Shown here in pieces: positions 1-64,000 of a DNA stretch of 64,000 nucleotides. The notes under the pieces were generated by a model, which searched no databases, was not told where the DNA came from, and saw nothing but the letters and a program-made list of their open reading frames with translations. Source of the DNA: a virus (lineage: Duplodnaviria > Caudoviricetes); IMG/VR virus record IMGVR_UViG_3300021400_000103, one strand, 5' to 3'. Numbering within the stretch: position 1 is the first letter of the stretch; the number at the start of each line of letters is the position of its first letter. Both the position numbers and the translations under genes were made by a program.

Positions 1-600
1 TCAGAACATTTGATCGTTTCTAAGCAGCCCGTCTGGTGGCGTGGGAATTATATAGGAGTCGGCTCCCTCAACCGGCAGTACCGAGGTAAGCGAAGTTGCC
101 GTAATGCGCAATAACTCTACTGGTGGGAAATCTCGTCCACCTTAAAATATAAGTGAGAGCTTTAGTAGTCATTTAGCGTGGCGGCGAAGTGTGCGGAGAA
201 ATCCAAGGACGGTGCGGTAGGTGTTCCACGACCTATGCTACAATAGTGGATTATTATGAACGAAAAGCCAAAGGTTTTTCAGCGGTATCGATGTTTATAT
301 CAATGCCGTTCTTTTCATTTTCTGCGAAAACCGGAAAATAGGTCGAAAGGTTAAAACGGTAAACGTTATGTAATCATATTGGTTACTTGTCGGCATGGAG
401 ACGTTAAACCCAATGCAAGTGGATTGCGGATATCCTAAATCCGTTAAATCAAACAGAACCCCGTGGAACGAGGAACTCCATGACATATTAAGCCTCTTAA
501 TTAGAACGACAGTTACGAGTACTGGGAAAAACGTAGTGCTATTTACACTAGGTTTAAAAACGCTTCGCCCTGGGGAATGGCGGATTGACAACAACAGAGA
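1..600 (+). ncRNA. Large structured non-coding RNA, probably ROOL family (5' end may lie just before the window)
   Basis: GC-richer region without a credible ORF and with many hairpins (ggtgg..ccacc, gaaaagcc/ggtttttc, gcggtat/atgccgt, gcggat/atccgt). Blocks such as aataactcta, ttaaaatataagtgagagct, caatgcaagt, taattagaacgacagttacga and gtagtgctattta match my recollection of ROOL RNAs. Needs covariance-model confirmation. Confidence 0.7.
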
Positions 601-620
601 GAACCGTATTGATTACGGTT

Positions 621-653
621 GAGGACGAGAGTAATTATGCTCTCGTCCTTATT
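621..653 (+). terminator. Stem-loop closing the ncRNA region
   Basis: aggacgagag (622-631) / ctctcgtcct (640-649) followed by an AT-rich tract. Confidence 0.55.
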
Positions 654-675
654 AATTATGAAAAGGAATGATTAG

Positions 676-858
676 ATGGAAACTAATTTCATTTTAACAC
701 AAGATCAAAAAACTAAAGATGAATTTGTAGCTGCCGGATTAACACTTGTTCAAGAAGTCGGTAACTCGTATTTGTTTTTGAATGAAAAGGCGAGGTTAAA
801 GTTTGCTAAAGGTCGAGATGATCTGAAGTATACTTTTACTAATATGATGATGTTTTAG
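676..858 (+). CDS. Small hypothetical protein (60 aa) upstream of the head protease
   Basis: RBS aaagga; ORF abuts the RBS of the next gene. Confidence 0.75.
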   Translation: METNFILTQDQKTKDEFVAAGLTLVQEVGNSYLFLNEKARLKFAKGRDDLKYTFTNMMMF

Positions 859-872
859 AAAGGAGGTATGAG

Positions 873-2651
873 GTGAAGAGACTCTTATATCTCGAAGACT
901 TGTGGAAATTTTATGCAAGTCAAAATAAAAATGTTAAATTCAGTTCTCGAGATAGCGATACAACTATCGTTGTTCACATAAATGAACCATTCTCATTTAG
1001 TGAACAAACAGATGACGAACTTAATTTGTACGCTCCTATTCGTCTTTGTCATATAGATAAAAATGCTAATAATTCGTCTATATCAGAAAAGGCGATGAAA
1101 GACGCTATGTCGACAGCTTATGAAATGCCGTTGCTTGCGTATATATATCCAGATCCTGACAATGAGGAGCAATACACGTTTGCTGGGCATGAATTCTACG
1201 TTGATGATAATAACGAGATGGTTTATGAGGAAGCTCCGGTGGGCGTAATTAGTACAAAGCAGAAATTGGAACTTGTGTATGATGCCGAATCCGACAAAAC
1301 ATACCTTGATGGTTTGGCAAAAGTTTGGCGTACATATACAAAGGCAGCTGAAATATTAGAACGCGAAAAGAAATTTTCTGTGTCGGTAGAAATAGCTGTT
1401 GATGATTTAGCTTATTCAGCAAAGGATAAGGTGCTTGTTATTAATGCATTCAGATTTATGGGAGTTACAATCTTAGGAAAGTCGCGCACCGATGGTTCTG
1501 AAATAAAACCAGGGATGACTGGATCTAATATTAGTATTGAGGATTTCAGCGAGAAGAACAATAGCATCTTCTCACAGAATGACAAAGTTATTGAGATGTT
1601 GTCTGCACTCAATGAGAAGATAGACAATCTTAATATAGACAAAAACTTTAGAAAGGAGGAAGAAAATCTCGTGAAGAAGGAATTTAAAGAAACACCAGAA
1701 GCTGAGGTTAAGGATACTCCTGCCGAAGTTTTTGAAGACGATCCGAAGAAAAAGAAGAAAGTCGATGATGATGATGTTGCACCCGTAGATCCAGATGATG
1801 GTGGGGACGAGTCCGGTGATGATGATCCGAAGGACGATAAGCCTACGGATGATAATCCGAAGGATGATGATCCGAAGGATGATAATCAGAACACTGACGA
1901 TAATCCTACTGGTGGAGACAATTCAGCCGAAGAGACTCCTGAAGGCGAAAATGAATCCCATGGTTCTGAGGATGATGAGTCTGGCACTGGTAATGAAGGC
2001 GATAACGGAGAAGATGTTAATTACTACTCTGCTACCGTTACTCGTGGTGATTTAACCAAGACTTTTGCAATTTCTCTCGAAGATAAGCAGATGGCCATTC
2101 TTGAGCTAGTTAACGCTACATATGGAGAAGTTGATGATGACTGGTATAACGTTATTGTTTATGAAGAGCCTCGTAAGGAAGTCGTATTCTACAGTTGGTG
2201 GTCTGGTAATGCCTATAGACAGTCTTACAAAGTTAAGAAGAACGAATATACGCTTGAGGGTGAGAGAGTTCCTGTACATGCACTCTATGTGACAGACGAT
2301 GAGGAAAATGTTATCGAGAGTATGCGTTCTAACTACTCTGCTATTGAAACCGAGTTAGCTCAGTATAAAGCAGAACCTGAGAAGGAAGCTGTTCTTGCCG
2401 AGGAGTGCTATTCTCAGATCAAGGATACCGATGCTTATAAGGCACTCGCTGAGAAGGATGCTCACTTCTCCATGTCTGTGGATGAAGTACGTGCAGAGCT
2501 GGATAAACAGTTACTTGAGTATGCCAAGGGACATGAAATCAAGTTTTCATCTAAAGAACCTGAGAAGAAACAGGTTGGTATGAAATTGTTTGGTAATCCA
2601 TCAAAGAAAACTGGCAAGACTGGTAGATACGGTGGATTATTTAGCAAATAA
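873..2651 (+). CDS. Prohead protease / scaffold fusion protein
   Basis: N-terminal domain with His (RLCHID) and SVSVEI motif typical of HK97-type prohead proteases; acidic low-complexity linker; helical C-terminus; lies upstream of capsid genes. Confidence 0.7.
   Translation: MKRLLYLEDLWKFYASQNKNVKFSSRDSDTTIVVHINEPFSFSEQTDDELNLYAPIRLCHIDKNANNSSISEKAMKDAMSTAYEMPLLAYIYPDPDNEEQYTFAGHEFYVDDNNEMVYEEAPVGVISTKQKLELVYDAESDKTYLDGLAKVWRTYTKAAEILEREKKFSVSVEIAVDDLAYSAKDKVLVINAFRFMGVTILGKSRTDGSEIKPGMTGSNISIEDFSEKNNSIFSQNDKVIEMLSALNEKIDNLNIDKNFRKEEENLVKKEFKETPEAEVKDTPAEVFEDDPKKKKKVDDDDVAPVDPDDGGDESGDDDPKDDKPTDDNPKDDDPKDDNQNTDDNPTGGDNSAEETPEGENESHGSEDDESGTGNEGDNGEDVNYYSATVTRGDLTKTFAISLEDKQMAILELVNATYGEVDDDWYNVIVYEEPRKEVVFYSWWSGNAYRQSYKVKKNEYTLEGERVPVHALYVTDDEENVIESMRSNYSAIETELAQYKAEPEKEAVLAEECYSQIKDTDAYKALAEKDAHFSMSVDEVRAELDKQLLEYAKGHEIKFSSKEPEKKQVGMKLFGNPSKKTGKTGRYGGLFSK
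1671..2651 (+). CDS. Probable nested in-frame scaffold protein (internal GTG start)
   Basis: gaaaggagga at 1651-1660 precedes the in-frame GTG at 1671, exactly where the acidic region starts. Confidence 0.5.
   Translation: MKKEFKETPEAEVKDTPAEVFEDDPKKKKKVDDDDVAPVDPDDGGDESGDDDPKDDKPTDDNPKDDDPKDDNQNTDDNPTGGDNSAEETPEGENESHGSEDDESGTGNEGDNGEDVNYYSATVTRGDLTKTFAISLEDKQMAILELVNATYGEVDDDWYNVIVYEEPRKEVVFYSWWSGNAYRQSYKVKKNEYTLEGERVPVHALYVTDDEENVIESMRSNYSAIETELAQYKAEPEKEAVLAEECYSQIKDTDAYKALAEKDAHFSMSVDEVRAELDKQLLEYAKGHEIKFSSKEPEKKQVGMKLFGNPSKKTGKTGRYGGLFSK
1735..2015 (+). repeat. Asp/Pro/Gly-rich degenerate tandem repeats (DDPKD / DDNPKD)
   Basis: Repeated gatgatccgaagga / gataatccgaagga units. Confidence 0.7.
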
Positions 2652-2658
2652 AAATGTG

Positions 2659-2826
2659 GTGAGACTGTTAGTCTCATAAAGAACATTGCGGGTAAGTTGC
2701 CCGGTTCTACTTCTATATGGAGGTTTGTCGGATAATTACCGATCACCTCTTTAAATGACTTAGGAGATTGCAGAATGCGGTCTCTTATTTTTATGGTGCT
2801 CGATGTGAATCGATAATAAATCCATA
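2659..2826 (+). promoter_or_regulatory. Multi-hairpin intergenic element including a terminator-like stem (2761-2792)
   Basis: tgagact/agtctca; cgggtaa/ttgcccg; gaggt..tcgg/ccga..acctc; taggagattgc/gcggtctctta plus T-tract. Confidence 0.5.
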
Positions 2827-2865
2827 ACAATTATTATTTCGAAAATACGAAAGGAGATTATAGCA

Positions 2866-3342
2866 ATGGCTGTTGATATTTCAAAAAACAATAACCATAT
2901 TATTGTATTCCCTACATTTGTAGCAAGTGCGATGGGGCAGTATGGTCATATTATTAACCTTGTAATGCAAGCAAATACAGATAATGGAACACTTGCAACT
3001 AAGGGTGCATATGTAAAATTTGAGCAGTATAAGGCTGCCGCTGTTGCCGCTAATGCGGTTGAAGTAACTGTAAGAGAGAAGGCTGCTGAGAAGGATTGTT
3101 GGATTGTAGAATTTACAAAACTTCCGAGTGATCCGGTATTCCTTGTATATAACACTCCGAAGAGTCCGTATCCCGAGCAGGAACTTAGAGAAGAAGGATT
3201 ATTTTACAATGAAACTGGCGATGTAACACAGGGTATGGAACTTCATATTGGTGATTGCATCTCGCTTTCCTCTAGTGCGTTTACTGGAACGATTGCCGAT
3301 GGTGCTGTTGCAGTGTATACCGCTGGCAAGTATGTGATCTAA
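2866..3342 (+). CDS. Putative capsid decoration/cement protein
   Basis: 158-aa beta-rich ORF between scaffold and major capsid genes, with a strong RBS. Confidence 0.55.
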   Translation: MAVDISKNNNHIIVFPTFVASAMGQYGHIINLVMQANTDNGTLATKGAYVKFEQYKAAAVAANAVEVTVREKAAEKDCWIVEFTKLPSDPVFLVYNTPKSPYPEQELREEGLFYNETGDVTQGMELHIGDCISLSSSAFTGTIADGAVAVYTAGKYVI

Positions 3343-3363
3343 TAGAAAGGAGGGAATAACACT

Positions 3364-4476
3364 ATGAAGAAGTTTGGTACTCATACAATGGCTGTATTTT
3401 CAGATATGAATACAAATTATGATGAAATGAACAATCTTATGCAGGATCTTGCTCTTGGCCGTGAGATTTATGATGACGAGAATGATAGAGTAATTTCAAA
3501 GGCCGAAGCAAACAAGAAGGTTCTTGATTTCTCTCACAAGGTACTTGGTATTACCGATCCGAGAGACGTTAGAGAAGTTAGACGCGCAATGCGTGATAAC
3601 TCTCGTGAGTGGTTTGACATTATTGAGGATACCGTATCTATGGTAATCGAGGTTGGACTGAAGGAGTCTGATTGGTTCAATGAGCTTGTTGAGCGTAAGA
3701 GTATTGCTTATGGTGATAGACAGGATTTCGTTATTGAGCGTCCTGATGCTATTCTGTCCGTAGCAAAGGCTGGTGAGCAGCACAACGATCACTTCCTCCA
3801 GAGACTGAGAAAGGGAGAGACAATCTCCGTTCCTACAAGTCTGTGGGCAGTAAAGGTTGGTGCTGACATCAACAAGTACATCCTCGGTGATGTAGACTGG
3901 GCAAAGTTTGTTAATGCAATTGCTATCGCATTTACAAATCAGATTCAGACTCAGGTATATGCAGAGGTTGGTACTGCAATCAGCCAGCTTCCTACACGTT
4001 TCAAGGGTACTGGTACTCTTGTAAAGGCTGACTTTGATAACATCATTCAGGACGTTGCAGCTTACAACTCCAGCGAGGTTGTTATCATGGGTACAAAGGC
4101 TGCACTGTCCAAGCTGTCTGCAATTGCAGATGTACAGTGGGCACCCGCAGAGCAGAAGGTATCTGTTATGAATAGTGGTAATATTGGTATCTACGAGGGT
4201 ACAAGACTTGTTACTATTCCGACAAGATTTAAGGATTATAACCTTGGTAATGTATCTCAGCCTTCCGATTTTATCTTCCCGACAAACGAGATTCTTATCA
4301 TGCCTGTTATTGGCGATGCTGGAAAATTCGTTAAGATGATTGACGAAGGTGATGTTGAAATCATTGAAAAGATGGAGAAGGGTGATTATCTCAGCGATCT
4401 TCAGACCTATCAGGCACAGAGACGCTATGGTATCGCTACGGTTCTTGGCCGCTACTTCGGCTCTTGGATTATGTAA
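3364..4476 (+). CDS. Major capsid protein (HK97-fold expected)
   Basis: 370 aa, strongly biased codon usage, synteny, followed by a terminator. Confidence 0.8.
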   Translation: MKKFGTHTMAVFSDMNTNYDEMNNLMQDLALGREIYDDENDRVISKAEANKKVLDFSHKVLGITDPRDVREVRRAMRDNSREWFDIIEDTVSMVIEVGLKESDWFNELVERKSIAYGDRQDFVIERPDAILSVAKAGEQHNDHFLQRLRKGETISVPTSLWAVKVGADINKYILGDVDWAKFVNAIAIAFTNQIQTQVYAEVGTAISQLPTRFKGTGTLVKADFDNIIQDVAAYNSSEVVIMGTKAALSKLSAIADVQWAPAEQKVSVMNSGNIGIYEGTRLVTIPTRFKDYNLGNVSQPSDFIFPTNEILIMPVIGDAGKFVKMIDEGDVEIIEKMEKGDYLSDLQTYQAQRRYGIATVLGRYFGSWIM

Positions 4477-4486
4477 TAGCAATTAT

Positions 4487-4515
4487 TAGGAGAGGTTCAT
4501 TCCTCTCCTATTTTT
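4487..4515 (+). terminator. Intrinsic terminator
   Basis: taggagagg/cctctccta + ttttt. Confidence 0.75.
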
Positions 4516-4537
4516 ATGAATAAAAGGAGAAAATAAA

Positions 4538-5074
4538 ATGGCAAGAACAATGCAAAGAAAGGTTGTGACGGAAACGGAACAACCAGTAAAAGAAAATGTT
4601 CAGAAGAAAACATTTGACCAGAGTGACGGTATTCTTTGTGCTTCAATCACTCAAGGCATTCTTAATGTTGAGGGTGCACGAACAAAGATGATTTATCGTT
4701 TTTCTGATTATGGTGATGAAACAGAAATTGAGTATAGAGATTTGGTTGGAATGATCCGGTCTAAAGATAAGTCGGTATTTGAGCCTCGTTTTGTTGTGGT
4801 AGACGAGGATTTTATTGCAGAGTATCCTGCGCTTAAGAAATTCTATGATGATGAGTTTTCATTGCAGAATATTAAAAGTATTCTAGATTTGCCAAATGAC
4901 AAGATGGTAGAGGCGATTAAGAAACTGCCGACAGGTGCATTAAATTCTCTCAAATCTATTGCTGCTGAACAGGTTTATACTGGTGAAATTGACTCGGTTC
5001 GTAAAATTAAAGCTCTCGATTCTGCTTTTGGAACTGATCTGAATCTTATTGGCGAACTGTTTTCAGAACAGTAA
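4538..5074 (+). CDS. Conserved-looking hypothetical protein downstream of the capsid gene
   Basis: Good RBS; synteny. Confidence 0.7.
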   Translation: MARTMQRKVVTETEQPVKENVQKKTFDQSDGILCASITQGILNVEGARTKMIYRFSDYGDETEIEYRDLVGMIRSKDKSVFEPRFVVVDEDFIAEYPALKKFYDDEFSLQNIKSILDLPNDKMVEAIKKLPTGALNSLKSIAAEQVYTGEIDSVRKIKALDSAFGTDLNLIGELFSEQ

Positions 5075-5091
5075 TTTAAGGGAGGTGTACT

Positions 5092-5553
5092 ATGACCTCT
5101 ACTTACAATGATATTTATTCAAGATTCCTAATTAAAATACGGGACTATGAGTTTGCGGGATTACCCGAACCCAATGCTACTGAGCAGATGTTAGAATGGC
5201 TTCGCTCTGCTCTAAGCCAGCCGTATATAAATAGAATCTTTGCCACATTCTCGGCAGATGATGAAATTGCCGAACTTGAATATACTCTTACTACTTCCGT
5301 TAATGAATATACAGATAAAAACTTTGTTGAGGAATTACTTAGTTATCAAATGGTAGTTGCTTGGGTCACACCCAAGGTACAGACCACTACCTTACTCCAT
5401 CAGATGGTGACCAATAGTAAGGAGGCTAAGTATTACTCCCAGGCAGCACATATTACCGAGCTTCGAGGTTTATTGGAAGATGCCGAAAACAAAGTTAGAT
5501 CAATGCTAAGGGATAAGGGTTACATCTATAACTCTTACTTGGGTAATGTCTAA
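5092..5553 (+). CDS. Putative head-tail adaptor
   Basis: Helical 153-aa ORF in the head completion position. Confidence 0.5.
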   Translation: MTSTYNDIYSRFLIKIRDYEFAGLPEPNATEQMLEWLRSALSQPYINRIFATFSADDEIAELEYTLTTSVNEYTDKNFVEELLSYQMVVAWVTPKVQTTTLLHQMVTNSKEAKYYSQAAHITELRGLLEDAENKVRSMLRDKGYIYNSYLGNV

Positions 5554-5921
5554 TGGTGCCCTATAAGTATGGTGAGTTTGCAGATATGCAACTCACGGAA
5601 GTAACGGAAATACTACGTAAGCGTATATTCTTTCTGCTTCTTGTAGCAGAAGATCTGGAGACCAAAGAACGGTTTCCTGATGTTAATTTAGAGACGGCTA
5701 ATACTACCCTGCTTTGGAAAATATCAGGACTCAATGAGTTGCTTGGTGAACCTCCAGAGTTGGTAACAGTACTTAGTCTACTCGAAGAAGCCAAATCAAC
5801 GATAAAACATGACTTTGATTTTGCAAAGTATCGCAAGTTAATACTGGACGCTGGTAACGAAATCACCAAGATTTCACCACGCTATAAATCTCAAAGTGCA
5901 AAAATTGCACCTCAAGAATAG
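5553..5921 (+). CDS. Hypothetical protein
   Basis: Translationally coupled ORF (TAATG overlap). Confidence 0.7.
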   Translation: MVPYKYGEFADMQLTEVTEILRKRIFFLLLVAEDLETKERFPDVNLETANTTLLWKISGLNELLGEPPELVTVLSLLEEAKSTIKHDFDFAKYRKLILDAGNEITKISPRYKSQSAKIAPQE

Positions 5922-5934
5922 GAGGTGTTGCAAT

Positions 5935-8380
5935 ATGAATTTTAATGATTATAAGCGTAGTCTTGGTATTGTCGGTGTTCATACTAATGGGCAACGTCAT
6001 AGTTATGAAGCACAGGGTGTGATTGAGAATACCTGGTATGACGATCCGGCAAGTATGATAGCGTATGTCTATGACTATTATCACGATGATGAGGTAGACA
6101 AGAATGTTGGGATGCATCCTGAGTGTTCAAAAACAAAAACACCAGTAGAAATAAAATATATAATTTCAGCGTATCAATCTCTTTCGAAAGATACTGTCGA
6201 TTATAGAATAATGTTCAAACCATCGTATAAGTGTAATGTACCGTATTATAAAGAAGCTTTTGAAGAAACTTGTCATAGCGAATATCCTTTAGGAATGTAT
6301 CTTGATATTCAAGACGAGAAAGGTATTTGGCGCAAATGGTTAGTTGTTGCAGAAGCTAATAAGTATAATGGAGATTTTCCTAATTGGTCTATTCTCCCAT
6401 GTACCTATAGATATTGTTGGGTACACGACGGGAAGAAATATAAAATGTGGGGTGCGCCACGCTCCCAGAATTCGTATAAGTTATGCGCTTCATAGGGAAA
6501 ACCTTATGTCGAAAGTTCTCTAATTGCGGGAAGTTCCTTAGAGCCAATATGCTACAACGTAGAAATGAAATAAGTTCAGGCGTGAACGCTTTAAAAAGTT
6601 ATTGGATTGGATAATCGACGCAACGAAGTTCCGAATAGGAATGTGTTCAACGAGTATATGGTCAAGTGACCTTAACGGGAACCACCTAAGTCTTTATTGA
6701 TATGGTGTTGATGTACTCTGACCATCTATCGAAAGGTAGAGAAAAATTATTTATATTAAAACAGGTAATAAAGACAGGACATGGGGTAGCTCCCCTTTCT
6801 TTGTGCTCCGAAAACAAAGATTACTGTCTTTTTTATATTGTTTATTTTTCGGAGGAATAAACTTATGAACAAATTTACAAAACAACAATTATTAGATATT
6901 CGTGAATCATATATTAATGGAGAATCTTCAGTTAAAATAGGAAAGAGATACGGTGTATCTCATAAACCGATATTAAAAGAATTACATAATATGGGGATAG
7001 AAGTAGATCAAAAAAGATTCGCTAGAAAATACAAAATAGAGGAATCTTTTTTTGATGAGATAAATACTCCTAATAAAGCTTATATTATGGGTTTGTTACA
7101 TTCTGATGGTTCAAATAATATGAATAAATCAACAATATCTATTTCTTTGCAAGAAGAAGATAAAGATATTTTGGAGCAAATAAGAACAGAAATAAAAAGT
7201 GAAAAACCTTTGGAATTTTTAGATTATTCTAATAAACATGATTTTGGATATACATATAAAAATCAGTATAGATTAACTATGTTTAGTAAACACATGTGCA
7301 AGGAGTTAAATAATAAAGGTATTACGCCTAACAAAAGTCTAACAATAGGTTTTCCACATTGGCTAGATAAGGAATTATTATCGCATTATATACGCGGAGT
7401 TTATGATGGAGATGGAAGTATATATAGAGCATATAGAAACGATAATAATTTACCAATCACTGTTACTATTACTGCCACAGAATCTTTTTGCAAGGATTTA
7501 AAAGATATTTGCAACGAAGAATTAAACATATCAGCCGGAATATATGATGCTTCTTGTCATAATGGAATAACAAAAGTATTTACATTAAGCGGTAGGAATA
7601 TAGCAAAAAAATTTCTCGATTGGATATATCAAGATGCTGATTTATTTCTTCAACGTAAATATGAACGTTATTGTAAATATTATAATATAAATAATTCTTT
7701 ATCAGCTTAACGAACTGATAAAGTAACACAATGATAACTATGGGGAGTGGCAGGAATATAAAGTATCGTTTCAAGAAAACCAAACTAAGTTTGTTGTACC
7801 ATACAATAAGGAAACCGCTACTTTATTCCACAATATGAGAATGATTGTGTCTCCACAAATTGAGATTCCAATTTGCTGGCGCATTACAAAAGTGGAAGGC
7901 ATTAATCCTTTTGGATTAATGAATATAACTTTATATCAAGATGAATTTAATCAACATACGGATGTTATTGAGAAAGATGAAAACGGCAATTGGATTGCCG
8001 CATGGGCAGACCTTCTTGCCGAAGACAATCTCCCATCTCAACTTACTCCTACTCCATCACCAGAGGAATACGGAACATATGCAACAATATCTTATGCTGG
8101 TGCAAAACCGCAGATCAAAGTTAATGGTAGTTATAAGGCAGTAACTATTACCTATCTCAACTCTAATGAAGTATTAAAAGATCAAACTCCTGGTGAATGG
8201 TCGTACTGGATAGACGACATAGATGCTTCGGATTTGGTTAAAGTTCTCTCTCAAGAATCATCGAATACCATTAAGGTAAAGTTTATTGGAGATGAGGAAT
8301 ATTTGGGTAAAGTACTGACCGTAAGAAATACAAAAGATAATATAGTTGCTGAGTTGCAACTTGAAATTATAAGTTTATAA
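5935..8380 (+). CDS. Head-closure/neck protein split by group I intron 1; exons 5935-6475 and 7734-8380, 395 aa
   Basis: Join tcg t|at aac tat ggg reads ...RSQNSY-NYGEWQEY..., in frame with ORF 7835-8380; RBS aggagg before ATG 5935. Confidence 0.8.
6476..7733 (+). mobile_element. Group I intron 1 (1258 nt) with a LAGLIDADG homing endonuclease
   Basis: P1 with U6475-G6485 wobble; P10 agttat (6479-6484) / ataact (7734-7739); core motifs aattgcgggaa, cgacgcaacgaag, ttcaacgagta, gatgtactct; terminal G7733. Confidence 0.9.
6865..7710 (+). CDS. Intron-encoded LAGLIDADG homing endonuclease with N-terminal HTH
   Basis: Two motifs, AYIMGLLHSDGS and HYIRGVYDGDGS; AT-rich; RBS ggagga. Confidence 0.9.
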   Translation: MNKFTKQQLLDIRESYINGESSVKIGKRYGVSHKPILKELHNMGIEVDQKRFARKYKIEESFFDEINTPNKAYIMGLLHSDGSNNMNKSTISISLQEEDKDILEQIRTEIKSEKPLEFLDYSNKHDFGYTYKNQYRLTMFSKHMCKELNNKGITPNKSLTIGFPHWLDKELLSHYIRGVYDGDGSIYRAYRNDNNLPITVTITATESFCKDLKDICNEELNISAGIYDASCHNGITKVFTLSGRNIAKKFLDWIYQDADLFLQRKYERYCKYYNINNSLSA

Positions 8381-8391
8381 GGAGGTGTAAG

Positions 8392-8961
8392 ATGGCAAAA
8401 AGGAAACGCAACTTAACACCTGAAGACAAACAGTACCTTATAAGCTTAAAGAAAAAACCAAACGAAGATGATATACGTTACAAAGAAATAATTAAACAAA
8501 AGTTATTAGAAGATGATATTCTTATATGGCTTTTAAATAATAAAGAGTTAGAAGATGCTGACGCGGGAAATGACGAATACTTCGGTATTAATATTCGACC
8601 GCAATTTTTATTGCCTGAAACACAGACAAATGTTCAAAACTATCTTTGTTTTGAAGTATCATTTGATTCAGAGGCTCGTTATAACCCTGATATCAAATAT
8701 CAGCAAATCATATTCTATATTCTTTGTCATCAAGCAACATCTATCGTTCAAGAGATTGGTGCTGCGAGGCACGATCTTATTGCCGGTATTCTTATTGATA
8801 AATTCAATGGCTCAAATCTTTTTGGTAATCAATTAAAGCTGGTGTCTGATAAACCTAGTGTTACTGATACTGCTTATTCAACAAGGACGTTAATTTTCGA
8901 ACAAAAGGCAACAAACTCACTAACCAAGAAAGACGGGACTGCGTTTAATTTAAGACGATAA
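8392..8961 (+). CDS. Putative tail completion/terminator protein
   Basis: Synteny (two genes upstream of the major tail protein); size. Confidence 0.5.
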   Translation: MAKRKRNLTPEDKQYLISLKKKPNEDDIRYKEIIKQKLLEDDILIWLLNNKELEDADAGNDEYFGINIRPQFLLPETQTNVQNYLCFEVSFDSEARYNPDIKYQQIIFYILCHQATSIVQEIGAARHDLIAGILIDKFNGSNLFGNQLKLVSDKPSVTDTAYSTRTLIFEQKATNSLTKKDGTAFNLRR

Positions 8962-8964
8962 TAT

Positions 8965-9816
8965 ATGGAAGTAGATCGTCTTAAGTTACTGAGAGGTAGA
9001 CCCATTAAGATTAGTGATTTGTTGACAATATATCAACCGACACTCGGCCAGATTGAAGAAGTCGGGGAACAAAAGTTTTTTAATACTGTTTGGTTGATGT
9101 GTTCGTGTGCTTGGGATATGCCGAGTACATTTGCCGATGCCGGAATTGATTTTATGTCTGTTCCAGATTGGCAATTCTTTATTCAAACTATATATAGTTT
9201 TGATATTGAAGATACAAGACTTATATTTGGTGATTTGGATTTTAAAAAATTAACGCCGATGAATTATCAAAAAAATGATGACGATACTGAACCTCAGATC
9301 GTACTCGTTAATGCAGAGCCTATGATTGTTAATAATAAAGAATATCAGCCAGCACAATATATTTTCACGGAAGAATTGTATCATCAGATGATACCATACG
9401 TTCGTGAGATGATAGGGTTTTCTCATAAAGGAAGAAAAGCCGCAAATAAAGCAACTGCAAAAATACTCATCATGGATGATCGTAGAAACAGAGAAAGACA
9501 TAAGAATGACCAATATGAATCAATGTTTCATAATGGGATAATTACATTGGTCAATACAGAGGAGTTTCCATATACGTATGAAACCGTCTTTGAAATAACA
9601 ATGTATCAGTTTACAAAATCATTAATTCAGATACAAGGTAAGAAGAACGCTTGTGCGATGCTTCAAGGATCTATGTCCGGATTTGTTGATATGTCTAAAA
9701 TCCCGTCTAGTCGTTTCGATTGGACGTACAGTGATGAGAAATATAATAAGAATCATAGCAAAACGCTTAAAGATTCACTCTCGCCTAACGGTGGAAATTT
9801 AAATATAAAAAAATAA
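8965..9816 (+). CDS. Hypothetical tail-region protein
   Basis: ORF in the tail operon. Confidence 0.65.
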   Translation: MEVDRLKLLRGRPIKISDLLTIYQPTLGQIEEVGEQKFFNTVWLMCSCAWDMPSTFADAGIDFMSVPDWQFFIQTIYSFDIEDTRLIFGDLDFKKLTPMNYQKNDDDTEPQIVLVNAEPMIVNNKEYQPAQYIFTEELYHQMIPYVREMIGFSHKGRKAANKATAKILIMDDRRNRERHKNDQYESMFHNGIITLVNTEEFPYTYETVFEITMYQFTKSLIQIQGKKNACAMLQGSMSGFVDMSKIPSSRFDWTYSDEKYNKNHSKTLKDSLSPNGGNLNIKK

Positions 9817-9831
9817 TAAAGGAGAACGACT

Positions 9832-11049
9832 ATGATTACAAGTTTTGATAATCTTGTTATTGATCGAGTTGTAGACGGTTGGTTTGAGTCTAAGTCTACC
9901 GGCGACCTGCTTGCTGTTCTTGATCAGATTTCTAACTTTTCTATCAATACAACTTCTGAGACTAAGGATAAGACAGACGCTCAGGGCGCTCTGCTTAAGA
10001 GATATTTTACTTCCAAGTCAGTAGAGGTTTCTGGTGAGAATGCAACATTCTCTATGAACCTGTTTGCACTTCAGAATGGTGTATCTAAGGTAACAGGAAC
10101 CGATGTTGTCATCCCGAGAATTTATCTCGCAGAGAAAGGTACTGGAACCATCACTCTTCCCGAGGAGCCTATTGAGGGTACATTTAAGCTTTACGGAACA
10201 ACTCCGAATGGCAATGCTGATCTTGAGAAGAAGTATTCTCCGGCTGAGGGAGATGATCCGGAACCGGGCGCTGGTACATATGTCCTTAATGGAACAACTC
10301 TTCAGCTTCCTACCGACGTAACTGATTCTGTACAGATTAAGTATGAGCGTAATGTAGGCGCAGCAGATGTAGCTGCAAGAGTTAACGTACAGGGTGACAA
10401 GTTCCCGAAGGAGTGCAAGGCTACATTCCGTGTACTTTGCTCCGATCTTTGCGAGTCTGAGGAAGTACTTGCACTTTACATCGTATTTGAGAAGTTCCAG
10501 ATGAGTCCTGATTTTGATTGGACTGTAGACACAGAGTCAACTCAGAACTTCTCTGCTACGGCATTCAAGGATTTTCAAAAAGCAGAATACAATCGAGCTG
10601 CATAAGATCCCGTATTCAGTAATGAGTATGAAAAAAAATAACACATTGAATTGCTGGAAAACCGTAAAGCCAAATAAACCACAACGCAATATCTTAAATG
10701 GTATAATCGTGATGGTGACGAAAGTAGAAAAAATTATTTGGATGATATATGGTTAAACCCTAAGTATCGTAAGAATTGGCAATCAGCAACCAAGCCCGAA
10801 AGGGAAGGTTCAACGACTATCCTTATATAGGAGTAGATAACAAGCGATTGGTTATCGAAGTGGTGTGCGCCCGGTTTATGGGTGATGATATAGTCTAGTC
10901 TCTTGATGAAAGTCAGAGGTGTATATACACGAAATAGTGTAGCGAACTATTTTAAATATTATAACGATTGTGCAAAGAATCAGGTTCTGTATTACATCGC
11001 AGTTGCAGATGATACGGATGATTATGACACAAAGCAGTTTGTTGGCTAA
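9832..11049 (+). CDS. Major tail (tube) protein split by group I intron 2; exons 9832-10573 and 10967-11049
   Basis: High-expression codon bias; join gat t|at tgt reads ...AFKDY-CAKNQVLYYIAVADDTDDYDTKQFVG*. Confidence 0.8.
10574..10966 (+). mobile_element. Group I intron 2 (393 nt, no ORF)
   Basis: P1 ggatt/gatcc with U10573-G10606; P10 gcataa/ttgtgc; core ttgaattgctggaa, aatcagcaaccaag, gttcaacgacta, gatatagtct; terminal G10966. Confidence 0.9.
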
Positions 11050-11184
11050 TTTAGAACAAACTGTGAAATTATAGTTATCATACCTGATTTTTAAATTGTA
11101 TTACTGTATAATATGAGCAAGAGGGGCATACGCCCCTCTTGTCTTATAGTATAGCCAAAATATTCTAGTATAGGAGAGTTAAAA

Positions 11185-11655
11185 ATGGCTAAAGAGCGAA
11201 ATTGCATTTTTTGTGGGAAGTCATACGTATACTGCCCAAACTGTAAAGAATATAGTTTAAATCCAAAATGGATGTTTAATTTTGACAGCGAGAAATGTCA
11301 TGACTTATATGATGCGATTTCTGGATATAATATAGGTGTAAAAACAAAGGAAGATATAAAGCTTGTATTGGATAAATACGGCATTACGGATTATTCGGAA
11401 TTCTCTGAGAAACTCCAGAGAAAACTGAACGGTATGTTCGGAGGAGATGTGAGTAATATAAACGTTTCCAAGCATACAGTTGAAGAGCCAATTGTATCAG
11501 ACGAAGTCAATGAAGATGTCGTTGTTGATGTAACTGCAGAACCTGAAATTATATCCGTCGTAGAAGAACCGACTGTTGATGAACCGGTTATTCCACAAAG
11601 AAGTCGCAGAATGCGAAGAAAAAACTATGGGAAGACAGCCAATACTGAAGAGTAG
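11185..11655 (+). CDS. Hypothetical protein with N-terminal CxxC...CxxC zinc finger
   Basis: CIFCGKSYVYCPNC motif. Confidence 0.7.
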   Translation: MAKERNCIFCGKSYVYCPNCKEYSLNPKWMFNFDSEKCHDLYDAISGYNIGVKTKEDIKLVLDKYGITDYSEFSEKLQRKLNGMFGGDVSNINVSKHTVEEPIVSDEVNEDVVVDVTAEPEIISVVEEPTVDEPVIPQRSRRMRRKNYGKTANTEE

Positions 11656-11689
11656 TATTGGCTCTTCTTTTTACTTGTAGGAGGGATTA

Positions 11690-11863
11690 ATGATAATTAA
11701 ACCAAATTTTTACACACATGATTATGATCCAAAGAAAGTAATCAAGGTTGTAAATCAATCCAAACAAAAACTATATATATCATTTGGGTTATATCCATGT
11801 GATATATATGTAAATCTTGATGGTCAATTAGTAATGTTGTTTGAAAAATCAACATTATCATAA
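11690..11863 (+). CDS. Small hypothetical protein (57 aa), paralog of the next gene; not in the ORF track
   Basis: RBS aggagg; MIIKPNFYTHDYDPKKVIKVVNQSKQKLYISFGLYPCDIY...LVMLFEK shares the N-x-K-Q...P-x-D-I-Y...V-x-x-F pattern with 11887-12090. Confidence 0.6.
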   Translation: MIIKPNFYTHDYDPKKVIKVVNQSKQKLYISFGLYPCDIYVNLDGQLVMLFEKSTLS

Positions 11864-11886
11864 TTACAGTGATTGAGGTGAGCTAA

Positions 11887-12090
11887 ATGGAAAAAAGAAT
11901 TATTAATCTAGATAAATATATATGTATTCTCAATCCAAAACAAGCAGCCTTCTATTGGGGCGAAAAAGGAATTGAGCCTAAAGACATATATCCGAGTGTT
12001 GATAATAGAAATGAACAACCGATTATAGTGTTTGTTTTTAATCGAATAGATACCCAGGAAGCATATAAAGAATGGGTCGAGAGAAGGTAG
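11887..12090 (+). CDS. Small hypothetical protein (67 aa)
   Basis: RBS gaggtg; paralog of 11690-11863. Confidence 0.7.
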   Translation: MEKRIINLDKYICILNPKQAAFYWGEKGIEPKDIYPSVDNRNEQPIIVFVFNRIDTQEAYKEWVERR

Positions 12091-12098
12091 GTGGACAA

Positions 12099-13214
12099 AT
12101 GAAACCAATATACTTGGACAATGCTGCATCTACGCCAGTACGTCCACGCGTATTGGCAAAATTTGTAGAAATTGCCGATAGTTTGTATGGCAATCCAAGC
12201 TCGAAACATATAGAAGGGCTAGATGCTTATGAAGAAGTTTCGCACACAAAAGATAAGATTTCGGAGTTTCTATCGTGTGCAAGTGATGAGATATATTTTA
12301 CATCTGGCGCAACAATGTCTAACAACATTTTGATTCAAGGCATGTTTCGTAAGCATCCAGAAACAATGTTAATCATATCCAATGTTGAGCATAACGACAT
12401 TATGGAGTTATATAATTGGTTACCATATACAAAGCGCATAGTGCCAGTAAATAAAAGCGGAATAATTGATTTAGCAATATTAGATGATCTAATAAATGAA
12501 TGTAAGGAAACAGGTAGATATAGCCTTGTCAGTGTTCAGTTAGCTAATTCGGAGACAGGGATTATACAACCTGTTAGGGAAATCTCTGAAATAGTACACA
12601 AACATGACAAGGCTTTTTTTCATTCAGACGCGACGCAGTATATACCATATTATCCTGTTAATACGGATGAAATGGGCATCGATGCTTTATCAATGTCTGG
12701 TCAAAAGATCAATGGGCTAAAAGGAAGTGGAATACTTGCTCTACGACGAGGTATGCAAGAACATGTCGCTCCAATTATATTTGGTGAACAAGGATTAATT
12801 GGCGGTACTCCTGCCACTCCACTTATTTCAAGTCTTGGAGAAGCATTTGAATTATTGAATTATAACAATATTGAACTCAAACATAAAAGAGACATTTTAT
12901 TACGGCATCTTGAAGATCTCGGAGGTGTCTTAGTGGGTACTATAGAAAACCGTTTACCAAACAATATCTATATCCGGTTTCCTGGGGTTGGCGGTATGAC
13001 ATTGTTAAATCTTTTGAATGACTATGGTATCTATATCGGTACAGGATCTGCATGTTCTACCGATTCTGATAAACCAAGTCATGTAGCAATGGCGTATGGA
13101 TTGAGTCCGGAAGAAGCTCTGGAATGTGTAAGATTTACCCTGAGTAACGAAAACACCTATGAAGAGATCGAGTATGTAGTAAAGGTAATAAAAGCAATAT
13201 TATGTTTATTCTAA
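12099..13214 (+). CDS. iscS: Cysteine desulfurase (IscS/NifS family, PLP-dependent)
   Basis: IYLDNAASTP, FTSGAT, VEH, HSDATQ, SGQK (PLP Lys) and GSACS (catalytic Cys) motifs. Confidence 0.9.
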   Translation: MKPIYLDNAASTPVRPRVLAKFVEIADSLYGNPSSKHIEGLDAYEEVSHTKDKISEFLSCASDEIYFTSGATMSNNILIQGMFRKHPETMLIISNVEHNDIMELYNWLPYTKRIVPVNKSGIIDLAILDDLINECKETGRYSLVSVQLANSETGIIQPVREISEIVHKHDKAFFHSDATQYIPYYPVNTDEMGIDALSMSGQKINGLKGSGILALRRGMQEHVAPIIFGEQGLIGGTPATPLISSLGEAFELLNYNNIELKHKRDILLRHLEDLGGVLVGTIENRLPNNIYIRFPGVGGMTLLNLLNDYGIYIGTGSACSTDSDKPSHVAMAYGLSPEEALECVRFTLSNENTYEEIEYVVKVIKAILCLF

Positions 13215-13225
13215 GGAGGGATCTT

Positions 13226-14248
13226 GTGGATACAATTGCAAAACGAAGTGACGAGATTACAGATGAAATGTGGCAAAAAGTTAACAAGTTTAATCGGGAT
13301 CTCTCACAAGAATTTATGGACAGTAAAATTGAATTGTCAGAAAAATCAAAGATACAGTATGCGTCTGGATTACGGATTTTTTTCTGGTGGGTTCATGAGA
13401 ATTTAGAAAACAAAAAATGTATAGATATAAAGAAAAAAGAGTTTGTTAAATATCTAAATTGGTTGACCAATCGAGGATTGTCTGACTCTGCCATTAAATT
13501 AAAAAAATCCGTAATCAGTTCATTGTGTAGTTATATATCTGAATTCTATGAAGATGAGTACCCAACATTTAGACCATTTGTAACATCGAGTATGAAAGTT
13601 ATACAAACGGGCTTTGTCCACGAAAAGCAGCCATTAACAACAAAAGAATACGAAGATTTGTGCAAAAAGCTTGAAGAGATGGAAAAATGGCAAATACTTG
13701 CATGGTTAAAATTTTCTTATTCAACTGGATGTCGGAGAGCGGAGTCTCGACAGCTATTAAAGGAAGTGGTTAACTACTCTCCTATTGTTAAAACTTTAAC
13801 CATAAAAGACAAAGATGGAAACGAAGTAGAAACTCAATCTATATCCTACAAAACACATAAGATTCGTTGCAAAGGGAGAAGTATGGCTGGAAAAATTCGT
13901 CAGTTACAGTTTAGCGAAGACGCCATGAAGGCGATAAAGAAATGGTTGGAGATCAGAGGTGACGACGATTGTCCTTATGTATTTGTTTCTAAACATAGCG
14001 ACGGATCTATACATCAGGTAAGTGAAACATGTTTCAATGATTGGTGTAGTGACTTATTGACAAAATTAGTTGGCAGGAGAATACATCCGCATTTGCTTAG
14101 AGAAAGCAGAGCAACCAATATAGTTGTCGAAGAGGGGAAATCCGTAGAAACAGCACAAAAGCTTCTCGGACACGAAAGTTCTGAAACAACAATTAAGCAT
14201 TATATTATTAGAGAAGATACAGATGATGCCGACGAGGCATTTGTTTAG
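13226..14248 (+). CDS. Tyrosine recombinase (XerC/D-like) 1
   Basis: TGCRRAE, HPHLLR, LLGH and terminal HY catalytic motifs; RBS aggagg before GTG 13226. Confidence 0.85.
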   Translation: MDTIAKRSDEITDEMWQKVNKFNRDLSQEFMDSKIELSEKSKIQYASGLRIFFWWVHENLENKKCIDIKKKEFVKYLNWLTNRGLSDSAIKLKKSVISSLCSYISEFYEDEYPTFRPFVTSSMKVIQTGFVHEKQPLTTKEYEDLCKKLEEMEKWQILAWLKFSYSTGCRRAESRQLLKEVVNYSPIVKTLTIKDKDGNEVETQSISYKTHKIRCKGRSMAGKIRQLQFSEDAMKAIKKWLEIRGDDDCPYVFVSKHSDGSIHQVSETCFNDWCSDLLTKLVGRRIHPHLLRESRATNIVVEEGKSVETAQKLLGHESSETTIKHYIIREDTDDADEAFV

Positions 14249-14262
14249 AAAGGAGATAGAAT

Positions 14263-14532
14263 ATGGATTTAGCAGAGATTATTCAAAAGTTTAGTTCTCC
14301 GATAATCGTACTAATCTGTTTAACAATTGGTTATGTGGTAAAGAAATTATCCTTTGTGCCGGATAAGTTTATACCGTTAATTATGTTTGTTTTGGGCAGC
14401 ATATTCGGATTTATTACGAATGGGTGGAGTTTTAATTCCTTTGTCCTCGGAGCTGTATCCGGCGTAGCGTCAACCGGATTACACCAGTTATTTAAGCAGT
14501 TAATCGAGAAGGATTCAGATGACCCTCGGTAA
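14263..14532 (+). CDS. Phage holin
   Basis: 89 aa with 2-3 hydrophobic helices; KFIPLI and GxxSGxASTGLHQ motifs. Confidence 0.8.
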   Translation: MDLAEIIQKFSSPIIVLICLTIGYVVKKLSFVPDKFIPLIMFVLGSIFGFITNGWSFNSFVLGAVSGVASTGLHQLFKQLIEKDSDDPR

Positions 14533-14995
14533 TATTTGGGATGTAATAACCCATAACCCCGGATGGATAACAGTAATCATAGTATTACTCTTCTCTCTCG
14601 TTGAAGTATCTAAAATTAAACTTAATCCTTGGTCGGCAATAGGAAGAACAATCGGTAAGTTTTTAGGGGTTAAGGAAGTAAGGGATAAAATAGACGCAGT
14701 TGAGAAAAAGGTAGACAATTTAGAAAATAAGGTAAATGAAGTCGAGAATACAGTTGAGGAAGGCGAGGCAATTGATGCTAGGGCGAGGATTTTGCGATTT
14801 TCAAGAGAAATCCAAGACGGAATATTCCACGACAAAGGAATGTGGGATCATATAATGGCTGATATCGTTAAGTATGACCATTATGTAGATACCCACGAGG
14901 ACTTCAAAAATGGTATTACAGAGCCAACTGCTGAGTACCTACAGGAACAATATAAGGAGAGGTTGAGAAAGAGAGATTGGGACAAAAGATCATAG
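14519..14995 (+). CDS. Membrane-anchored coiled-coil protein (holin-associated)
   Basis: N-terminal TM helix, KIKLNPWS motif, coiled coil. Confidence 0.65.
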   Translation: MTLGNIWDVITHNPGWITVIIVLLFSLVEVSKIKLNPWSAIGRTIGKFLGVKEVRDKIDAVEKKVDNLENKVNEVENTVEEGEAIDARARILRFSREIQDGIFHDKGMWDHIMADIVKYDHYVDTHEDFKNGITEPTAEYLQEQYKERLRKRDWDKRS

Positions 14996-15471
14996 GTAAA
15001 CTACTCTCCTTCGACTGCTCAACGACATGTACTGGGTTAGCCTATTGGGAAAAAGGGAAATATAAAGAATCATATATTATTGACTGCCGTAAAATGAAAG
15101 ACTCGGAAGAACGCTGTCAATATATGAGTGAGATGATATGGAAGGCTTTAGATTACTATAAGCCTTCCATTGTTGTTATGGAAGATACTTACTACAAGCG
15201 CAATCCTGACGGATATAAAAAACTTAATCGTTTACAAGGAATTATATGGGGATGGTGTATAGGGCACAATAAGGAATTTAATATATTGATGCCCAGCGCA
15301 TGGCGTAAGTATATTCCTGAATGTCCCAATGGTAGGAGCGCGAAGAGAGATGAACAAAAAGCATTTGCTATAAATTATGTATCAAAACAATATAAAGTAA
15401 AGGCGAAAACCGATGATGAGGCAGAAGCAATTCTAATCGGAGAGGCTTTACTTCGGAAACAAACGGGGTAA
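14977..15471 (+). CDS. RuvC-like Holliday junction resolvase
   Basis: LSFDCSTTCTG, VVMED and DDEAEAILIG acidic motifs. Confidence 0.8.
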   Translation: MGQKIIGKLLSFDCSTTCTGLAYWEKGKYKESYIIDCRKMKDSEERCQYMSEMIWKALDYYKPSIVVMEDTYYKRNPDGYKKLNRLQGIIWGWCIGHNKEFNILMPSAWRKYIPECPNGRSAKRDEQKAFAINYVSKQYKVKAKTDDEAEAILIGEALLRKQTG

Positions 15472-15495
15472 ATAGAACGCTGAAGAGGTTGGACT

Positions 15496-15690
15496 ATGTA
15501 CTCATATGAAATGAAAGATTTTTTAGAACAACGAAATTATCGACTAACACCACAGGAATGTTTATCAATTATAAATCCGTATGCAAATACGCAGATTAGT
15601 AGCATCAAGCATTACTCTTCTGATAATCAATATATGGTTGATACGGACGACGGATATCATTTTAGATTCTGGGTGGAAAAATATAATTAA
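15496..15690 (+). CDS. Hypothetical protein
   Basis: RBS and ORF. Confidence 0.65.
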   Translation: MYSYEMKDFLEQRNYRLTPQECLSIINPYANTQISSIKHYSSDNQYMVDTDDGYHFRFWVEKYN

Positions 15691-15708
15691 TGATAAAAAG
15701 GAGAATAA

Positions 15709-16131
15709 GTGATTATGAAAATCGAAAAATTATTAGATTACAACAACAGCATTAAAGCCATTATAGACAATGCAAAAGATGTTAATGCGCTGGTGAAGTT
15801 TAGACTACTCAGTATGTGCAAGCAAATCGAACCAATCGAAGAGATTGTCGAGAAGGTTAGAATTGAAAAGTTAAAACAGTATGGGTCTACGACAGCAGAT
15901 GGTAGCATAGGAATCTTTGAACCTGTTAAAGAGGATTATGAGAATGATGCAGATTATAATGATGCAATCAAGAAATATGAAAAAGATGTGTCGAGTTTTC
16001 AAAAAGATATGAATGAGTTATTAAGCTCGGAAGCAGACATTGAAATAAAGAAATTTAAGCCATCAGATATTTTCGACGCTGGTCTTCCGGCTGATTATTT
16101 GCTAGTAATTTATGATTTAATTGAAGAGTGA
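15709..16131 (+). CDS. Hypothetical helical protein
   Basis: RBS aaggag and ORF. Confidence 0.65.
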   Translation: MIMKIEKLLDYNNSIKAIIDNAKDVNALVKFRLLSMCKQIEPIEEIVEKVRIEKLKQYGSTTADGSIGIFEPVKEDYENDADYNDAIKKYEKDVSSFQKDMNELLSSEADIEIKKFKPSDIFDAGLPADYLLVIYDLIEE

Positions 16132-16144
16132 TTTGGAGGGACAT

Positions 16145-16657
16145 ATGAATAAAATATCAGTAGAAATGTTTTGTAAAACATTTAAGGTACAAGCAAAGGG
16201 TGCAGAGAAAACATTTAAAGATTTTTTGAATAAACATATAGTAACAGATTATGTTGACATTTTAAAAAAAAGTGTAATTTGCCAGGGAATTGTTAAGGCA
16301 ACATGTTATGCAAAAGATGGAAACAGAGAATTTGTAAAGTTCAATCGAGTAGGGCAATACATATTTTTCATTATGAAACTGATCGAACTATATACGGATA
16401 TCGAAATCGACGGAAATAGGCTTTCCGATCAGTATGATGAGTTAAATAAGGTTGGCGCTATTGATGCTCTTATCTCTGCTATTCCAGAGTCGGAATATAA
16501 GGAATTTTATACCATCTTAAATATGTGTATAGATGATATGAGGGATAATGAATATAGTATTACCGCTCTACTCTACAACCTTAAACAGAGTTTTTCATTA
16601 TCTGAGGAAGTTATTTCTTCCGTACTTAAACAATTAGAAGAAACTAAAAGCGAATAA
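16145..16657 (+). CDS. Hypothetical protein (possible tail assembly chaperone)
   Basis: RBS ggaggg; acidic helical protein upstream of the TMP region. Confidence 0.55.
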   Translation: MNKISVEMFCKTFKVQAKGAEKTFKDFLNKHIVTDYVDILKKSVICQGIVKATCYAKDGNREFVKFNRVGQYIFFIMKLIELYTDIEIDGNRLSDQYDELNKVGAIDALISAIPESEYKEFYTILNMCIDDMRDNEYSITALLYNLKQSFSLSEEVISSVLKQLEETKSE

Positions 16658-16678
16658 AATCAACGGAGGGCTATTGGC

Positions 16679-17062
16679 ATGGCTTATAAATACTACAATC
16701 CAAATAATAGAACAAAAGACGATCGTGGGGATTGCGTGATACGAGCAATCTCAAAAATAATGAATCAATCATGGGATAAAACATATCTTGAGTTATGTGT
16801 GCAAGGTTATCTTATGGGAGATTGGGGAAATAGTAATCGAGTTTGGGATTCTTATTTAAAGGGTTGTGGTTTTATACGGAGAGTCATTCCTGATATGTGT
16901 CCAGATTGTTATACCGTAGAAGATTTTTGCCATGATAATCCTTATGGTAGCTATATTCTGGCAACAGGCTCACACGTTATTGCAGTTATAAATGGTAGTT
17001 ATTATGATGCATGGGACTCCGGTGACGAAGTCCCTATATATTTTTATGAACGGAGGTCATGA
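16679..17062 (+). CDS. Cassette gene 1: Cys/His protein (possible papain-like peptidase fold)
   Basis: YYNPN, GDCVIRAI, CPDC, GSHVIAV and YYDAWDS motifs. Confidence 0.7.
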   Translation: MAYKYYNPNNRTKDDRGDCVIRAISKIMNQSWDKTYLELCVQGYLMGDWGNSNRVWDSYLKGCGFIRRVIPDMCPDCYTVEDFCHDNPYGSYILATGSHVIAVINGSYYDAWDSGDEVPIYFYERRS

Positions 17063-17613
17063 CAATGGCATACGCAACAAATCCTTATCTCTATGGGTAC
17101 AATACGTTTGGTTACTACCCAACGGTGCAGCCTACAATACCTGCACCAATTGTTGAACAGCCACAAGCACAGACTATGTATCCGACACAAATGTCGGGAA
17201 CATCGCAACCAAAATCAGATAATTCTTATATTATATGGGTTCAAGGCGAAGCTGGCGCAAAAGCATATCCAGTAGCCCGTGGTACTACTCTCCCGCTGTT
17301 TGATACTGAGGGAGATTTTGTCTATTTTAAGTCTGTTAACGAAAATGGTATACCAATGCCTTTGGTAACCATGAAGCTCGTTTCGGTCGAAAAGGATGAA
17401 ATTCCCGCACCGCAAGAAACGGTTGTTGTTGAACAGCCGCAAATAGACATGAGTATGTATGTAACCAAAGAAAAGTATGAAGAGCTGGCGGATCGAGTAT
17501 TAGAGTTGGAAACGAAACCGGATCCTGTCACGTCGGTAACTTCAAACTTTACAGGAAACACATTTAATAATACGAGAAAGGAGAACAAAGATGGGAATAA
17601 GTTCACTTTTTAA
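17059..17613 (+). CDS. Cassette gene 2: P/Q/Y-rich N-terminus plus WVQGEAGAKAY domain
   Basis: Coupled ORF; low-complexity N-terminus. Confidence 0.7.
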   Translation: MTMAYATNPYLYGYNTFGYYPTVQPTIPAPIVEQPQAQTMYPTQMSGTSQPKSDNSYIIWVQGEAGAKAYPVARGTTLPLFDTEGDFVYFKSVNENGIPMPLVTMKLVSVEKDEIPAPQETVVVEQPQIDMSMYVTKEKYEELADRVLELETKPDPVTSVTSNFTGNTFNNTRKENKDGNKFTF

Positions 17614-17818
17614 CATGTTTGGTAAGCAACAACCGCAGATGAACAACGGCTTACTAAATATGGTGAGCCAGTTCAATCAGTTTAAGAGTTCGTTTAAAGG
17701 CGATCCAAGACAGCAGGTACAGCAGTTATTGAATTCCGGACAGATGACTCAACAGCAGTTTAATCAACTTTCTCAGGCCGCCACGCAGTTTCAGCGGATG
17801 CTGAACGGTAGGCGGTAA
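17591..17818 (+). CDS. Cassette gene 3: Q/N-rich 75-aa protein
   Basis: GDPRQQVQQLLNSGQMTQQQFNQ. Confidence 0.7.
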   Translation: MGISSLFNMFGKQQPQMNNGLLNMVSQFNQFKSSFKGDPRQQVQQLLNSGQMTQQQFNQLSQAATQFQRMLNGRR

Positions 17819-17901
17819 TTTTAATTAGGTTTCAATCCATTGCGCAAGGATGAAATATAAAAACACTTATTAACTAATTTCTTCACGAAAGGAGAAAAAA
17901 C

Positions 17902-18645
17902 ATGGCAATTTCAGATGGTTCTTTAAGTGCTGCAGATGTAGCAGCTGTAACTGGCAACGGCGGCTGGGGATTTGGTAATGGCGATGGCTCATTCTGGATT
18001 ATCATCCTATTCCTGTTCTTATTCGGAGCAAATGGATGGGGAAATGGTGGATTCGGCGGTAACGGTGGTTACGGCGGAGTTCCATATGTAGTTAATGATG
18101 TTCAGCGTGGATTTGACCAGTCCGCAGTAATGAGCGGTATCAATGGAATTCAGACATCGCTTTCTAATGGATTCGCAAATGCCGAGGTATCAAGATGTAA
18201 TACCCTCGCAAATCTCACCAATCAGATGAATTCAATTGCGATGGCACAACAGCAATGCTGCTGTGATAATCGCGCAGCCACAGCCGACCTGAAATACACT
18301 GTTGCAACTGAAGCTTGTGCAGACAGACAAGCGGTAACAGATGCACTTCAGGTAGTAACAAACACTGTAAATAGTGGTATTCAGTCCATCAAAGACCAGC
18401 TCTGCCAGGATAAGATTGACTCTAAGAACGAGGAGATTGCAAATCTTCGTACTCAGATTAATCTCTCTAATCTTGCTGCTTCTCAAGGAGCGCAGACGGC
18501 TGCTCTTATAGCTGATAATAATGCACAGACACAGGCTTTAATTAATAGAATAGCACCATATCCCGTACCTTCATATTCAGTTCCAGCTCCTTTTTACTAC
18601 GGTGTTGGATGTAATATGGGATGCGGTTGCGGTTATGGCGCATAA
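17902..18645 (+). CDS. Cassette gene 4: Gly-rich TM protein with CCC motif and coiled coil
   Basis: WIIILFLFLFG segment flanked by G/N/W repeats; QQQCCCD; C-terminal GCGCG. Confidence 0.75.
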   Translation: MAISDGSLSAADVAAVTGNGGWGFGNGDGSFWIIILFLFLFGANGWGNGGFGGNGGYGGVPYVVNDVQRGFDQSAVMSGINGIQTSLSNGFANAEVSRCNTLANLTNQMNSIAMAQQQCCCDNRAATADLKYTVATEACADRQAVTDALQVVTNTVNSGIQSIKDQLCQDKIDSKNEEIANLRTQINLSNLAASQGAQTAALIADNNAQTQALINRIAPYPVPSYSVPAPFYYGVGCNMGCGCGYGA

Positions 18646-18712
18646 CAATCATAACTCCTAAGGTAACATATTTTCATAAAGAAATTTTCGGTTTAAACCG
18701 ATTTTGATACCG

Positions 18713-18742
18713 ACCCCTACCTTGACCAAGGTAGGGGTTTTT
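18713..18742 (+). terminator. Intrinsic terminator
   Basis: acccctacctt/aaggtaggggt + tttt. Confidence 0.75.
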
Positions 18743-18764
18743 ACAAGAATGGAGGATCAACAAA

Positions 18765-19220
18765 ATGGCGGAATACAGAGAAAACGCTGTACAGACCGTG
18801 GCTCCTGGAGCGACGGTTGTTTTTAGTAATGACTTCTTCCCGTGTAATAAGGGATATATTGTACACCAAAATGATTCTGGGTTATTTCAGGTTCGTGGAA
18901 TTGTGAATAACCCGTGTGCTATGTATGGTAGATTATCCATAGATTTTAGCGCCAACATCGCAGTTCCTTCTACCGGTACTGCTGAGGCAATAAGCCTTGC
19001 AGTGACCGTCAACGGAGCAACAGAACCTGCAACTTCAATGGTTGTTACTCCAGCAGCTGTCGCTACAGACCCACCGACAGATGCTAATTTCTTCAATGTT
19101 GCACGTATGGTAGAAATACCCATTCCTCGTGGTTGTTGCCAAAATGTGGCAATCACAAATACTTCAAATCAGGCGATTTTGGTAAAGAACGCCATCATAG
19201 ACCTGGATAGAATAGCGTAA
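18765..19220 (+). CDS. Cassette gene 5: beta-rich protein (C1q/BclA-C-like fold is a guess)
   Basis: MAEY..AVQTV start; alternating beta pattern; GCC motif. Confidence 0.65.
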   Translation: MAEYRENAVQTVAPGATVVFSNDFFPCNKGYIVHQNDSGLFQVRGIVNNPCAMYGRLSIDFSANIAVPSTGTAEAISLAVTVNGATEPATSMVVTPAAVATDPPTDANFFNVARMVEIPIPRGCCQNVAITNTSNQAILVKNAIIDLDRIA

Positions 19221-19239
19221 GGAAGGAGGTATTTTTGCA

Positions 19240-19656
19240 ATGGATGTATTAGATATTATTTATGACAAAGCATGTTGCGAACTTGAAGAGATTGGAAAGA
19301 AAGAAAAACTGGACAGCAAAGACGTTGAGCTTATGGACAAATTTGTAGACATTATGAAGGATATTGAGGAAATGTCTGGATCACAGGATCAGATGGGATA
19401 TTCTCAGACTGGCGGTGGCTATAATAACGGCAGCAGTTATGGCAGAGGAATGCGTATGAATCGTATGAGTCCAATGTATAATCGTAGCTATGGTAGCCGT
19501 GGGTCTTACGGTCGAGGTATGACTGGTGGATATTCCCGTGATGAATCTAAAGATATGATGCTTGAGCGTCTTCAGGAAGTAATGGATATGGCTGTGGATG
19601 AGAAGGATCGAAAGGCTGTATCGAGATTAATGGAACAGATGGATAGTCGTAATTAA
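19240..19656 (+). CDS. Cassette gene 6: helical protein with G/S/Y/R/M-rich centre
   Basis: SYGRG-type repeats; YSRDE. Confidence 0.7.
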   Translation: MDVLDIIYDKACCELEEIGKKEKLDSKDVELMDKFVDIMKDIEEMSGSQDQMGYSQTGGGYNNGSSYGRGMRMNRMSPMYNRSYGSRGSYGRGMTGGYSRDESKDMMLERLQEVMDMAVDEKDRKAVSRLMEQMDSRN

Positions 19657-19668
19657 ATAGTGATTTAT

Positions 19669-19704
19669 AGCCCAAGGGTGTGTAATCACTCTTGGGCTTT
19701 TTTT
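19669..19704 (+). terminator. Intrinsic terminator
   Basis: agcccaagggtg/cactcttgggct + T-tract. Confidence 0.75.
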
Positions 19705-19736
19705 AAATTAGAAAACAACCTGAGAGGATTCTATAT

Positions 19737-19928
19737 ATGATAATTAATAAATTGATCAAAGAGATGGTGGATAGATTAAATCTATCCGTTGACGAAATCT
19801 CACACAAGACGGGATATACGGTCGAAGAAATTGAAGCTGTGCTTAATGGTACAGCAGTGTCTACAAAAAAGGCTTTTAATATTTGTAGAGCTATAGATGT
19901 GGATTTGGAAGATATACTAAAAGCCTAA
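19737..19928 (+). CDS. XRE-family HTH protein
   Basis: 63 aa, LSVDEISHKTGYT..I HTH pattern. Confidence 0.7.
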   Translation: MIINKLIKEMVDRLNLSVDEISHKTGYTVEEIEAVLNGTAVSTKKAFNICRAIDVDLEDILKA

Positions 19929-20132
19929 ATCTTATTTAAGAATAGAAACAAATCACATCCGGATTGAATTGTCAGGTATTTCTGTGGCTACATATAGAGA
20001 AATAATCTTATCTGTAAATGTATCTAGGATGATTACAGTAAACATGGACAAATACTCATGCTAATATTTGTTCTCCTACCCCACTCACTATTGAGGTGGG
20101 TGGGGGATATTATGAAAGGAGAAAAAACGGTA

Positions 20133-20633
20133 ATGGATGAGATAATAGATCAACTAATTTCTGATATAAATAAATTCAAGTATAACATAGGTAAGAATTT
20201 TGCAGAATTAGTAGCAAATGAATTAACAAAAGAAGCGAAGAACGCCATAGATGATTTTTACAATCAATATGATCCAGAGGATCCAAGTATGCATAATGGC
20301 AGGGTTTATTATTATCGTCACTGGAACTTTAGGAAGAGTTTTAGGACGTACTATAAAAACAGGTCTCCAAAATTTGTTGGTGGAGTTGAATTATTACAGG
20401 ACGAGTTGCCAGATGTGTATAGCGGAAAAAACTCATCACCTCAAAGTGTATTCGATAGAGTATATTTAGGGCTTCATGGAATAGCATCATTACAAGATCT
20501 TGGAATTCCACGCTTAAAACCAACACCAATACGTAGGATACTTGAAAAGCAAAAATATATTGTTGAAAATCAAGACTTATATACGAATAAGGCAATAAAT
20601 ATTGCCTTGCGTGATACATACAATTATTTATAA
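20133..20633 (+). CDS. Hypothetical tail-associated protein preceding the TMP
   Basis: RBS aaaggag; synteny. Confidence 0.6.
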   Translation: MDEIIDQLISDINKFKYNIGKNFAELVANELTKEAKNAIDDFYNQYDPEDPSMHNGRVYYYRHWNFRKSFRTYYKNRSPKFVGGVELLQDELPDVYSGKNSSPQSVFDRVYLGLHGIASLQDLGIPRLKPTPIRRILEKQKYIVENQDLYTNKAINIALRDTYNYL

Positions 20634-20655
20634 ACCATAGGAGGTGAATATATAT

Positions 20656-23600
20656 ATGTCCAATCGCAAAGTAACAATAGAAGCCGATGTCAAAGTAAAT
20701 GAAAAGAAAATCAGGCAGCAGTTTCAGACAGTATCTAAGACTATCGAAAACTTGAAAGGACAAGTCAGAGATATAAACAATTCACCAAAGGGTGGTTCGG
20801 ATGTTGCTCAAAAACTTATCGATAGTATGAAAAAGGCCATTTCTGAAATGGAAGTGATGAAACAACAATATCAAAATGTCTTACAAGGAATTGAATCACA
20901 TAAAATCAGTTCTAAACAATTAAATGATTTTGTTAAAGTATTTGAAGAGCGATTTCAAGTAATTGAAAATAGAATGGCTTCAGTAGAAGAAATGGGTTCA
21001 AAATTAACAAAATCCATGAAAGCCTTTTCATTAGATAAGCTTAACGAGCGTATCAAAATAATTGAAGAGACTGTTAATAAATTCACCACAACAATTGGAG
21101 GTGCTGTCAATGCGCTTTCGACTTTTAATCAAATGGTTGATGTGTCAACCTCAAAGCCAAAAGAGATTACAATCAAAGCCGATACAAGCCAGTTGAAAAG
21201 GGTGGAAGAATTACTTAATAAAATGCAGGACTCTGATAATATTTTAGGTGGAAAATCAGGACTTAAAATAAACACAGCAACTGCAATTAAGAATCTGTCA
21301 GATTTATACAGTAAATATCAAATATTATCTGATGAATTAAACAAGCAAAAAGATCCGCAAGAATTGACTAATATAAAAATACGAATGGCTGAATTAATTT
21401 CTCAAATGGGTAGTTTCATAAATCGTATTTTAGAGTTAAAAAAGATAAGCGGAGATGATATATCCGGTGGAGCAATTGAAAAATTAGGATTCGATATAAA
21501 TGGAATAGATTTTGCAGATTTTTATATTAATATTGAGAACCTTGTAGGAAAAACCTCAACTATATTGTCATCGTTAAGAGACAATATAAAAGACAACATG
21601 GAAATTGCTGTCAATGAGGCTACAACCGAAGTTTCTCAATTCACGTTTAAAAACGGTGGTATACGTATTCCAGTAACAGTTGATGCAAAGTCAAAGCATG
21701 CATTAGAAACAAAATATAATGAAATAGTAAATACATTACAAGAGTATGCAAATGTTCACCCAGTTAATGTTACAATGAGGCTGTTCCCTCTAAATACAAA
21801 CAGAGCAGATGCCACGGAAATAACAAATGAATTAAGAAGAATTCAAACAGACATTTCTAGTGTTACAGACGAAGAACTTCGAACCAAATTAAATTCTTTA
21901 TATGACGATTTGGAATCTCAGTTTCAAAAAGCATTAAATTTAAAGATCAAAGTAGATCTTGGTGATACAGAAGCCAGCTTAAGGCAAAGGATAAAAGAAT
22001 TAAATGAAACCGTAAGAGGTGAAGGATTTACAATTTATCCTAAATTTGAAATTCCAGACGAGGAAGCAGATAAGATCTCCTCAAAATTGGCTGAAATACA
22101 GAAGGATTTTACATTTAGTGCAACATCTGAAATAAAAACAATGGCAGACTCATTAAACAAATTGTTTTCAATTGAAAATGTTGAAGCGTGGAAATCTGCT
22201 TTTGTCAACGCTTTGGATGAGATTAATGGAAAACTTACATCATTTCATAACATGATCAATCCATTGTTGGAATCGATCAAATATACATCTGCAAAGAACA
22301 AATCGGCTACTCCAAATATTGGTGATGTAAATGTCATAATTGAGTTTACAAATGCAATGTCTGCATTACAGAACGCATTAAAAAAACAACAGGAATATAA
22401 GCTTGATATTGATATAAGTCCAGTCTCAGAAAAATTAGATATTTTAAAAGCCACAATTCAGATGATAAGCGGAAAATTAAGTATATTGCCTACCTTGTTA
22501 AATGAGTTAAAGAGTTTTAAAAATATCGATGCTGATTCGTTAATTCAAAATATTCAGAACAGCGTAAGTTCAGAATCTCCGGTTTTAATACCAATAACAC
22601 CAGATTTATCAAATATAGAAGATTTTGTCGAACAAATTCGTGTGGCGCTGTCTGATTCTAAACTAAATATCGGCATAAACAATATACGGTTGAATCAATC
22701 GAAGCAGACGAGTTTAAAAGATCAATTACAAAATGCGGATTATGCAAATTTATTGTATCATCAAATTGACTCAAAACTCGAAGAATCTTCTGGGAATATT
22801 GGTGAAAAACTACGAAAAAAGATATCAGAGTCTTTAGTTGCCGGATTAAGAAACGGTCTAACATCTGTAAGTGAAATGATTGATGTTGGATTAAAAGGCA
22901 CACAATTTGAGAGTATTACCCAACAAATAATCGGCGACAGTGATACTATAGATACAATCAAAAATATTGCTAACGAGGTTGCTATTTCGTTCAAAAAAAC
23001 ACTTGGTGATGATAATTCAGACATTAAAATGCTTTTAAATAGAATCGAAAGCGACATTCAATCGTCAGGAAAAGAAATAACAATACCTATTTCTCCATCG
23101 CAAAATAATGTAAATCAATTTGTTGATAAAGTGCAGTCGATGATTGATTCTCGTAGCGTACATTTAAAAATTAGTGATGAATCCATAAATCAAAATAATC
23201 TTCCATCGGATAATACGATATTCAATGAAACTCCAGTTTCAACTGAATCTACTAATGTTGAGACAAAAGCTCTTCTTTCTAAAAAAGACGTTGTCGAACA
23301 ACTTCGTGCCGAACTTAATTTAACTAAAAAGGCTGCTGAAGATTTATTTAATCAACAGGGCTATACCAAAACAAATAATAAATATCAAATAGAGCAAATT
23401 GCAGTTAACGAATTGATAGCTTCTCTTAAAGAGAAAAAACAAATAGAAGCATCTCAAAATCCCTCTACTACTTCTCCAACTATAAATGCTATGCAATCTG
23501 AAGTCGAGGCTGTTAATCAAGCTGTCGATACAGAAAAGAAAAAGTTTGATGAATTAAAAAATAAGATATCAAAAACTATTCCAAAGGCTATAGAAACCAA

Positions 23601-26600
23601 AAATAAATCCTTTGAAAAAGAGGGAAATTTAGTAGCTAAAATAGTTGATGATGAAATTACTTATTTCGAAGTTTTAAAGGACACTGTTGATGGTGTAACC
23701 GAATCTATAAGCAAACAGGAAAATGTTGCTAAGGATTTGAAACAAAAAAATGAAACACAAAAGCAGAAAAAACAAGATAAACCAACAAGCGATAGAGACA
23801 AGGCGACATTATTGCAAGAACATTATACCGACCTAAGAAGGAGCGCTTATCAATCATTTGGGCAGAAAAGTGACATACAGCAAGAGATGTCAAAATACTA
23901 TTCACAAATAGCCAAAGAATCAGAGATTGCCTATTCTAAAGCAGAGAATAAGGCGAATAGTTTAATTGTTCAGGTAGATAATATTAAACGGTTTGGAAAA
24001 TACACTTCTGACTTTGTTGCCGAATTAGACTCTGCTAGAAATGAATTAGATGCGTTCCTTGAAGAATTGAGATCTGGAGATATTCCATTCGAGACTATTG
24101 ATCAAAGGATTAAAACATTAAGTCAAGATATTGAAGGTACATTATCAAAAAAGGCATTTAGTAGTGTCAAACAAGCTGCTGAAAAATCCTTAACCAATGT
24201 AGGATTAAAAATAGATCAGATTATCGCAAAAAACTCTGCTATGGGAAAGGATTTTGAATCAAGATTTAAAAATCTTCGCAGTGATTTGGGGTTGGCAGAA
24301 AGCGTCGAAGACGTACAAAGAATAATAGCTGAGGTCAATAAGCTTGAATCTGAATTAATTTCAACCGGGAATACTGGCAAAAGTTTTATTGATCAGATTA
24401 AACAAAGAATGAGGGATATAAATACGAAATATATCGCTCAATATTTTAGTTTTCAAGATATTATTAGATACGCAAGGCAAGCAGTTACGAACGTAATCGA
24501 ACTCAATGATGCATTTATAGAATTATCAAAAGTATCTAACACAACAGTAAAAAATCTTGAAGCAGATTTTCAGTCATATGCTGATATCGCAAAAGATATT
24601 GGTGGAACTATAACAGATACAATTAATGCAACTGCCGATTGGGCAAGGATGGGTTACTCTGTTCCAGATTCAAAGCAATTAGCAGAAGTTGCTATGTTAT
24701 ATAAAAATGTCGGAGATGGTATTGATATTACCGCTGCAAACGAATCGCTTATATCTACTCTGCAAGGTTTTCAGATGCAAGCAGATGAGGCAGAACATAT
24801 TGTAGACGTATTCAATGAGGTAGCAAATAACTACGCTATTGGTAGTGGCGGAATTGGTGAAGCTCTTCAACGGTCTGCTGCGTCTTTGAATGCTGCGAAT
24901 ACATCGTTAGAAGAATCTGTTGCATTGGTAACTGCGGCTAATACTGTAGTTCAAAACCCGGAAAGTGTCGGAACAACATTCAAGACATTATCAGCCCGTA
25001 TACGTGGCGCAGATACCGAATTGCAAGAACTTGGAGAAGATGCCGATGAATTTACCGAAACAACATCAAAACTTCAAGGATTAGTTAAATCATTAACTGG
25101 CTTTGATATACTTGAAGCTGATCAGAAAACATATAAATCTATATATGAAATTCTTATAGGTATAGGTAAAGAGTGGCAAAATCTTAGTGATATTGAAAGA
25201 GCATCTCTTGGAGAAGCTCTTGCTGGTAAATTCTATTACCAGGATATGTAGTAATACATATTAAAGAATATATTTAATTGCAGGTAAAACCTAAAGCCTT
25301 ACACCACAATAAAAGGGAAACTATTTTATGATGGTACGAAAGTAGAAACAACGTAAGGATGGTATATGGTTAAAAACCTAAGTACTGCTCTTGTATTTTT
25401 TGAAGAGAAAATGGTAGTTCATGCAACGAAGCACCCTAACGTATTCTGGAGACCGTCCAGTACTTGAGTCGAGGGTGAACGCTCAACGATCATTCCCTAT
25501 GAGGGATTTAGGAAAGGTGTTAATCACCATAAAATAAAGGTGGAAATCCTGAATACCTAAATCATTAGAAGTAGAGCCACAATCGCAAACGGTGGCGGTG
25601 AAAAACCATAAGTCGAAAAGGTATACTCCTACTCTATTTAGAAAGGATGAAGAAATGATCTATTCTCATATGAAAGTATGAGTTTTAATTGGTTATCAAA
25701 AATATGTAATGAAACAAAATAGATGGTCAGATTTGGAAATACAATTATTAAAAGATAATTATGACAGTACTTCCAAAGAAGAAATGTTAGAGTTATTAGC
25801 TCCACGATCATGGAGTTCGATACTTACAAAAGCCAATAAGCTTGGTATAAATAAAAGGTTAAATTGGACTGATTCCGAAGACAAATTATTAAAAAACACA
25901 TACTCAACAACTGATATAAATGAAGTTGTAAGACTATTTCCTGATAGAACAAAACACAGTATAATTGCAAGAGCAATAAAATTAGGATTGAATTCTTTTA
26001 ATCACCCAATTTGGACTGATGAACAAGTTCAATATATAATTGATAATTGGCAAATATTACCAGATGAAATTATAGGTCGAAATATAAATAAAACCAAAAA
26101 TGCAGTCAAAAGAAAACGTAATCTATTGGGATTACATAGGCAGCAAAAAGGTTGTTATTATAATTATGAAAATATATCAAAATATATACGTGGACAAATA
26201 TGGGATTGGAAGAAAAAATCTATGGAAAATTGTGAATATAAATGTGTTATCACTGGAAGTAAAGATTTTGAAATACATCATATTTATCCAGTCAACAAAA
26301 TAATAAAAGATATATATGAAAAATATAACATTGAATACAAGAATTATGAAGATTATTCAAAAGAGGAACTATCTAAAATAGTTACTCTTTTTTGTATTGA
26401 ACAAAATACACACCCATTAGGAGAATGCACAAGAAAAGATTTACACAAATTGTTTCATGAATTATATGGACAATATAATACAACCTATGAACAATGGGAA
26501 CGATTCAAACTCGACATTAAGAAAGGAGTTTATGATAACCATATTAAAATAGATATTGTTGCGTAATATCTAAAATGTAAAAGAAGAGAAACGCAAATAC

Positions 26601-29600
26601 TCTATACGCCGTACTTGATAATATTGAAACTCTCGAAGCTGCATACCAAACAGCCGAAGAATCTGCTGGATCGGCACAACGAGAACAAGAGAATTATCAA
26701 AAGGGTATTACATATTCGATTAATCAGGCCAAGGCAGCGCTTGAAGAGTTGTCTTATGATGCTATAAATTCTGACTTTTTGAAAGGACTTGTTGATTCTG
26801 GTACAAAATTAATTGAAGTATTAGACTTTATCATTGATAAGGTTGGTCTTCTTAAGACCGCCCTCATCGCCATCGGAACCATATGGGGTTCCCAAAAGCT
26901 GGGTTACTGTGTATCAAGTAGGCTCAGGTACCACCCCGCGCCACGGCTAAAACCCGTGGGTAAAACGCAAAGACCATCATTTCGTCAAACAACCGTTTCA
27001 CGAAATGGTGTAGGGTGTACAAGTAAAATCAAACGATGTGGGATATCCCACTCTCGTACCGCTGATATGACTGCGTGGAGCTACGCAGCCTAGGATGTCC
27101 GTGAGGCTCCTACAAGGACTGGAAAGGGTTATGGATCTCACTATAACGGTGTACCGTTATACCTAACCATAACTCCAATCAGCAGGGAAGCGTACTACTC
27201 TCCCACTACTGGTGAGCAAGTGCTGCCCCCAGAGGCTCCCAAGCGGGCGCGGACGAAGTGCTATGCATAAGTACGCGAAGGTAGAGTCCAAACACCGGAT
27301 TTGAGACGTCCGGTAAAAAGCCCCGGCTAGTAGGCATACTGCTCTGTATTACTAGCGGCTTGTGCGAGAGCAGAAATTGATGTTTACAACTAAATAATAA
27401 TGTGATACAATATTTAACAGAAAAAGGTGCTACCGTAAAGCAAGCGGTTAGCCCCTGAAACTATTAGTTATAAATAATAACCGCCGAGTTTTCTCAGGAC
27501 TGTGGGCGGTTATTTTTATGTTCTTTCACGAGTTCAATAAGTAACATCGCTATAGCATAAATAGTTTGAACCATTTTACTGCCCTCCTTTCCGAAGGGCG
27601 AACATAAGAAGCCCTTCTAATGAAGGACTACTCCCCTACCACTTTGCGCCACAGGATCCGCACTGCATGGTTTTCCCGAGGTTCGAAGATGCTAAACCAA
27701 ACATCCCTGTGCTAACCCATCTCTTACCGGCTCCAATCTTCTTCACGTTGGTGGATCCGCAGGTGGGACATTTGGGGACGTTGGTAATATGATTGGTTGT
27801 TTCCGCATTTTTATAATCGTTAATCGCATTACTAAATTCCTTATTAAATTGGTCACTAAATCCCATAAAATTCACCTCCTTAATCTATTATATAATATAC
27901 GCTTCACAAGAGCAATCATTAGCTACTACCTGGAGGAATAAAACAGTTATTTAGCGATAATCCAATTGGAACAAACGAAGATAATATTGGGCTTATGCAA
28001 GCATATGATATGCTTCGTAATAGTAACGGGCAAGGTTTTACAAGCAACGACGGCAGTAAAGTAATCAAGTCTGTTGATGATTTAAAACAGCTCGCAAAGG
28101 AATTGGGTGGATGTGATGACGAGGCATTAAAATTCTTAGACACTTGCGAAAAGATACCGGAAACTATCAAAGAAGGCGAAACGGCGTCTGAAGCATTTGC
28201 AAGAACGTATGGCAGTGGAATAAAGAACCTTGGTTCCAGCATTGCAAAACTTGGTAAAACCATCTTGTCATCTCTTGGTAAAGCAGCTCTTTCTGCTGGT
28301 ATAACATGGTTGGCGACTACCGGCATAGAATTAGTTGCCAAAGGTGTTGGCTGGTTATGGGACGAGGTACTTACCGATAACGCCGAAAGAGAACGTAGAA
28401 CACAGGCGGTAACATCAACAAGCGAGAATATTAAGACATATCAGCAAAATACAGAAGTCGTTGATGACGCTATAAAGAAGTACGAAGAACTTAATAAAAA
28501 GATAAACGAAACCAACATAACGTTTGAAGAAGAAGTTGGGTATCGTAAAGAATTAAACGAGTTACAAAAAAGCTTAAATGAAAAATTTGGCACTGCAGCA
28601 GAAGGACTTGATCTTGTTAATAAGGGATACGAAGGCCAGATTAAAGCGTTAAAAGAACTCCGAAAAGAACAAGCGAGAACTTTCTTGTATGACTCAAAGA
28701 CCGGTGCGTTAATTTCAAAAGATGGAAGTACTGACTTTCAACGTAATCTTGATTTGATAAATCAAAAAGTAGAACATGCTGTAGCCTCACTAAATACTGG
28801 TGCATCTGATACTCTAAACGAATATACCGGAGTTGATATACAATCTATAATAGATAAATATCCGCAGTTGAGACAAGCAATAATTGGAGGAGGTGCAGAA
28901 CTTACAAAATTCCAGTTTTCTCTTGATCCAAATTTAACGCAAAAAGAAGCGGATGAAATCCTAACAAGATTATATGAGGAACTTGACAAACAGTTTCCAG
29001 ATAATCCAGCGGTTCAAGAGTTTAAAAAAACATTGCAAGAATCTCTTAATCCTGGATATGACTCATCTCAGTATTATACCGCTGTTGAGAATTCAAAACA
29101 AACAATACGTAATATTCTTGCCTACAATTCAGACGATGGAGAAGATATATTAACAAAACTTGAAAATGCTACCAATGCGTATAACACAGCTTTGGCTAGA
29201 TATGAAAAAGATAATACGGCTAAGAATAAAGAGGAACTTGATGAAGCCAAGAAAAATCTTGATGAGATATCAAACACCGCAGAAACTATATTGACTGATT
29301 CTAATTCATATGAACATCGATTAATTAGCAGCAGAACTGGTGGTCTCGATGTGTATGGTCAAATGATAAATGAGATCCAGGATAAAAAGAGCGGCGGTGT
29401 TAATGGTCGTATACTTGGAATGTTTGATGGTCGCCTCGAAATGTTTGGAAAGCTTAGAAGTGAGCTTGATAAGATGACAGACGAGGAAAAACTTGCATTA
29501 GAGGTAGAACTTGATGGGAATTCAGAAGTTGTTACGCTCGATAATTTAGATAAATTTATCAATCAGGCAAAGAAAAATGCGGCAAAGAATCCTATTGATT

Positions 29601-32600
29601 TGGAAGTTGGTATCAAAGCATCCGACGCCGTAGACTCTATGGCCGACATGAAGACTGCAGTGGCAAGTCTGGGCGATTTGTACGGTCAGGTTGTTAAACT
29701 TCCGGCTGATGCTACTGATGATGCGAAGTCTGCATTTGGTTTTGCGGATCCTGCTACGCTCAATAGTATTGAGTCTGCGTTCTCAAAGTTCTCAAAAGAG
29801 CTTGAGGACTCTGGAAACAAAACCGGTGCTACTCAAATTAACGAGGCACTTGAAAATCTTGAAACCACAATGCTTAAGTATCCTGGCGAGACAAAGAAAG
29901 CGGAGGATGCAATCGATGAGTTGATAGGTGCATATCTCGATCAAACATCCGCACTTAAGAATCTTAACAAAGAGAATAAGGCGTGGTCAATAGCACAGCT
30001 TGAGGCTATGGGTGTTACCAATGCAAAACAGGTCGTAGAGAGTAGATTAGCAAAAACAAACAAACAGCTCTCAAAATCCTATTCTATTCTTGAAGAGTCT
30101 ATCAAAAATTATAAAGATGCGGTTTCTCGAAATGACGAAGAAACGCAAACCAAAGAACTCGACAAGATGGCTACTGCCCTTAAAGATTTGTACAGCAACA
30201 ACGAATCAAGCGGTATTATCAATGCAGATTTTGTGAAGAATAATCTTGATCTTATACAAGCTGCTTTGGACGATACGTCTGGTAAGTTTAACGACCTTGA
30301 TCGTCTGCTCTCTCATGAGTATGTAACTAAGATTAGAACAGAAACCAACGATGATGAGTTAAGGGTAATGTTATCTGATCTTGATTTAGCGATTCAAAAT
30401 TTTGACGGTTCTTCGATTGATATTGGTACAAGTATGGATGGCGGCCCGATATTTGCAACACTTGAGGCTATTCGCAAGAGTACCAAGATGACGCTTGAAG
30501 AATTCCAACGTCTCGTCTCTGAAGCATCCGGCGGAACAATCGAGGCAAAGGCTACTTATGAGTTAAAAGACACAAACGTTGAGGTTCCTGATTTAACCGC
30601 CATTATGCATGGTAATGCAAGTAACCTTAATGGTGTTAAAAAGATGAAACTGAAGACTCGTATTCCAAAGTGGACATATGAATACACCGGTAAAGGTAGA
30701 GGTGTTACACCCACATACAAACCGTCGAGTTCCAGTTCAACTGGTAGTGGTGGCGGTGGCGGCGGATCCAGTTCTGGTTCAGATAACAAACTCCAAGAGG
30801 ATACAAAAGAAACGTTTGACTGGATTGAGGTAAAAATCAAACGCCTTGAAGAGGCTGTATCCAGATTAGATGAAATTGCTGGTAGTACATACAATAACTG
30901 GACTAAGCGTAATAAGGCTCTGAGAGACGAAATCGGTAAATTAACCGAAGAGATTGAAGCTCAGGAACATGCACAGAAGCGTTATCTGGAAAATGCTAAT
31001 AGTCTGAAAAATTCAAATGTCAACATTAAACCAACTGAGGAAGAATCTGGAAGTAAGAAGCAGTATCAGTATGACCTTGGTAAATATAATGCTGCAGAGA
31101 AAGAATGGAATTCTGGTAAGTATCAAAAACTGATTCGTGAGGGTAAGTTAGGAAAGGATGATATTGAGAGGATTCAAAATAAGTATCTTGTCGAATTAAT
31201 CAACCAATATACAGAATTATACCAGAAATCAGTCGATGCGGGTGTTGCGGCAAACACTTTGCGAGAAACACGAAAAAGTAAGTATGCTGAACAGTTCAAT
31301 AACATTAAAGCCGAATTCGAAGGTATTATCAGTTTATTTGAAGATGCTTCTACTATTATCGACAAACAGATTGAGCGCACTGAAGAACATGGTTATTTTG
31401 TAGCTTCAAACTATTATAAGAAACAGAAGGAACTTACAGAGAAGGTACTCGCAGACCAACGTTCGGAATATGCAAAACTCGTAAAAGCAAGAGATGAAGC
31501 TGTAGAGCAAGGAAAGATTGATAAATACAGTGAAGAATGGTATACCATGACGAATGACATTAATGCCGTAGAAGCTGCTATCAACGACTCCGCTACTGCT
31601 CTTGTCAAGTTTGATAATCAACTTCGTCAGCTCAAGTGGGATGCATTTGACTATGCTCTCGGGCGATTAGATATGATCACCACAGAGGCTGAGTTCCTGA
31701 ATGACCTGCTTAATTCGCAACCGTTATTCGAGGAGGATGGTAACTTTACCGATCGTGGTCAGACTTCTGCTACTCTTATTGGCATCCAGTTTGACACTGC
31801 CATGAAGAAAGCCCAGGAATATGGTAAGGCGATTAAAGAAGTTCAAGCCGATCTTGCGAAAGACCCGAACAACAAAAACTACCTTGAACAGCAAGAAGAA
31901 CTTATCAAAGCACAACAGGATGAGATTAAGAACGCTAAGTCTCTGAAAGAGGCGTATAAGGATCTTGCAAGCGAAGGTATTAATAAGAATCTGGAGTTCC
32001 TTCAGAAGCTAATTGACAAATATAAGGAGAGTCTTTCAGATGCCAAGGATTTAGCATCGTATCAAAAGACGATTAACGAGCAAACTAAAAACATCAGTAG
32101 CTTAGAGCGTCAGCTTGCGGCATATGCTGGGGATGATAGTGAAGAGGCACGAGCGACCATTCAGAAGCTCACGCAGAGTCTCGAGGATGCCCGCAATAAT
32201 CTGCAAGAAACCGAATGGGATAAGTACATATCAGAAACCAATGATATGTTGGATGATATGTATGAAGACTATTCTGAGCTGTTGAATAAACGACTTGATA
32301 ATATCGACGAGTTGTTTACTTGGGGTATCAACGACAACAATAAAAACAGTGAGAACCTTCAGACTACTCTTAACGATGTTGCAACGCAATACGGTTACGA
32401 CATTACATCTAACTTTGACAAGATTATTGGTTCTGGTGGTACTACTATCAGCGACTTTAATCAGACATTCACGGATGCAAGTGCAAGTACCCTTACTGTC
32501 CTCGGTAATATCTATAACACCATTCTTGAAATGGCTAAAGGAACCGCCGTACAAGATAAGGTGATTAACGAGGGTAATACAGGTACGGAAGGCAGTACGG

Positions 32601-33457
32601 ATATTGGTGGTGCCACTGGCAAAATAGCAGCAAATACATCTAAGGTAGAAGCCACCAAGAAAAAGGCTGGCTGGAAAAAAGATAGTATTGGTTGGTGGTA
32701 TCAAAACGCAGACGGGACTTACCCAGAGAAAAAGTGGGAAAAGATCGGAGATAAATGGTATTATTTTAACGATGAAGGCTATATGGTATCCAATGCTTAT
32801 CAGGATGGTTATTGGCTAACTGGAAGCGGTGCCTGGGATGGTCAAAAGAAAGCTGGATGGAAGAAGGATAAAAAGGGCTGGTGGTATCAATATGCAAACG
32901 GATCCTATCCAAAAAAACGGTTCTTACAGATAGATGGCAAGATGTATTACTTTGATGAAAAGGGATACATGGTAACCGGAGAAAAGACTATACAAGGTCA
33001 AAAATACGTCTTTGGTAGCGATGGAGCTGCTATTGATCAGCAGGATTTTACTAAGGTCAAGAAAGGATACGCAACCGGTTCCAGTGGTATCAGATCAAGT
33101 CAAATGGCATGGACGCAAGAAAATGGTTCCGAGATTATCTATCGTGCTACGGATGGTGCAATTCTAACACCACTCTCTCGTGGAGATATGGTATTTACGA
33201 ACGACATGTCCAAGGCACTTTGGAATCTTGCTAAGAATCCGAGCCTTGCAAGATCAAGTATCACTCTTCCATCGGTTAATGGCACTGCACGTACTATCAA
33301 TAATGAAAATGAGATCACCTTGGTTCTTCCGAACGTGACTAATTATGAAGAATTCAAGTCTGCTCTCACTAAAGATCCAAAATTCGTTAACTTTGTCCAG
33401 GCAACAACCATTGGTCAGGCACTGGGAAAAGGACGATTAAATAGAGGTAACTTTTAA
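20656..33457 (+). CDS. Tape measure protein, three exons (20656-25227, 26584-26904, 27923-33457), about 3475 aa spliced
   Basis: TP901-type TMP core (ATADWARMGYS, NEVANNYAI, GTTFKTLSARIRG). Joins read EALAG|KRNANTL and SQKLG|LLPGG, both at codon boundaries and in frame. C-terminal cell-wall-binding repeats. Confidence 0.85.
25228..26583 (+). mobile_element. Group I intron 3 (1356 nt) with an HNH endonuclease
   Basis: P1 ctggt/accag; P10 ttctatt/aagagaa; core aattgcaggtaa, catgcaacgaag, ctcaacgatca, gaaatgatct; terminal G26583. Confidence 0.85.
25709..26566 (+). CDS. Intron-encoded HNH endonuclease with three N-terminal Myb-like W(S/T)xxE repeats
   Basis: RWSDLE, NWTDSE, IWTDEQ repeats; CVITG..EIHHIYP...LHKLFHELYG. 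Confidence 0.8.
   Translation: MKQNRWSDLEIQLLKDNYDSTSKEEMLELLAPRSWSSILTKANKLGINKRLNWTDSEDKLLKNTYSTTDINEVVRLFPDRTKHSIIARAIKLGLNSFNHPIWTDEQVQYIIDNWQILPDEIIGRNINKTKNAVKRKRNLLGLHRQQKGCYYNYENISKYIRGQIWDWKKKSMENCEYKCVITGSKDFEIHHIYPVNKIIKDIYEKYNIEYKNYEDYSKEELSKIVTLFCIEQNTHPLGECTRKDLHKLFHELYGQYNTTYEQWERFKLDIKKGVYDNHIKIDIVA
27383..27411 (+). promoter_or_regulatory. Sigma-A-type promoter inside intron 4 (antitoxin sRNA)
   Basis: TTTACA (27383-88), 17 nt, TACAAT (27406-11), with extended -10 TG. Confidence 0.7.
27418..27518 (+). ncRNA. Putative type I antitoxin sRNA (~100 nt)
   Basis: Own promoter; ends in aataaccgcc/ggcggttatt + T-tract, which overlaps the 3' end of the convergent small ORF. Confidence 0.6.
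27494..27574 (-). CDS. Putative type I toxin peptide, 26 aa (MVQTIYAIAMLLIELVKEHKNNRPQS)
   Basis: RBS aaggagg sequestered in hairpin gcccttcggaaaggagggc; hydrophobic stretch plus basic tail; convergent overlapping sRNA. Confidence 0.6.
   Translation of the reverse strand: MVQTIYAIAMLLIELVKEHKNNRPQS
27636..27866 (-). CDS. Zinc-ribbon protein (76 aa), intron cargo
   Basis: PKCPTCGS...QCGSCGAKW with a Gly-rich hydrophobic centre; RBS aaggaggtg. Confidence 0.8.
   Translation of the reverse strand: MGFSDQFNKEFSNAINDYKNAETTNHITNVPKCPTCGSTNVKKIGAGKRWVSTGMFGLASSNLGKTMQCGSCGAKW
27887..27915 (-). promoter_or_regulatory. Antisense sigma-A-type promoter at the 3' end of intron 4
   Basis: Minus strand TTGCTC, 17 nt, TATAAT, upstream of the zinc-ribbon RBS. 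Confidence 0.65.
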
Positions 33458-33468
33458 ACTATGATTAT

Positions 33469-33500
33469 GGAGTCGTGGTATAACAGCCACGACTCCTTTT
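33469..33500 (+). terminator. Intrinsic terminator
   Basis: ggagtcgtgg/ccacgactcc + tttt. Confidence 0.75.
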
Positions 33501-33516
33501 CTATTTTAGTTAAGGA

Positions 33517-33813
33517 GTGATTAATACTATGAAAGTAGATCGCCTTGAGCGGAAAATTGAAAGACTCAAATCTGAGAATGAACGTCTCAGGGCTGAGAAA
33601 AAAAAATTACAGGACGAAGTTAATATGTTTAAGGAAAAAGAACAGCTGATCGAAGATACTCAAAATGAGTATAACGCAATGCTTACTTCTCTTAAAGAAA
33701 CTACGGAGCAGTATAAATTGTTGGTCGGCAAGCTTCGTCAATACGACGGTAAGATTATGCGCAAGTATAACAAGGGTACGAACACCCTATTACGCGCATC
33801 TAAAACTATATAG
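33517..33813 (+). CDS. Coiled-coil hypothetical protein
   Basis: Heptad pattern. Confidence 0.65.
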   Translation: MINTMKVDRLERKIERLKSENERLRAEKKKLQDEVNMFKEKEQLIEDTQNEYNAMLTSLKETTEQYKLLVGKLRQYDGKIMRKYNKGTNTLLRASKTI

Positions 33814-33827
33814 AAGGGAGGCTACCG

Positions 33828-34622
33828 ATGACTGAGAATGATTTCGTATTCGATGGCGTAACGCTGTCGGATCATGGTTACATCGTAACATGGGACGGGA
33901 CATATAGCGAAGATGGTGTTGTGTCGTCAATGTCTTATGAAACCGTAAAAGCCTCAAAATCAGATGTTGTTCACAAGGTTAGTTCTTCGTACGAAGAAAA
34001 TTATCATGTGGATGTCACCATCGCAAAGAGTCCGTGTGGTGACGAGAATATGTATTTGACAAACGACGATATTTCCGAGATGTCTCGGTGGCTGTGTAGA
34101 AAGGAATACAAGTGGTTCCGGTGGATAGATGACAATCTTGGTCAGGACGAGATTTGGTTTGAGGTTCAGATCACTATGGATAAAGAGGCGTATGGAGACT
34201 CCATCATTGGACTCAAACTACATATATCAGCCAATCGTCCGTATGGTGTTACACGAGAACACAAGATTAAGTGGAACAACGCAGAAGGTCAACATATCGT
34301 TAACATTTATTCGGATGAGGAAGGATATATAAAGCCTGATGTTGTTATAACTGCACGAACCGATGGGGATATTTCAATTCTTAATGAGCGAGAAAACCGC
34401 ACCACCGAAATAAAGAACTGTGTAGCTGGTGAGGTAATCACAATTCACGGTGGCGATTTGTTACAGATAACGTCTACTGAGGATCATGATTTCGCAAAGG
34501 ATTTCAACTATGTATTCCCCAGATTCTACAATGAATTTGAGAAAAACAAAAACACAATTACCGTAACAGGTATGTGTGACATCGAAATTAGATATAGAGG
34601 TCTACGAAAGGTGGGGATGTAA
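33828..34622 (+). CDS. Distal tail protein (Dit)-like
   Basis: DFVFDGVTLSDHG start; follows the TMP. Confidence 0.7.
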   Translation: MTENDFVFDGVTLSDHGYIVTWDGTYSEDGVVSSMSYETVKASKSDVVHKVSSSYEENYHVDVTIAKSPCGDENMYLTNDDISEMSRWLCRKEYKWFRWIDDNLGQDEIWFEVQITMDKEAYGDSIIGLKLHISANRPYGVTREHKIKWNNAEGQHIVNIYSDEEGYIKPDVVITARTDGDISILNERENRTTEIKNCVAGEVITIHGGDLLQITSTEDHDFAKDFNYVFPRFYNEFEKNKNTITVTGMCDIEIRYRGLRKVGM

Positions 34623-34625
34623 TCT

Positions 34626-37600
34626 ATGAAGAAATTCACATATGACATGCTTGACCACATCGAGACTCCTATTGTTGTGTTATCAACTAAGTGGCATCAC
34701 CATCTTGGCCTTATAACAAATATACCGGATGGGCTTAATGTGGTGTTCAATATGAACTCTGTAGATGAAGTATCGTTTGATGTTCATAGAGAATGGGATG
34801 GTAAAAAATGTGAACTGTGGGATAAGATTATTAACTTCAAATATATCTATATTCCAGAGTATGAATCCTACTATGAGATATATGTAACCATAGATGATAC
34901 GGATAATACGGTCAAACACGTCACATCTAAAGCTGCTGGCGAAGTCGAATTAAGCAATAGAAAGCTGATCGATTTTCACTGCAACGATGAAACGGATATC
35001 ACATATACTGCCAAGTATAAGGTTCAGGACGGACAGGTAATTAAAACCGGCGATGCTGGCGTAGTAGACTTTCAGTATGATATGTCTGATAGCGACTTGC
35101 TTCCTGGACAAACAGAGCTAATTAAGGCGACTATCCTTTACCGTCCTATCCTAGATACGGATTCGGAATATCTTGCTATGAAGAAACGTAGAGCCTCTCT
35201 CCTGCATCGTGTCCTAAAAGACAAATGCCCTGATTGGGGAGTTGGCATGATTGATGAAACAGTCGCTAAGATTCAGCGCACATTTACCGGAGATAACATC
35301 GGTATATACGAGTTCTTGACAAATACAGTTGGTAAGGAACTAGACTGCTTGTTTGAGTTTGACAGTGTGAATCGTAAAATTTCTGCGCATGATTTGTTGA
35401 CTGTTTGTAGCAGTTGTGGTTACCGTGGCACATTCATGGATAAATGTCCGAAGTGTGAATCTACCAGATTTATCATCCCGTACGGTAAGCAGACTGGTAT
35501 CTTCTTGAATACCGAAAACTTTGCAACAGAGGTCAATTTGTCTGGTAATACCGACAATGTTAAGAACTGTCTGCGTCTGATTGCGGGCGACGACGAGATG
35601 ACTGCTGCGGTTCGAAATATCAACCCAAATGGTTCGCAGTATATCTATCATTTTTCAGATGAGATGTTGGATGATATGCCGGATGAGCTTGTGTCCAAGA
35701 TTATTTCTTATAACGAACTGTATGAAAGCAAGGAACCTGAATATACCATATTAACCGAGCGATATTATGAACTGTTAGACAGACTTGGATATCTTCAACA
35801 TTCTATGATGCCGGAGACTCCAATCCCTGGTGAAACTACGGCAAAGAAACAGCTTGCAATACTTGAGGAATGTTTTAGACAGGCAACCCCAGAGAAGGCA
35901 GCCGTGGAGGATATAGCAAAAGCATCTACGAGTACAGCCGAGTCTGCGGTACAGGGGTTGAGTAAGGTGTTGGTAGATCCGCGCTACACCGTAAAGATTA
36001 AAGAAACCGTTAAATATGAAAAGTATGACGGATACGGAATATGGCAAGGACGCTTCACGGTTACCGATCTTGGCTACACCAAGGATATGGATAATAAAGA
36101 TGGAAAGTATGAAGCAACAAGTACGGCATCTGTGTTGGTTACAGTTACAGGTGATTATGAAACATTTCTTCGTCAAAAGTTGTTAAAGCAATTAGACAGA
36201 TCAGATGCAAGTCTAGTTACCATATTCAAGATAGATGATGAAACTGAGTTTAAGGCAGAACTGAAAAAGTATAGCCTGGAACGATTAAAAGCGTTCAAGG
36301 GTACATATGAAGGCGTTGTGGCAACGCTTATTAATGCAGAAGCAACAACTACAAACGCTAACTTCTTCGGTGCTGATTTAAAGACGGAGATCTACGATCC
36401 TTACTATCGTAAGCTTGGATATATAGAGGAAGAGATTGCGGTTCGTGATGGTGAGGTTGAAACGGTTTCAAATGAACTTGCTGATGTTGTAGCACAGCGA
36501 AAGATCATCTCCGACCAACTTGATTTTCCAACATATCTCGGGGACGAACTATTCACTATATTCTCCATGTATCGTATGGAGGGTGATTACAACAACTCCA
36601 ATTATATCTCAACCGATCTTGAGAACAACGAGATCGTAGAAAAGGCAAAAGAGTTCTTTGAGGTTGCACAGGACGAAGCTATTAAGGCAAGCCAGATCGA
36701 ACTCACCATTTCAGAGACCCTGAACAATCTTCTGAATACAAAAGAGTTTAGGGATTTCAAAGATGGATTTGATATAGGCGATTGGTTAATTACCGAAGTA
36801 GATGAAAAAATATATAGGCTCAGATTAATCGGAGTTACATACGACTACTCCTCTCCTGCCGGTATATCTTTCACATTCTCTAATGTGGACAGAATGAAAT
36901 CTATGAGTGATGAATTAACGTCTATATTGGATCAGGCTAAGTCGATTGCTGGCACATACAACACAGTTACGCATCAGGCAGAGCAAGGTAATGATGCCAA
37001 GGATGAAGTATCGTCCATGCAGAATGACGGCGTAGATTCCGGCACATACAACATCTTCTCTGGTATTAACAGCCGAGTTGTCATTGATGAAAATGGTATT
37101 TTATTGGCCGATTATAACTCCATCGAAGGCAAGGATTATGACGAACAGCTCAAGATTATTAACAATGGTATTTACTTCACTGATGATAACTGGGCAAACG
37201 TCAAGACTGCCATTGGTAAAATCCGGTATGAATTAAACGGAGCTGTACAGACAAGGTATGGTGTTAATGCTGAGACTTTGATCGCCGGACTTATGATAGC
37301 GGGAGAAATCTATAGTCAAAACTACTCTTCTATCAATGGTACAGGAACCTACTTTAACCTTGACAATGGGGAATTCACCATTGGTAATGAGAGTCTTGTA
37401 TACAGAGATGGATTGCTTAACATTAAGAATACTGTGATTAACTGGGAGTCAGTGGATGCTCCTGCCGTAACAAACATTAGTGGTCTGGCAGATGCGTTAG
37501 CGGCGAAGCAGAATAAGTTAATTGCTGGAGATAATATAACTATCGATCAAAGTACAAACACCATCTCAGCCACTACAGGAGCAAAGAGTTATATAAAAAT

Positions 37601-37937
37601 ATCTAGAGAAGACTACGATTCCTTGTCTTATGAGGAAAAGCATAACGGTATTCCTTATTATATATACGACTCCGAAGGTGGTAGCAGTAGTAACAGAACG
37701 TGGTATGGAACCACTGAGCCGGCCTCATCACTTGGTAAAAACGGCGATATATATGCGTTATATGATTCAGGTGAATCTACGGTTACTGCACTGTATGTAA
37801 AGATAGCTAATATGTGGATGCCTTACTCTCCTACTATACCGCAGAGGAGTGGATCTACTATACAACAGTTTACAATAACAGAAACAACTAGTAGTACAAA
37901 TACGACAAGTACATATGAAACCATCGATGGCGAATAA
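34626..37937 (+). CDS. Tail tip / baseplate hub (Tal-like) protein
   Basis: 1103 aa after Dit; internal CSSC..CPKC zinc ribbon; beta-rich C-terminal spike-like region. Confidence 0.7.
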   Translation: MKKFTYDMLDHIETPIVVLSTKWHHHLGLITNIPDGLNVVFNMNSVDEVSFDVHREWDGKKCELWDKIINFKYIYIPEYESYYEIYVTIDDTDNTVKHVTSKAAGEVELSNRKLIDFHCNDETDITYTAKYKVQDGQVIKTGDAGVVDFQYDMSDSDLLPGQTELIKATILYRPILDTDSEYLAMKKRRASLLHRVLKDKCPDWGVGMIDETVAKIQRTFTGDNIGIYEFLTNTVGKELDCLFEFDSVNRKISAHDLLTVCSSCGYRGTFMDKCPKCESTRFIIPYGKQTGIFLNTENFATEVNLSGNTDNVKNCLRLIAGDDEMTAAVRNINPNGSQYIYHFSDEMLDDMPDELVSKIISYNELYESKEPEYTILTERYYELLDRLGYLQHSMMPETPIPGETTAKKQLAILEECFRQATPEKAAVEDIAKASTSTAESAVQGLSKVLVDPRYTVKIKETVKYEKYDGYGIWQGRFTVTDLGYTKDMDNKDGKYEATSTASVLVTVTGDYETFLRQKLLKQLDRSDASLVTIFKIDDETEFKAELKKYSLERLKAFKGTYEGVVATLINAEATTTNANFFGADLKTEIYDPYYRKLGYIEEEIAVRDGEVETVSNELADVVAQRKIISDQLDFPTYLGDELFTIFSMYRMEGDYNNSNYISTDLENNEIVEKAKEFFEVAQDEAIKASQIELTISETLNNLLNTKEFRDFKDGFDIGDWLITEVDEKIYRLRLIGVTYDYSSPAGISFTFSNVDRMKSMSDELTSILDQAKSIAGTYNTVTHQAEQGNDAKDEVSSMQNDGVDSGTYNIFSGINSRVVIDENGILLADYNSIEGKDYDEQLKIINNGIYFTDDNWANVKTAIGKIRYELNGAVQTRYGVNAETLIAGLMIAGEIYSQNYSSINGTGTYFNLDNGEFTIGNESLVYRDGLLNIKNTVINWESVDAPAVTNISGLADALAAKQNKLIAGDNITIDQSTNTISATTGAKSYIKISREDYDSLSYEEKHNGIPYYIYDSEGGSSSNRTWYGTTEPASSLGKNGDIYALYDSGESTVTALYVKIANMWMPYSPTIPQRSGSTIQQFTITETTSSTNTTSTYETIDGE

Positions 37938-37951
37938 AAGGAGGGCGCAAC

Positions 37952-38521
37952 ATGTTAACGAATAACTATTATAAAATGAGAGGATTTTTTGATTCTCATA
38001 CGAATAAATGTGATGGGTCGTCATATGGTGTACCTGCAGCAGATATAACAGTAATAGACATTGATGGAACTTCACGTTCTAACCTATCCTATACATCTAA
38101 TACTAATGCCGGTTATGCCGCTGGCGCAAATAGTAACTACTCTATGAAACAGTATATATATCCTGTTTTAGGGCTGAGTAACATAGAACCGACATTAAAC
38201 GATTATCATCTTAGAGACCAGGTTGATTTGAATCTTACTACAACGATAAACTCTGTTGGAGCGGACGGAGTAGTTACAACAAAATTTGTCATTACCGGAA
38301 CAAATACAACTGGAGCCGAAATCACTATAAGAGAAATTGGAATTGTAAAAATCATAAGTGTACTCTCCGAAGGATCAAATCCTATGCCGTATGATCCAGC
38401 AGAAGATAGTCAATATAATAGACAACCTAGAGTATTGCTCGACCGTTCTTTGTTAAAAAAACCAAAAACCGTGGCAGCAAACGAGTCGTTTTCTCTCACT
38501 TTCGATTGGCAAGAGATGTAA
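37952..38521 (+). CDS. Tail fibre/baseplate-associated protein
   Basis: ITIREIG motif; position. Confidence 0.55.
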   Translation: MLTNNYYKMRGFFDSHTNKCDGSSYGVPAADITVIDIDGTSRSNLSYTSNTNAGYAAGANSNYSMKQYIYPVLGLSNIEPTLNDYHLRDQVDLNLTTTINSVGADGVVTTKFVITGTNTTGAEITIREIGIVKIISVLSEGSNPMPYDPAEDSQYNRQPRVLLDRSLLKKPKTVAANESFSLTFDWQEM

Positions 38522-38536
38522 GTTGGAGGTGATTGG

Positions 38537-39703
38537 ATGAATGAAATAAGACTTGATGATGAGATTTACAGCGGTGGAAGCAGTTCAAATGTAGAAGCCA
38601 ATCCGACTGGTACTGCAACGGAAACGCTAACAAAACTTGGCGTTGATGGTACTGTGTACGGCATTGATTCTGGTACTGATGTTGAAGCGAACCCAAGTGG
38701 CACACCAACAGATGAGTTATCTGCTATAGGTATAGATGGAACTGTGTATGAAATTACTGGTTTCGAACTGCCTGAACATGTAACAATGGATGAAACGAAG
38801 GTACGGGTATCTGGTGATCCCACTGGGTGGACAAGCTCCGAGAACTATTATGATGAAGCAATTAGTTGGAGTGTTGGCGGTAGAGTATATACCAAAGACA
38901 ACGCTCAACCTGCATTAATCGCTGGATGCCAATATGATGGTAGTACGTTGTACCATACTGTTGCTGTTTCGACGATTGCAGCAGGAACGCACTACCGTTG
39001 GGCTAACTATGTTAATGATCAGGATAATGAGTTCGAGTATAAAGGTAGAACTTGGTATTACAGCGGTGGAGATGGTTCGTATCATGAATTACCATATGTG
39101 GGTATTAATGACATAGGTCATTTTTCCACAATGTTAGACGCAGCTAAGTACCTGATTGATCAGGCAGATCTTGCTGGCGCACATTTTGTTCAGATGTCAG
39201 ACCCTGAAACTGGCACTATTCTTGCTGGTGGCGGAGAAAAAGAAGATTTGTCTGATGCCCCATTCAAGGTAACGAACGATGGTGCTGTATACGCAACTGA
39301 GTTTTACAAAAATGGTGTTCCTATTGGAGGCGGCGGAGGAGGATCACAGCATCAATATTTCACAGAAGAACAAGTGGTTGGGACATGGACGGATGGAAGT
39401 AATGTGTATGAAAAGAGTTATCAGTTTACGCTTGCATCAGATAGTAGTTATTCTATTCAAACTCTTGATACAATAGCAAATATGAATAATGTATGGATAA
39501 AAGAAGGGTACGGAATAAATACTTATAGCAACGCCAAATATTCATCAGTTATCGGATTATACAATAGTAATCCAACTGAAACTGATGTTGCAGGATATCT
39601 TAGTTATAACAGCAATAATGAACTAAAATTCGAGTATAGATGCGGCCAATTTATGCATGGCGGTACAGCCCACCTTACCATCCGCTACACTAAGACATCT
39701 TGA
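38537..39703 (+). CDS. Tail fibre-like protein with VEANP(T/S)G repeats
   Basis: Duplicated VEANPxG..DGTVY unit; EQVVGTWTDG..YEK domain. Confidence 0.6.
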   Translation: MNEIRLDDEIYSGGSSSNVEANPTGTATETLTKLGVDGTVYGIDSGTDVEANPSGTPTDELSAIGIDGTVYEITGFELPEHVTMDETKVRVSGDPTGWTSSENYYDEAISWSVGGRVYTKDNAQPALIAGCQYDGSTLYHTVAVSTIAAGTHYRWANYVNDQDNEFEYKGRTWYYSGGDGSYHELPYVGINDIGHFSTMLDAAKYLIDQADLAGAHFVQMSDPETGTILAGGGEKEDLSDAPFKVTNDGAVYATEFYKNGVPIGGGGGGSQHQYFTEEQVVGTWTDGSNVYEKSYQFTLASDSSYSIQTLDTIANMNNVWIKEGYGINTYSNAKYSSVIGLYNSNPTETDVAGYLSYNSNNELKFEYRCGQFMHGGTAHLTIRYTKTS

Positions 39704-39719
39704 AAGAAAGGAGGAAAAA

Positions 39720-40337
39720 ATGTCAGATCAAACTCCATATAAAGTAAATTTAAAAGATATTAATGGCAATCCGGTTTATCCTAACACAGTTTCTGGAGCT
39801 GTATATGTTGGAGAATCGGTTAATTTAAATAGTAAACTGAGCGAAATAGATAGCGGTATTGAGGATCTGAATGATAATGTATCCAGAATAGATGGAACAA
39901 TCGCTTCAATGCCATATGCGGGTAGCCCGAGTCATGGCGGCCCAGCATCATCTGCAATGGCATTAACTGGTGCTGGCAGTGATAAAGGCAGCGCTACTAT
40001 GCCAGTCTATTTTAAGGCAGGTACTCCTTTCCCATGTAATATGCGAATGTACGATGTAAAGATACCAGCGCATAGTAATCTAACTGTATCGATAAAAAGT
40101 GGTATTGCATGTGTTGGTAAAAAAGGGGTTGGAGTAACCGATGTAACTACTCCCTTATCCGTATATTTAGATGGATTTGGTGGAGTAATGAATATAAGTG
40201 CTCCTGCGCAACCATACTGTACCGTTGAGTTGTATGGAGGCGGTGCTGGTACTTATGGTACGCATCAATATAAAGTTACAAACAATTCAGGTGTAGAAGT
40301 TGTTTTGTTTGTAGCATGTACAATAGATCAAGAGTAA
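39720..40337 (+). CDS. Tail fibre-like protein
   Basis: VYPNT..AV and GS.T.PVYF..G.P motifs, the latter shared with 52870-53868. Confidence 0.55.
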   Translation: MSDQTPYKVNLKDINGNPVYPNTVSGAVYVGESVNLNSKLSEIDSGIEDLNDNVSRIDGTIASMPYAGSPSHGGPASSAMALTGAGSDKGSATMPVYFKAGTPFPCNMRMYDVKIPAHSNLTVSIKSGIACVGKKGVGVTDVTTPLSVYLDGFGGVMNISAPAQPYCTVELYGGGAGTYGTHQYKVTNNSGVEVVLFVACTIDQE

Positions 40338-40349
40338 GGAGGTGAGAAA

Positions 40350-42596
40350 GTGGAAAACTTGCAGAAATTATCGTTGGATATAATGAACAACCATACGTAT
40401 GATTATATATTTGCTAACCAAGATGATGTTGGCAGAACTGTTGAAATTACCATTACTGACAATAATGAGCCGATGGATCTTCGTGGTGTTAAGGCTGTAT
40501 TTTTCATGAAGAAGCCAGACGGAACTACTGTTACAAATAATGTTAGCGTACGAGGAAGCGTTGTTACTGTTGTAATTACTGCAGAGATGACGTCCTGCCC
40601 TGGTAAAGCTGCTTATCAGATTAAACTTGAAAAGGAACCTAACTTTATCAGTACGATAAAGGGTGTATTCTTAGTGGAAAGTTCTGCCATTCAAGAAGGT
40701 GATATGCCCAGTGGTCATGAGTCAACCATGTGGGAAGATGTTGTTCGGCGATCTGATGAAACAGAGTATTATTGGGAACAAGTCAAAGCAATGGTTGCTG
40801 GCGATGTTAACCAAGAGGGGCTTATTCCGATGGGTGCTATTTACTTCAGTCAGCTTACAAGTCTTACACCAAGTCCGAGACAGTTATATACAATAAAGGA
40901 TGCGTTTGTATCTGATGACACATTCCTTGATGGTGGAGGTGTCTCATATCCGGGCGGTGTGAATGTGTATAGGAATGCAGATAATAATAAGTGGATAGCA
41001 ATCCCTGGTGCTTATTTATCCATAGCAAATAATGTTCCCACGAATGGCACTGGCGTATGGCTTGAAGAATATGACCCAGGTGCCGATCCAGGCCCAACGA
41101 TTCCTTCTTATAATGACAACGTTTTTTTTACATCAGGGTATGACTCTGGAAGCTATGGAACATCAAGAGGTTTAGGACAGGTAATCTATGATCACATTGT
41201 TAGTTTTGATTATCCAATTTCGTTTGTAAAGTCTGATACAAAACGCGGATGTCCGTATATGATGTCAGAAAACGAATCTAAAACAATATATCTTGATTTT
41301 ACTGTTAACGCTGACAACACTCAAACGGTGTGGTGGTGGTCTGATGATGACGACTCTGATTTTGAATTAAATTTATACAATGTATTTAGGGCTAACGGAG
41401 ATAAACGTGGCGATTTAGTAACCGATGGTTATCTTGCGGAAGCGATTAATTATTACGACTTTAGGGACATGGGGAATATTAAACTTCATAAACAAGAAGA
41501 GTATGGTGGAGGTGGCGATATTTTGTCTGGAAAGCAAGATGCCACAATTCTGATTGACAATTGTAGTATTAGTGGTTATTGGGAGGATTCCAGAAAACAA
41601 TTATTTGGTTTTTCAGAAGATCTCACCTTTTCTGGAAATAACTTGACGTTATATAACAATCCAGAAGATTTGTTTGACAACACATCTGTTAAAGACGACG
41701 AGCTGAATATATCTAATTGGACATTTCTTCACACTATGTTTGCTACTCAGTCACAAACAATATTGGGTGCTGTAGACATTGATAGAGTAATTGCTCGAAA
41801 CTGGAGTTTCTTAGATGGATATTCTGGCTTTCCTGTTCCGTGTTTATATAAAATATCAAGAACATACGGACACCCAATTAGTTATTTGGATTTAACGGGA
41901 TGGTCATTAAGTTCATTTGCTGATGAACCAATTGGCAATGTTTTTCAAGTATATGACGAAGAGCTTGGTGAATATAAAACTATTTTTGATAACGGTGCAA
42001 CCGTAATAGGGATAGACACCTGGGACGTATCTCGAGTTCAAAATATGGCAGAATTGTTTAAGGGTGTACATACGAATACGGCGATAGACTTATCTCAATG
42101 GGATGTATCTTCAGTTGTTGATATGGATTACATATTTCAAAAATCAGATCTCTCCGCAAACACATGTAACTCTATAAGTAACTGGGATGTAAGTAATGTT
42201 GCACACTTTGGATATGCATTTAGTGAATCTTGCGCGAATGGATATGATTTTTCATTCCTAGATGATTGGAATATTAATCAGGATGCCGATTTTAACTGGA
42301 TAATGCACCAAAACGATCATTATAATATGTGGAATATAAGACTGCCAAAGTGGAATGGATGGTTTAGTAGTTATAACGACGGAACCTACTATCCATATGA
42401 ACACAATCGTGTACCAAGGTTATATTTCCAAGGTTTGTTGTTAAATGATTCATATCTTCCTACGGCTGGTTACGACACGTATACTGGTTATTCATATACG
42501 TTATTAGAGGAAGACCAATATGTTTATTGGGATGGAGATGTGTGGAGAACAAAAGATGAAGAAGAATATGTTCACGAAGCAGATCCAGAATCGTAA
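40350..42596 (+). CDS. BppU-like upper baseplate N-terminus plus BspA/DUF285-type repeats
   Basis: QDDVGRTVEI..KKPDG N-terminus; WDVSRVQNMAELF, WDVSSVVDMDYIF and WDVSNVAHFGYAF repeats. Confidence 0.7.
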   Translation: MENLQKLSLDIMNNHTYDYIFANQDDVGRTVEITITDNNEPMDLRGVKAVFFMKKPDGTTVTNNVSVRGSVVTVVITAEMTSCPGKAAYQIKLEKEPNFISTIKGVFLVESSAIQEGDMPSGHESTMWEDVVRRSDETEYYWEQVKAMVAGDVNQEGLIPMGAIYFSQLTSLTPSPRQLYTIKDAFVSDDTFLDGGGVSYPGGVNVYRNADNNKWIAIPGAYLSIANNVPTNGTGVWLEEYDPGADPGPTIPSYNDNVFFTSGYDSGSYGTSRGLGQVIYDHIVSFDYPISFVKSDTKRGCPYMMSENESKTIYLDFTVNADNTQTVWWWSDDDDSDFELNLYNVFRANGDKRGDLVTDGYLAEAINYYDFRDMGNIKLHKQEEYGGGGDILSGKQDATILIDNCSISGYWEDSRKQLFGFSEDLTFSGNNLTLYNNPEDLFDNTSVKDDELNISNWTFLHTMFATQSQTILGAVDIDRVIARNWSFLDGYSGFPVPCLYKISRTYGHPISYLDLTGWSLSSFADEPIGNVFQVYDEELGEYKTIFDNGATVIGIDTWDVSRVQNMAELFKGVHTNTAIDLSQWDVSSVVDMDYIFQKSDLSANTCNSISNWDVSNVAHFGYAFSESCANGYDFSFLDDWNINQDADFNWIMHQNDHYNMWNIRLPKWNGWFSSYNDGTYYPYEHNRVPRLYFQGLLLNDSYLPTAGYDTYTGYSYTLLEEDQYVYWDGDVWRTKDEEEYVHEADPES

Positions 42597-42613
42597 TTAG
42601 AAGGAGGCGAAAC

Positions 42614-42721
42614 ATGTACACAATCTTAATTAATAAAGACAAATCTTTAACCACATCTGTAAAAACCACCCTCCTCCGAAATTCGCAGACGGATGAAATA
42701 CAGTTTTTATTGTTATATTAA
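42614..42721 (+). pseudogene. Truncated paralog (35 aa) of the following gene
   Basis: RBS aggagg; MYTILINKDKSLTTSVKTTLLRNSQTDEIQFL aligns with MYTIVMDKYKNLNTTIRTTIFQKESLVDKIQFL. Confidence 0.65.
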
Positions 42722-42770
42722 ACACAACATATTGTGTTTTTAATTCATTTTAACGACTATATATAGAGTC
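42721..42770. promoter_or_regulatory. Tandem NrdR-box-like palindromes
   Basis: CACAACATATTGTG (42723-36) and GACTATATATAGAG (42755-68), 32 bp apart. Confidence 0.55.
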
Positions 42771-42835
42771 TACATAAAGTAAAATGGGCGGATAATTTTT
42801 CCCGCCCTATTATTATTTTAAAAAGGAGGTGCGCG

Positions 42836-43483
42836 ATGTATACAATAGTAATGGATAAATATAAAAATCTTAACACTACTATACGTACTACTATCTTCCA
42901 AAAAGAATCGTTAGTAGATAAGATACAGTTTCTCATACCGCCACAGTATGAAGATATTGAAAATCTCCGTGATTATAATGCTACATTGAAATATGTGGAT
43001 CCAAACGGAAATTTTCATTCTGAAGTTCTGGCGTGTGACGATGAAACTTATAAGAATTACTTGAGATATGTGTTGCCGGTAGACACCAAGTTAACGGATG
43101 TAGCTGGTACAGTAACAGCACGACTTACATTTATTGGATTCAGTAATGATTCCAATGATACCGATGTCTATAAGTTGGAATCCAACTCTACTACCATCCA
43201 CGTTAATAAACCAGACGGATTTAATGATTGGATTAATGGCGAAGATTTTGAAGCGTATAAACAAGAAATAGCAAAATTGAAATCGGAAATGCCAACAGAC
43301 TTAGAGATTGGGGAACATGAAAATTTACACATGGTTCATGATGGCACAAAAATAGGTGAAGGCGTTGAAATTTTATTGCCAACACAATTTGAAGAACTTG
43401 ATGATGATAAAGACGGTATTTCAGATGTAGATAATATGAGACAAAATCCACAACCACAAAATAGTAACTTTATAGAATTATAA
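42836..43483 (+). CDS. BppU-like baseplate protein
   Basis: Beta-sandwich-type N-terminus; RBS aggaggtg. Confidence 0.55.
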   Translation: MYTIVMDKYKNLNTTIRTTIFQKESLVDKIQFLIPPQYEDIENLRDYNATLKYVDPNGNFHSEVLACDDETYKNYLRYVLPVDTKLTDVAGTVTARLTFIGFSNDSNDTDVYKLESNSTTIHVNKPDGFNDWINGEDFEAYKQEIAKLKSEMPTDLEIGEHENLHMVHDGTKIGEGVEILLPTQFEELDDDKDGISDVDNMRQNPQPQNSNFIEL

Positions 43484-43501
43484 GAAGGGAGGACAAATAA
43501 T

Positions 43502-44095
43502 ATGTTGACTCCTATTTTTACGCACGGAACTTATGCCAATACTCAAAAAGCAATTGATGAAGGCAAGTTGAAGTATCCTGCTTATTGTTGGTGTTCAGAC
43601 GTTCAGCAGTATGGATTTGTTAACAAAGATAATAAACTTGAAATTATTGGTATACCGGAACTCGCTGGAACAGCTCAAGATATGGTTATTTTGTCTACAT
43701 TGAATGATGGTATATATCAAGTGAGTGGTCAATATACAATTACAGCTGATTATCCAACCATATTTCTTTCTACTTCGGATGATTTATGTATAGTACAAAC
43801 GATTGATGAAAAGAAAATTGTAAAACGGATTACAGCTAATGAGATTGCAAATTATGTAATAGAAGATGATTTATCTGTAACCACATCAATTGTTGCTACT
43901 CAAGAGTGGATTAAGGAACAAGGATATGCAGATGAAGAATATATTGATTATAAGATGGAAATCTTAAAACACGAATTAGAAGATGAAATTGATGAACTTG
44001 TAAGACCAGTTGTAAAGCCAATTTGTGAGGAAGTTATTGATGAGACAATACAACCAATTGATGACCAAGACATTGAGTCATTGTTTAACAACTAA
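43502..44095 (+). CDS. Tail fibre-associated hypothetical protein
   Basis: ORF; C-terminal DIESLF motif. Confidence 0.6.
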   Translation: MLTPIFTHGTYANTQKAIDEGKLKYPAYCWCSDVQQYGFVNKDNKLEIIGIPELAGTAQDMVILSTLNDGIYQVSGQYTITADYPTIFLSTSDDLCIVQTIDEKKIVKRITANEIANYVIEDDLSVTTSIVATQEWIKEQGYADEEYIDYKMEILKHELEDEIDELVRPVVKPICEEVIDETIQPIDDQDIESLFNN

Positions 44096-44176
44096 TTATT
44101 GTTAATTGCACAAAAGCATGATGCTAATGTGTAATAATATAAATATTTTTCTTATTTTGAAAGGAGAAAAACTATT

Positions 44177-45547
44177 ATGGCAGCAAAACAATATATGACA
44201 TTATCTAACTTAACAAGTTATGATACACTAATCAAGCAGTACATTGGTACAGAAGACGCGAAGTCAATTAAGAGTATCTCAATTTCTGGGAATACCGTCA
44301 GCTTCTTCAAGACAGCAGACGCATCTGGAACCGCAGCATATACCGTGAACATGCCGGATGTCAGCGGATTTATGGATAAAATTGCAAGTGCATCTGGTTC
44401 TAAAGTAGTTGTTTCAACATCTGCTGGACAGGTAGCAGAGTCTTCAATTGCCGTCAGTGATGTAGCTACAAAGAGTTATGCTGACCAAGCAGCACAGGAT
44501 GCGGCAAATAGCAAGGATGCAGCTATCCAAGCGGCACAAGACGCCTCTGACGCAGCACAGACTGATGTTGACGCACTTGAGACACTTGTTGGTTCTATTC
44601 CTCAAGGGGCAACAGCAACAACTGTTGTTGGGTATGCAGAGGAAGTTGCTGACGCAGTAGCAGACGATCTTGATGCACTGGACTCTTCTCTTTCAGCAGT
44701 TGCTAAGAGTGGAGCTGCTTCTGATGTAGTATATGATAATACTACTTCTGGTTTATCTGCTGATGATGTGCAGGAGGCAATTGATGCTCTTGCTAATGCA
44801 TCTCAAGGTGGCGTGGCATCCAAGACTGTATATCTGCGAGATGAAAGTGCCGGACAGTCTGCTTATGCAAAGGTATATAAACTGTATCAGGGTGCCAATG
44901 CTCCGGATGCTCAGTCAGATCCCGCTGCTCTTATTGGGACTATAAACATTCCTTTAGATAAGGTTGTTCAAGACGGTCATGTTGTAACCGTTGAAGATGG
45001 AGTTGATAGTGATGGTGATACTGTTCCTTCAGGTACTGCTGATGGTATATATGTAAAGCTTACATTCCAAAATGTATCTACTCCGGTCTATATAAATGTT
45101 GAAGATCTCGTAGATGTTTATACAGGTGGAACAACTGCTGAAGCTACCGTATCTATTTCTAACACTAATGAGATCACTGTGACTATTAACGAGATTAATG
45201 GTTCTAAGCTTGCAGCTACATCTGTAGCAAAGGGCAAGCTTGATACCGCTGTTCAGAATTCTCTTGACCTTGCTGATAGTGCGGTACAGAGTGTAGCTGA
45301 AGGTAGTGCTAATGGTACAGTTTCTGTTGATGGAACTGACGTTGCAGTACATGGTCTTGGTAGTGCCGCTTACACGGCTTCTACCGCTTATGACGCATCT
45401 GGCGCTGCTGCAACTGCTAAATCTGAAGTTATTGGTGAGTCTACAGACACAGCAAGCGCAAATACAATTTATGGCGCTAAGGCATATGCGGATGCAAGTA
45501 CAGAACCAATTGCAACAAGTGATATCGAAGCATTATTTACTTCGTAA
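44177..45547 (+). CDS. Ala/Ser/Thr-rich fibre-like structural protein
   Basis: High-expression codon bias; YDNTTSGLSADDVQEAIDAL and TIYGAKAYAD motifs; followed by a terminator. Confidence 0.65.
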   Translation: MAAKQYMTLSNLTSYDTLIKQYIGTEDAKSIKSISISGNTVSFFKTADASGTAAYTVNMPDVSGFMDKIASASGSKVVVSTSAGQVAESSIAVSDVATKSYADQAAQDAANSKDAAIQAAQDASDAAQTDVDALETLVGSIPQGATATTVVGYAEEVADAVADDLDALDSSLSAVAKSGAASDVVYDNTTSGLSADDVQEAIDALANASQGGVASKTVYLRDESAGQSAYAKVYKLYQGANAPDAQSDPAALIGTINIPLDKVVQDGHVVTVEDGVDSDGDTVPSGTADGIYVKLTFQNVSTPVYINVEDLVDVYTGGTTAEATVSISNTNEITVTINEINGSKLAATSVAKGKLDTAVQNSLDLADSAVQSVAEGSANGTVSVDGTDVAVHGLGSAAYTASTAYDASGAAATAKSEVIGESTDTASANTIYGAKAYADASTEPIATSDIEALFTS

Positions 45548-45580
45548 TCCGTAGAGTATAATACTCATATTTGTATAACT

Positions 45581-45610
45581 GGAGAGCGGTCATCGTACCG
45601 CTCTCCTTTT
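45581..45610 (+). terminator. Intrinsic terminator
   Basis: ggagagcggt/accgctctcc + tttt. Confidence 0.75.
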
Positions 45611-45634
45611 CTAATGAATAAAAGGAGAAATAAT

Positions 45635-46666
45635 ATGGGAAGACATATTATCAAACATAAGATCATAAGTGAAGAATCGTGTTCTAATATTTTACCAGAG
45701 AATAAGGAATTAATGGACGACTTTCTTCGTTATTTAAAATCTATTGATAGGTCACCAACAACAATTGAAGCATACACTTCAGACTTGAATATATTTTTTG
45801 TTTATAACTTAGAAAATAACAACAATAAAAGATTTCCAGATATTACAAAACGTGAATTTATTCGTTTCCAAGACCACGCACTTAACGAGTGGCAATGGAG
45901 TCCTAGGCGTTTACGCCGAGTAAAATCTGCAATCTCTTCTCTCTCCAATTATATTGAAAATGTATTAGATGAAGATCCTAAATATGCTAACTATAAGAGT
46001 TCTATTAGAAAAATAGAATCACCAGTTAACCAACCAGTATTAGATAAGACAATATTTACAAACGAAGAACTACAGAAATTATTGGATTATTTGGTATCTA
46101 AAAAACGTTATCGTCAAGCGGCGGTATTGTCATTGTGTATGAATTCTGGTAGACGTAGGAGTGAAATACCAAGGTTTAAGACGGAATATTTTACTGATGA
46201 TAATGTAATATTCGGTTCATTATGGAAGACACCGGAGAAAGTAAAAACTAAAGGTCGTGGTTCTAAGGGTAAACAAATACATCTATATGTGCTCAAAAAA
46301 CAGTTTGAGCCTTACCTTAAACTCTGGATGGATTACAGAAAAGAAAATGGCATAGAAAGTGAATGGTTATTCCCAAATATGAACGACTATTCTAAGCCAA
46401 TGAGTACCGAAACGATGCGCATGTGGGTAAAACCATTCAGCAGATTTCTCGGTAAAGATTTTTACTGGCATTCGTTACGGCATTACTTTACTACCGAATT
46501 AGTCAGAAATGATATTCCTGCTAACGTTATTAAAGAAATGATTAATTGGGAAACAACAGATATGGTAGACTTATATACCGACCTTTCATCTGATGATTTA
46601 TTTGGAAAATACTTTGATGAAAACGGAATAAAGAAAATACAATATAGATCCGTCGCTAACTTATAG
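45635..46666 (+). CDS. Tyrosine recombinase (XerC/D-like) 2
   Basis: SGRRRSE, KTKG, WHSLRH, INW and LY motifs; similar architecture to 13226-14248. Confidence 0.85.
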   Translation: MGRHIIKHKIISEESCSNILPENKELMDDFLRYLKSIDRSPTTIEAYTSDLNIFFVYNLENNNNKRFPDITKREFIRFQDHALNEWQWSPRRLRRVKSAISSLSNYIENVLDEDPKYANYKSSIRKIESPVNQPVLDKTIFTNEELQKLLDYLVSKKRYRQAAVLSLCMNSGRRRSEIPRFKTEYFTDDNVIFGSLWKTPEKVKTKGRGSKGKQIHLYVLKKQFEPYLKLWMDYRKENGIESEWLFPNMNDYSKPMSTETMRMWVKPFSRFLGKDFYWHSLRHYFTTELVRNDIPANVIKEMINWETTDMVDLYTDLSSDDLFGKYFDENGIKKIQYRSVANL

Positions 46667-46753
46667 CGACTTTTTTATTGCTTTACCAATTTCGCGCATA
46701 GATTAATCAATTTGGTAAAGTAATAAACTATAACACAAGAAAGGAGAAATGTC

Positions 46754-47812
46754 ATGTCAAAGCAATTTCTCGACTTGAACGGATTGACAACGTACCATAA
46801 TGGTGTCAAGGGATATGTCGAAGACCAAATTCCTCAATCCAACTGGACACAATCCGACAATACAAAGAAAGACTTTATTAAAAATAAGCCAACCCTTGGC
46901 ACAGCTTCTGGCAAAGATGTACCTACTTCTGGAAATGCGTCATCCAGCCAAGTTGTAATGGGTAACGATTCTCGTCTAAGTGATAGTCGTACACCAAAAT
47001 CACATACACATACGAAATCTGAAATTACAGACTTCCCATCTCTTGGAACTGCATCTGCAAAGGATGTACCTTCTTCTGGTAACGCCTCTGCAACACAGGT
47101 CGTTATGGGAGATGATACAAGATTATCCGATGCTCGACAAGCATCTGATGTATATACTTGGGCAAAGCAATCTACAAAACCAACTTATACTGCATCTGAA
47201 GTAGGTGCAATCGCAACTACTGCAAAGGGCGCAAACAACGGTGTTGCTGAACTGGATTCTACTGGTAAAGTACCTAGTTCACAGTTACCGTCGTTCGTAG
47301 ATGATGTTTTGGAATACGATAGTCAATCCGCTTTTCCGTCTACTGGGGAAACTGGAAAGATTTATATTGCGAAGGATACGAATAAGACATATAGATGGGG
47401 CGGAACTGGTTATACAGAGATTAGCCCTTCTCTCGCACTTGGAGAGACATCTGCTACTGCATACCGTGGTGATCGTGGTAAGACCGCATACGACCACTCT
47501 CAAGTAACAAGTGGTAATCCTCATAACGTTACAAAGTCTGATGTAGGCTTAGGTAACGTAGGCAACTTTAAGGCGGTATCTACTGTTGCGTCCCAAGGAC
47601 TTACATCTACGGAACAAGGAAATGCTCGGACAAATATTGGCCTTGGTTCTGCTGCGATTAAGGATGCTCCGTCTAGTGGGAACGCAAGTAGTTCTCAAGT
47701 AGTTTTGGGTAATGATACCAGAGTAACAGATGAACCAGTATTAAGAACTGCATTTGATGCTCTTGGTTTCTCTGTAGTAGACGGCATGCTTTGCCAGACA
47801 TATACAACGTAG
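46754..47812 (+). CDS. Tail fibre protein with three LGTAS.KDVP.SGNAS..QVV.G.D.R repeats
   Basis: Internal repeats; GVAELDSTGKVPSSQLPS and NPHNVTKSDVGLGNV fibre motifs. Confidence 0.75.
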   Translation: MSKQFLDLNGLTTYHNGVKGYVEDQIPQSNWTQSDNTKKDFIKNKPTLGTASGKDVPTSGNASSSQVVMGNDSRLSDSRTPKSHTHTKSEITDFPSLGTASAKDVPSSGNASATQVVMGDDTRLSDARQASDVYTWAKQSTKPTYTASEVGAIATTAKGANNGVAELDSTGKVPSSQLPSFVDDVLEYDSQSAFPSTGETGKIYIAKDTNKTYRWGGTGYTEISPSLALGETSATAYRGDRGKTAYDHSQVTSGNPHNVTKSDVGLGNVGNFKAVSTVASQGLTSTEQGNARTNIGLGSAAIKDAPSSGNASSSQVVLGNDTRVTDEPVLRTAFDALGFSVVDGMLCQTYTT

Positions 47813-47825
47813 GAGGTGACGCATT

Positions 47826-49685
47826 ATGAGTAATGTAACAAAACCAGTCATGCGAGATGACACTGGTAAAAGCGTGGCACAGGCACTCGGTAATGTTGCC
47901 ACCGCTATTAATAACATGGACAAAGTACAGTGGGGTCAGGTGAAAGGCACATTGTCTAACCAGACAGACCTTAAGAATAACCTTGATTCTTTACAAGGGC
48001 AGATAGATAGTTTTACTGCACTCACTCCTGGCTCGACAACGGGAGATGCAGAACTTACTAACATCCGTGTAGATTCGTCTGGACACACATATAATACCGC
48101 TGGAGATGCAGTACGTGCCATCGATAGCCAAGTTACAGCAATGAAAACAGGATTTGATGGTGTTGTGTATCCGAGTCCGGCGGCGATGGTACAGGGTGAG
48201 GATCAGAAATTATATAATGCCATAATTGGGAAAACCGTTCCTGTATATCGTCCGAATCTTTCCCATGCTATTCGGTGGATGTTCGGAACAATCGGAATGG
48301 ACGGTGCAGAAAGTTCGTATACAGACCGGATAAAAACCGATTATATTCCGGTGGATGGAATCGCAAGTATTGATGTAAGTGTTTATGATGGAAAAAGATA
48401 CAGTGTAAACTTTTACAATTCAAGTAAAACATTTATAAATCAACCGACAAGCGGATGGGCAACAGACTATGCTAATTACAAAATACCGGATGATATTGCA
48501 TATGTACGTTTTGTTATGTCATATTCAGCGGGCGGGGCGATGAATCTGGCTGATAATAGATTTTTGGATACATTCGGAAATTATTATGCAAAAGATGCAA
48601 GCAACGAAAACCTGAAAAAGATTATTGCCATAGAAGATAGATCAGAGATTTCATTATTTTGGCGAAATGGGTATATTTACGGAAACGGAACCATTGACGA
48701 ATCCGCTTCCATGAATGCATACATATATGTGGTTTCTCCGCAGTCTTTCCCGTTTGATGTATTTGTATTTCCTGATATTGGCTACCAGATCAACGGAAGA
48801 TTATATACTAACCACAATGTATCAACAACGCTCCCGTTTACAACAGGATCATTTTTTATTAAGGCTAATACACAATTTACAATCAACGCATCAAAAGTCC
48901 CGGCTGTAACAGTTAGCGATGTAGATGAGTATGCGACACATATCCATATAATTCCGGCGGTTCACTTCGATCAGGTTCCGATTGTCAGAAAAAACACCTT
49001 AAAGATGGCAGTTTTGGGTGACAGTATATCCACATATTCTGGATATAGCGAAACCGATGAATCATTGAATGCACCATATTATCCCCGTGGAGATGTGAAT
49101 TCCGTAGATTTGACATGGTGGAAAATCGTAGCTGACGCATTACATGCAGATAAGGTTTCAGTAAGTGCGATCAGTCAGTCGGCATATTATGATTATGGCG
49201 AAAGCAAATATCCGCCAGCATATACAGATGCACGGATCACAAGACTGGGAGCAAATGGACAGCCGGATATTATCTTTGTAGCAATGGGAGCAAATGACGG
49301 ATTCGCAAGTCAGACTGCCGACATTTCATTTGATTATGATGTTTCGGCTCTGGAAGAATTGACAAATTCAACAATGCGAGGGATTGCGCTGACCATCAGG
49401 AAAATTCAGACCAGTTATCCTTCCGCCAAAATCGTGCTTGTTATCCCGAAACAGATGAAGATGGCGGATATGCCGACAGGCTACACAAATGAACGTGTGA
49501 ACAAAATCGCAGATTACATCATCGAACTTGGAAAGATTCACGGCGTTAATAAGGTGATCGACCTTCGAAGATGTGGGATAAACCAGAGCAATACCGGATC
49601 ATTCTGTGAAGACGGGGTTATCCATCCGAATGCGGAGGGAATGCGATACATGGCGCAGTATATCATTTCAGAATTAAGGAACTGA
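47826..49685 (+). CDS. Fibre/receptor-binding protein with a C-terminal SGNH/GDSL esterase
   Basis: VLGDSIS, MGAND and DGVIHPN catalytic blocks. Confidence 0.8.
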   Translation: MSNVTKPVMRDDTGKSVAQALGNVATAINNMDKVQWGQVKGTLSNQTDLKNNLDSLQGQIDSFTALTPGSTTGDAELTNIRVDSSGHTYNTAGDAVRAIDSQVTAMKTGFDGVVYPSPAAMVQGEDQKLYNAIIGKTVPVYRPNLSHAIRWMFGTIGMDGAESSYTDRIKTDYIPVDGIASIDVSVYDGKRYSVNFYNSSKTFINQPTSGWATDYANYKIPDDIAYVRFVMSYSAGGAMNLADNRFLDTFGNYYAKDASNENLKKIIAIEDRSEISLFWRNGYIYGNGTIDESASMNAYIYVVSPQSFPFDVFVFPDIGYQINGRLYTNHNVSTTLPFTTGSFFIKANTQFTINASKVPAVTVSDVDEYATHIHIIPAVHFDQVPIVRKNTLKMAVLGDSISTYSGYSETDESLNAPYYPRGDVNSVDLTWWKIVADALHADKVSVSAISQSAYYDYGESKYPPAYTDARITRLGANGQPDIIFVAMGANDGFASQTADISFDYDVSALEELTNSTMRGIALTIRKIQTSYPSAKIVLVIPKQMKMADMPTGYTNERVNKIADYIIELGKIHGVNKVIDLRRCGINQSNTGSFCEDGVIHPNAEGMRYMAQYIISELRN

Positions 49686-49938
49686 TCGGCCCGTTTACGA
49701 TCGAAAACGATCCGGTGACAGTTACCCCGTAAAACCGTTATTTTATGGGATAAAATTCTTTACTTTATTAAGTGTAAACATTCATACACTTAACATTATT
49801 AAGTATCTTATAACTCTCGCTTAATTATATTAAGCGTTTTTAAGTCGACGGTTCGCCCTTCGTGTAACATATAGTTTAAGGGGTTGATGCTTCGGTGTCA
49901 ACTCCTTTTTTAATGATAGATAAAAGGAGAAATCTAAT

Positions 49939-52788
49939 ATGAGTCAAATTACAAAACCAGTTATATTAGATGAGACTGGTCAGGACATAGCTACACAAGT
50001 CGAGGCGGTGGTTGCTGCCATCGAGAATCTTGACACATTCAGTGGTAACTATGCTGACCTGAATGGACTACCGACTCTTGGTACTGCTTCTGCTCTTGAT
50101 GTGGCGGCAAGTGGTAATGCATCTTCGAGCCAAGTAGTCAAAGGTAATGATACAAGACTTACAGACGCTAGACCTTCTAGTGATGTAGTTCAAACATATA
50201 ATGCTTCGAGCCAAGTACCTATTAGTGGGAAGGGTGTGGCTGAGGCAATTGATACAGTAGTTCCCACAAAAGAAGTAACAAGTGAAACAGGATCGCGAGT
50301 TATCGAAATCACCGACGGCGCAGACGCACCGCTTGTGAAGTGTACCACCGCCATCCAAGGAAATCAAGATTTGCATGGATATGATAAGCCGTGGGTAGGG
50401 GGTAGCGGAAAAAATAAGTTGCCTCTTGTGTTGAGTGATATTAAGAGTGCTAATACCAACGGAACGTGGAGTGGCAATTCTTACACTCATAATGGTGTTA
50501 CATATACTGTAAACACCGACTCTGATGGGAACATAATTAGCATTTCAACGAGTGGTATTGCAAGTGCAAGGTCATATTTGTTTGTAAAATTAAATTTAGT
50601 GCTAGCGAATGGCGAATATAAAATTAATGGATATAGTGGAGGTGCAAGCACCACAAGCGGTATATCATTTTATTTTGTATATGATTCAGCACAAGCGTCA
50701 CCTGTTTATGTTCGTGATGATAACGGTGCAAACGTGACTATAAATAACGATACAATAACAATAGTAATAAATGTTGGTAATGGTTCGGATGCAAACGGAA
50801 AAAACTATTACCCAATGATTCGACTTGCAACTGAAACAGATACCACTTTCTCCCCCTACTCCAACATCTGCCCCATAACGGCATATACGGAGGGGGAGAT
50901 TGAGGTATGCGGAAAGAACCTTTGCAATCCGAGCAAAGTTACACATCCATCTTCACAGTATATATGGGGATATAAAGGAGAAGGTTTTCTTTTCAGGGCT
51001 GGCACTTCTTATACGCTTTCAATAGATATAGCTGTTGCGAGTACGTCCATTTATTCGGTTGATGAAACCACGCAACTTGCATATGCTTCATCTGTTGGCA
51101 GAGTTACCTATACACCAACAAAAGACACGCTCGGTGTATTGCGGTTCTATGGCGCAACAGCTCTTGATTTTGACAACGCTCATATTCAGCTCGAAATCGG
51201 TACTTCACCAACCACCTACGAGCCGTATAAAGGCACCACCCACACCACCACCTACCCCTCTGCTATATACCGAGGGAGTGAGGATGTGGTGAAGGGTAGT
51301 GTAAGCACAGAAAAGGTAGTAATAGAATTTGATGGTTCATCTGATGAAGATTGGGGAGTCAATACACCTGCACAAGATTTTTATATAATCATACCGAACT
51401 CAAAAAGGTCAACCATTATATGTAATGCATTTAAGGGTGTAGCACCTGTGCGATACGACTCACTTGCCGTGGGCGAGTGTGCATTTGCAAACGTGGGAGA
51501 TATGTATGTAAACTTCCACGCAACGCATGGTGATATGGCAACATGGAAATCATATCTTGCAAGTAATCCGTTGCAAGTTGTGTACGAACCTAATATACCA
51601 ACAACCTCATCCGTCACCCCCACCAACCTACCCATCAAATCACTATTTGGGTATAACCACATAGAGAGCAGTACCGGGGATATGGTAGTCGATTACATCA
51701 CAGAGGAGTATCAGCCGTTGGTTGACCTCATTGAAGATAGTGGTGAGACCGTAGCTCAAACAGCTACCAATACTGATGCTGATTATGAGATATTATTTAG
51801 TGAAACCGCCGATAATACAACCAGAACTGAAGGAGCTAGAAAATCACCAGGTTTGATTTATAATCCTTTAAAACAATCACTCGTTGTTGGCACATTGAAA
51901 TCAGATACCGTTATTGGTTCAAATGCTACTGCATTCGGATCTAGTGTGGCTGCAACCGCTATAGCGGCTCATGCGGAAGGAAGTGGTACAGTTGCAAGCA
52001 AACAGGCTTCTCACGCAGAAGGAGTTGGTGCTAATGCAAACGGTGTTGGTTCTCACGCCGAAGGAGATCATACATCTGCAAATGGGTACGCGTCCCATGC
52101 AGAAGGCGTATCTACAACCGCAGCCGAACACGCCCATGCGGAAGGGAACACCACAACAGCAAGTGGGCAAGCCTCTCATGCAGAAGGAAATCATACAACC
52201 GCAAGTGGTCAGTATTCGCATGCAGAAGGTTATTATGCTAATGCAAATCACAAATCACAACACGTATTTGGTGAACATAATATTGTAGATCCATCAACGG
52301 CTGCGGCCACAGCAAGAGGGACTTACGTAGAAATAGTTGGCAATGGTACTGTTAATACAAAATCAAATGCTCGTACGCTTTCTTGGGATGGTACAGAAAC
52401 ATTAGCTAAAGATCTTAACTTAGCAGGTACGACATCAGACATTATACTTACCGGCACAAACAACACCTGGGATGGTACAAACACATCGTTGAAAAATGCG
52501 CTTGGTCGGTATATTCTTCAGGCGAATGTTCAGGCAACTTGTTATAATACTGGAATGGTGGAAATCACAGTTCCAAGCGGCGTTAGTGCGGATGCTACTG
52601 GGAATTTCTTTAATCATGTTCCGATTATCCAATTGCGTTATAATAATGCTTATGATAATTATTATGTTACAAGTTATCATCGTCAACCTGAGAATGGGAA
52701 ATTAATATTGTATATACGTCAAGGAACAACTGGTCTTTCCGCAAATAAAACTATTTACGCAGATATTTTATGGGTTAAAATTTATTAA
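49939..52788 (+). CDS. Tail fibre/adhesin with (S/A)HAEG repeats (YadA/Hep_Hag-like)
   Basis: Seven HAEG repeats at about 14-aa spacing; N-terminus paralogous to 47826. Confidence 0.75.
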   Translation: MSQITKPVILDETGQDIATQVEAVVAAIENLDTFSGNYADLNGLPTLGTASALDVAASGNASSSQVVKGNDTRLTDARPSSDVVQTYNASSQVPISGKGVAEAIDTVVPTKEVTSETGSRVIEITDGADAPLVKCTTAIQGNQDLHGYDKPWVGGSGKNKLPLVLSDIKSANTNGTWSGNSYTHNGVTYTVNTDSDGNIISISTSGIASARSYLFVKLNLVLANGEYKINGYSGGASTTSGISFYFVYDSAQASPVYVRDDNGANVTINNDTITIVINVGNGSDANGKNYYPMIRLATETDTTFSPYSNICPITAYTEGEIEVCGKNLCNPSKVTHPSSQYIWGYKGEGFLFRAGTSYTLSIDIAVASTSIYSVDETTQLAYASSVGRVTYTPTKDTLGVLRFYGATALDFDNAHIQLEIGTSPTTYEPYKGTTHTTTYPSAIYRGSEDVVKGSVSTEKVVIEFDGSSDEDWGVNTPAQDFYIIIPNSKRSTIICNAFKGVAPVRYDSLAVGECAFANVGDMYVNFHATHGDMATWKSYLASNPLQVVYEPNIPTTSSVTPTNLPIKSLFGYNHIESSTGDMVVDYITEEYQPLVDLIEDSGETVAQTATNTDADYEILFSETADNTTRTEGARKSPGLIYNPLKQSLVVGTLKSDTVIGSNATAFGSSVAATAIAAHAEGSGTVASKQASHAEGVGANANGVGSHAEGDHTSANGYASHAEGVSTTAAEHAHAEGNTTTASGQASHAEGNHTTASGQYSHAEGYYANANHKSQHVFGEHNIVDPSTAAATARGTYVEIVGNGTVNTKSNARTLSWDGTETLAKDLNLAGTTSDIILTGTNNTWDGTNTSLKNALGRYILQANVQATCYNTGMVEITVPSGVSADATGNFFNHVPIIQLRYNNAYDNYYVTSYHRQPENGKLILYIRQGTTGLSANKTIYADILWVKIY

Positions 52789-52869
52789 TTACTCTCATAC
52801 TCGTGTTTAACCGCATGGGTGTGATTTTTTAATAGGGGCTAACAACAATCCTCAAAAGGAGGTGATTAA

Positions 52870-53868
52870 ATGCCAAGTACGGTACCTGGATACAAAACGG
52901 TAAAACAAAGAATTGTTAATTCAAACGGTGACTATGAACTAGTATCCATGTGGACACATTCCGATACGATCGAGTTGCCTGACGGACAACCGCTGACTAA
53001 CAAAGTAAATCGTGGCGTGTATATTGACACAAAAGAAACAAGTGACATGTTGATCGAACCACCGGCAATCGATGATTATGACGTATCACCAAATAAGTTG
53101 TGGAGTTCGCAGAAGATTAATAACGAACTTGAGAACAAAGCTACTCTGGATGATACATCGTTGACAACCGATGCAACATGGAGTGCTTATAAGATTAACA
53201 ATGCACTATCTACAAAGGGAACTATTAACGACAGCATCACCGCTACCAGCTCGACATGGAGTTCTAGTAAGATAGGCGGGCTATTTGCAACCAAGGCGGA
53301 AATTAATGATAGTTTGCTCTCTTCTACTTCAACATATAGTTCGCAGAAGATTGAGAGCCTGATCGCTACTAGTACTGGAGCTATTGATGATGCGAAGACA
53401 GATACTACACACACATGGAGTTCGAGCAAGATTAATACGCAGATCAATACTCAGGTTGCTACCAAGGCAAGTATCAATGACAATACGCCGTCTAGTAGCA
53501 CCACGTATAGCGGAACAAAAATAGAAGCATTATATGCAAAGACAAACCGGAGCGTTGGCGATACAAGAACTCCAGTTTATTTTTCAGGAGGTGTTCCAGT
53601 TGCTACATCTATAATTATACGAAATTATGGTATAGCAGCTGGAAATGTTTTGGAAGTTGATGCTCCACATGAATCACTAGTTATTGTTGGTAAGTTAAAT
53701 AAATATGCCGTTGCATTTATTGATTATAAGGGTAATGTTATTAATATACATGCAGACTCTACTTTGGCGGATATTTATTATGATGATACAAGAAACATAT
53801 TAAGTGTATCAAATTCATATACTGGTCAACAGATTAGTGCATTGCTAATTGCGAGCGCTCCTCGTTAA
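52870..53868 (+). CDS. Fibre-like protein with six I(N/D)D.....T(W/Y)SS.KI repeats
   Basis: Tandem ~26-aa repeats. Confidence 0.7.
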   Translation: MPSTVPGYKTVKQRIVNSNGDYELVSMWTHSDTIELPDGQPLTNKVNRGVYIDTKETSDMLIEPPAIDDYDVSPNKLWSSQKINNELENKATLDDTSLTTDATWSAYKINNALSTKGTINDSITATSSTWSSSKIGGLFATKAEINDSLLSSTSTYSSQKIESLIATSTGAIDDAKTDTTHTWSSSKINTQINTQVATKASINDNTPSSSTTYSGTKIEALYAKTNRSVGDTRTPVYFSGGVPVATSIIIRNYGIAAGNVLEVDAPHESLVIVGKLNKYAVAFIDYKGNVINIHADSTLADIYYDDTRNILSVSNSYTGQQISALLIASAPR

Positions 53869-53897
53869 AAGTAAAGATTTAAAGGAGGTACAGAAAT

Positions 53898-55487
53898 ATG
53901 GCAGTTAATTGGAAACCATATGTATGTATGCAGACAAACTCCACATGTTATAGAAAGACCTCGACGATGAAAATTGTCGGGGTCTTATGGCATGATACGG
54001 GATGTAACAATCCTTGGCTGAGTCGTTATGTACAGCCTACGGAGGGATCTGCAAATTATGCAAAAGACATTGAAAAGATTGGTAAGAACCGAGCGGGGAC
54101 AGACTGGAACCATAAGGAAGTTCAAGCTGGACTGAACTGCTGGGTTGGAAAATTTGACGACGGATCTGTCGGTACAGTACAGAGTATGCCGTGGAATTTC
54201 CGTCCATGGGGATGTGGTGGCGGAAGCCGAGGAAGCTGTAATGACGGCTGGATACAATTCGAGATTATGTAAACCAACACAGGTCTCCGTGTAGGGTAAC
54301 CTGCATGTAAAAATACGCATTGAATTGCTGGAACGCCATAATGCTAATCATACCACAACGTAGGAATGAAATATGTCCAAGCGTGATGGTTACGAAAGTA
54401 GAAAGAAATGATTGGATGGGAGCGAGGTTAAATCCCCTGCTCTCTTTTTTAATTGGTAATCAGCAGCGAAGCTCCGAAAAGGAGAACGTTCAACGATCAT
54501 CCCGGGAGGGAGTAGGCAGCTTGTCGTCTGCCGGAGTGGTGCGCACCCTTATGAGGGTGAAGATATGATCTACGATATAGCTGTGAAGATGCTAAAACCG
54601 ACAAGGAGTATGCCCTTAAAGCATACAAAGAAGCTGTAAAACTTACTGCGTGGATTTGCGAACAGTACGGAATTGACCCCCATGGTACAGTACGCAAAGC
54701 TGGCAGAGATGTCCCGACTATCCTCTGCCACTGGGACAGCTATAATCTTGGACTCGGCAGTGGCCATTCGGACATTTACGACTGGACGGCTATGTGGGAT
54801 GCTCTTGGTATCAAGATTACAGACCGCAATGATCCGTACAACAACCCGATGATAACAAAACTTCGTAATGACGTGGCTGCACTGATGAAGAAAGTTGGCT
54901 GGTATGAAGAAGATGGTAAGTGGTACTACTACTATAACAGCGGAAAGTTCGCCGTTGGTTGGACAAAGATTAACAAGAAGTGGTATTACTTTGGTAATGA
55001 CGGTGTTATGAGGACAGGATGGCTTCAGGACAACAAGAACTGGTACTACCTCAACGACCAAGGAAAGATGGTTGTCGGATGGCAGTTCATCGATAACAAG
55101 TGGTACTTCTTCGCAAATAGTGGTGCCATGAAGACCGGATGGATTAAGTCTAAGAAGGATTGGTACTTCCTGAATAAAGATGGGTCTATGGCTACCGGAT
55201 GGATTCTGGATGGTAAGGCTCAGTATTACCTGAATAAGAATGGTGATATGGCGCACGAAGAGTGGATTAAGGATACTGATCCTACTGGAACAAACAAGGG
55301 ATATTACTGGCTCAGTAAGAACGGCAAGTTCACGTATCCATATTCTGGCAAGTGGACAAAGATCAAGGGAACGGATAAGTGGAAGTTCGAGGATAGTACC
55401 GGATGGTATGCCAAAGATGAGACTATCAAGATCGCCGGTGTATGCTACACATTTGATAAAGACGGATACTTGGTTGAAGATAAATAA
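53898..55487 (+). CDS. Endolysin (N-acetylmuramoyl-L-alanine amidase plus cell-wall-binding repeats), split by intron 5; exons 53898-54265 and 54581-55487, 424 aa
   Basis: Join gag at|c tgt gaa gat reads WIQFEICED; WHDTG, LCH and GHSD zinc-site motifs; KWYYF..G.M.TGW repeats. Confidence 0.88.
54266..54580 (+). mobile_element. Group I intron 5 (315 nt, no ORF, no recognisable P9)
   Basis: P1 gagat/gtctc with U54265-G54283; P10 cacag/ctgtg; core ttgaattgctggaa, aatcagcagcgaag, gttcaacgatca, aagatatgatct; terminal G54580. Confidence 0.88.
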
Positions 55488-55490
55488 TGC

Positions 55491-55519
55491 TTGACATTAT
55501 CCGTATGGTTTGATAATAT
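55491..55519 (+). promoter_or_regulatory. Sigma-A-type promoter pointing into attP
   Basis: TTGACA, 17 nt, TAATAT with extended TG. Confidence 0.6.
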
Positions 55520-55565
55520 ACCACTTGTGGTTACAAGGTCGCCAAAATAAAAACTTTCCCGAATA

Positions 55566-55846
55566 GGCGTAAAAAATCGGCGTAAAGTTGAAAAAAATAG
55601 GCGTAAGGCTTTGAAAACCGCATAAATAAAGGCACAGGGGATTGGTCAAATGGTATGATAGGGGTCTCCAAAAACAGATGTGAGTATTTTTCAAGCACTA
55701 AAAAATATAACCGCAAGCCCGCATAAATAAAGGGTTTGCGGTTTTTTTGTCTCCTGACATTTTAGGCTTATTTCGGTAATAAGTGGTATCTAATGGTATC
55801 TATTTCGGCGTAAAATGGGCGTAAATTGTCACCCAAATGGGCGTAA
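55566..55846. other. Phage attachment site attP with integrase arm-type repeats
   Basis: Six direct GGCGTAA repeats in two clusters of three (55566, 55579, 55600; 55807, 55818, 55840); two ccgcataaataaagg repeats flanking a tRNA fragment; adjacent to the integrase. Confidence 0.8.
55636..55673 (+). tRNA. 5' half of tRNA-Trp(CCA): att core fragment, not a full tRNA
   Basis: AGGGGAT-TG-GTCA-AATGGTA-TGAT-A-GGGGT-CTCCAAA gives acceptor 5' strand, D arm and anticodon loop; no T arm or 3' acceptor strand follows. Confidence 0.8.
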
Positions 55847-55902
55847 GTCTGTTGACAAGCATTTCTTCGTTATGTTATAGTCACATTAGAGGAGGTGATA
55901 TA

Positions 55903-57066
55903 ATGAAGAAACTTGCAAAACTTCCAAGAGGAGAAGGCAGTTTTTCCCGTAGAGCGAATGGATCTCTGGAGTATAAAAAGTATGTTCATGTTAACAACGG
56001 CACTATCCGCACTGTCGTGTACGGTAAAACCGAACGTGAGTGCATGGAGAAGATGCGTGAAAAGGAAGCGGCCATAAAAGAGCGGAGTAAGTTCACCTCT
56101 GATCAGTTACTCGGCGAAGCTCTTATCGTATGGATTAACAAAGTTAAGAAACCTACATTAAAGAAGCAGTCCTATGACAGACTTATAGGTGCAGCCCGTC
56201 AGATTGGTAAGTCAGATATTGGCCGCCGGTACTATAGCAAGATCGACACCATGGAACTTCAGCACTACATATATCATCTTCTTGAGTTGAGGTATGCATG
56301 GGGTACGATCAAGAAATCATATGATCTGCTCCGGGCCTTCTATCGCTACATGTCTATAAAGGAACAGTTTCGTGATCCAATGGCGCTGGTTGTTATGCCA
56401 AGGAAAGACAACGTCAAGGTAGATAGTCGGCAGATAGAATGGTTTGAAGAGGAAGATATCCAGAGGTTTACCGAAGCCTGTGATGCAAGGTGGAATACTG
56501 GTCGACTAAAGAATAAATACGCCTATGCTATCGCCGCCAATATATACCTCGGATTACGTGGTGGGGAACTTCTCAGTTTAAAATGGAAGGATGTAGACTT
56601 CGACAGAAACACAATATACGTATCAAAGACTTTGATTGAATACCGGGATAAGAACGGTAAGACTAAATTTGAAGTGCAGGAATCTACAAAGAGAGATAAG
56701 AACAGATATGTACCGATGAATTCAAAGGCCAAATCCTTCATGTTAAAGCATCTGGAGGAGAGTGAGTTTACGGATCCAGAAGACTTTGTGATATCAACGT
56801 CTAACCGTAGAACTACCACATTGAAGAATCTGTCGGACACTATCCGCAATATAGAGGAAGAAGCCGACACAACGGTACGTACTTACAATACGCATATCTT
56901 GCGTCATACATGCGCATCGCTGTACTTCAGAGCTGGCGTACCGGTCGAGACTATTTGTGCTATCCTCGGTAATACTCGTGAAGTATGTGAAAAAACATAT
57001 GTCCACTTCGCAGAGGAACAGCTCAAGAACGCTGCATCCAAAATTGTGCCGATTATTGAATTGTAG
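55903..57066 (+). CDS. int: Phage integrase (tyrosine recombinase)
   Basis: RGEGS arm-binding N-terminus; GLRGGELL, HILRH and terminal TY; promoter TTGACA (55852) .. TATAGT (55876). Confidence 0.9.
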   Translation: MKKLAKLPRGEGSFSRRANGSLEYKKYVHVNNGTIRTVVYGKTERECMEKMREKEAAIKERSKFTSDQLLGEALIVWINKVKKPTLKKQSYDRLIGAARQIGKSDIGRRYYSKIDTMELQHYIYHLLELRYAWGTIKKSYDLLRAFYRYMSIKEQFRDPMALVVMPRKDNVKVDSRQIEWFEEEDIQRFTEACDARWNTGRLKNKYAYAIAANIYLGLRGGELLSLKWKDVDFDRNTIYVSKTLIEYRDKNGKTKFEVQESTKRDKNRYVPMNSKAKSFMLKHLEESEFTDPEDFVISTSNRRTTTLKNLSDTIRNIEEEADTTVRTYNTHILRHTCASLYFRAGVPVETICAILGNTREVCEKTYVHFAEEQLKNAASKIVPIIEL

Positions 57067-57121
57067 GATAAATTGAAGTGTGCTATACTCATTGTATAAT
57101 CCAATACAGGAGGATATACAC

Positions 57122-57472
57122 ATGGCTAGAAAGAACTATACGGAAGAACAAAAGAAATCCGCAGTAGACAAGGTTAAAGAGGTTGGAGTTAACAAAGCGT
57201 CCAAAGAGCTTGGCATTTCTACATCTACACTTACTGCTTGGAGTAAAGCCCAGGTAACACCCGAAAAGGAAGAAGTACCTAAGAAAGATGTTACACCTGT
57301 TAAGAAGACTACGGCTACAGTCAAAAAGACCCGCAAGTCTAGGAAAGGCTCACCCGAAGTTAAACGATTAGAGGAGCTTGAGAAGGAAAATCGCGAACTC
57401 TCAACACTCAACATGAAGCTGAAGGCTGAGAGAGATCAACTTAAGAAAGCAATTCGAGATATCATCTCATAA
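57122..57472 (+). CDS. HTH protein (IS3 OrfA-like HTH plus coiled coil), stand-alone
   Basis: YTEEQK..ASKELGISTSTLTAW; own promoter TTGTAG-17-TATACT; no transposase catalytic ORF nearby. Confidence 0.7.
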   Translation: MARKNYTEEQKKSAVDKVKEVGVNKASKELGISTSTLTAWSKAQVTPEKEEVPKKDVTPVKKTTATVKKTRKSRKGSPEVKRLEELEKENRELSTLNMKLKAERDQLKKAIRDIIS

Positions 57473-57478
57473 TCCTTC

Positions 57479-57514
57479 AAAAGCCCAAGAGGTTGTTCCC
57501 CCTTGGGCTTTTTT
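57479..57514. terminator. Bidirectional terminator between convergent units
   Basis: aaaagcccaag/cttgggctttttt. Confidence 0.8.
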
Positions 57515-57518
57515 CGTC

Positions 57519-57686
57519 TCAGTTTATTGAATCCATATAAGCTTTAAACTTGTCCTCCGGGATGATATACTGCCTCCCAACCTTAACCTTCGGAAAATCC
57601 GGCTGGTTAATCATTTCATATATCTTCTTCATGCTAAAACCTAAAATGGATTGAATATCCTTTGGTTTGAGGTATTTAATCTCCAT
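57519..57686 (-). CDS. xis: Excisionase-family HTH protein (55 aa; not in the ORF track)
   Basis: MEIKYLKPKDIQSILGFSMKKIYEMINQPDFPKVKVGRQYIIPEDKF; RBS aaagga; near the integrase. Confidence 0.75.
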   Translation of the reverse strand: MEIKYLKPKDIQSILGFSMKKIYEMINQPDFPKVKVGRQYIIPEDKFKAYMDSIN

Positions 57687-58443
57687 ACGCATTTCCTTTC
57701 AAATAATTATTTTTCTTTATTACAGCATCCAGCAGATCGTGGTTTACACCGCACTCTTCCGAAATATATGCCAGCGCTGCAATGTCTTTAGGTAAACAAC
57801 TCCCGCCATACCCACGATTATCTTCATATACGAATGTGTGGCTACGGCTAATGCGCGGATCTTTTAACCATACTTCCCGCAGTTCGTCGTAATCAACTCC
57901 GCACTTCTTTGCTATATCATACATCTCATTGCAGAATGTAACCTTAGTTGCATAGAAGCAATTCTCCATGTATTTAGCCAGTTCTGCGGTAGATGCATCC
58001 GTCTTAACAATCTCAACGTCTGCCGTGTACACCTTCTGATATTCTTTAACAACCTCTGCTGTATCCTCGGCGGATCCACCAAGCGTGATCCATGTGCGAT
58101 TCCTAAGATCCGCAAGTGGGTGATGATGTGTCTCGCCATAATACTCCGGTTGAAACACTATGCGCTTACCCAGCTCTTTCTTCTTACGTTCTGTATACCC
58201 TACTGGCACAGTGCTTCGAATTACTATTACCTTAGTAGTACACCAGTTAAGCACTTCGTCCACCGCAGTTGTGTCACAGTGTCCGTCGTCTGCCATCGGA
58301 GTAGGAACACACACAAATGCTATGTCGCATTCATTGATTTGTTCACGCGTGACATATCCTTTATATTTATCATATACAACTGCATCTTCGAACAGTTTAT
58401 TCATAGCTCCGCCAACATGTCCATTACCGATTATTCCTACCAT
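57676..58443 (-). CDS. UDP-glucose/GDP-mannose dehydrogenase family protein lacking the C-terminal domain
   Basis: GIIGNGHVG, VCVPTP, RSTVPVG, ELAKYMEN and GYGGSCLPKD motifs. Confidence 0.85.
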   Translation of the reverse strand: MVGIIGNGHVGGAMNKLFEDAVVYDKYKGYVTREQINECDIAFVCVPTPMADDGHCDTTAVDEVLNWCTTKVIVIRSTVPVGYTERKKKELGKRIVFQPEYYGETHHHPLADLRNRTWITLGGSAEDTAEVVKEYQKVYTADVEIVKTDASTAELAKYMENCFYATKVTFCNEMYDIAKKCGVDYDELREVWLKDPRISRSHTFVYEDNRGYGGSCLPKDIAALAYISEECGVNHDLLDAVIKKNNYLKGNAYGD

Positions 58444-58451
58444 ATCCCCTC

Positions 58452-59333
58452 CTAAGCGTAATATGTTACTATCATTCCGGTTGGTGTAACCGTGGTCTTT
58501 GTGGGTTTCGTCTTATCATATTCTATACGCTCTGCTTCAAAATTACGGCAGAACAGTTTAACCACCTTTGGGTTAAAGAAGTAATTCATTTCTCCTATAA
58601 TTTCGAACTTCTTGGGATGTTTATTCATACTCTTTAACCACACTTTGATCTCAGGATCCTTGTCTGAATAGATTAATTTATTTCCTCTAGCGACAATGAT
58701 TCTTTGGAACGGATAAAACGGATCTGTAACATTTACCCATCCAGACTTCCACGTACCCTCGAAGTAGTGGATGCCAATGGTTTTGGGCGTAATCAGATCC
58801 AATTTCCTAGTTGGGAAATACTCTTCGCCAAGTATCGTGAAGCCGTCATCGTAGGTTGTTAACTGTGATCCATGTATGTCATACATCTTGTACATGTTCT
58901 TAATAAACTCTTTATGAAGTATTGCCCCAGGAACAAGTCCTTCTTTTGCTCTCTTATAAAGCTCTGGAAAATATTTGCAGTCGCATCCGAGTACGCCTGA
59001 GTCCGGCTGACTTGGTTCAAATTCCGTAATAAATCCATGGTTATACTGAAGCAGTTCGTCAAGTGGTTTTATGAGTTGTACGTCTGTATCAAGGTAGATA
59101 CCGCTTGATTTACTAAGGAATTCAAGTCTTGCAGCGTTGCTCACGTAAGACCAGTTTTTATGCTCATATGCGGTCTTTGAATACGGAGTTGAGTTAACGT
59201 CAAAGTTATCTTCGTTGATTTCCACAATTTCATAGTCCGGGCATATCCTCTTCCATGACTCAATACACTTTTTGTTGAGTTCGGACATTTCTCCATGCCC
59301 AAACCAACAGTAGAAAATCCGCTTATCTATCAT
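58452..59333 (-). CDS. Glycosyltransferase (GT32 / DXD sugar-binding type)
   Basis: IFYCWFG, CIESWKR, GIYLDTDV and IHYFEGTW motifs. Confidence 0.85.
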   Translation of the reverse strand: MIDKRIFYCWFGHGEMSELNKKCIESWKRICPDYEIVEINEDNFDVNSTPYSKTAYEHKNWSYVSNAARLEFLSKSSGIYLDTDVQLIKPLDELLQYNHGFITEFEPSQPDSGVLGCDCKYFPELYKRAKEGLVPGAILHKEFIKNMYKMYDIHGSQLTTYDDGFTILGEEYFPTRKLDLITPKTIGIHYFEGTWKSGWVNVTDPFYPFQRIIVARGNKLIYSDKDPEIKVWLKSMNKHPKKFEIIGEMNYFFNPKVVKLFCRNFEAERIEYDKTKPTKTTVTPTGMIVTYYA

Positions 59334-59352
59334 AGAGTTTTTTTCCCCCCCC

Positions 59353-59793
59353 CTACTTGCCAGTGCTTCCGATTCCGCCCTGTCCTCGCTCCGTATCAGA
59401 GAGAGTGTCTGTTTCTACTATATTAAAGAGATAATACGGGAGCAGTATCATCTGCGCCAAACGCTCTCCTCGTTCAATCATCTGAGGTTGTTCTCCGACA
59501 TTTGTAAATGCCATCATAATTTCGTTCCTATAATCATTGTCGATAACCCCAACATTATTAGGCAATGTCAGATGTCTCTTAATACCAACACTACTCCTCG
59601 GCACAACCATTCCCCAGAACCCATCCGGGAACTCGCAAGCGATACCACTACCTATAATCTTTGTTTCTCCTGGTAAAATCATTACAAACGGTTCGTGGAT
59701 GTCTGCATATAGGTCGATTCCAGCCGAATAGGCGGTACCTCTTTTTGGCAGTATCGCCGTATCACTAACTTTCTTAACCTTTAATTCAAGCAT
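59353..59793 (-). CDS. dut: Trimeric dUTPase
   Basis: AGIDL, PRSS, GVIDNDY, ERLAQ and RGQGGIGSTG motifs. Confidence 0.95.
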   Translation of the reverse strand: MLELKVKKVSDTAILPKRGTAYSAGIDLYADIHEPFVMILPGETKIIGSGIACEFPDGFWGMVVPRSSVGIKRHLTLPNNVGVIDNDYRNEIMMAFTNVGEQPQMIERGERLAQMILLPYYLFNIVETDTLSDTERGQGGIGSTGK

Positions 59794-59950
59794 TTTTTAA
59801 TCCCTCCAATTTTTCTTTTAGCTGCCGAATATCAAATGATAACCGTCTACTTGTATTCCAATCCGTTGTGTTCCAACGGTCTTTCATATCTAAGACGAAT
59901 TTGGCGTTTTCCAATTCATCTATCTTTGATCTGATTTCTTCTTCTGTCAT
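59786..59950 (-). CDS. Small hypothetical protein (54 aa)
   Basis: MTEEEIRSKIDELENAKFVLDMKDRW...; coupled to neighbours; paralog of the next ORF. Confidence 0.6.
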   Translation of the reverse strand: MTEEEIRSKIDELENAKFVLDMKDRWNTTDWNTSRRLSFDIRQLKEKLEGLKNA

Positions 59951-60111
59951 GCGTACCCCTCATTTAATTGGTTAAAACAGTACACAATCTGTTGCGACAA
60001 CCTAAGACTCTGTAGCTCATCTATTTCGTCCCAGTCATCCTTGCAATCCAAGATAAACTGTTTGTGTTGCAGGTCTTGAAGTTGTGCTTCTATATCTTGC
60101 CTGTTCATCAT
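59947..60111 (-). CDS. Small hypothetical protein (54 aa)
   Basis: MMNRQDIEAQLQDLQHKQFILDCKDDW...; RBS aaggag. Confidence 0.6.
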   Translation of the reverse strand: MMNRQDIEAQLQDLQHKQFILDCKDDWDEIDELQSLRLSQQIVYCFNQLNEGYA

Positions 60112-60220
60112 TTTTTTCTCCTTCTATAATATGTACGGTTACCCCAACTCCGCCGTACCGCATCAGTCGCCCAAAAATTGTCACTCGTTGCCGAGGCTGA
60201 TGTTGCCCATGAAATGTGTT

Positions 60221-62476
60221 TTATAAGTTCATCTTTTTACTATGTTTATATCGCATCTCAGTTTCCTGCTGTTTGCCAAGATTAAATGCTGTTTTGTAAT
60301 CTCCTGTTAGATATCCAGTCACCCTACGAAGTCTCTGTATGTGATGACTCCCACATTGTGGACATACATCGTTCAAGTCGTCCGTATATCCACACTCCAA
60401 ACATGTGTCGCAAGGAACATTTACAGCAAAATAAGGTACATCCTTATCCATCGCATAATTTACAACGGTTTCCAATGCTTCTAAGTTTTGTTTTGCACTG
60501 GCATCAAACTCCGCATAAACTATGCAGCCTGCCGACGAATATCCTGTCAACTGTGATTCAATATCGATTTTTGTAAACGGATCACATTCATACCACACAG
60601 GCACATGAATTGAGTTTGTGAAATACAATCTATCAGACACTTTTGGTATTTCACCATATGTCTCTCTGAATTTCTTCATTGCCGTATAACACAGATTTTC
60701 TGCGGGGGTATAGTATACTCCGAAATTTAATTTGTATTCTTGTTTAAACTCAGAACACCGATCTTTAAACAACTTTTCTATTTTCTTAGCTAATTCCATA
60801 CCACGTTCTTCCGTATGATCACATCCAATAAGAATCTGTAATGTTTCCGCAAGCCCTATTTGACCTATTGCCAATGTTCCGTGTTTAAGTGCTGATCGAA
60901 TACCTTCTTCTGGTACATATCCTTCCATCGTTCCATTCTCATACATAAACTTTGCAGATGCAGGACTTTGTGAACAAATCCATTCAAATCTTTCAATAAG
61001 CATATCCTTAGCTTCATAGATTTTGTTATCAAGTAAAGACATGAATCGTTGTATATAAAATTTATGTGCTAGGTCTAATTCATCTTTATCTCGCGTGTTA
61101 TATTCATGTTGTTTTACAGCCTCCATTGCCAATGTAGGCATGATAATAGTTACCGGACAGATGTTTCCACGTCCATCTTTTAGTTGCCCAAAGCCGTTAA
61201 TATCAAAGCCGTTAGCAGTCCGGCATCCCATGGTTGAAAAGAATGTCCTTGGATCGTTTTTGTCGTATCCTTCGTTACCGCTCCAATCACAATTAGCATA
61301 GTTAGGATAAAGTCTCTGTGATGTAGACCGAAGTGCTAACTGAAATAAGTCATAATTCGGATCTCCAGGATGACGATTAACACCTTTCATACACTGGAAT
61401 ATTCCACACGGGAAAATAGGTGTCTTATGGAACTTCCCAACCCCTTTTATCGAACCTTCGAGTAACGCTTTAGTTACCATACGTCCTTCCGGTAATGTGC
61501 ATGTTCCATAGTTAATACTTGTAAACGGCAACTGATTTCCGCTTCTCGATTGTAGAGTATTGAGGTTATGGTACATACCTTCAACGGCCTGTTGTGTTTC
61601 TTTAATCGTCATATCCATTGCGTATTGATACACTTTAGGGAATGCTTTATATATTTCATCATCAATACTTCTTCCACTATTGTCTGTCATATCTTCAAAA
61701 TCCATATTAATGGCTTCGTTTAAATATCTTGTGCCAGTCTTAAAATGTTTCCAAAAACTTTTTCTCACATATGGAACCATTGTCCAATCTAAGTGTGTGG
61801 CTGAAACGCCGCCAAACTGTTGTAGGCTTTGAAGCTGAAATATAACTGCCACTAACTGAAATGCCGTATTTACAGAGTTGGCAGGTCTGATATCTGTTTG
61901 ACGAGTATTAAATCCATTAGCCAATAGTTTATCAAATGGCACTGAGAGGCAATTGTGCATCCCAACTGCGTAACTATCAAGGTCGTGAATATATATCTCA
62001 TTATTCAAATGATTATTTCTTGACATTTCAGACATGCAGTAGTTTAAAGCGTAAGACTTCATAACTTCACTGCTGGCTTCTCCTCTTCTTCCACCAAATG
62101 AATATTCGTCAACATTAGCATTTTGGTTTTGTACGTCAGACGCCTTTAGTTTCTTACCAACGCCTTTCATAAGCAGACTATTACGTTCTCGTTCTCGTGT
62201 TCTCTTGTCTCTATAAAGAATGTAACACTTCGCAACATCCTTACGATTTGAAGCCATTAATTTATTTTCAACAGTATCTTGTATTTCTTCCACATTGAAG
62301 TTTTTGTTCATGTCTTCAATATAGTCGGCAATATCATTAGCTTTTGTCCGAGCCTTAGTGGTTATTTCTCCGTCTACTTCCTCAAATGCTTTAAGAATAG
62401 CATTGACTATTTTGTCTCTATTAAATGAGACCTTCCTACCATCCCGTTTAACCACTTTCATAAACGTAGTCTCCAA
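60221..62476 (-). CDS. nrdD: Anaerobic (class III) ribonucleoside-triphosphate reductase with ATP cone
   Basis: VVKRDGR ATP cone, IYIHDLD, TPAENLC, CxxC..CxxC and RRVTGYL glycyl-radical motif. Confidence 0.95.
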   Translation of the reverse strand: METTFMKVVKRDGRKVSFNRDKIVNAILKAFEEVDGEITTKARTKANDIADYIEDMNKNFNVEEIQDTVENKLMASNRKDVAKCYILYRDKRTRERERNSLLMKGVGKKLKASDVQNQNANVDEYSFGGRRGEASSEVMKSYALNYCMSEMSRNNHLNNEIYIHDLDSYAVGMHNCLSVPFDKLLANGFNTRQTDIRPANSVNTAFQLVAVIFQLQSLQQFGGVSATHLDWTMVPYVRKSFWKHFKTGTRYLNEAINMDFEDMTDNSGRSIDDEIYKAFPKVYQYAMDMTIKETQQAVEGMYHNLNTLQSRSGNQLPFTSINYGTCTLPEGRMVTKALLEGSIKGVGKFHKTPIFPCGIFQCMKGVNRHPGDPNYDLFQLALRSTSQRLYPNYANCDWSGNEGYDKNDPRTFFSTMGCRTANGFDINGFGQLKDGRGNICPVTIIMPTLAMEAVKQHEYNTRDKDELDLAHKFYIQRFMSLLDNKIYEAKDMLIERFEWICSQSPASAKFMYENGTMEGYVPEEGIRSALKHGTLAIGQIGLAETLQILIGCDHTEERGMELAKKIEKLFKDRCSEFKQEYKLNFGVYYTPAENLCYTAMKKFRETYGEIPKVSDRLYFTNSIHVPVWYECDPFTKIDIESQLTGYSSAGCIVYAEFDASAKQNLEALETVVNYAMDKDVPYFAVNVPCDTCLECGYTDDLNDVCPQCGSHHIQRLRRVTGYLTGDYKTAFNLGKQQETEMRYKHSKKMNL

Positions 62477-62485
62477 TCTCCAGTT

Positions 62486-62893
62486 TTAGTAATATCTTTT
62501 CGGATCTAACTCAATCCCTAACCAATCCTTCCAGAACTTAATCACGTCATCAATGTTCTTTTTATCCTCATCGCTTAGTTCCTTCTTCTTGTTCTCCGGC
62601 TTGTTATACTCAGGATCTGTGATCTGAATCCGGTAACCAAGCTCTTTCTCAATATCATCAATAGACATCTTCTTTCTTTCCGGTTCTTTAACCAATTTCC
62701 ACGCATTAACGTGCGTAATAGCGCGGAAGAAATCAGCAATAGAATCTTCTGTATTTTCGCCAGCAGGGAAAAAAGTGTTAAGAGCATTTTTGCTGATTAC
62801 AAATCCATCCGCTTTATTATAGGTTCCAAACGTACTTTCATAAGTCCGTCCATTTTCATCAGCCAATCCAACCATTTCGTATGTAAGCATCAT
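62486..62893 (-). CDS. Hypothetical protein
   Basis: RBS ggagga before MMLTYEMVG; KKMSIDDIEKELGY motif. Confidence 0.6.
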   Translation of the reverse strand: MMLTYEMVGLADENGRTYESTFGTYNKADGFVISKNALNTFFPAGENTEDSIADFFRAITHVNAWKLVKEPERKKMSIDDIEKELGYRIQITDPEYNKPENKKKELSDEDKKNIDDVIKFWKDWLGIELDPKRYY

Positions 62894-63125
62894 CGTCCTC
62901 CAATATTCCAAGATCCATAAGGTCACCAATAAATTCAATACCAACTGTAGAATCCACATTATCAACGTCAATGGAAACCTCGTTGTCGAAACCAAGATTT
63001 GTTACAAACTGAAGACTTGTGTCGTTGATCTCTATGTCTCCGATTTTTACTGCTCCGCCCTCATACCGAGTAGCGAGTCTTACAAATGACTTCACATCCT
63101 CATCGTTTCTGAACTTAACTGTCAT
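62859..63125 (-). CDS. Degenerate HPr-like protein
   Basis: VKF...DVKSFV.LA..Y pattern parallels the neighbouring HPr-like gene. Confidence 0.5.
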   Translation of the reverse strand: MTVKFRNDEDVKSFVRLATRYEGGAVKIGDIEINDTSLQFVTNLGFDNEVSIDVDNVDSTVGIEFIGDLMDLGILEDDDAYIRNGWIG

Positions 63126-63127
63126 AC

Positions 63128-63370
63128 TTATTCTCCTTTCGTTTTAATTCCCATCTGCTTGATGGCATTTTTAAATTCTCTGGCAGCCGTCGGATCTGTA
63201 GCCACAACATGGAGATCTAACCACTTGTTAACCCCCATTGTTACAATTCCAACTACCGATTCACCATCAATGGCTATACTGCCATTACTTAAAATAACAT
63301 CTCCATCGTACTGCTCTGCCAACTGAGCAAATGTCTCGATTTCGACTAAATCTTTAAACTTGATTTGCAC
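63128..63370 (-). CDS. HPr-family (His15-less) protein
   Basis: DVILSNGSIAIDGESVVGIVTMG resembles the HPr Ser46 motif (DAKSIMG); GTG start with RBS gaggtg. Confidence 0.65.
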   Translation of the reverse strand: MQIKFKDLVEIETFAQLAEQYDGDVILSNGSIAIDGESVVGIVTMGVNKWLDLHVVATDPTAAREFKNAIKQMGIKTKGE

Positions 63371-63935
63371 GTTCCACCTCCGATTTAATAACTCCATATA
63401 ACTCACTCCATGTCTCACACCGGAGACCAGTCCAATCTTTATTCCAAGGATAAACTTCGCCGTAGCATATCTTTATAGGAGCATTGCTTGTTTCTAAATT
63501 TTTTGTTACGTCATCAATGAAAACAGCGTCTTGAAGCTGGATATGTGACTTGTCTTCATGATGGTCTCTGTCTACGCCAATTAACCTTGCAAATGGGAAG
63601 CATTCCTGCTTCCACAATTCCTTAAGTTTTAAATTTGGAATCCGACCGGATGATACAAACACAATCTCAAACTCATCTGCCAGTTTATTGATAATCCATG
63701 ATGCACATTTCATTAGCTTGACAGACTCAAAAAATCGTGGCTGGCAGAAATACTGATCGATATATGTTCGACTAGCACAACTTAGTTCATCAAAATCCCA
63801 CGTCTGTATCTCTTCTGGATCTACTGGTTTGAAACCTGGATAGTATTGGAAATCATAGTTATATAAATTACATATCTGTGTAATCGAATCGAATACAACC
63901 CCATCAAGGTCTATTGCTATCCTTTTTATCATCAT
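63354..63935 (-). CDS. HAD-family 5'(3')-deoxyribonucleotidase
   Basis: IAIDLDGV, FIDD and YPWN motifs. Confidence 0.8.
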   Translation of the reverse strand: MMIKRIAIDLDGVVFDSITQICNLYNYDFQYYPGFKPVDPEEIQTWDFDELSCASRTYIDQYFCQPRFFESVKLMKCASWIINKLADEFEIVFVSSGRIPNLKLKELWKQECFPFARLIGVDRDHHEDKSHIQLQDAVFIDDVTKNLETSNAPIKICYGEVYPWNKDWTGLRCETWSELYGVIKSEVERANQV

Positions 63936-64000
63936 TCAGTGCCCACCTTGTTAACATATAAATTTCATTTTCAAGAGCATCCCAAGATGTATTCACTACT

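What the first reader, a model, noticed from the sequence alone, without database searches (positions are those of the whole stretch)
26905..27922. Group I intron used as a cargo vehicle inside the tape measure gene
Seen: the TMP looks broken here, with antisense genes in the gap, but the gap is a complete group I intron. It has P1 with U26904-G, P10 (agtag/ctact), P4 (gctgat/atcagc), P7 (gaggctc/gagtcc) and P9, and its terminal G27922 is the last base of a TAG after which the TMP frame reopens (SQKLG|LLPGG). About 525 nt of cargo (~27375-27900) sits in a peripheral 3' loop that can be closed by cttgtg (27359-64) / cacaag (27905-10). The cargo has its own promoters and no nuclease: a zinc-ribbon gene, a small toxin-like ORF and a convergent sRNA. 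Known: group I introns normally carry homing endonucleases, or IS elements in IStrons. Inference: the ribozyme creates a neutral landing pad for accessory or defence genes inside an essential virion gene. The cargo could be expressed from the silent prophage and spliced out of the late mRNA.
Basis: partly seen in the sequence, partly recalled or inferred. Interest (0 to 1): 0.93.

Follow-up and report, generated by a model that had tools for sequence, protein, structure and literature searches.

The report
Gene-carrying intron in tape-measure gene
The tail tape-measure gene of this gut phage is interrupted by a 1-kb self-splicing (group I-type) intron that carries a small zinc-ribbon gene and a toxin-antitoxin-like cassette instead of a homing nuclease, and related phages have the same intron at the same site with different extra genes; splicing has not been shown on RNA.

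Summary
Window 26905-27922 interrupts one tape-measure (TMP) reading frame. Removing it joins ...QKLG|LLPGG... in frame.

I found ten complete homologues and two truncated ones, all in phage TMP genes after ...CTGGGT. In the ten complete ones:
- the intron ends in G;
- the guide sequence pairs with that phage's own 3' exon, which differs between phages;
- the exons join in frame.

On a 9-sequence alignment, 96.6% of cells pair and 63 of 99 pairs show compensatory change, against 8-13 in slid controls. The helix that closes the cargo loop also covaries. The Rfam group I model gives no hit.

The "cargo vehicle" reading is partly supported:
- The antisense zinc-ribbon gene is not swappable. Every member that reaches that far has it, under purifying selection.
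- The variable parts are small peptide/sRNA cassettes and a PemK toxin pair in the P8 and P9.2 loops. A 93%-identical core (L023) carries different cargo.

Splicing, cargo expression and any defence role are untested. A sense-strand terminator inside the intron is unexplained.

This scan has reported gene-laden TMP introns on other DNA before, so this is a new variant of a known kind.

The parts
26584..26904 (+). TMP exon 2. Its last six bases, CUGGGU (26899-26904), form the 5' strand of P1.
   Evidence: Frame and homology to the uninterrupted TMPs of phage Sundance and P0016. The same CTGGGT precedes the intron in all members.
26905..27922 (+). The intron (IVS2), 1018 nt, ending in G27922.
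   Evidence: In-frame joining, P1/P10, and homologues.
26917..26927 (+). Internal guide sequence. AGUAG pairs with the 3' exon (P10) and GCUCAG pairs with the 5' exon (P1).
   Evidence: Read directly from the sequence. The P10 part covaries with each phage's 3' exon in ten members.
26928..27020 (+). P2 domain, with two inner hairpins.
   Evidence: Helices 2-5: 12 of 21 pairs have compensatory change.
27038..27051 (+). Variable hairpin (P2.1), absent in L010 and L012.
   Evidence: Alignment A2.
27059..27063 (+). P3 5' strand, CCGCU. It pairs with AGCGG at 27242-27246.
   Evidence: Helix 6, with two compensated positions.
27069..27112 (+). Two extra hairpins between P3 and P4 (27069-90 and 27091-112).
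   Evidence: Helices 7-9: 13 of 17 pairs are compensated. The position is unusual for group I introns.
27119..27182 (+). P4 (CUGG 27119-22 with UCAG 27179-82), flanked by A-rich joints (AAA and CAA) and enclosing P5 (27126-34 with 27167-75).
   Evidence: Helices 10-11. P4 never varies; P5 has 7 of 9 pairs compensated.
27185..27228 (+). P6.
   Evidence: Helix 12: 5 of 9 pairs compensated.
27232..27238 (+). P7 5' strand, GAGGCUC, with a bulged A. It pairs with GAGUCC at 27284-27289.
   Evidence: Helix 13: 4 of 6 pairs compensated. L009 adds a further variant.
27248..27277 (+). P8. It is short here, but holds a 423-nt cassette in L023 and a similar one in L009.
27293..27358 (+). P9 (27293-314) and P9.1 (27323-358). 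The loop CUGCUCU (27339-45) can pair with AGAGCAG (27367-73).
   Evidence: Helices 15-17. The loop pairing reads CUACUCU/AGAGUAG in other members.
27359..27364 (+). 5' strand of the cargo-closing helix (P9.2), CUUGUG. It pairs with CACAAG at 27905-27910.
   Evidence: Five variants, each with matching partner strands, across members.
27383..27519 (+). Sense-strand small RNA unit: promoter TTTACA-17-TACAAT (27383-27411) followed by an intrinsic terminator (27479-27519).
   Evidence: The unit, promoter boxes included, is conserved in L023 and L009 at 86% mean column identity.
27494..27574 (-). Small ORF of 26 aa (MVQTIYAIAMLLIELVKEHKNNRPQS). Its ribosome-binding site lies in a hairpin, and its 3' end overlaps the shared terminator.
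   Evidence: Cassettes of the same design, with longer peptides, occur in L009, L023 and L018.
27636..27866 (-). Zinc-ribbon protein gene (76 aa from ATG 27866; 79 aa if it starts at the GTG at 27875).
   Evidence: Homologues P0001-P0011. Present in all members that reach that far. Under purifying selection.
27887..27915 (-). Candidate promoter of the zinc-ribbon gene (TTGCTC-17-TATAAT), overlapping the intron's 3' tail.
   Evidence: Read from the sequence. It falls below the threshold of the scan, so it is weak.
27905..27922 (+). 3' strand of P9.2 (CACAAG), a 12-nt tail and the terminal G27922.
27923..33457 (+). TMP exon 3. Its first bases, CUACU, form P10.

Best explanation
Window 26905-27922 is a self-splicing intron of group I type inside one long tape-measure gene of a large, probably temperate phage of gut Firmicutes.

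**Inferred mechanism**
1. The first ~470 nt fold into the ribozyme.
2. The guide sequence holds exon 2's last bases (CUGGGU, with U26904 paired to G26922).
3. A guanosine attacks at 26904/26905.
4. The distant 3' splice site is brought in by a long-range helix around the cargo (27359-64 with 27905-10), by pairing of the guide with exon 3 (P10), and by the terminal G27922.
5. The exons are ligated to read ...QKLG-LLPGG....

**What the peripheral loops hold**
- A fixed antisense zinc-ribbon gene sits next to the 3' splice site.
- Swappable small modules sit beside it. Here that is one peptide/small-RNA cassette of type I toxin-antitoxin design.
- These genes have host-type promoters of their own, so they could be expressed independently of late transcription.

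**Shown:** boundaries, frame, RNA structure by covariation, conservation of the zinc-ribbon gene, and cargo differences between relatives.

**Inferred:** catalysis, cargo expression, and what the cargo does.
For: **It interrupts a single gene**
- The TMP frame is interrupted and restored exactly.
- Uninterrupted relatives run through this place. P0016 matches both sides. P0014, P0032 and P0074 continue in frame.
- Many homologues' 5' parts stop exactly at ...KLG, where the intron begins with TAA.

**Splice-site logic recurs**
- Twelve homologous introns (ten complete) were found by pattern scans and protein contexts, all in TMP genes after CTGGGT.
- All ten complete ones end in G and join in frame.
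- Each has 4-12 bp of P10 to its own 3' exon, and those exons differ between phages.

**The RNA structure covaries**
- 96.6% of cells are paired, against 33-40% in slid controls.
- 63 of 99 pairs show compensatory change, against 8-13 in slid controls.
- 0 of 500 shuffles reach these values.
- P3 and P7 cross as in group I introns, and P7 has a bulged A and four compensated pairs.
- The closing helix has five variants, each with matching partner strands.

**Cargo**
- The zinc-ribbon gene is in all 11 members that reach that far. It shows 963 synonymous against 710 non-synonymous codon differences.
- Cargo differs on a 93%-identical core.
- The sRNA unit is conserved together with its promoter boxes.

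**Lifestyle and precedent**
- An integrase gene lies at 55837-57066.
- One member is in the genome assembly of Eubacterium ruminantium ATCC 17233.
- Group I introns in TMP genes are established (PMC2504315).
Against: - No RNA or biochemical evidence.
- The Rfam group I model gives no hit at E<=10, even on the core alone. It scores another intron of this window at 72 bits.
- Two covarying hairpins lie between P3 and P4, where canonical group I introns have only a short joint. Membership in a known subclass is therefore unproven.
- P1 and P4 never vary, so covariation says nothing about them.
- An intrinsic terminator on the sense strand (27479-27519) lies between the ribozyme and the 3' splice site. 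It would stop an ordinary polymerase.
- The small ORF is only 26 aa, with a 15-residue hydrophobic run. Its sRNA homologues in L009 and L023 have no peptide partner, so this cassette may be decayed.
- The promoter of the zinc-ribbon gene is weak by consensus.
Confidence: 0.75

Rival explanations
1. The zinc-ribbon gene is the intron's own maintenance or mobility factor, not cargo. It would be a new kind of intron-encoded protein that helps homing, folding or retention, and only the small cassettes would be passengers.
For: It is in all 11 members that reach that far, always antisense and next to the 3' splice site, and under purifying selection. It also abuts the 3' TMP part behind a different 5' RNA element in L024 and L025.
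Against: No nuclease or maturase family or fold was found. The N-terminal domains vary or are missing; this window's copy has only the C-terminal ribbon. The same family also occurs away from TMP genes (L029). Intron-encoded proteins of phage group I introns normally lie on the sense strand (from my own knowledge, not checked here).
Confidence: 0.25
2. The intron is spliced in trans or only inefficiently. The internal terminator ends the 5' transcript (exon 2 plus ribozyme). A second transcript carries the 3' tail and exon 3, and the two meet through the closing helix and P10.
For: A strong terminator lies on the sense strand inside the intron, and L009, L023 and L018 have several. Covarying long-range pairings exist that could hold two RNAs together.
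Against: No convincing sense promoter lies downstream of the terminator; the only candidate is a 9/12 match at 27765-27793. The compact members have no such terminator. In phage SPbeta the late genes are made as one operon by the phage's own polymerase YonO, which lacks the domain used for hairpin termination (PMC5467207), so read-through is plausible if this phage has such an enzyme.
Confidence: 0.1
3. There is no splicing. The TMP is made as separate polypeptides, and the conserved RNA is a relic or has another role.
For: No RNA data, and no Rfam hit. Many database TMP fragments end at this place.
Against: P10 changes together with each 3' exon, and all ten junctions are in frame. Neither is expected without selection for exact exon joining. 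Exon 3 has no start codon with a ribosome-binding site near 27923; the first ATG is at 27995. Uninterrupted homologues exist.
Confidence: 0.07

Closest known systems
Group I introns in tape-measure genes of Bacillus cereus-group prophages (TMP-IVS1, 2, 3a, 3b; Tourasse and Kolsto 2008, PMC2504315)
   Same: Self-splicing introns in frame within prophage TMP genes. P1 and P10 are adapted to the insertion site. Some copies lack a homing endonuclease and spread passively with the phage.
   Different: Those introns are of class IA1 or IA2, and carry a homing endonuclease gene, its remains, or nothing. The intron here is missed by RF00028 and has extra hairpins between P3 and P4. It also has a conserved antisense zinc-ribbon gene and swappable cassettes.
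IStrons (CdISt1, BcISt1 and relatives; Tourasse, Stabell and Kolsto 2014, PMC4227781)
   Same: The ribozyme is at the 5' end. The foreign genes lie in a terminal loop near the 3' end, downstream of P9.x, followed by a short 3' tail. The load varies in size.
   Different: IStrons carry IS200/IS605-type transposase genes, have IA2 ribozymes with P7.1 and P7.2, and sit at many sites. Here there is no transposase, the core layout differs, there is a second cargo site in P8, and the insertion site is a single one in TMP.
Phage group I introns with homing endonuclease ORFs in peripheral loops (T4 td, nrdB, sunY; from my own knowledge)
   Same: A protein gene is looped out of P6, P8 or P9, so the ribozyme still folds.
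   Different: Those ORFs are sense-strand nucleases that drive homing. Here the ORFs are antisense, have their own promoters, and no nuclease is recognisable.
Type I toxin-antitoxin pairs with 3' overlap on Bacillus prophages (txpA/RatA, bsrG/SR4; from my own knowledge)
   Same: A small hydrophobic peptide with a basic tail and a convergent small RNA that shares a bidirectional terminator. The ribosome-binding site is hidden in a hairpin.
   Different: There is no sequence relation and no Rfam match. The peptide here is shorter (26 aa). Toxicity is untested.

Membership tests
Group I intron | The 5' splice site follows a U that forms a U-G wobble in P1 with an internal guide sequence. | tested here: met
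   U26904 pairs with G26922. CUGGGU/GCUCAG is identical in all members, so it is invariant and gets no covariation support.
Group I intron | The intron ends in a guanosine (omega G). | tested here: met
   G27922 here. All ten complete members end in G.
Group I intron | P10 forms between the guide sequence and the 3' exon. | tested here: met
   4-12 bp in each of ten members, changing together with the differing 3' exons.
Group I intron | A core of P3-P8, with P3 and P7 crossing (pseudoknot) and a P4-P6 domain. | tested here: met
   P3, P5, P6, P7 and P8 all have compensated pairs, and P4 is invariant. Two extra hairpins between P3 and P4 are atypical.
Group I intron | A guanosine-binding P7 with a bulged base, plus conserved joints (J8/7, and A-rich J4/5 and J5/4). 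| tested here: inconclusive
   P7 has a bulged A and a fixed G-C pair. AAGGUAGAGUCC and CAGAGGCUCC resemble the classic S and R elements, but I made that comparison from memory of the Tetrahymena intron, not with a tool.
Group I intron | A match to the curated covariance model (Rfam RF00028). | tested here: not met
   No hit at E<=10 on 25000-28600, on 26880-27400, or on the compact L004 core. The model also misses IVS1 of this gene and its relatives.
Group I intron | Guanosine-dependent self-splicing. | not testable with these tools
   No RNA data were obtainable.
IStron | An IS200/IS605- or IS607-type transposase component at the 3' end. | tested here: not met
   No transposase family in any cargo ORF.
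IStron | An IA2 ribozyme with P7.1 and P7.2 (PMC4227781). | tested here: not met
   P7, P3' and P8 follow one another directly.
Mobile group I intron with homing endonuclease | An ORF of a known homing endonuclease family. | tested here: not met
   The zinc-ribbon protein gives only weak, generic zinc-ribbon hits, and its model finds no PDB fold match.
Type I toxin-antitoxin system | A small membrane-type peptide gene with an overlapping antisense small RNA. | tested here: inconclusive
   The layout fits. The peptide is short, and homologous sRNA units in L009 and L023 lack a peptide partner.

The most novel reading that the evidence does not exclude
Gut Firmicutes phages maintain a dedicated family of group I-type introns at one site of the tape-measure gene, and it works as a modular gene holder. 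A fixed antisense zinc-ribbon gene anchors the 3' end. The P8 and P9.2 loops are each shut by a covarying helix and accept and exchange self-contained cassettes: toxin-antitoxin modules here, and whole defence islands in sister elements. These accessory genes ride inside an essential late gene, are expressed from their own promoters, and are removed from the late mRNA by splicing.
Probability: 0.45. Interest if true: 0.8.

Novelty: new variant of a known kind. Interest (0 to 1): 0.62.

Why it matters
Group I introns in phages are usually seen as selfish elements that carry at most a homing nuclease. Here the intron's outer loops hold other genes, and these differ between close relatives while the ribozyme and the splice sites are kept.

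If splicing is confirmed, this shows a way for phages to store accessory, addiction or defence genes inside an essential gene. There they are hard to lose and cost the virion protein nothing.

It also gives gene callers a concrete reason why giant tape-measure genes look broken in gut viromes. And it provides a compact, testable ribozyme (about 930-1020 nt) whose 3' splice site is recruited across hundreds of bases by covarying pairings.

Tried and rejected
- **Rfam.** Gathering and E-value modes on the window, the core alone, L002, L004, L024 and L025 gave no group I hit for this element.
- **Annotated phage records.** The DNA search found nothing for the intron and flanks. The protein search found nothing for the start of exon 3.
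- **The search for related loci.** The start of exon 3 gave no relatives in viral contigs.
- **Whole genome.** Not held for this window.
- **Pattern hits L013, L016, L017 and L020.** These proved to be chance matches with no core.
Rejected in favour of P3 plus CUGG/UCAG.
- **First copy of GAGGCUC (27104-10) as the P7 strand.** Rejected, because only the second copy covaries with GAGUCC.
- **Group II intron.** Considered because the start reads UGUGUA. Dropped for lack of any domain V-like element or Rfam hit, and because the P1/P10/terminal-G logic fits group I.
- **Zinc-ribbon protein.** The structure model (pLDDT 80.5) gave no PDB match at E<=0.001. The atlas search returned only unnamed clusters.
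- **L024 and L025.** They share the zinc-ribbon gene but not this ribozyme by blastn, so I did not count their defence genes as cargo of this family.
Full report
**The locus**

The window is part of a large phage. It has virion genes, a tyrosine integrase at 55837-57066, and nrdD and dUTPase genes.

The tape-measure (TMP) gene is in three pieces:
- Exon 1 is 20644-25227 and carries the PhageMin_Tail domain.
- Exon 2 is 26584-26904.
- Exon 3 is 27923-33457.

Phage Sundance has an uninterrupted TMP that runs straight from the exon 1 match into the exon 2 match. The 3817-aa protein P0016 matches exon 2 at 74% identity and then exon 3. The pieces therefore belong to one protein.

The finding concerns the second gap, 26905-27922.

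**Check of the observation**

The gap starts after U26904 and ends with G27922. Joining the flanks gives ...GSQKLG|LLPGGIKQLF... in frame.

Eleven contiguous bases of the intron (26917-26927, AGUAGGCUCAG) are complementary to the ligated junction, with wobbles. GCUCAG pairs with exon 2's CUGGGU, including U26904 with G26922. AGUAG pairs with exon 3's CUACU.

The 5' 470 nt are richer in G+C than the surroundings and fold better than shuffles (z = -3.65).

Rfam finds a group I intron elsewhere in the window (10606-10918, 72 bits). It finds nothing here, even at E<=10 on the core alone.

**Relatives**

A pattern built from three conserved core motifs found one viral contig, L004. More patterns found others. 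Protein look-ups of zinc-ribbon homologues added more.

In all there are twelve homologous introns. Ten are complete, L019 and L023 are cut by contig ends, and two further loci (L014, L015) are duplicates of L010 and L011. One lies in the genome assembly of Eubacterium ruminantium ATCC 17233. Four other pattern hits were chance matches.

Every true member lies in a TMP gene directly after ...CTGGGT.

In the ten complete members:
- the intron is 932-2052 nt and ends in G;
- the exons join in frame;
- the bases 5' of GCUCAG pair with that phage's own 3' exon.

The P10 pairings are:

| Member(s) | Guide sequence | 3' exon |
|---|---|---|
| Window, L005 | AGUAG | CUACU |
| L004 | UUACAA | UUGUAA |
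| L010, L012 | AAAUAG | CUAUUU |
| L011 | UCCAAAUAG | CUGUUUGGA |
| L018 | UGUAAUCUAUGAG | CUUUUAGAUUACA |

This co-change of guide and exon is what selection for exact exon joining predicts. It is hard to explain otherwise.

The intron-less protein P0014 reads ...GAKNL-NLFGYKNNDGL.... That is close to the predicted L010 junction ...GAKNLG-LFNTKDDGT....

**RNA structure**

I used a 9-sequence alignment (A2). I took the RNAalifold helices, dropped two short spurious ones, and added P7 as a crossing helix.

| Measure | Structure | Controls |
|---|---|---|
| Cells paired | 96.6% | 33-40% (slid) |
| Pairs with compensatory change | 63 of 99 | 8-13 (slid) |
| Shuffles reaching these values | n/a | 0 of 500 |

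The layout, in order:
- P1.
- A branched P2.
- A dispensable hairpin (P2.1).
- P3: CCGCU 27059-63 with AGCGG 27242-46.
- Two extra hairpins: 27069-90 and 27091-112.
- P4: CUGG 27119-22 with UCAG 27179-82, flanked by AAA and CAA.
- P5.
- P6.
- P7: GAGGCUC 27232-38 with GAGUCC 27284-89, with a bulged A.
- P8.
- P9.
- P9.1.

P7 has compensated variants in three other members: GAGGUCA/UGAUCC in L005, GAGGCCA/UGGUCC in L009 and CAGGCUC/GAGUCG in L011.

The two hairpins between P3 and P4 are not a textbook feature. They may be why the Rfam model fails. That model also misses IVS1 of this gene and its relatives, so its silence is weak evidence.

**How the far 3' end is held**

Right after P9.1 comes CUUGUG (27359-64), which pairs with CACAAG (27905-10) 12 nt before the terminal G.

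At the homologous places other members have CUUCUG/CAGAAG (L005, L021), UUUGUG/CACAAA (L022), CUUGCG/CGCAAG (L018) and CUUCCAA/UUGGAAG (L004). The helix spans 440-1500 nt of cargo.

The P9.1 loop (CUGCUCU) can also pair with AGAGCAG just inside the helix. Other members have CUACUCU/AGAGUAG there.

Where P8 carries an insert (L009, L023), a 13-14-position helix with one or two mismatches closes it.

**The cargo**

*Zinc-ribbon gene (27636-27866, antisense)*
- It is present in all 11 members that extend that far, always next to the 3' splice site.
- Its C-terminal 47 codons show 963 synonymous against 710 non-synonymous codon differences, and third-position changes dominate. It is a real protein gene.
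- Longer forms add an N-terminal zinc ribbon and a helical middle part. The window's copy has only the C-terminal ribbon.
- No family, defence model or solved fold matches.
- The family also occurs outside TMP genes (L029).
- Its role is unknown. I rate [quoted passage not shown] above "intron maintenance factor".

*Plus-strand small-RNA unit (27383-27519)*
- It has a strong promoter and a terminator.
- It is conserved in L023 and L009, promoter boxes included.

*Small antisense ORF (27494-27574)*
- It encodes 26 aa.
- Its ribosome-binding site is buried in a hairpin.
- Its last codons overlap the shared terminator.
- Cassettes of the same design with 31-39-aa peptides sit in P8 of L009 and L023 and in P9.2 of L023 and L018. 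The design is that of type I toxin-antitoxin pairs.
- The window's copy may be decayed.

**Cargo varies on a fixed chassis**

Compared with the window, L023:
- is 93% identical over 397 nt of exon end and core;
- then has 423 nt where the window has a 28-nt P8;
- is then 86.5% identical over 245 nt;
- then has about 430 nt where the window has 112 nt.

L009 carries a peptide/sRNA cassette in P8, plus an sRNA unit and a PemK toxin with a small upstream ORF on the sense strand. L004, L005 and L010 carry only the zinc-ribbon gene. This is direct support for swappable loads.

In L024 and L025 the same zinc-ribbon gene abuts the 3' TMP part. The 5.5-7.4-kb gap holds a ThsB-like TIR gene or an NsnA-like gene plus an HD-domain gene. 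Its 5' RNA element is not similar by blastn. It does have a 12-nt stretch complementary to the start of the 3' exon. I report this as a sister case, not as cargo of this family.

**Open problems**
- There is no RNA evidence.
- The sense-strand terminator at 27479-27519 lies between the ribozyme and the 3' splice site. Either the late polymerase reads through it or the two halves meet in trans.
- In SPbeta, a phage with related tail genes, the late operon is made as one transcript by the phage polymerase YonO, which lacks the flap domain (PMC5467207). I saw no such gene in the window ORFs I scanned, and the rest of the genome is not held.

**Comparison with what is known**
- Group I introns in prophage TMP genes have been described (PMC2504315).
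- IStrons have the same end-loaded layout but carry transposases and IA2 ribozymes (PMC4227781). That paper also notes that group I introns elsewhere can hold other genes.
- Full-text searches for group I introns with defence or type I toxin-antitoxin cargo in phages found nothing relevant.
- This scan has already reported gene-laden TMP introns on other DNA. A later check there rated the bold reading low for lack of RNA data and of a model hit.
- What this case adds: a compact member; covariation of P10, P7 and the closing helix; the fixed zinc-ribbon gene; and a near-identical core with different cargo.

**Verdict**

This is a new variant of a known kind. Confidence in the main explanation is 0.75.

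Noticed in passing
window 25228-26583: First intervening sequence of the same TMP gene (1356 nt). It joins ...ALAG|KRNANTLY... in frame and holds an HNH-like ORF (25709-26566; PHROG HNH endonuclease and D5-like regulator hits). Homologous elements interrupt the TMP of MT835469 twice. Rfam RF00028 does not detect it.
   Followed up: partly
window 10606-10918: The only Rfam group I hit in the window (72 bits). It starts right after a virion structural protein ORF (9832-10605). Earlier notes of this scan count five introns in late genes of this phage.
   Followed up: no
L024 10001-15470 and L025 10001-17404: In two other gut phage contigs the TMP is split by 5.5-7.4 kb. The gap holds a ThsB-like TIR gene (E 3e-39), or an NsnA-like gene plus an HD-domain gene, together with HTH genes and small ORFs. 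The same zinc-ribbon gene lies next to the 3' TMP part. The 5' RNA element is unrelated by blastn, but its ACUCUCCAACAG is complementary to the start of the 3' exon.
   Followed up: partly
L023 589-1011 and 1252-1679; L009 P8 insert (original coordinates about 5350-5690); L018 1050-1960: A family of self-contained cassettes. Two convergent, similar promoters form an inverted repeat. One drives a roughly 100-nt RNA. The other drives a long-leader mRNA for a 31-39-aa hydrophobic peptide ending in ...KNNR, encoded in the shared terminator. They behave like movable modules, sitting in different intron loops.
   Followed up: partly
window 27479-27519: A bidirectional intrinsic terminator lies inside the intron on the sense strand of an essential late gene. 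Its read-through or bypass is unexplained.
   Followed up: partly
window 27069-27112: Two covarying hairpins lie between the P3 and P4 strands, an unusual place for peripheral helices in group I introns. I did not compare them with a curated database of group I subclasses.
   Followed up: no
window 32700-33300 (TMP exon 3, residues about 1600-1700): The C-terminal part of the TMP carries choline-binding / cell-wall-binding repeats (Pfam Choline_bind_1 and Choline_bind_3).
   Followed up: no
L025 3754-5102 and L026 62-1410: GIY-YIG and NUMOD1 ORFs lie just downstream of the 3' TMP part in these contigs. This may be another intron or a free-standing homing endonuclease.
   Followed up: no
L004 4222-5040 versus window 25228: L004's TMP is uninterrupted at the IVS1 site (...EFIAGKNRANIAAS...) but carries the IVS2-type intron. 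The two introns are therefore gained and lost independently.
   Followed up: partly

Follow-up and report, generated by a model that had tools for sequence, protein, structure and literature searches.

A predicted small-RNA/small-toxin family of gut Clostridia and their phages, with a probably half-decayed copy in an intervening sequence that interrupts a phage tape-measure gene

Type I toxin-antitoxin (TA) loci are common in prophages of Firmicutes and have been implicated in their maintenance (PMC6563280, PMC7699646), with Clostridioides difficile being so far the only member of the Clostridia in which such systems have been characterized by experiment (PMC6563280). In the window (the whole stretch of viral DNA analyzed here, 64,000 nucleotides), the tape-measure gene of a tailed phage is interrupted by an intervening sequence that carries a short minus-strand ORF convergent with a candidate small RNA (sRNA) gene. 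An earlier note interpreted this cassette as a type I TA module nested in an intron, with addiction as a possible replacement for homing in the upkeep of the intron. The question is, therefore, whether the cassette is a working TA module, the remnant of one, an RNA kept for another purpose, or a chance assembly of signals.

A cassette in the tape-measure gene

The features on which the argument turns are the following (window coordinates).

26905-27922, plus strand: intervening sequence ("intron 4") in the tape-measure gene, which hosts the insert
27378-27645: TA-like inserted module of ~270 bp, absent from the closest relatives
27383-27411, plus strand: sigma-70-type sRNA promoter, TTTACA-17-TACAAT with an extended -10 TG (consensus scan)
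27418-27520, plus strand: candidate antitoxin sRNA of ~100 nt, consisting of a 5' hairpin (27426-27455), a single-stranded linker and the terminator
27478-27518, both strands: intrinsic bidirectional terminator common to both transcripts (stem 27478-27512 and plus-strand U-tract)
27494-27574, minus strand: 26-codon ORF, an atypical (shortened, frame-shifted) toxin homologue (coding 27574-27497, 26 aa; stop 27496-27494)
27581-27599, minus strand: SD-sequestering hairpin of 19 nt (-13.0 kcal/mol), whose 7-bp stem contains the GGAGG core
27610-27629, minus strand: toxin mRNA leader hairpin, terminator-like in the scan and conserved in the family
27630-27645, minus strand: remnant of the 5' motif of family toxins, continuous with the end of the zinc-ribbon ORF (alignment A6)
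27636-27866, minus strand: antisense zinc-ribbon gene (76 aa), native cargo of the intron, conserved in the phages L003 (73% identity) and L004 (64%)
27887-27915, minus strand: putative zinc-ribbon promoter TTGCTC-17-TATAAT, read from the sequence

Exon 2 of the tape-measure gene ends in ...KLG at 26904, exon 3 resumes at 27923, and the 26904/27923 join is in frame; in L002, the equivalent KNVG/IF junction contains no insert and reads straight through. The 5' junction of the intervening sequence is preceded by a U, its 3'-terminal base is G, and the exon bases CTGGGT can form a conserved, P1-like pairing with an invariant GCTCAG located ~17 nt into the intervening sequence. The Rfam group I model (RF00028) had no match in this region of the window or in the homologous intervening sequences of L003 and L004, and other introns of the same loci were detected by it. 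A neighboring intervening sequence of the tape-measure gene (25709-26566) contains an HNH-like ORF.

The closest phages, L003 and L004, possess the same intron and antisense zinc-ribbon gene without the insert, window positions 27378-27648 being replaced by ~16 nt in L003 and ~45 nt in L004. Compared with these relatives, the insert is a discrete indel that sits in the cargo loop, directly past the zinc-ribbon stop codon, where the junction has a microhomology of 8 nt, and its GC content is 0.38 vs 0.51 for the intron core. Searching five related phage genomes with the sRNA model yielded no copies, and within this phage lineage the insert is found in one phage only; the absence from L003 and L004 may reflect gain in the window lineage or loss in theirs. 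Addiction as the force that maintains the intron is accordingly unlikely and finds no support in the window copy, given that L003 and L004 keep the intron with its zinc-ribbon cargo in the absence of the insert and that the five related phages lack a copy. The antitoxin sequence does lie within the intron, as the earlier note had it, in sense orientation inside 26905-27922, and would therefore be part of every intron RNA extended by read-through. The terminator, also in sense orientation, may come at a cost to the expression of the tape-measure gene.

The closest relative of the module belongs to a second phage, G842, in which it lies inside a ~10-kb element at the very same KNVG/IF site, together with a GmrSD-like nuclease gene. 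This partly similar case suggests that such elements collect accessory cargo. We looked for reports of a TA cassette within an intervening sequence of any essential structural gene of a phage, and found none.

The small RNA and its family

The sRNA promoter, present as described in the earlier note, is the sole 10/12 match with an extended -10 element within 25000-28500. The ~100-nt RNA predicted to start from it matches the family model and folds into the 5' hairpin and terminator with z = -3.4. The terminator stem is of nearly equal predicted stability on the plus (-14.4 kcal/mol) and minus (-14.5 kcal/mol) strands, is followed by U-rich tails on both, and spans the final 6 codons of the ORF together with its stop codon, so that the bidirectional terminator overlapping the 3' end of the ORF is likewise confirmed. 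The sRNA gene would thus combine the attributes expected of an antitoxin, namely, a promoter and terminator of its own and overlap with the toxin mRNA.

Homologues were first discovered, independently of any model, by BLAST with the window insert, which matched the sRNA part alone in two clostridial genomes, in loci of the same architecture; BLAST similarity to family members is limited to 27421-27521. The covariance model R1, built from 32 related loci, recognizes the window sRNA over its full length as the one copy in the 64 kb (75.1 bits, E = 2.9e-14), a score that is partly circular because the window copy is among the 32 loci. The family, as defined by alignments A5, A4 and A6 and model R1, is represented in 14 viral contigs (pattern scan), 13 of 301 genomes from a single clostridial order, in which a genome had as many as 3 matches, and 4 of 151 genomes in a phylum-level sample. 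It is often multi-copy and, in other phages, sits beside integrases and recombinases. The sRNA genes of the copies used for comparison are 75-78% identical to that of the window, and no closer relative of this particular copy was found.

The hallmarks of the family sRNA, all of which the window copy has, are the GGUGCUACC...CGGUUAGCCC 5' hairpin, the invariant terminator and the conserved promoter. The latter (TTGAC(A/G)-17-TAnAAT) occurs in nearly all 34 copies at a similar short distance upstream of the 5' motif, and the terminator stem arms TAACCGC/GCGGTTA are invariant or nearly so family-wide, with loops that vary between copies. Conservation of the sRNA extends to both sequence and structure. 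The 5' hairpin, in which additional members display U-A to C-G changes, is at the start of both RNAs of a family locus. A convergent ORF for a hydrophobic peptide of 26-36 aa with a Lys-rich end accompanies the sRNA in 27 of the 34 distinct copies, in most cases with a recognizable SD, and the pN/pS of 0.30 among six 33-aa toxins is indicative of purifying selection. In 6 of ~33 copies, the sRNA is present without a recognizable toxin ORF; toxin decay with retention of the sRNA therefore recurs.

No Rfam match was obtained in the window at the gathering threshold, within 25100-28200 at E ≤ 10, or for the sRNA of eight family loci at E ≤ 1, and none of 23 family members matched the Pfam and NCBIfam toxin models. 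The nearest solved protein to the family profile in the PDB is SprG1(31) (7NS1; E = 0.047, 16.7 bits, borderline), a TxpA-like type I toxin of Staphylococcus aureus (PMC8309996), which was also the sole PDB match of the L056 peptide alone (E = 0.13); the L050 peptide had no PDB match. The search of type I toxin families that the earlier note proposed thus gave a borderline match in the PDB and none in Pfam and NCBIfam, and the guess of a TxpA/RatA-like system agrees with TxpA/SprG-like as the nearest known toxin class. Judged from sequence, what comes to light is a previously uncatalogued small-RNA/small-toxin (type I TA) family, conserved and multi-copy in gut-type Clostridia and their phages and outside Rfam, Pfam and NCBIfam.

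In a complete family locus, one promoter would produce a toxin mRNA that starts with the 5' hairpin motif, continues into a structured leader, often hiding the SD, and encodes the 26-36-aa hydrophobic peptide ending in Lys/Arg codons, and a convergent promoter would produce an sRNA of ~95 nt. Because the terminator is common to both RNAs, the sRNA would be perfectly antisense to the last codons, stop codon and 3' hairpin of the toxin mRNA, and by the precedents of SprG1/SprF1 and TxpA/RatA, this 3'-end pairing probably triggers decay and/or blocks translation. An anti-SD role of the C-rich sRNA motif GCCCC was considered and rejected as a general mechanism: such pairing is clear in L053 (10 bp) but not across the family, and amounts to 4 bp in the window.

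The minus-strand half and the competing readings

The minus-strand ORF is where the earlier note had located it, and its ribosome-binding site is indeed locked in a hairpin (27599-27581) that pairs the GGAGG core, with the ATG 8 nt past the SD core. Analogous CCCTCC...GGAGGG hairpins are found in the viral family members L047, L053 and L056, and the minus-strand RNA 27650-27470 folds better than 200 of 200 shuffles (z = -3.6). Rather than being simply a terminator for the gene upstream, the hairpin at 27629-27610 is the conserved leader hairpin of the toxin mRNA, its homologue in the family leaders being the ...GGTTAGTCCTTC... hairpin (alignment A6). Beyond it, the family promoter and the GGTGCTACC arm are missing from the window leader, with the end of the zinc-ribbon ORF in their place (alignment A6); the junction microhomology at 27630-27645 is AAGTGGTA, where the L004 zinc-ribbon gene ends in AAGTGGTAA and the L050 toxin leader reads AAAGTGGTAGG. 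A toxin mRNA with its own promoter and stable leader is thus lacking in the window, with the SD hairpin and leader hairpin retained.

The consensus scan detected no promoter-like site on the minus strand of 27575-27950, and the putative zinc-ribbon promoter is missing from the list of the scan because it falls below the -35 criterion. The zinc-ribbon gene, named for weak Pfam and PHROG matches of its product, is the sole visible source of transcription for the ORF: devoid of a promoter and the 5' arm of the leader, the toxin half would be transcribable solely by read-through from this gene.

The encoded peptide is also aberrant. Its longest uncharged run is 13 residues, in line with the hydrophobic stretch of ~13 aa noted earlier, vs 17-23 residues in 21 of the 22 other aligned copies, and its best 19-residue Kyte-Doolittle hydropathy (1.11) is the minimum of the set, followed by 1.45 in the doubtful L044 ORF, with its uncharged run of 8, and 1.62-3.04 in the other 21 copies. 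With the family HMM, the peptide scores 1.1 bits, a value reached by 3.4% of shuffles. The stop codon is at offset 26, compared with 42-54 in the 33 other copies first analyzed, and 16 nt deeper into the terminator than theirs; the frame by which the ORF extends into the terminator loop is unique among the copies, and other copies read out of frame give the same ...HKNNRP.. tail. Comparison with L050 and L054 reveals a length difference of 5 nt and the absence of ~7 codons, a deletion and frame change deduced from copies with sRNA genes 75-78% identical rather than from an ancestor. The length difference, near the 3' end, would carry the frame past the family stop into the terminator loop. The predicted hydrophobic core is ~7 residues short, and the window ORF departs from the family pattern, in which the uncharged core comprises 17 or more residues and the ORF ends in basic codons at the terminator or immediately ahead of it. 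Family peptides have the hydrophobic character predicted to span or perturb a membrane, and the window peptide does not. Comparison of peptide lengths among homologues, as the earlier note advised, therefore bears out its caveat of an attenuated toxin more strongly than it was worded, considering the short core, the missing promoter, the lost leader arm and the non-family frame.

Searches with the window peptide against Pfam, PHROG and NCBIfam gave no match, BLAST with the region and the peptide against phage and plasmid collections returned nothing meaningful, and viral contigs contained neither an exact copy of the SD hairpin (19-mer) nor a match to patterns back-translated from the peptide. 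Two peptide-pattern matches in metagenome contigs are due to chance because both lie inside unrelated reading frames, and a peptide similarity at window positions 2772-2831 (E = 0.31), where the sRNA model is silent, comes from a common A-rich CATAAAAATAA string.

We consider it likely, then, that 27378-27645 is a horizontally acquired, half-decayed type I TA locus, an antitoxin-proficient, toxin-crippled remnant and not a working addiction module. As read from the DNA, the antitoxin half is complete (promoter, 5' hairpin, terminator) and the toxin half lacks a promoter and 5' arm. The TA interpretation of the earlier note stands with respect to the convergent, 3'-overlapping layout, which now has homologues elsewhere with full-length hydrophobic predicted toxins, but the toxin half is no normal family member and addiction is improbable. 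Origin by chance, that is, a chance ORF with chance signals in an AT-rich spacer, or a mere terminator cassette for the zinc-ribbon gene, is highly improbable. It would fit the frequency of promoter-like hexamers in the region overall, no higher than in shuffles (14 found vs 12.2 expected), and a peptide with no family match and only chance matches in pattern scans; however, the unit in its entirety has homologues of the same architecture in a family conserved across multiple genomes, the insert is a discrete indel, and BLAST, the pattern scan, the order-level search and the covariance model refute chance as far as sequence comparison can.

A fully functional TA module, with the 26-aa peptide as an active, perhaps mild, membrane toxin that is translated from a bicistronic zinc-ribbon mRNA once the SD hairpin opens and is kept silent by the sRNA, so that loss of the prophage or intron would kill or arrest the cell, appears unlikely. 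Very short type I toxins are known, such as the Ibs peptides of 18-19 aa, so that a peptide of 26 aa could still perturb membranes even with a core of 13 residues. The strong canonical SD (AAAGGAGGG), the ideal 8-nt spacing and the SD-sequestering hairpin, similar to those of the intact viral members L047, L053 and L056, look maintained rather than decayed; the sRNA gene is intact; and the leader hairpin is followed by a poor U-tract, making read-through from the zinc-ribbon promoter, which could replace the lost toxin promoter, plausible. The prevalence of type I TA in Firmicutes prophages and its implication in their maintenance (PMC6563280, PMC7699646) point the same way. Nevertheless, the uncharged core and the hydropathy are below those of every confident family member, the C-terminus is in a non-family frame, the ORF has no promoter of its own, and related phages retain the intron without the insert. 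Translational coupling, whereby a ribosome at the zinc-ribbon stop codon would free an alternative helix and open the SD hairpin, was rejected because the hairpin persists when the first 12-20 nt are masked in folding. It is more doubtful still that the sRNA is kept for the benefit of the phage irrespective of the toxin, to neutralize same-family toxins of host or rival prophages as a counter-defense against TA-mediated abortive infection or exclusion; the antitoxin RNA would then be supplied both by transcription from its own promoter and as part of the intervening RNA excised from the tape-measure RNA late in infection. The complete sRNA half next to a damaged toxin half, the multi-copy occurrence of the family in clostridial genomes and its vicinity to integrases and recombinases in other phages, and the family-wide invariance of the terminator arms, which make up most of the antisense overlap, would all fit, and a precedent is the escape of a phage from the type III ToxIN system by means of a pseudo-antitoxin RNA of its own. 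Against it, the terminator loops, which would start pairing, differ between copies, the insert occurs in only one phage of the lineage, and characterized type I antitoxins are mostly specific to the cognate toxin (PMC6563280). For an extended form of this scenario, with an orphan-like antitoxin sRNA as a weapon and the cargo loops of tape-measure intervening sequences as a recurrent landing pad for defense and counter-defense cassettes, we see little likelihood. On the favored reading of a half-decayed TA locus, nature has dissected the module in the window copy by retaining the antitoxin and impairing the toxin, and a simple experiment would therefore be informative on which half the phage needs.

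Comparison with known systems

The clostridial family resembles sprG1/SprF1 of S. aureus and txpA/RatA of Bacillus subtilis in the convergent genes and the short sRNA that is complementary to the toxin mRNA at its 3' end, as in the case of EF3263, a TxpA family member of Enterococcus faecalis with a ~110-nt 3'-overlapping sRNA. Other common traits are a single-helix hydrophobic peptide of 27-36 aa with a basic tail and the location on prophages or other mobile elements in several copies per genome; TxpA-like sequences have been reported in Clostridiales (Fozo et al. 2010, PMC2887945). Unlike in TxpA/SprG systems, the overlap is confined to the shared terminator (~45-50 nt, rather than at least 100 nt) and the same 5' hairpin motif starts both RNAs; moreover, the protein similarity is borderline, the sRNA is outside the Rfam families, and in the window copy, the promoter of the toxin and some of its membrane segment are missing.

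With par (fst/RNA II) of the E. faecalis plasmid pAD1, the shared elements are a toxin of ~30 aa, a leader whose structure conceals the ribosome-binding site, and convergent RNAs that end at a common bidirectional terminator. The direct repeats of par, however, make its two 5' regions complementary, whereas in the window, the duplex energy of the sRNA body and leader is equalled by 25% of shuffles, and across 22 loci, cognate sRNA/leader pairs are no better than non-cognate ones (-21.0 vs -19.9 kcal/mol); no match to the Fst toxin family was detected. The type I TA systems of C. difficile prophages (CD0977.1/RCd11, CD0956.2/RCd10 and relatives) are likewise clostridial and prophage-borne, with convergent antisense RNAs and toxins that are hydrophobic at the N-terminus and rich in Lys at the C-terminus, and have been proposed to help maintain mobile elements (PMC6563280, PMC7699646). 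These toxins are 34-59 aa long (PMC6563280), no sequence relationship to them was detected, and none is reported inside an intron.

Finally, the host element is comparable to phage group I introns with ORFs (homing endonuclease cargo) in peripheral loops, in that it is an intervening sequence in an essential late gene with the cargo in a loop closed by a helix. It differs from them in that model RF00028 fails to recognize it, and in the cargo itself, which consists of an antisense zinc-ribbon gene and an sRNA/toxin cassette with a sense-strand terminator.

A discrete insert in a tape-measure intervening sequence

The window corresponds to the structural region of a large phage of Firmicutes. 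The phage's tape-measure protein is similar to its counterparts in Brevibacillus phage Sundance and in large phages of Bacillus and the gut. The tape-measure gene is interrupted twice, and the module under study lies in the second interruption.

Tape-measure gene, intervening sequences and module (window positions)
20644-25230, tape-measure gene, first piece
25231-26583, first intervening sequence, with an HNH-like ORF at 25709-26566
26584-26904, tape-measure exon of 107 codons
26905-27922, second intervening sequence
27378-27645, insert
27418-27520 (approximate), plus strand, sRNA
27574-27497, minus strand, toxin ORF
27636-27866, antisense zinc-ribbon gene
from 27923, remaining tape-measure gene

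The related viral contig L002 is uninterrupted at the second junction (KNVG/IF, compared with KLG/LL in the window), and the first intervening sequence is present neither there nor in L003, one of the two closest phage relatives; 26905-27922 is therefore a real intervening element. A U precedes its 5' end, its 3' end is a G, and pairing is possible between CTGGGT in the exon and a GCTCAG that is invariant in all three available copies of the element, the terminal pair being a U-G wobble. It is likely a group I intron, a grade that stops short of demonstration because the Rfam group I model matched neither 26905-27922 nor its homologues in L003 and L004, the other closest relative, and detected other introns of those loci. 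An element similar to the first intervening sequence occupies another position in the L004 gene and is recognized by Rfam as a group I intron (54 bits); the window's own copy went unrecognized by Rfam.

Homologues of the second intervening sequence and of the antisense zinc-ribbon gene (76 aa) within it are present in both L003 and L004, whose tape-measure segments are 82% and 71% identical to that of the window, respectively. Neither has a counterpart of window 27378-27648, in place of which there are ~16 nt in L003 and ~45 nt in L004, and the covariance model, run genome-wide on five related phages, detected no copy of the sRNA. The GC content of the insert is 0.38, compared with 0.51 in the structured part of the intervening sequence. 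Judged by these comparisons, the insert is demonstrably a discrete unit.

The 26-codon minus-strand ORF, the 19-nt hairpin that buries its GGAGG and so locks the ribosome-binding site, the plus-strand promoter (TTTACA-17-TACAAT, extended -10) and the ~100-nt plus-strand RNA with its 5' hairpin and terminator are all found where the earlier note placed them. The terminator is bidirectional as described (~-14.4 kcal/mol on either strand) and spans the last six codons and the stop of the ORF. The two RNAs of the window outfold 200 of 200 shuffles (z = -3.6 and -3.4).

Antisense zinc-ribbon genes (CPxCGS...C.xCG.KW) occur repeatedly in or beside tape-measure intervening sequences of several unrelated phage contigs, and one MAG prophage has two copies.

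Recurrent antisense zinc-ribbon genes
L003:7658-7801
L004:8291-8461
L015/L017/L018
L025:11721-11837 and 15287-15403

In another phage (L018:3173-3445, minus strand, and L018:3500-3640), a consensus promoter and a 21-codon ORF lie within the tape-measure intervening sequence, downstream of such a gene, followed by a match to Rfam FuFi-1 (RF02986; 53.9 bits, just under the gathering score of 59.6).

A family of small RNAs with convergent peptide genes

Searched against 400 genomes of the class Clostridia, the insert matched significantly at two loci (E = 5e-8 and 2e-7), each time only over the plus-strand RNA (window 27421-27521). Each locus shares the layout of the insert: a sigma-70 promoter precedes an RNA of ~95 nt and its terminator, at which a convergent hydrophobic ORF of 30 or 33 aa, with a strong Shine-Dalgarno (SD) sequence, ends. 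A pattern drawn from conserved RNA motifs matched 14 viral contigs. In the order of one matched genome, on which that search was centred, 13 of 301 genomes were positive, with at most three matches per genome; in a phylum-level sample, 4 of 151 were. Altogether, 34 distinct copies were recovered, 27 of which have a convergent ORF of 24-36 codons with Lys/Arg codons at its end, the SD being recognizable in most. Sequence comparison thus demonstrates the homology of the window unit to a conserved sRNA/peptide family. Neighbours of family copies include a tyrosine integrase, a serine recombinase and, upstream, tape-measure genes. Three sRNA/toxin modules, representing two toxin subtypes, are crowded into ~800 bp at L054:5496-6276; a tape-measure gene and a 336-aa ORF lie upstream of them.

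Upstream of nearly all sRNA genes of the family, at a short and similar distance, stands the promoter TTGAC(A/G)-17-TAnAAT, in many cases with TG. The sRNA 5' hairpin, GGUGCUACCG-loop-CGGUUAGCCC, shows G-C to A-U exchanges and, in further members, U-A to C-G; covariation is modest because the sRNA sequence is highly conserved, and the terminator arms are invariant across the family. Among six 33-aa toxins compared, pN/pS is 0.30, so the toxin ORF is a real coding sequence. Its last codons, of the AAA/AAA/TAA type, template the sRNA U-tract, which accounts for the conserved basic toxin C-termini. The toxin mRNA has its own promoter and shares with the sRNA a nearly identical 5' hairpin motif, GGUGCUACC ... 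GGUUAG(C/U)CC (alignments A5 and A6, the latter of toxin leaders); an inverted duplication therefore flanks the ORF and terminator at each family locus. The motif may serve stability or act as a protein-binding site.

The window copy and the addiction proposal

The two genes of the insert demonstrably overlap, and the sRNA half is complete, scoring 75 bits against a family model trained partly on this copy. The toxin half is evidently altered. The leader alignment shows that the hairpin of the leader (27629-27610) is retained along with part of the preceding motif, and the last codons of the zinc-ribbon gene stand in place of the family toxin promoter and the GGTGCTACC arm. Since AAGTGGTA is common to both junction partners (the zinc-ribbon gene of L004 ends in AAGTGGTAA, and the leader in L050, of the nearest toxin subfamily, reads AAAGTGGTAGG), the sequences point to microhomology-mediated joining. 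A consensus scan found no minus-strand promoter-like site between the ORF and the zinc-ribbon promoter. Relative to L050 and L054, both of the nearest subfamily, ~7 codons of the hydrophobic region are missing and a 5-nt length difference lies immediately 5' of the terminator; the ORF therefore runs past the stop used by the family and terminates within the loop of the terminator (stop offset 26; the 33 other copies of the first analysis have 42-54), and its ...HKNNRP.. tail is exactly an out-of-frame reading of other family copies. The longest uncharged run is 13 residues and the best 19-residue hydropathy 1.11, compared with 17-23 and 1.62-3.04 in 21 of 22 other aligned copies, the sole exception being a doubtful ORF in L044 (8 and 1.45); its score with the family HMM is 1.1 bits. 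The peptide is probably not a competent membrane toxin, and the sRNA gene is probably still transcribed. Both the SD and the hairpin that hides it are still canonical, the main argument against complete toxin decay.

An sRNA without a recognizable ORF was found in 6 of ~33 copies uncut by a contig end. The sRNA gene is intact and the toxin ORF disrupted or missing in L048, L061, L065, L068, L072/L079 and L075; the toxin region of L072 gives a BLAST match in two parts, ~125 bp apart. Given such copies, toxin loss with retention of the antitoxin seems recurrent in the family.

SprF1 targets the sprG1 mRNA in cis, at the 3' end where the two overlap (PMC8309996). By analogy with SprF1/sprG1 and TxpA/RatA, the sRNA at complete loci would pair with the stop-codon/terminator region of the toxin mRNA, leading to mRNA decay, a translational block or both. 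The window ORF would be transcribed only when the zinc-ribbon mRNA is extended at its 3' end. With the sRNA gene in sense orientation, polymerase transcribing the tape-measure gene would meet the sRNA terminator ~600 nt into the intervening sequence; either the terminator would be leaky for the polymerase making late mRNA, or the insert would be costly. The earlier note was right on ancestry and layout in describing a type I toxin-antitoxin-like module nested in the intervening sequence, as family homology and the convergent overlap attest. Its suggestion that addiction could replace homing in maintaining the element finds no support: the element persists in relatives that lack the insert, the damage is in the toxin half, and toxin-less sRNA copies recur elsewhere in the family.

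In a second phage, G842 (one viral contig; L050, L086), the tape-measure ORF stops at the KNVG site of window exon 2 (L050:2641-2650) and resumes with IF.. ~10.3 kb downstream (L086:~5120). The window module has its closest relative in the DNA between these points, where the toxin is full (27 aa) and has a promoter of its own; a GmrSD-like (GmrSD_N) gene, an Ant-like anti-repressor gene and further ORFs accompany it. The ends of this DNA have no similarity to window 26905-27922, and the Rfam group I model was silent on the part searched, in L050. This content suggests that accessory cargo builds up at the KNVG/IF site and that cassettes may pass from one such element to another.

Relation to known type I systems

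The family sRNA matched no Rfam family, and 23 toxins searched against Pfam and NCBIfam gave no toxin match, the weak hits being to unrelated membrane-protein models. Among all PDB sequences, S. aureus SprG1(31) was the top-ranked match to the toxin profile (7NS1, E = 0.047), and the toxin of one viral member alone matched only the 7NS1 chain (E = 0.13). This is the sprG1 type I toxin, whose system was identified through txpA/RatA homology (PMC8309996). According to Fozo et al., Clostridiales contain TxpA-like sequences, and the 3' UTR of the TxpA-like EF3263 is overlapped by an sRNA of ~110 nt (PMC2887945). The family differs from par/Fst because it lacks extra complementarity between sRNA body and leader: none was found in the window, nor any cognate-versus-non-cognate signal across 22 loci. 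Membership in the TxpA/SprG class is not secure by sequence; the family resembles that class in its convergent genes, 3' overlap, carriage by prophages and multiple copies.
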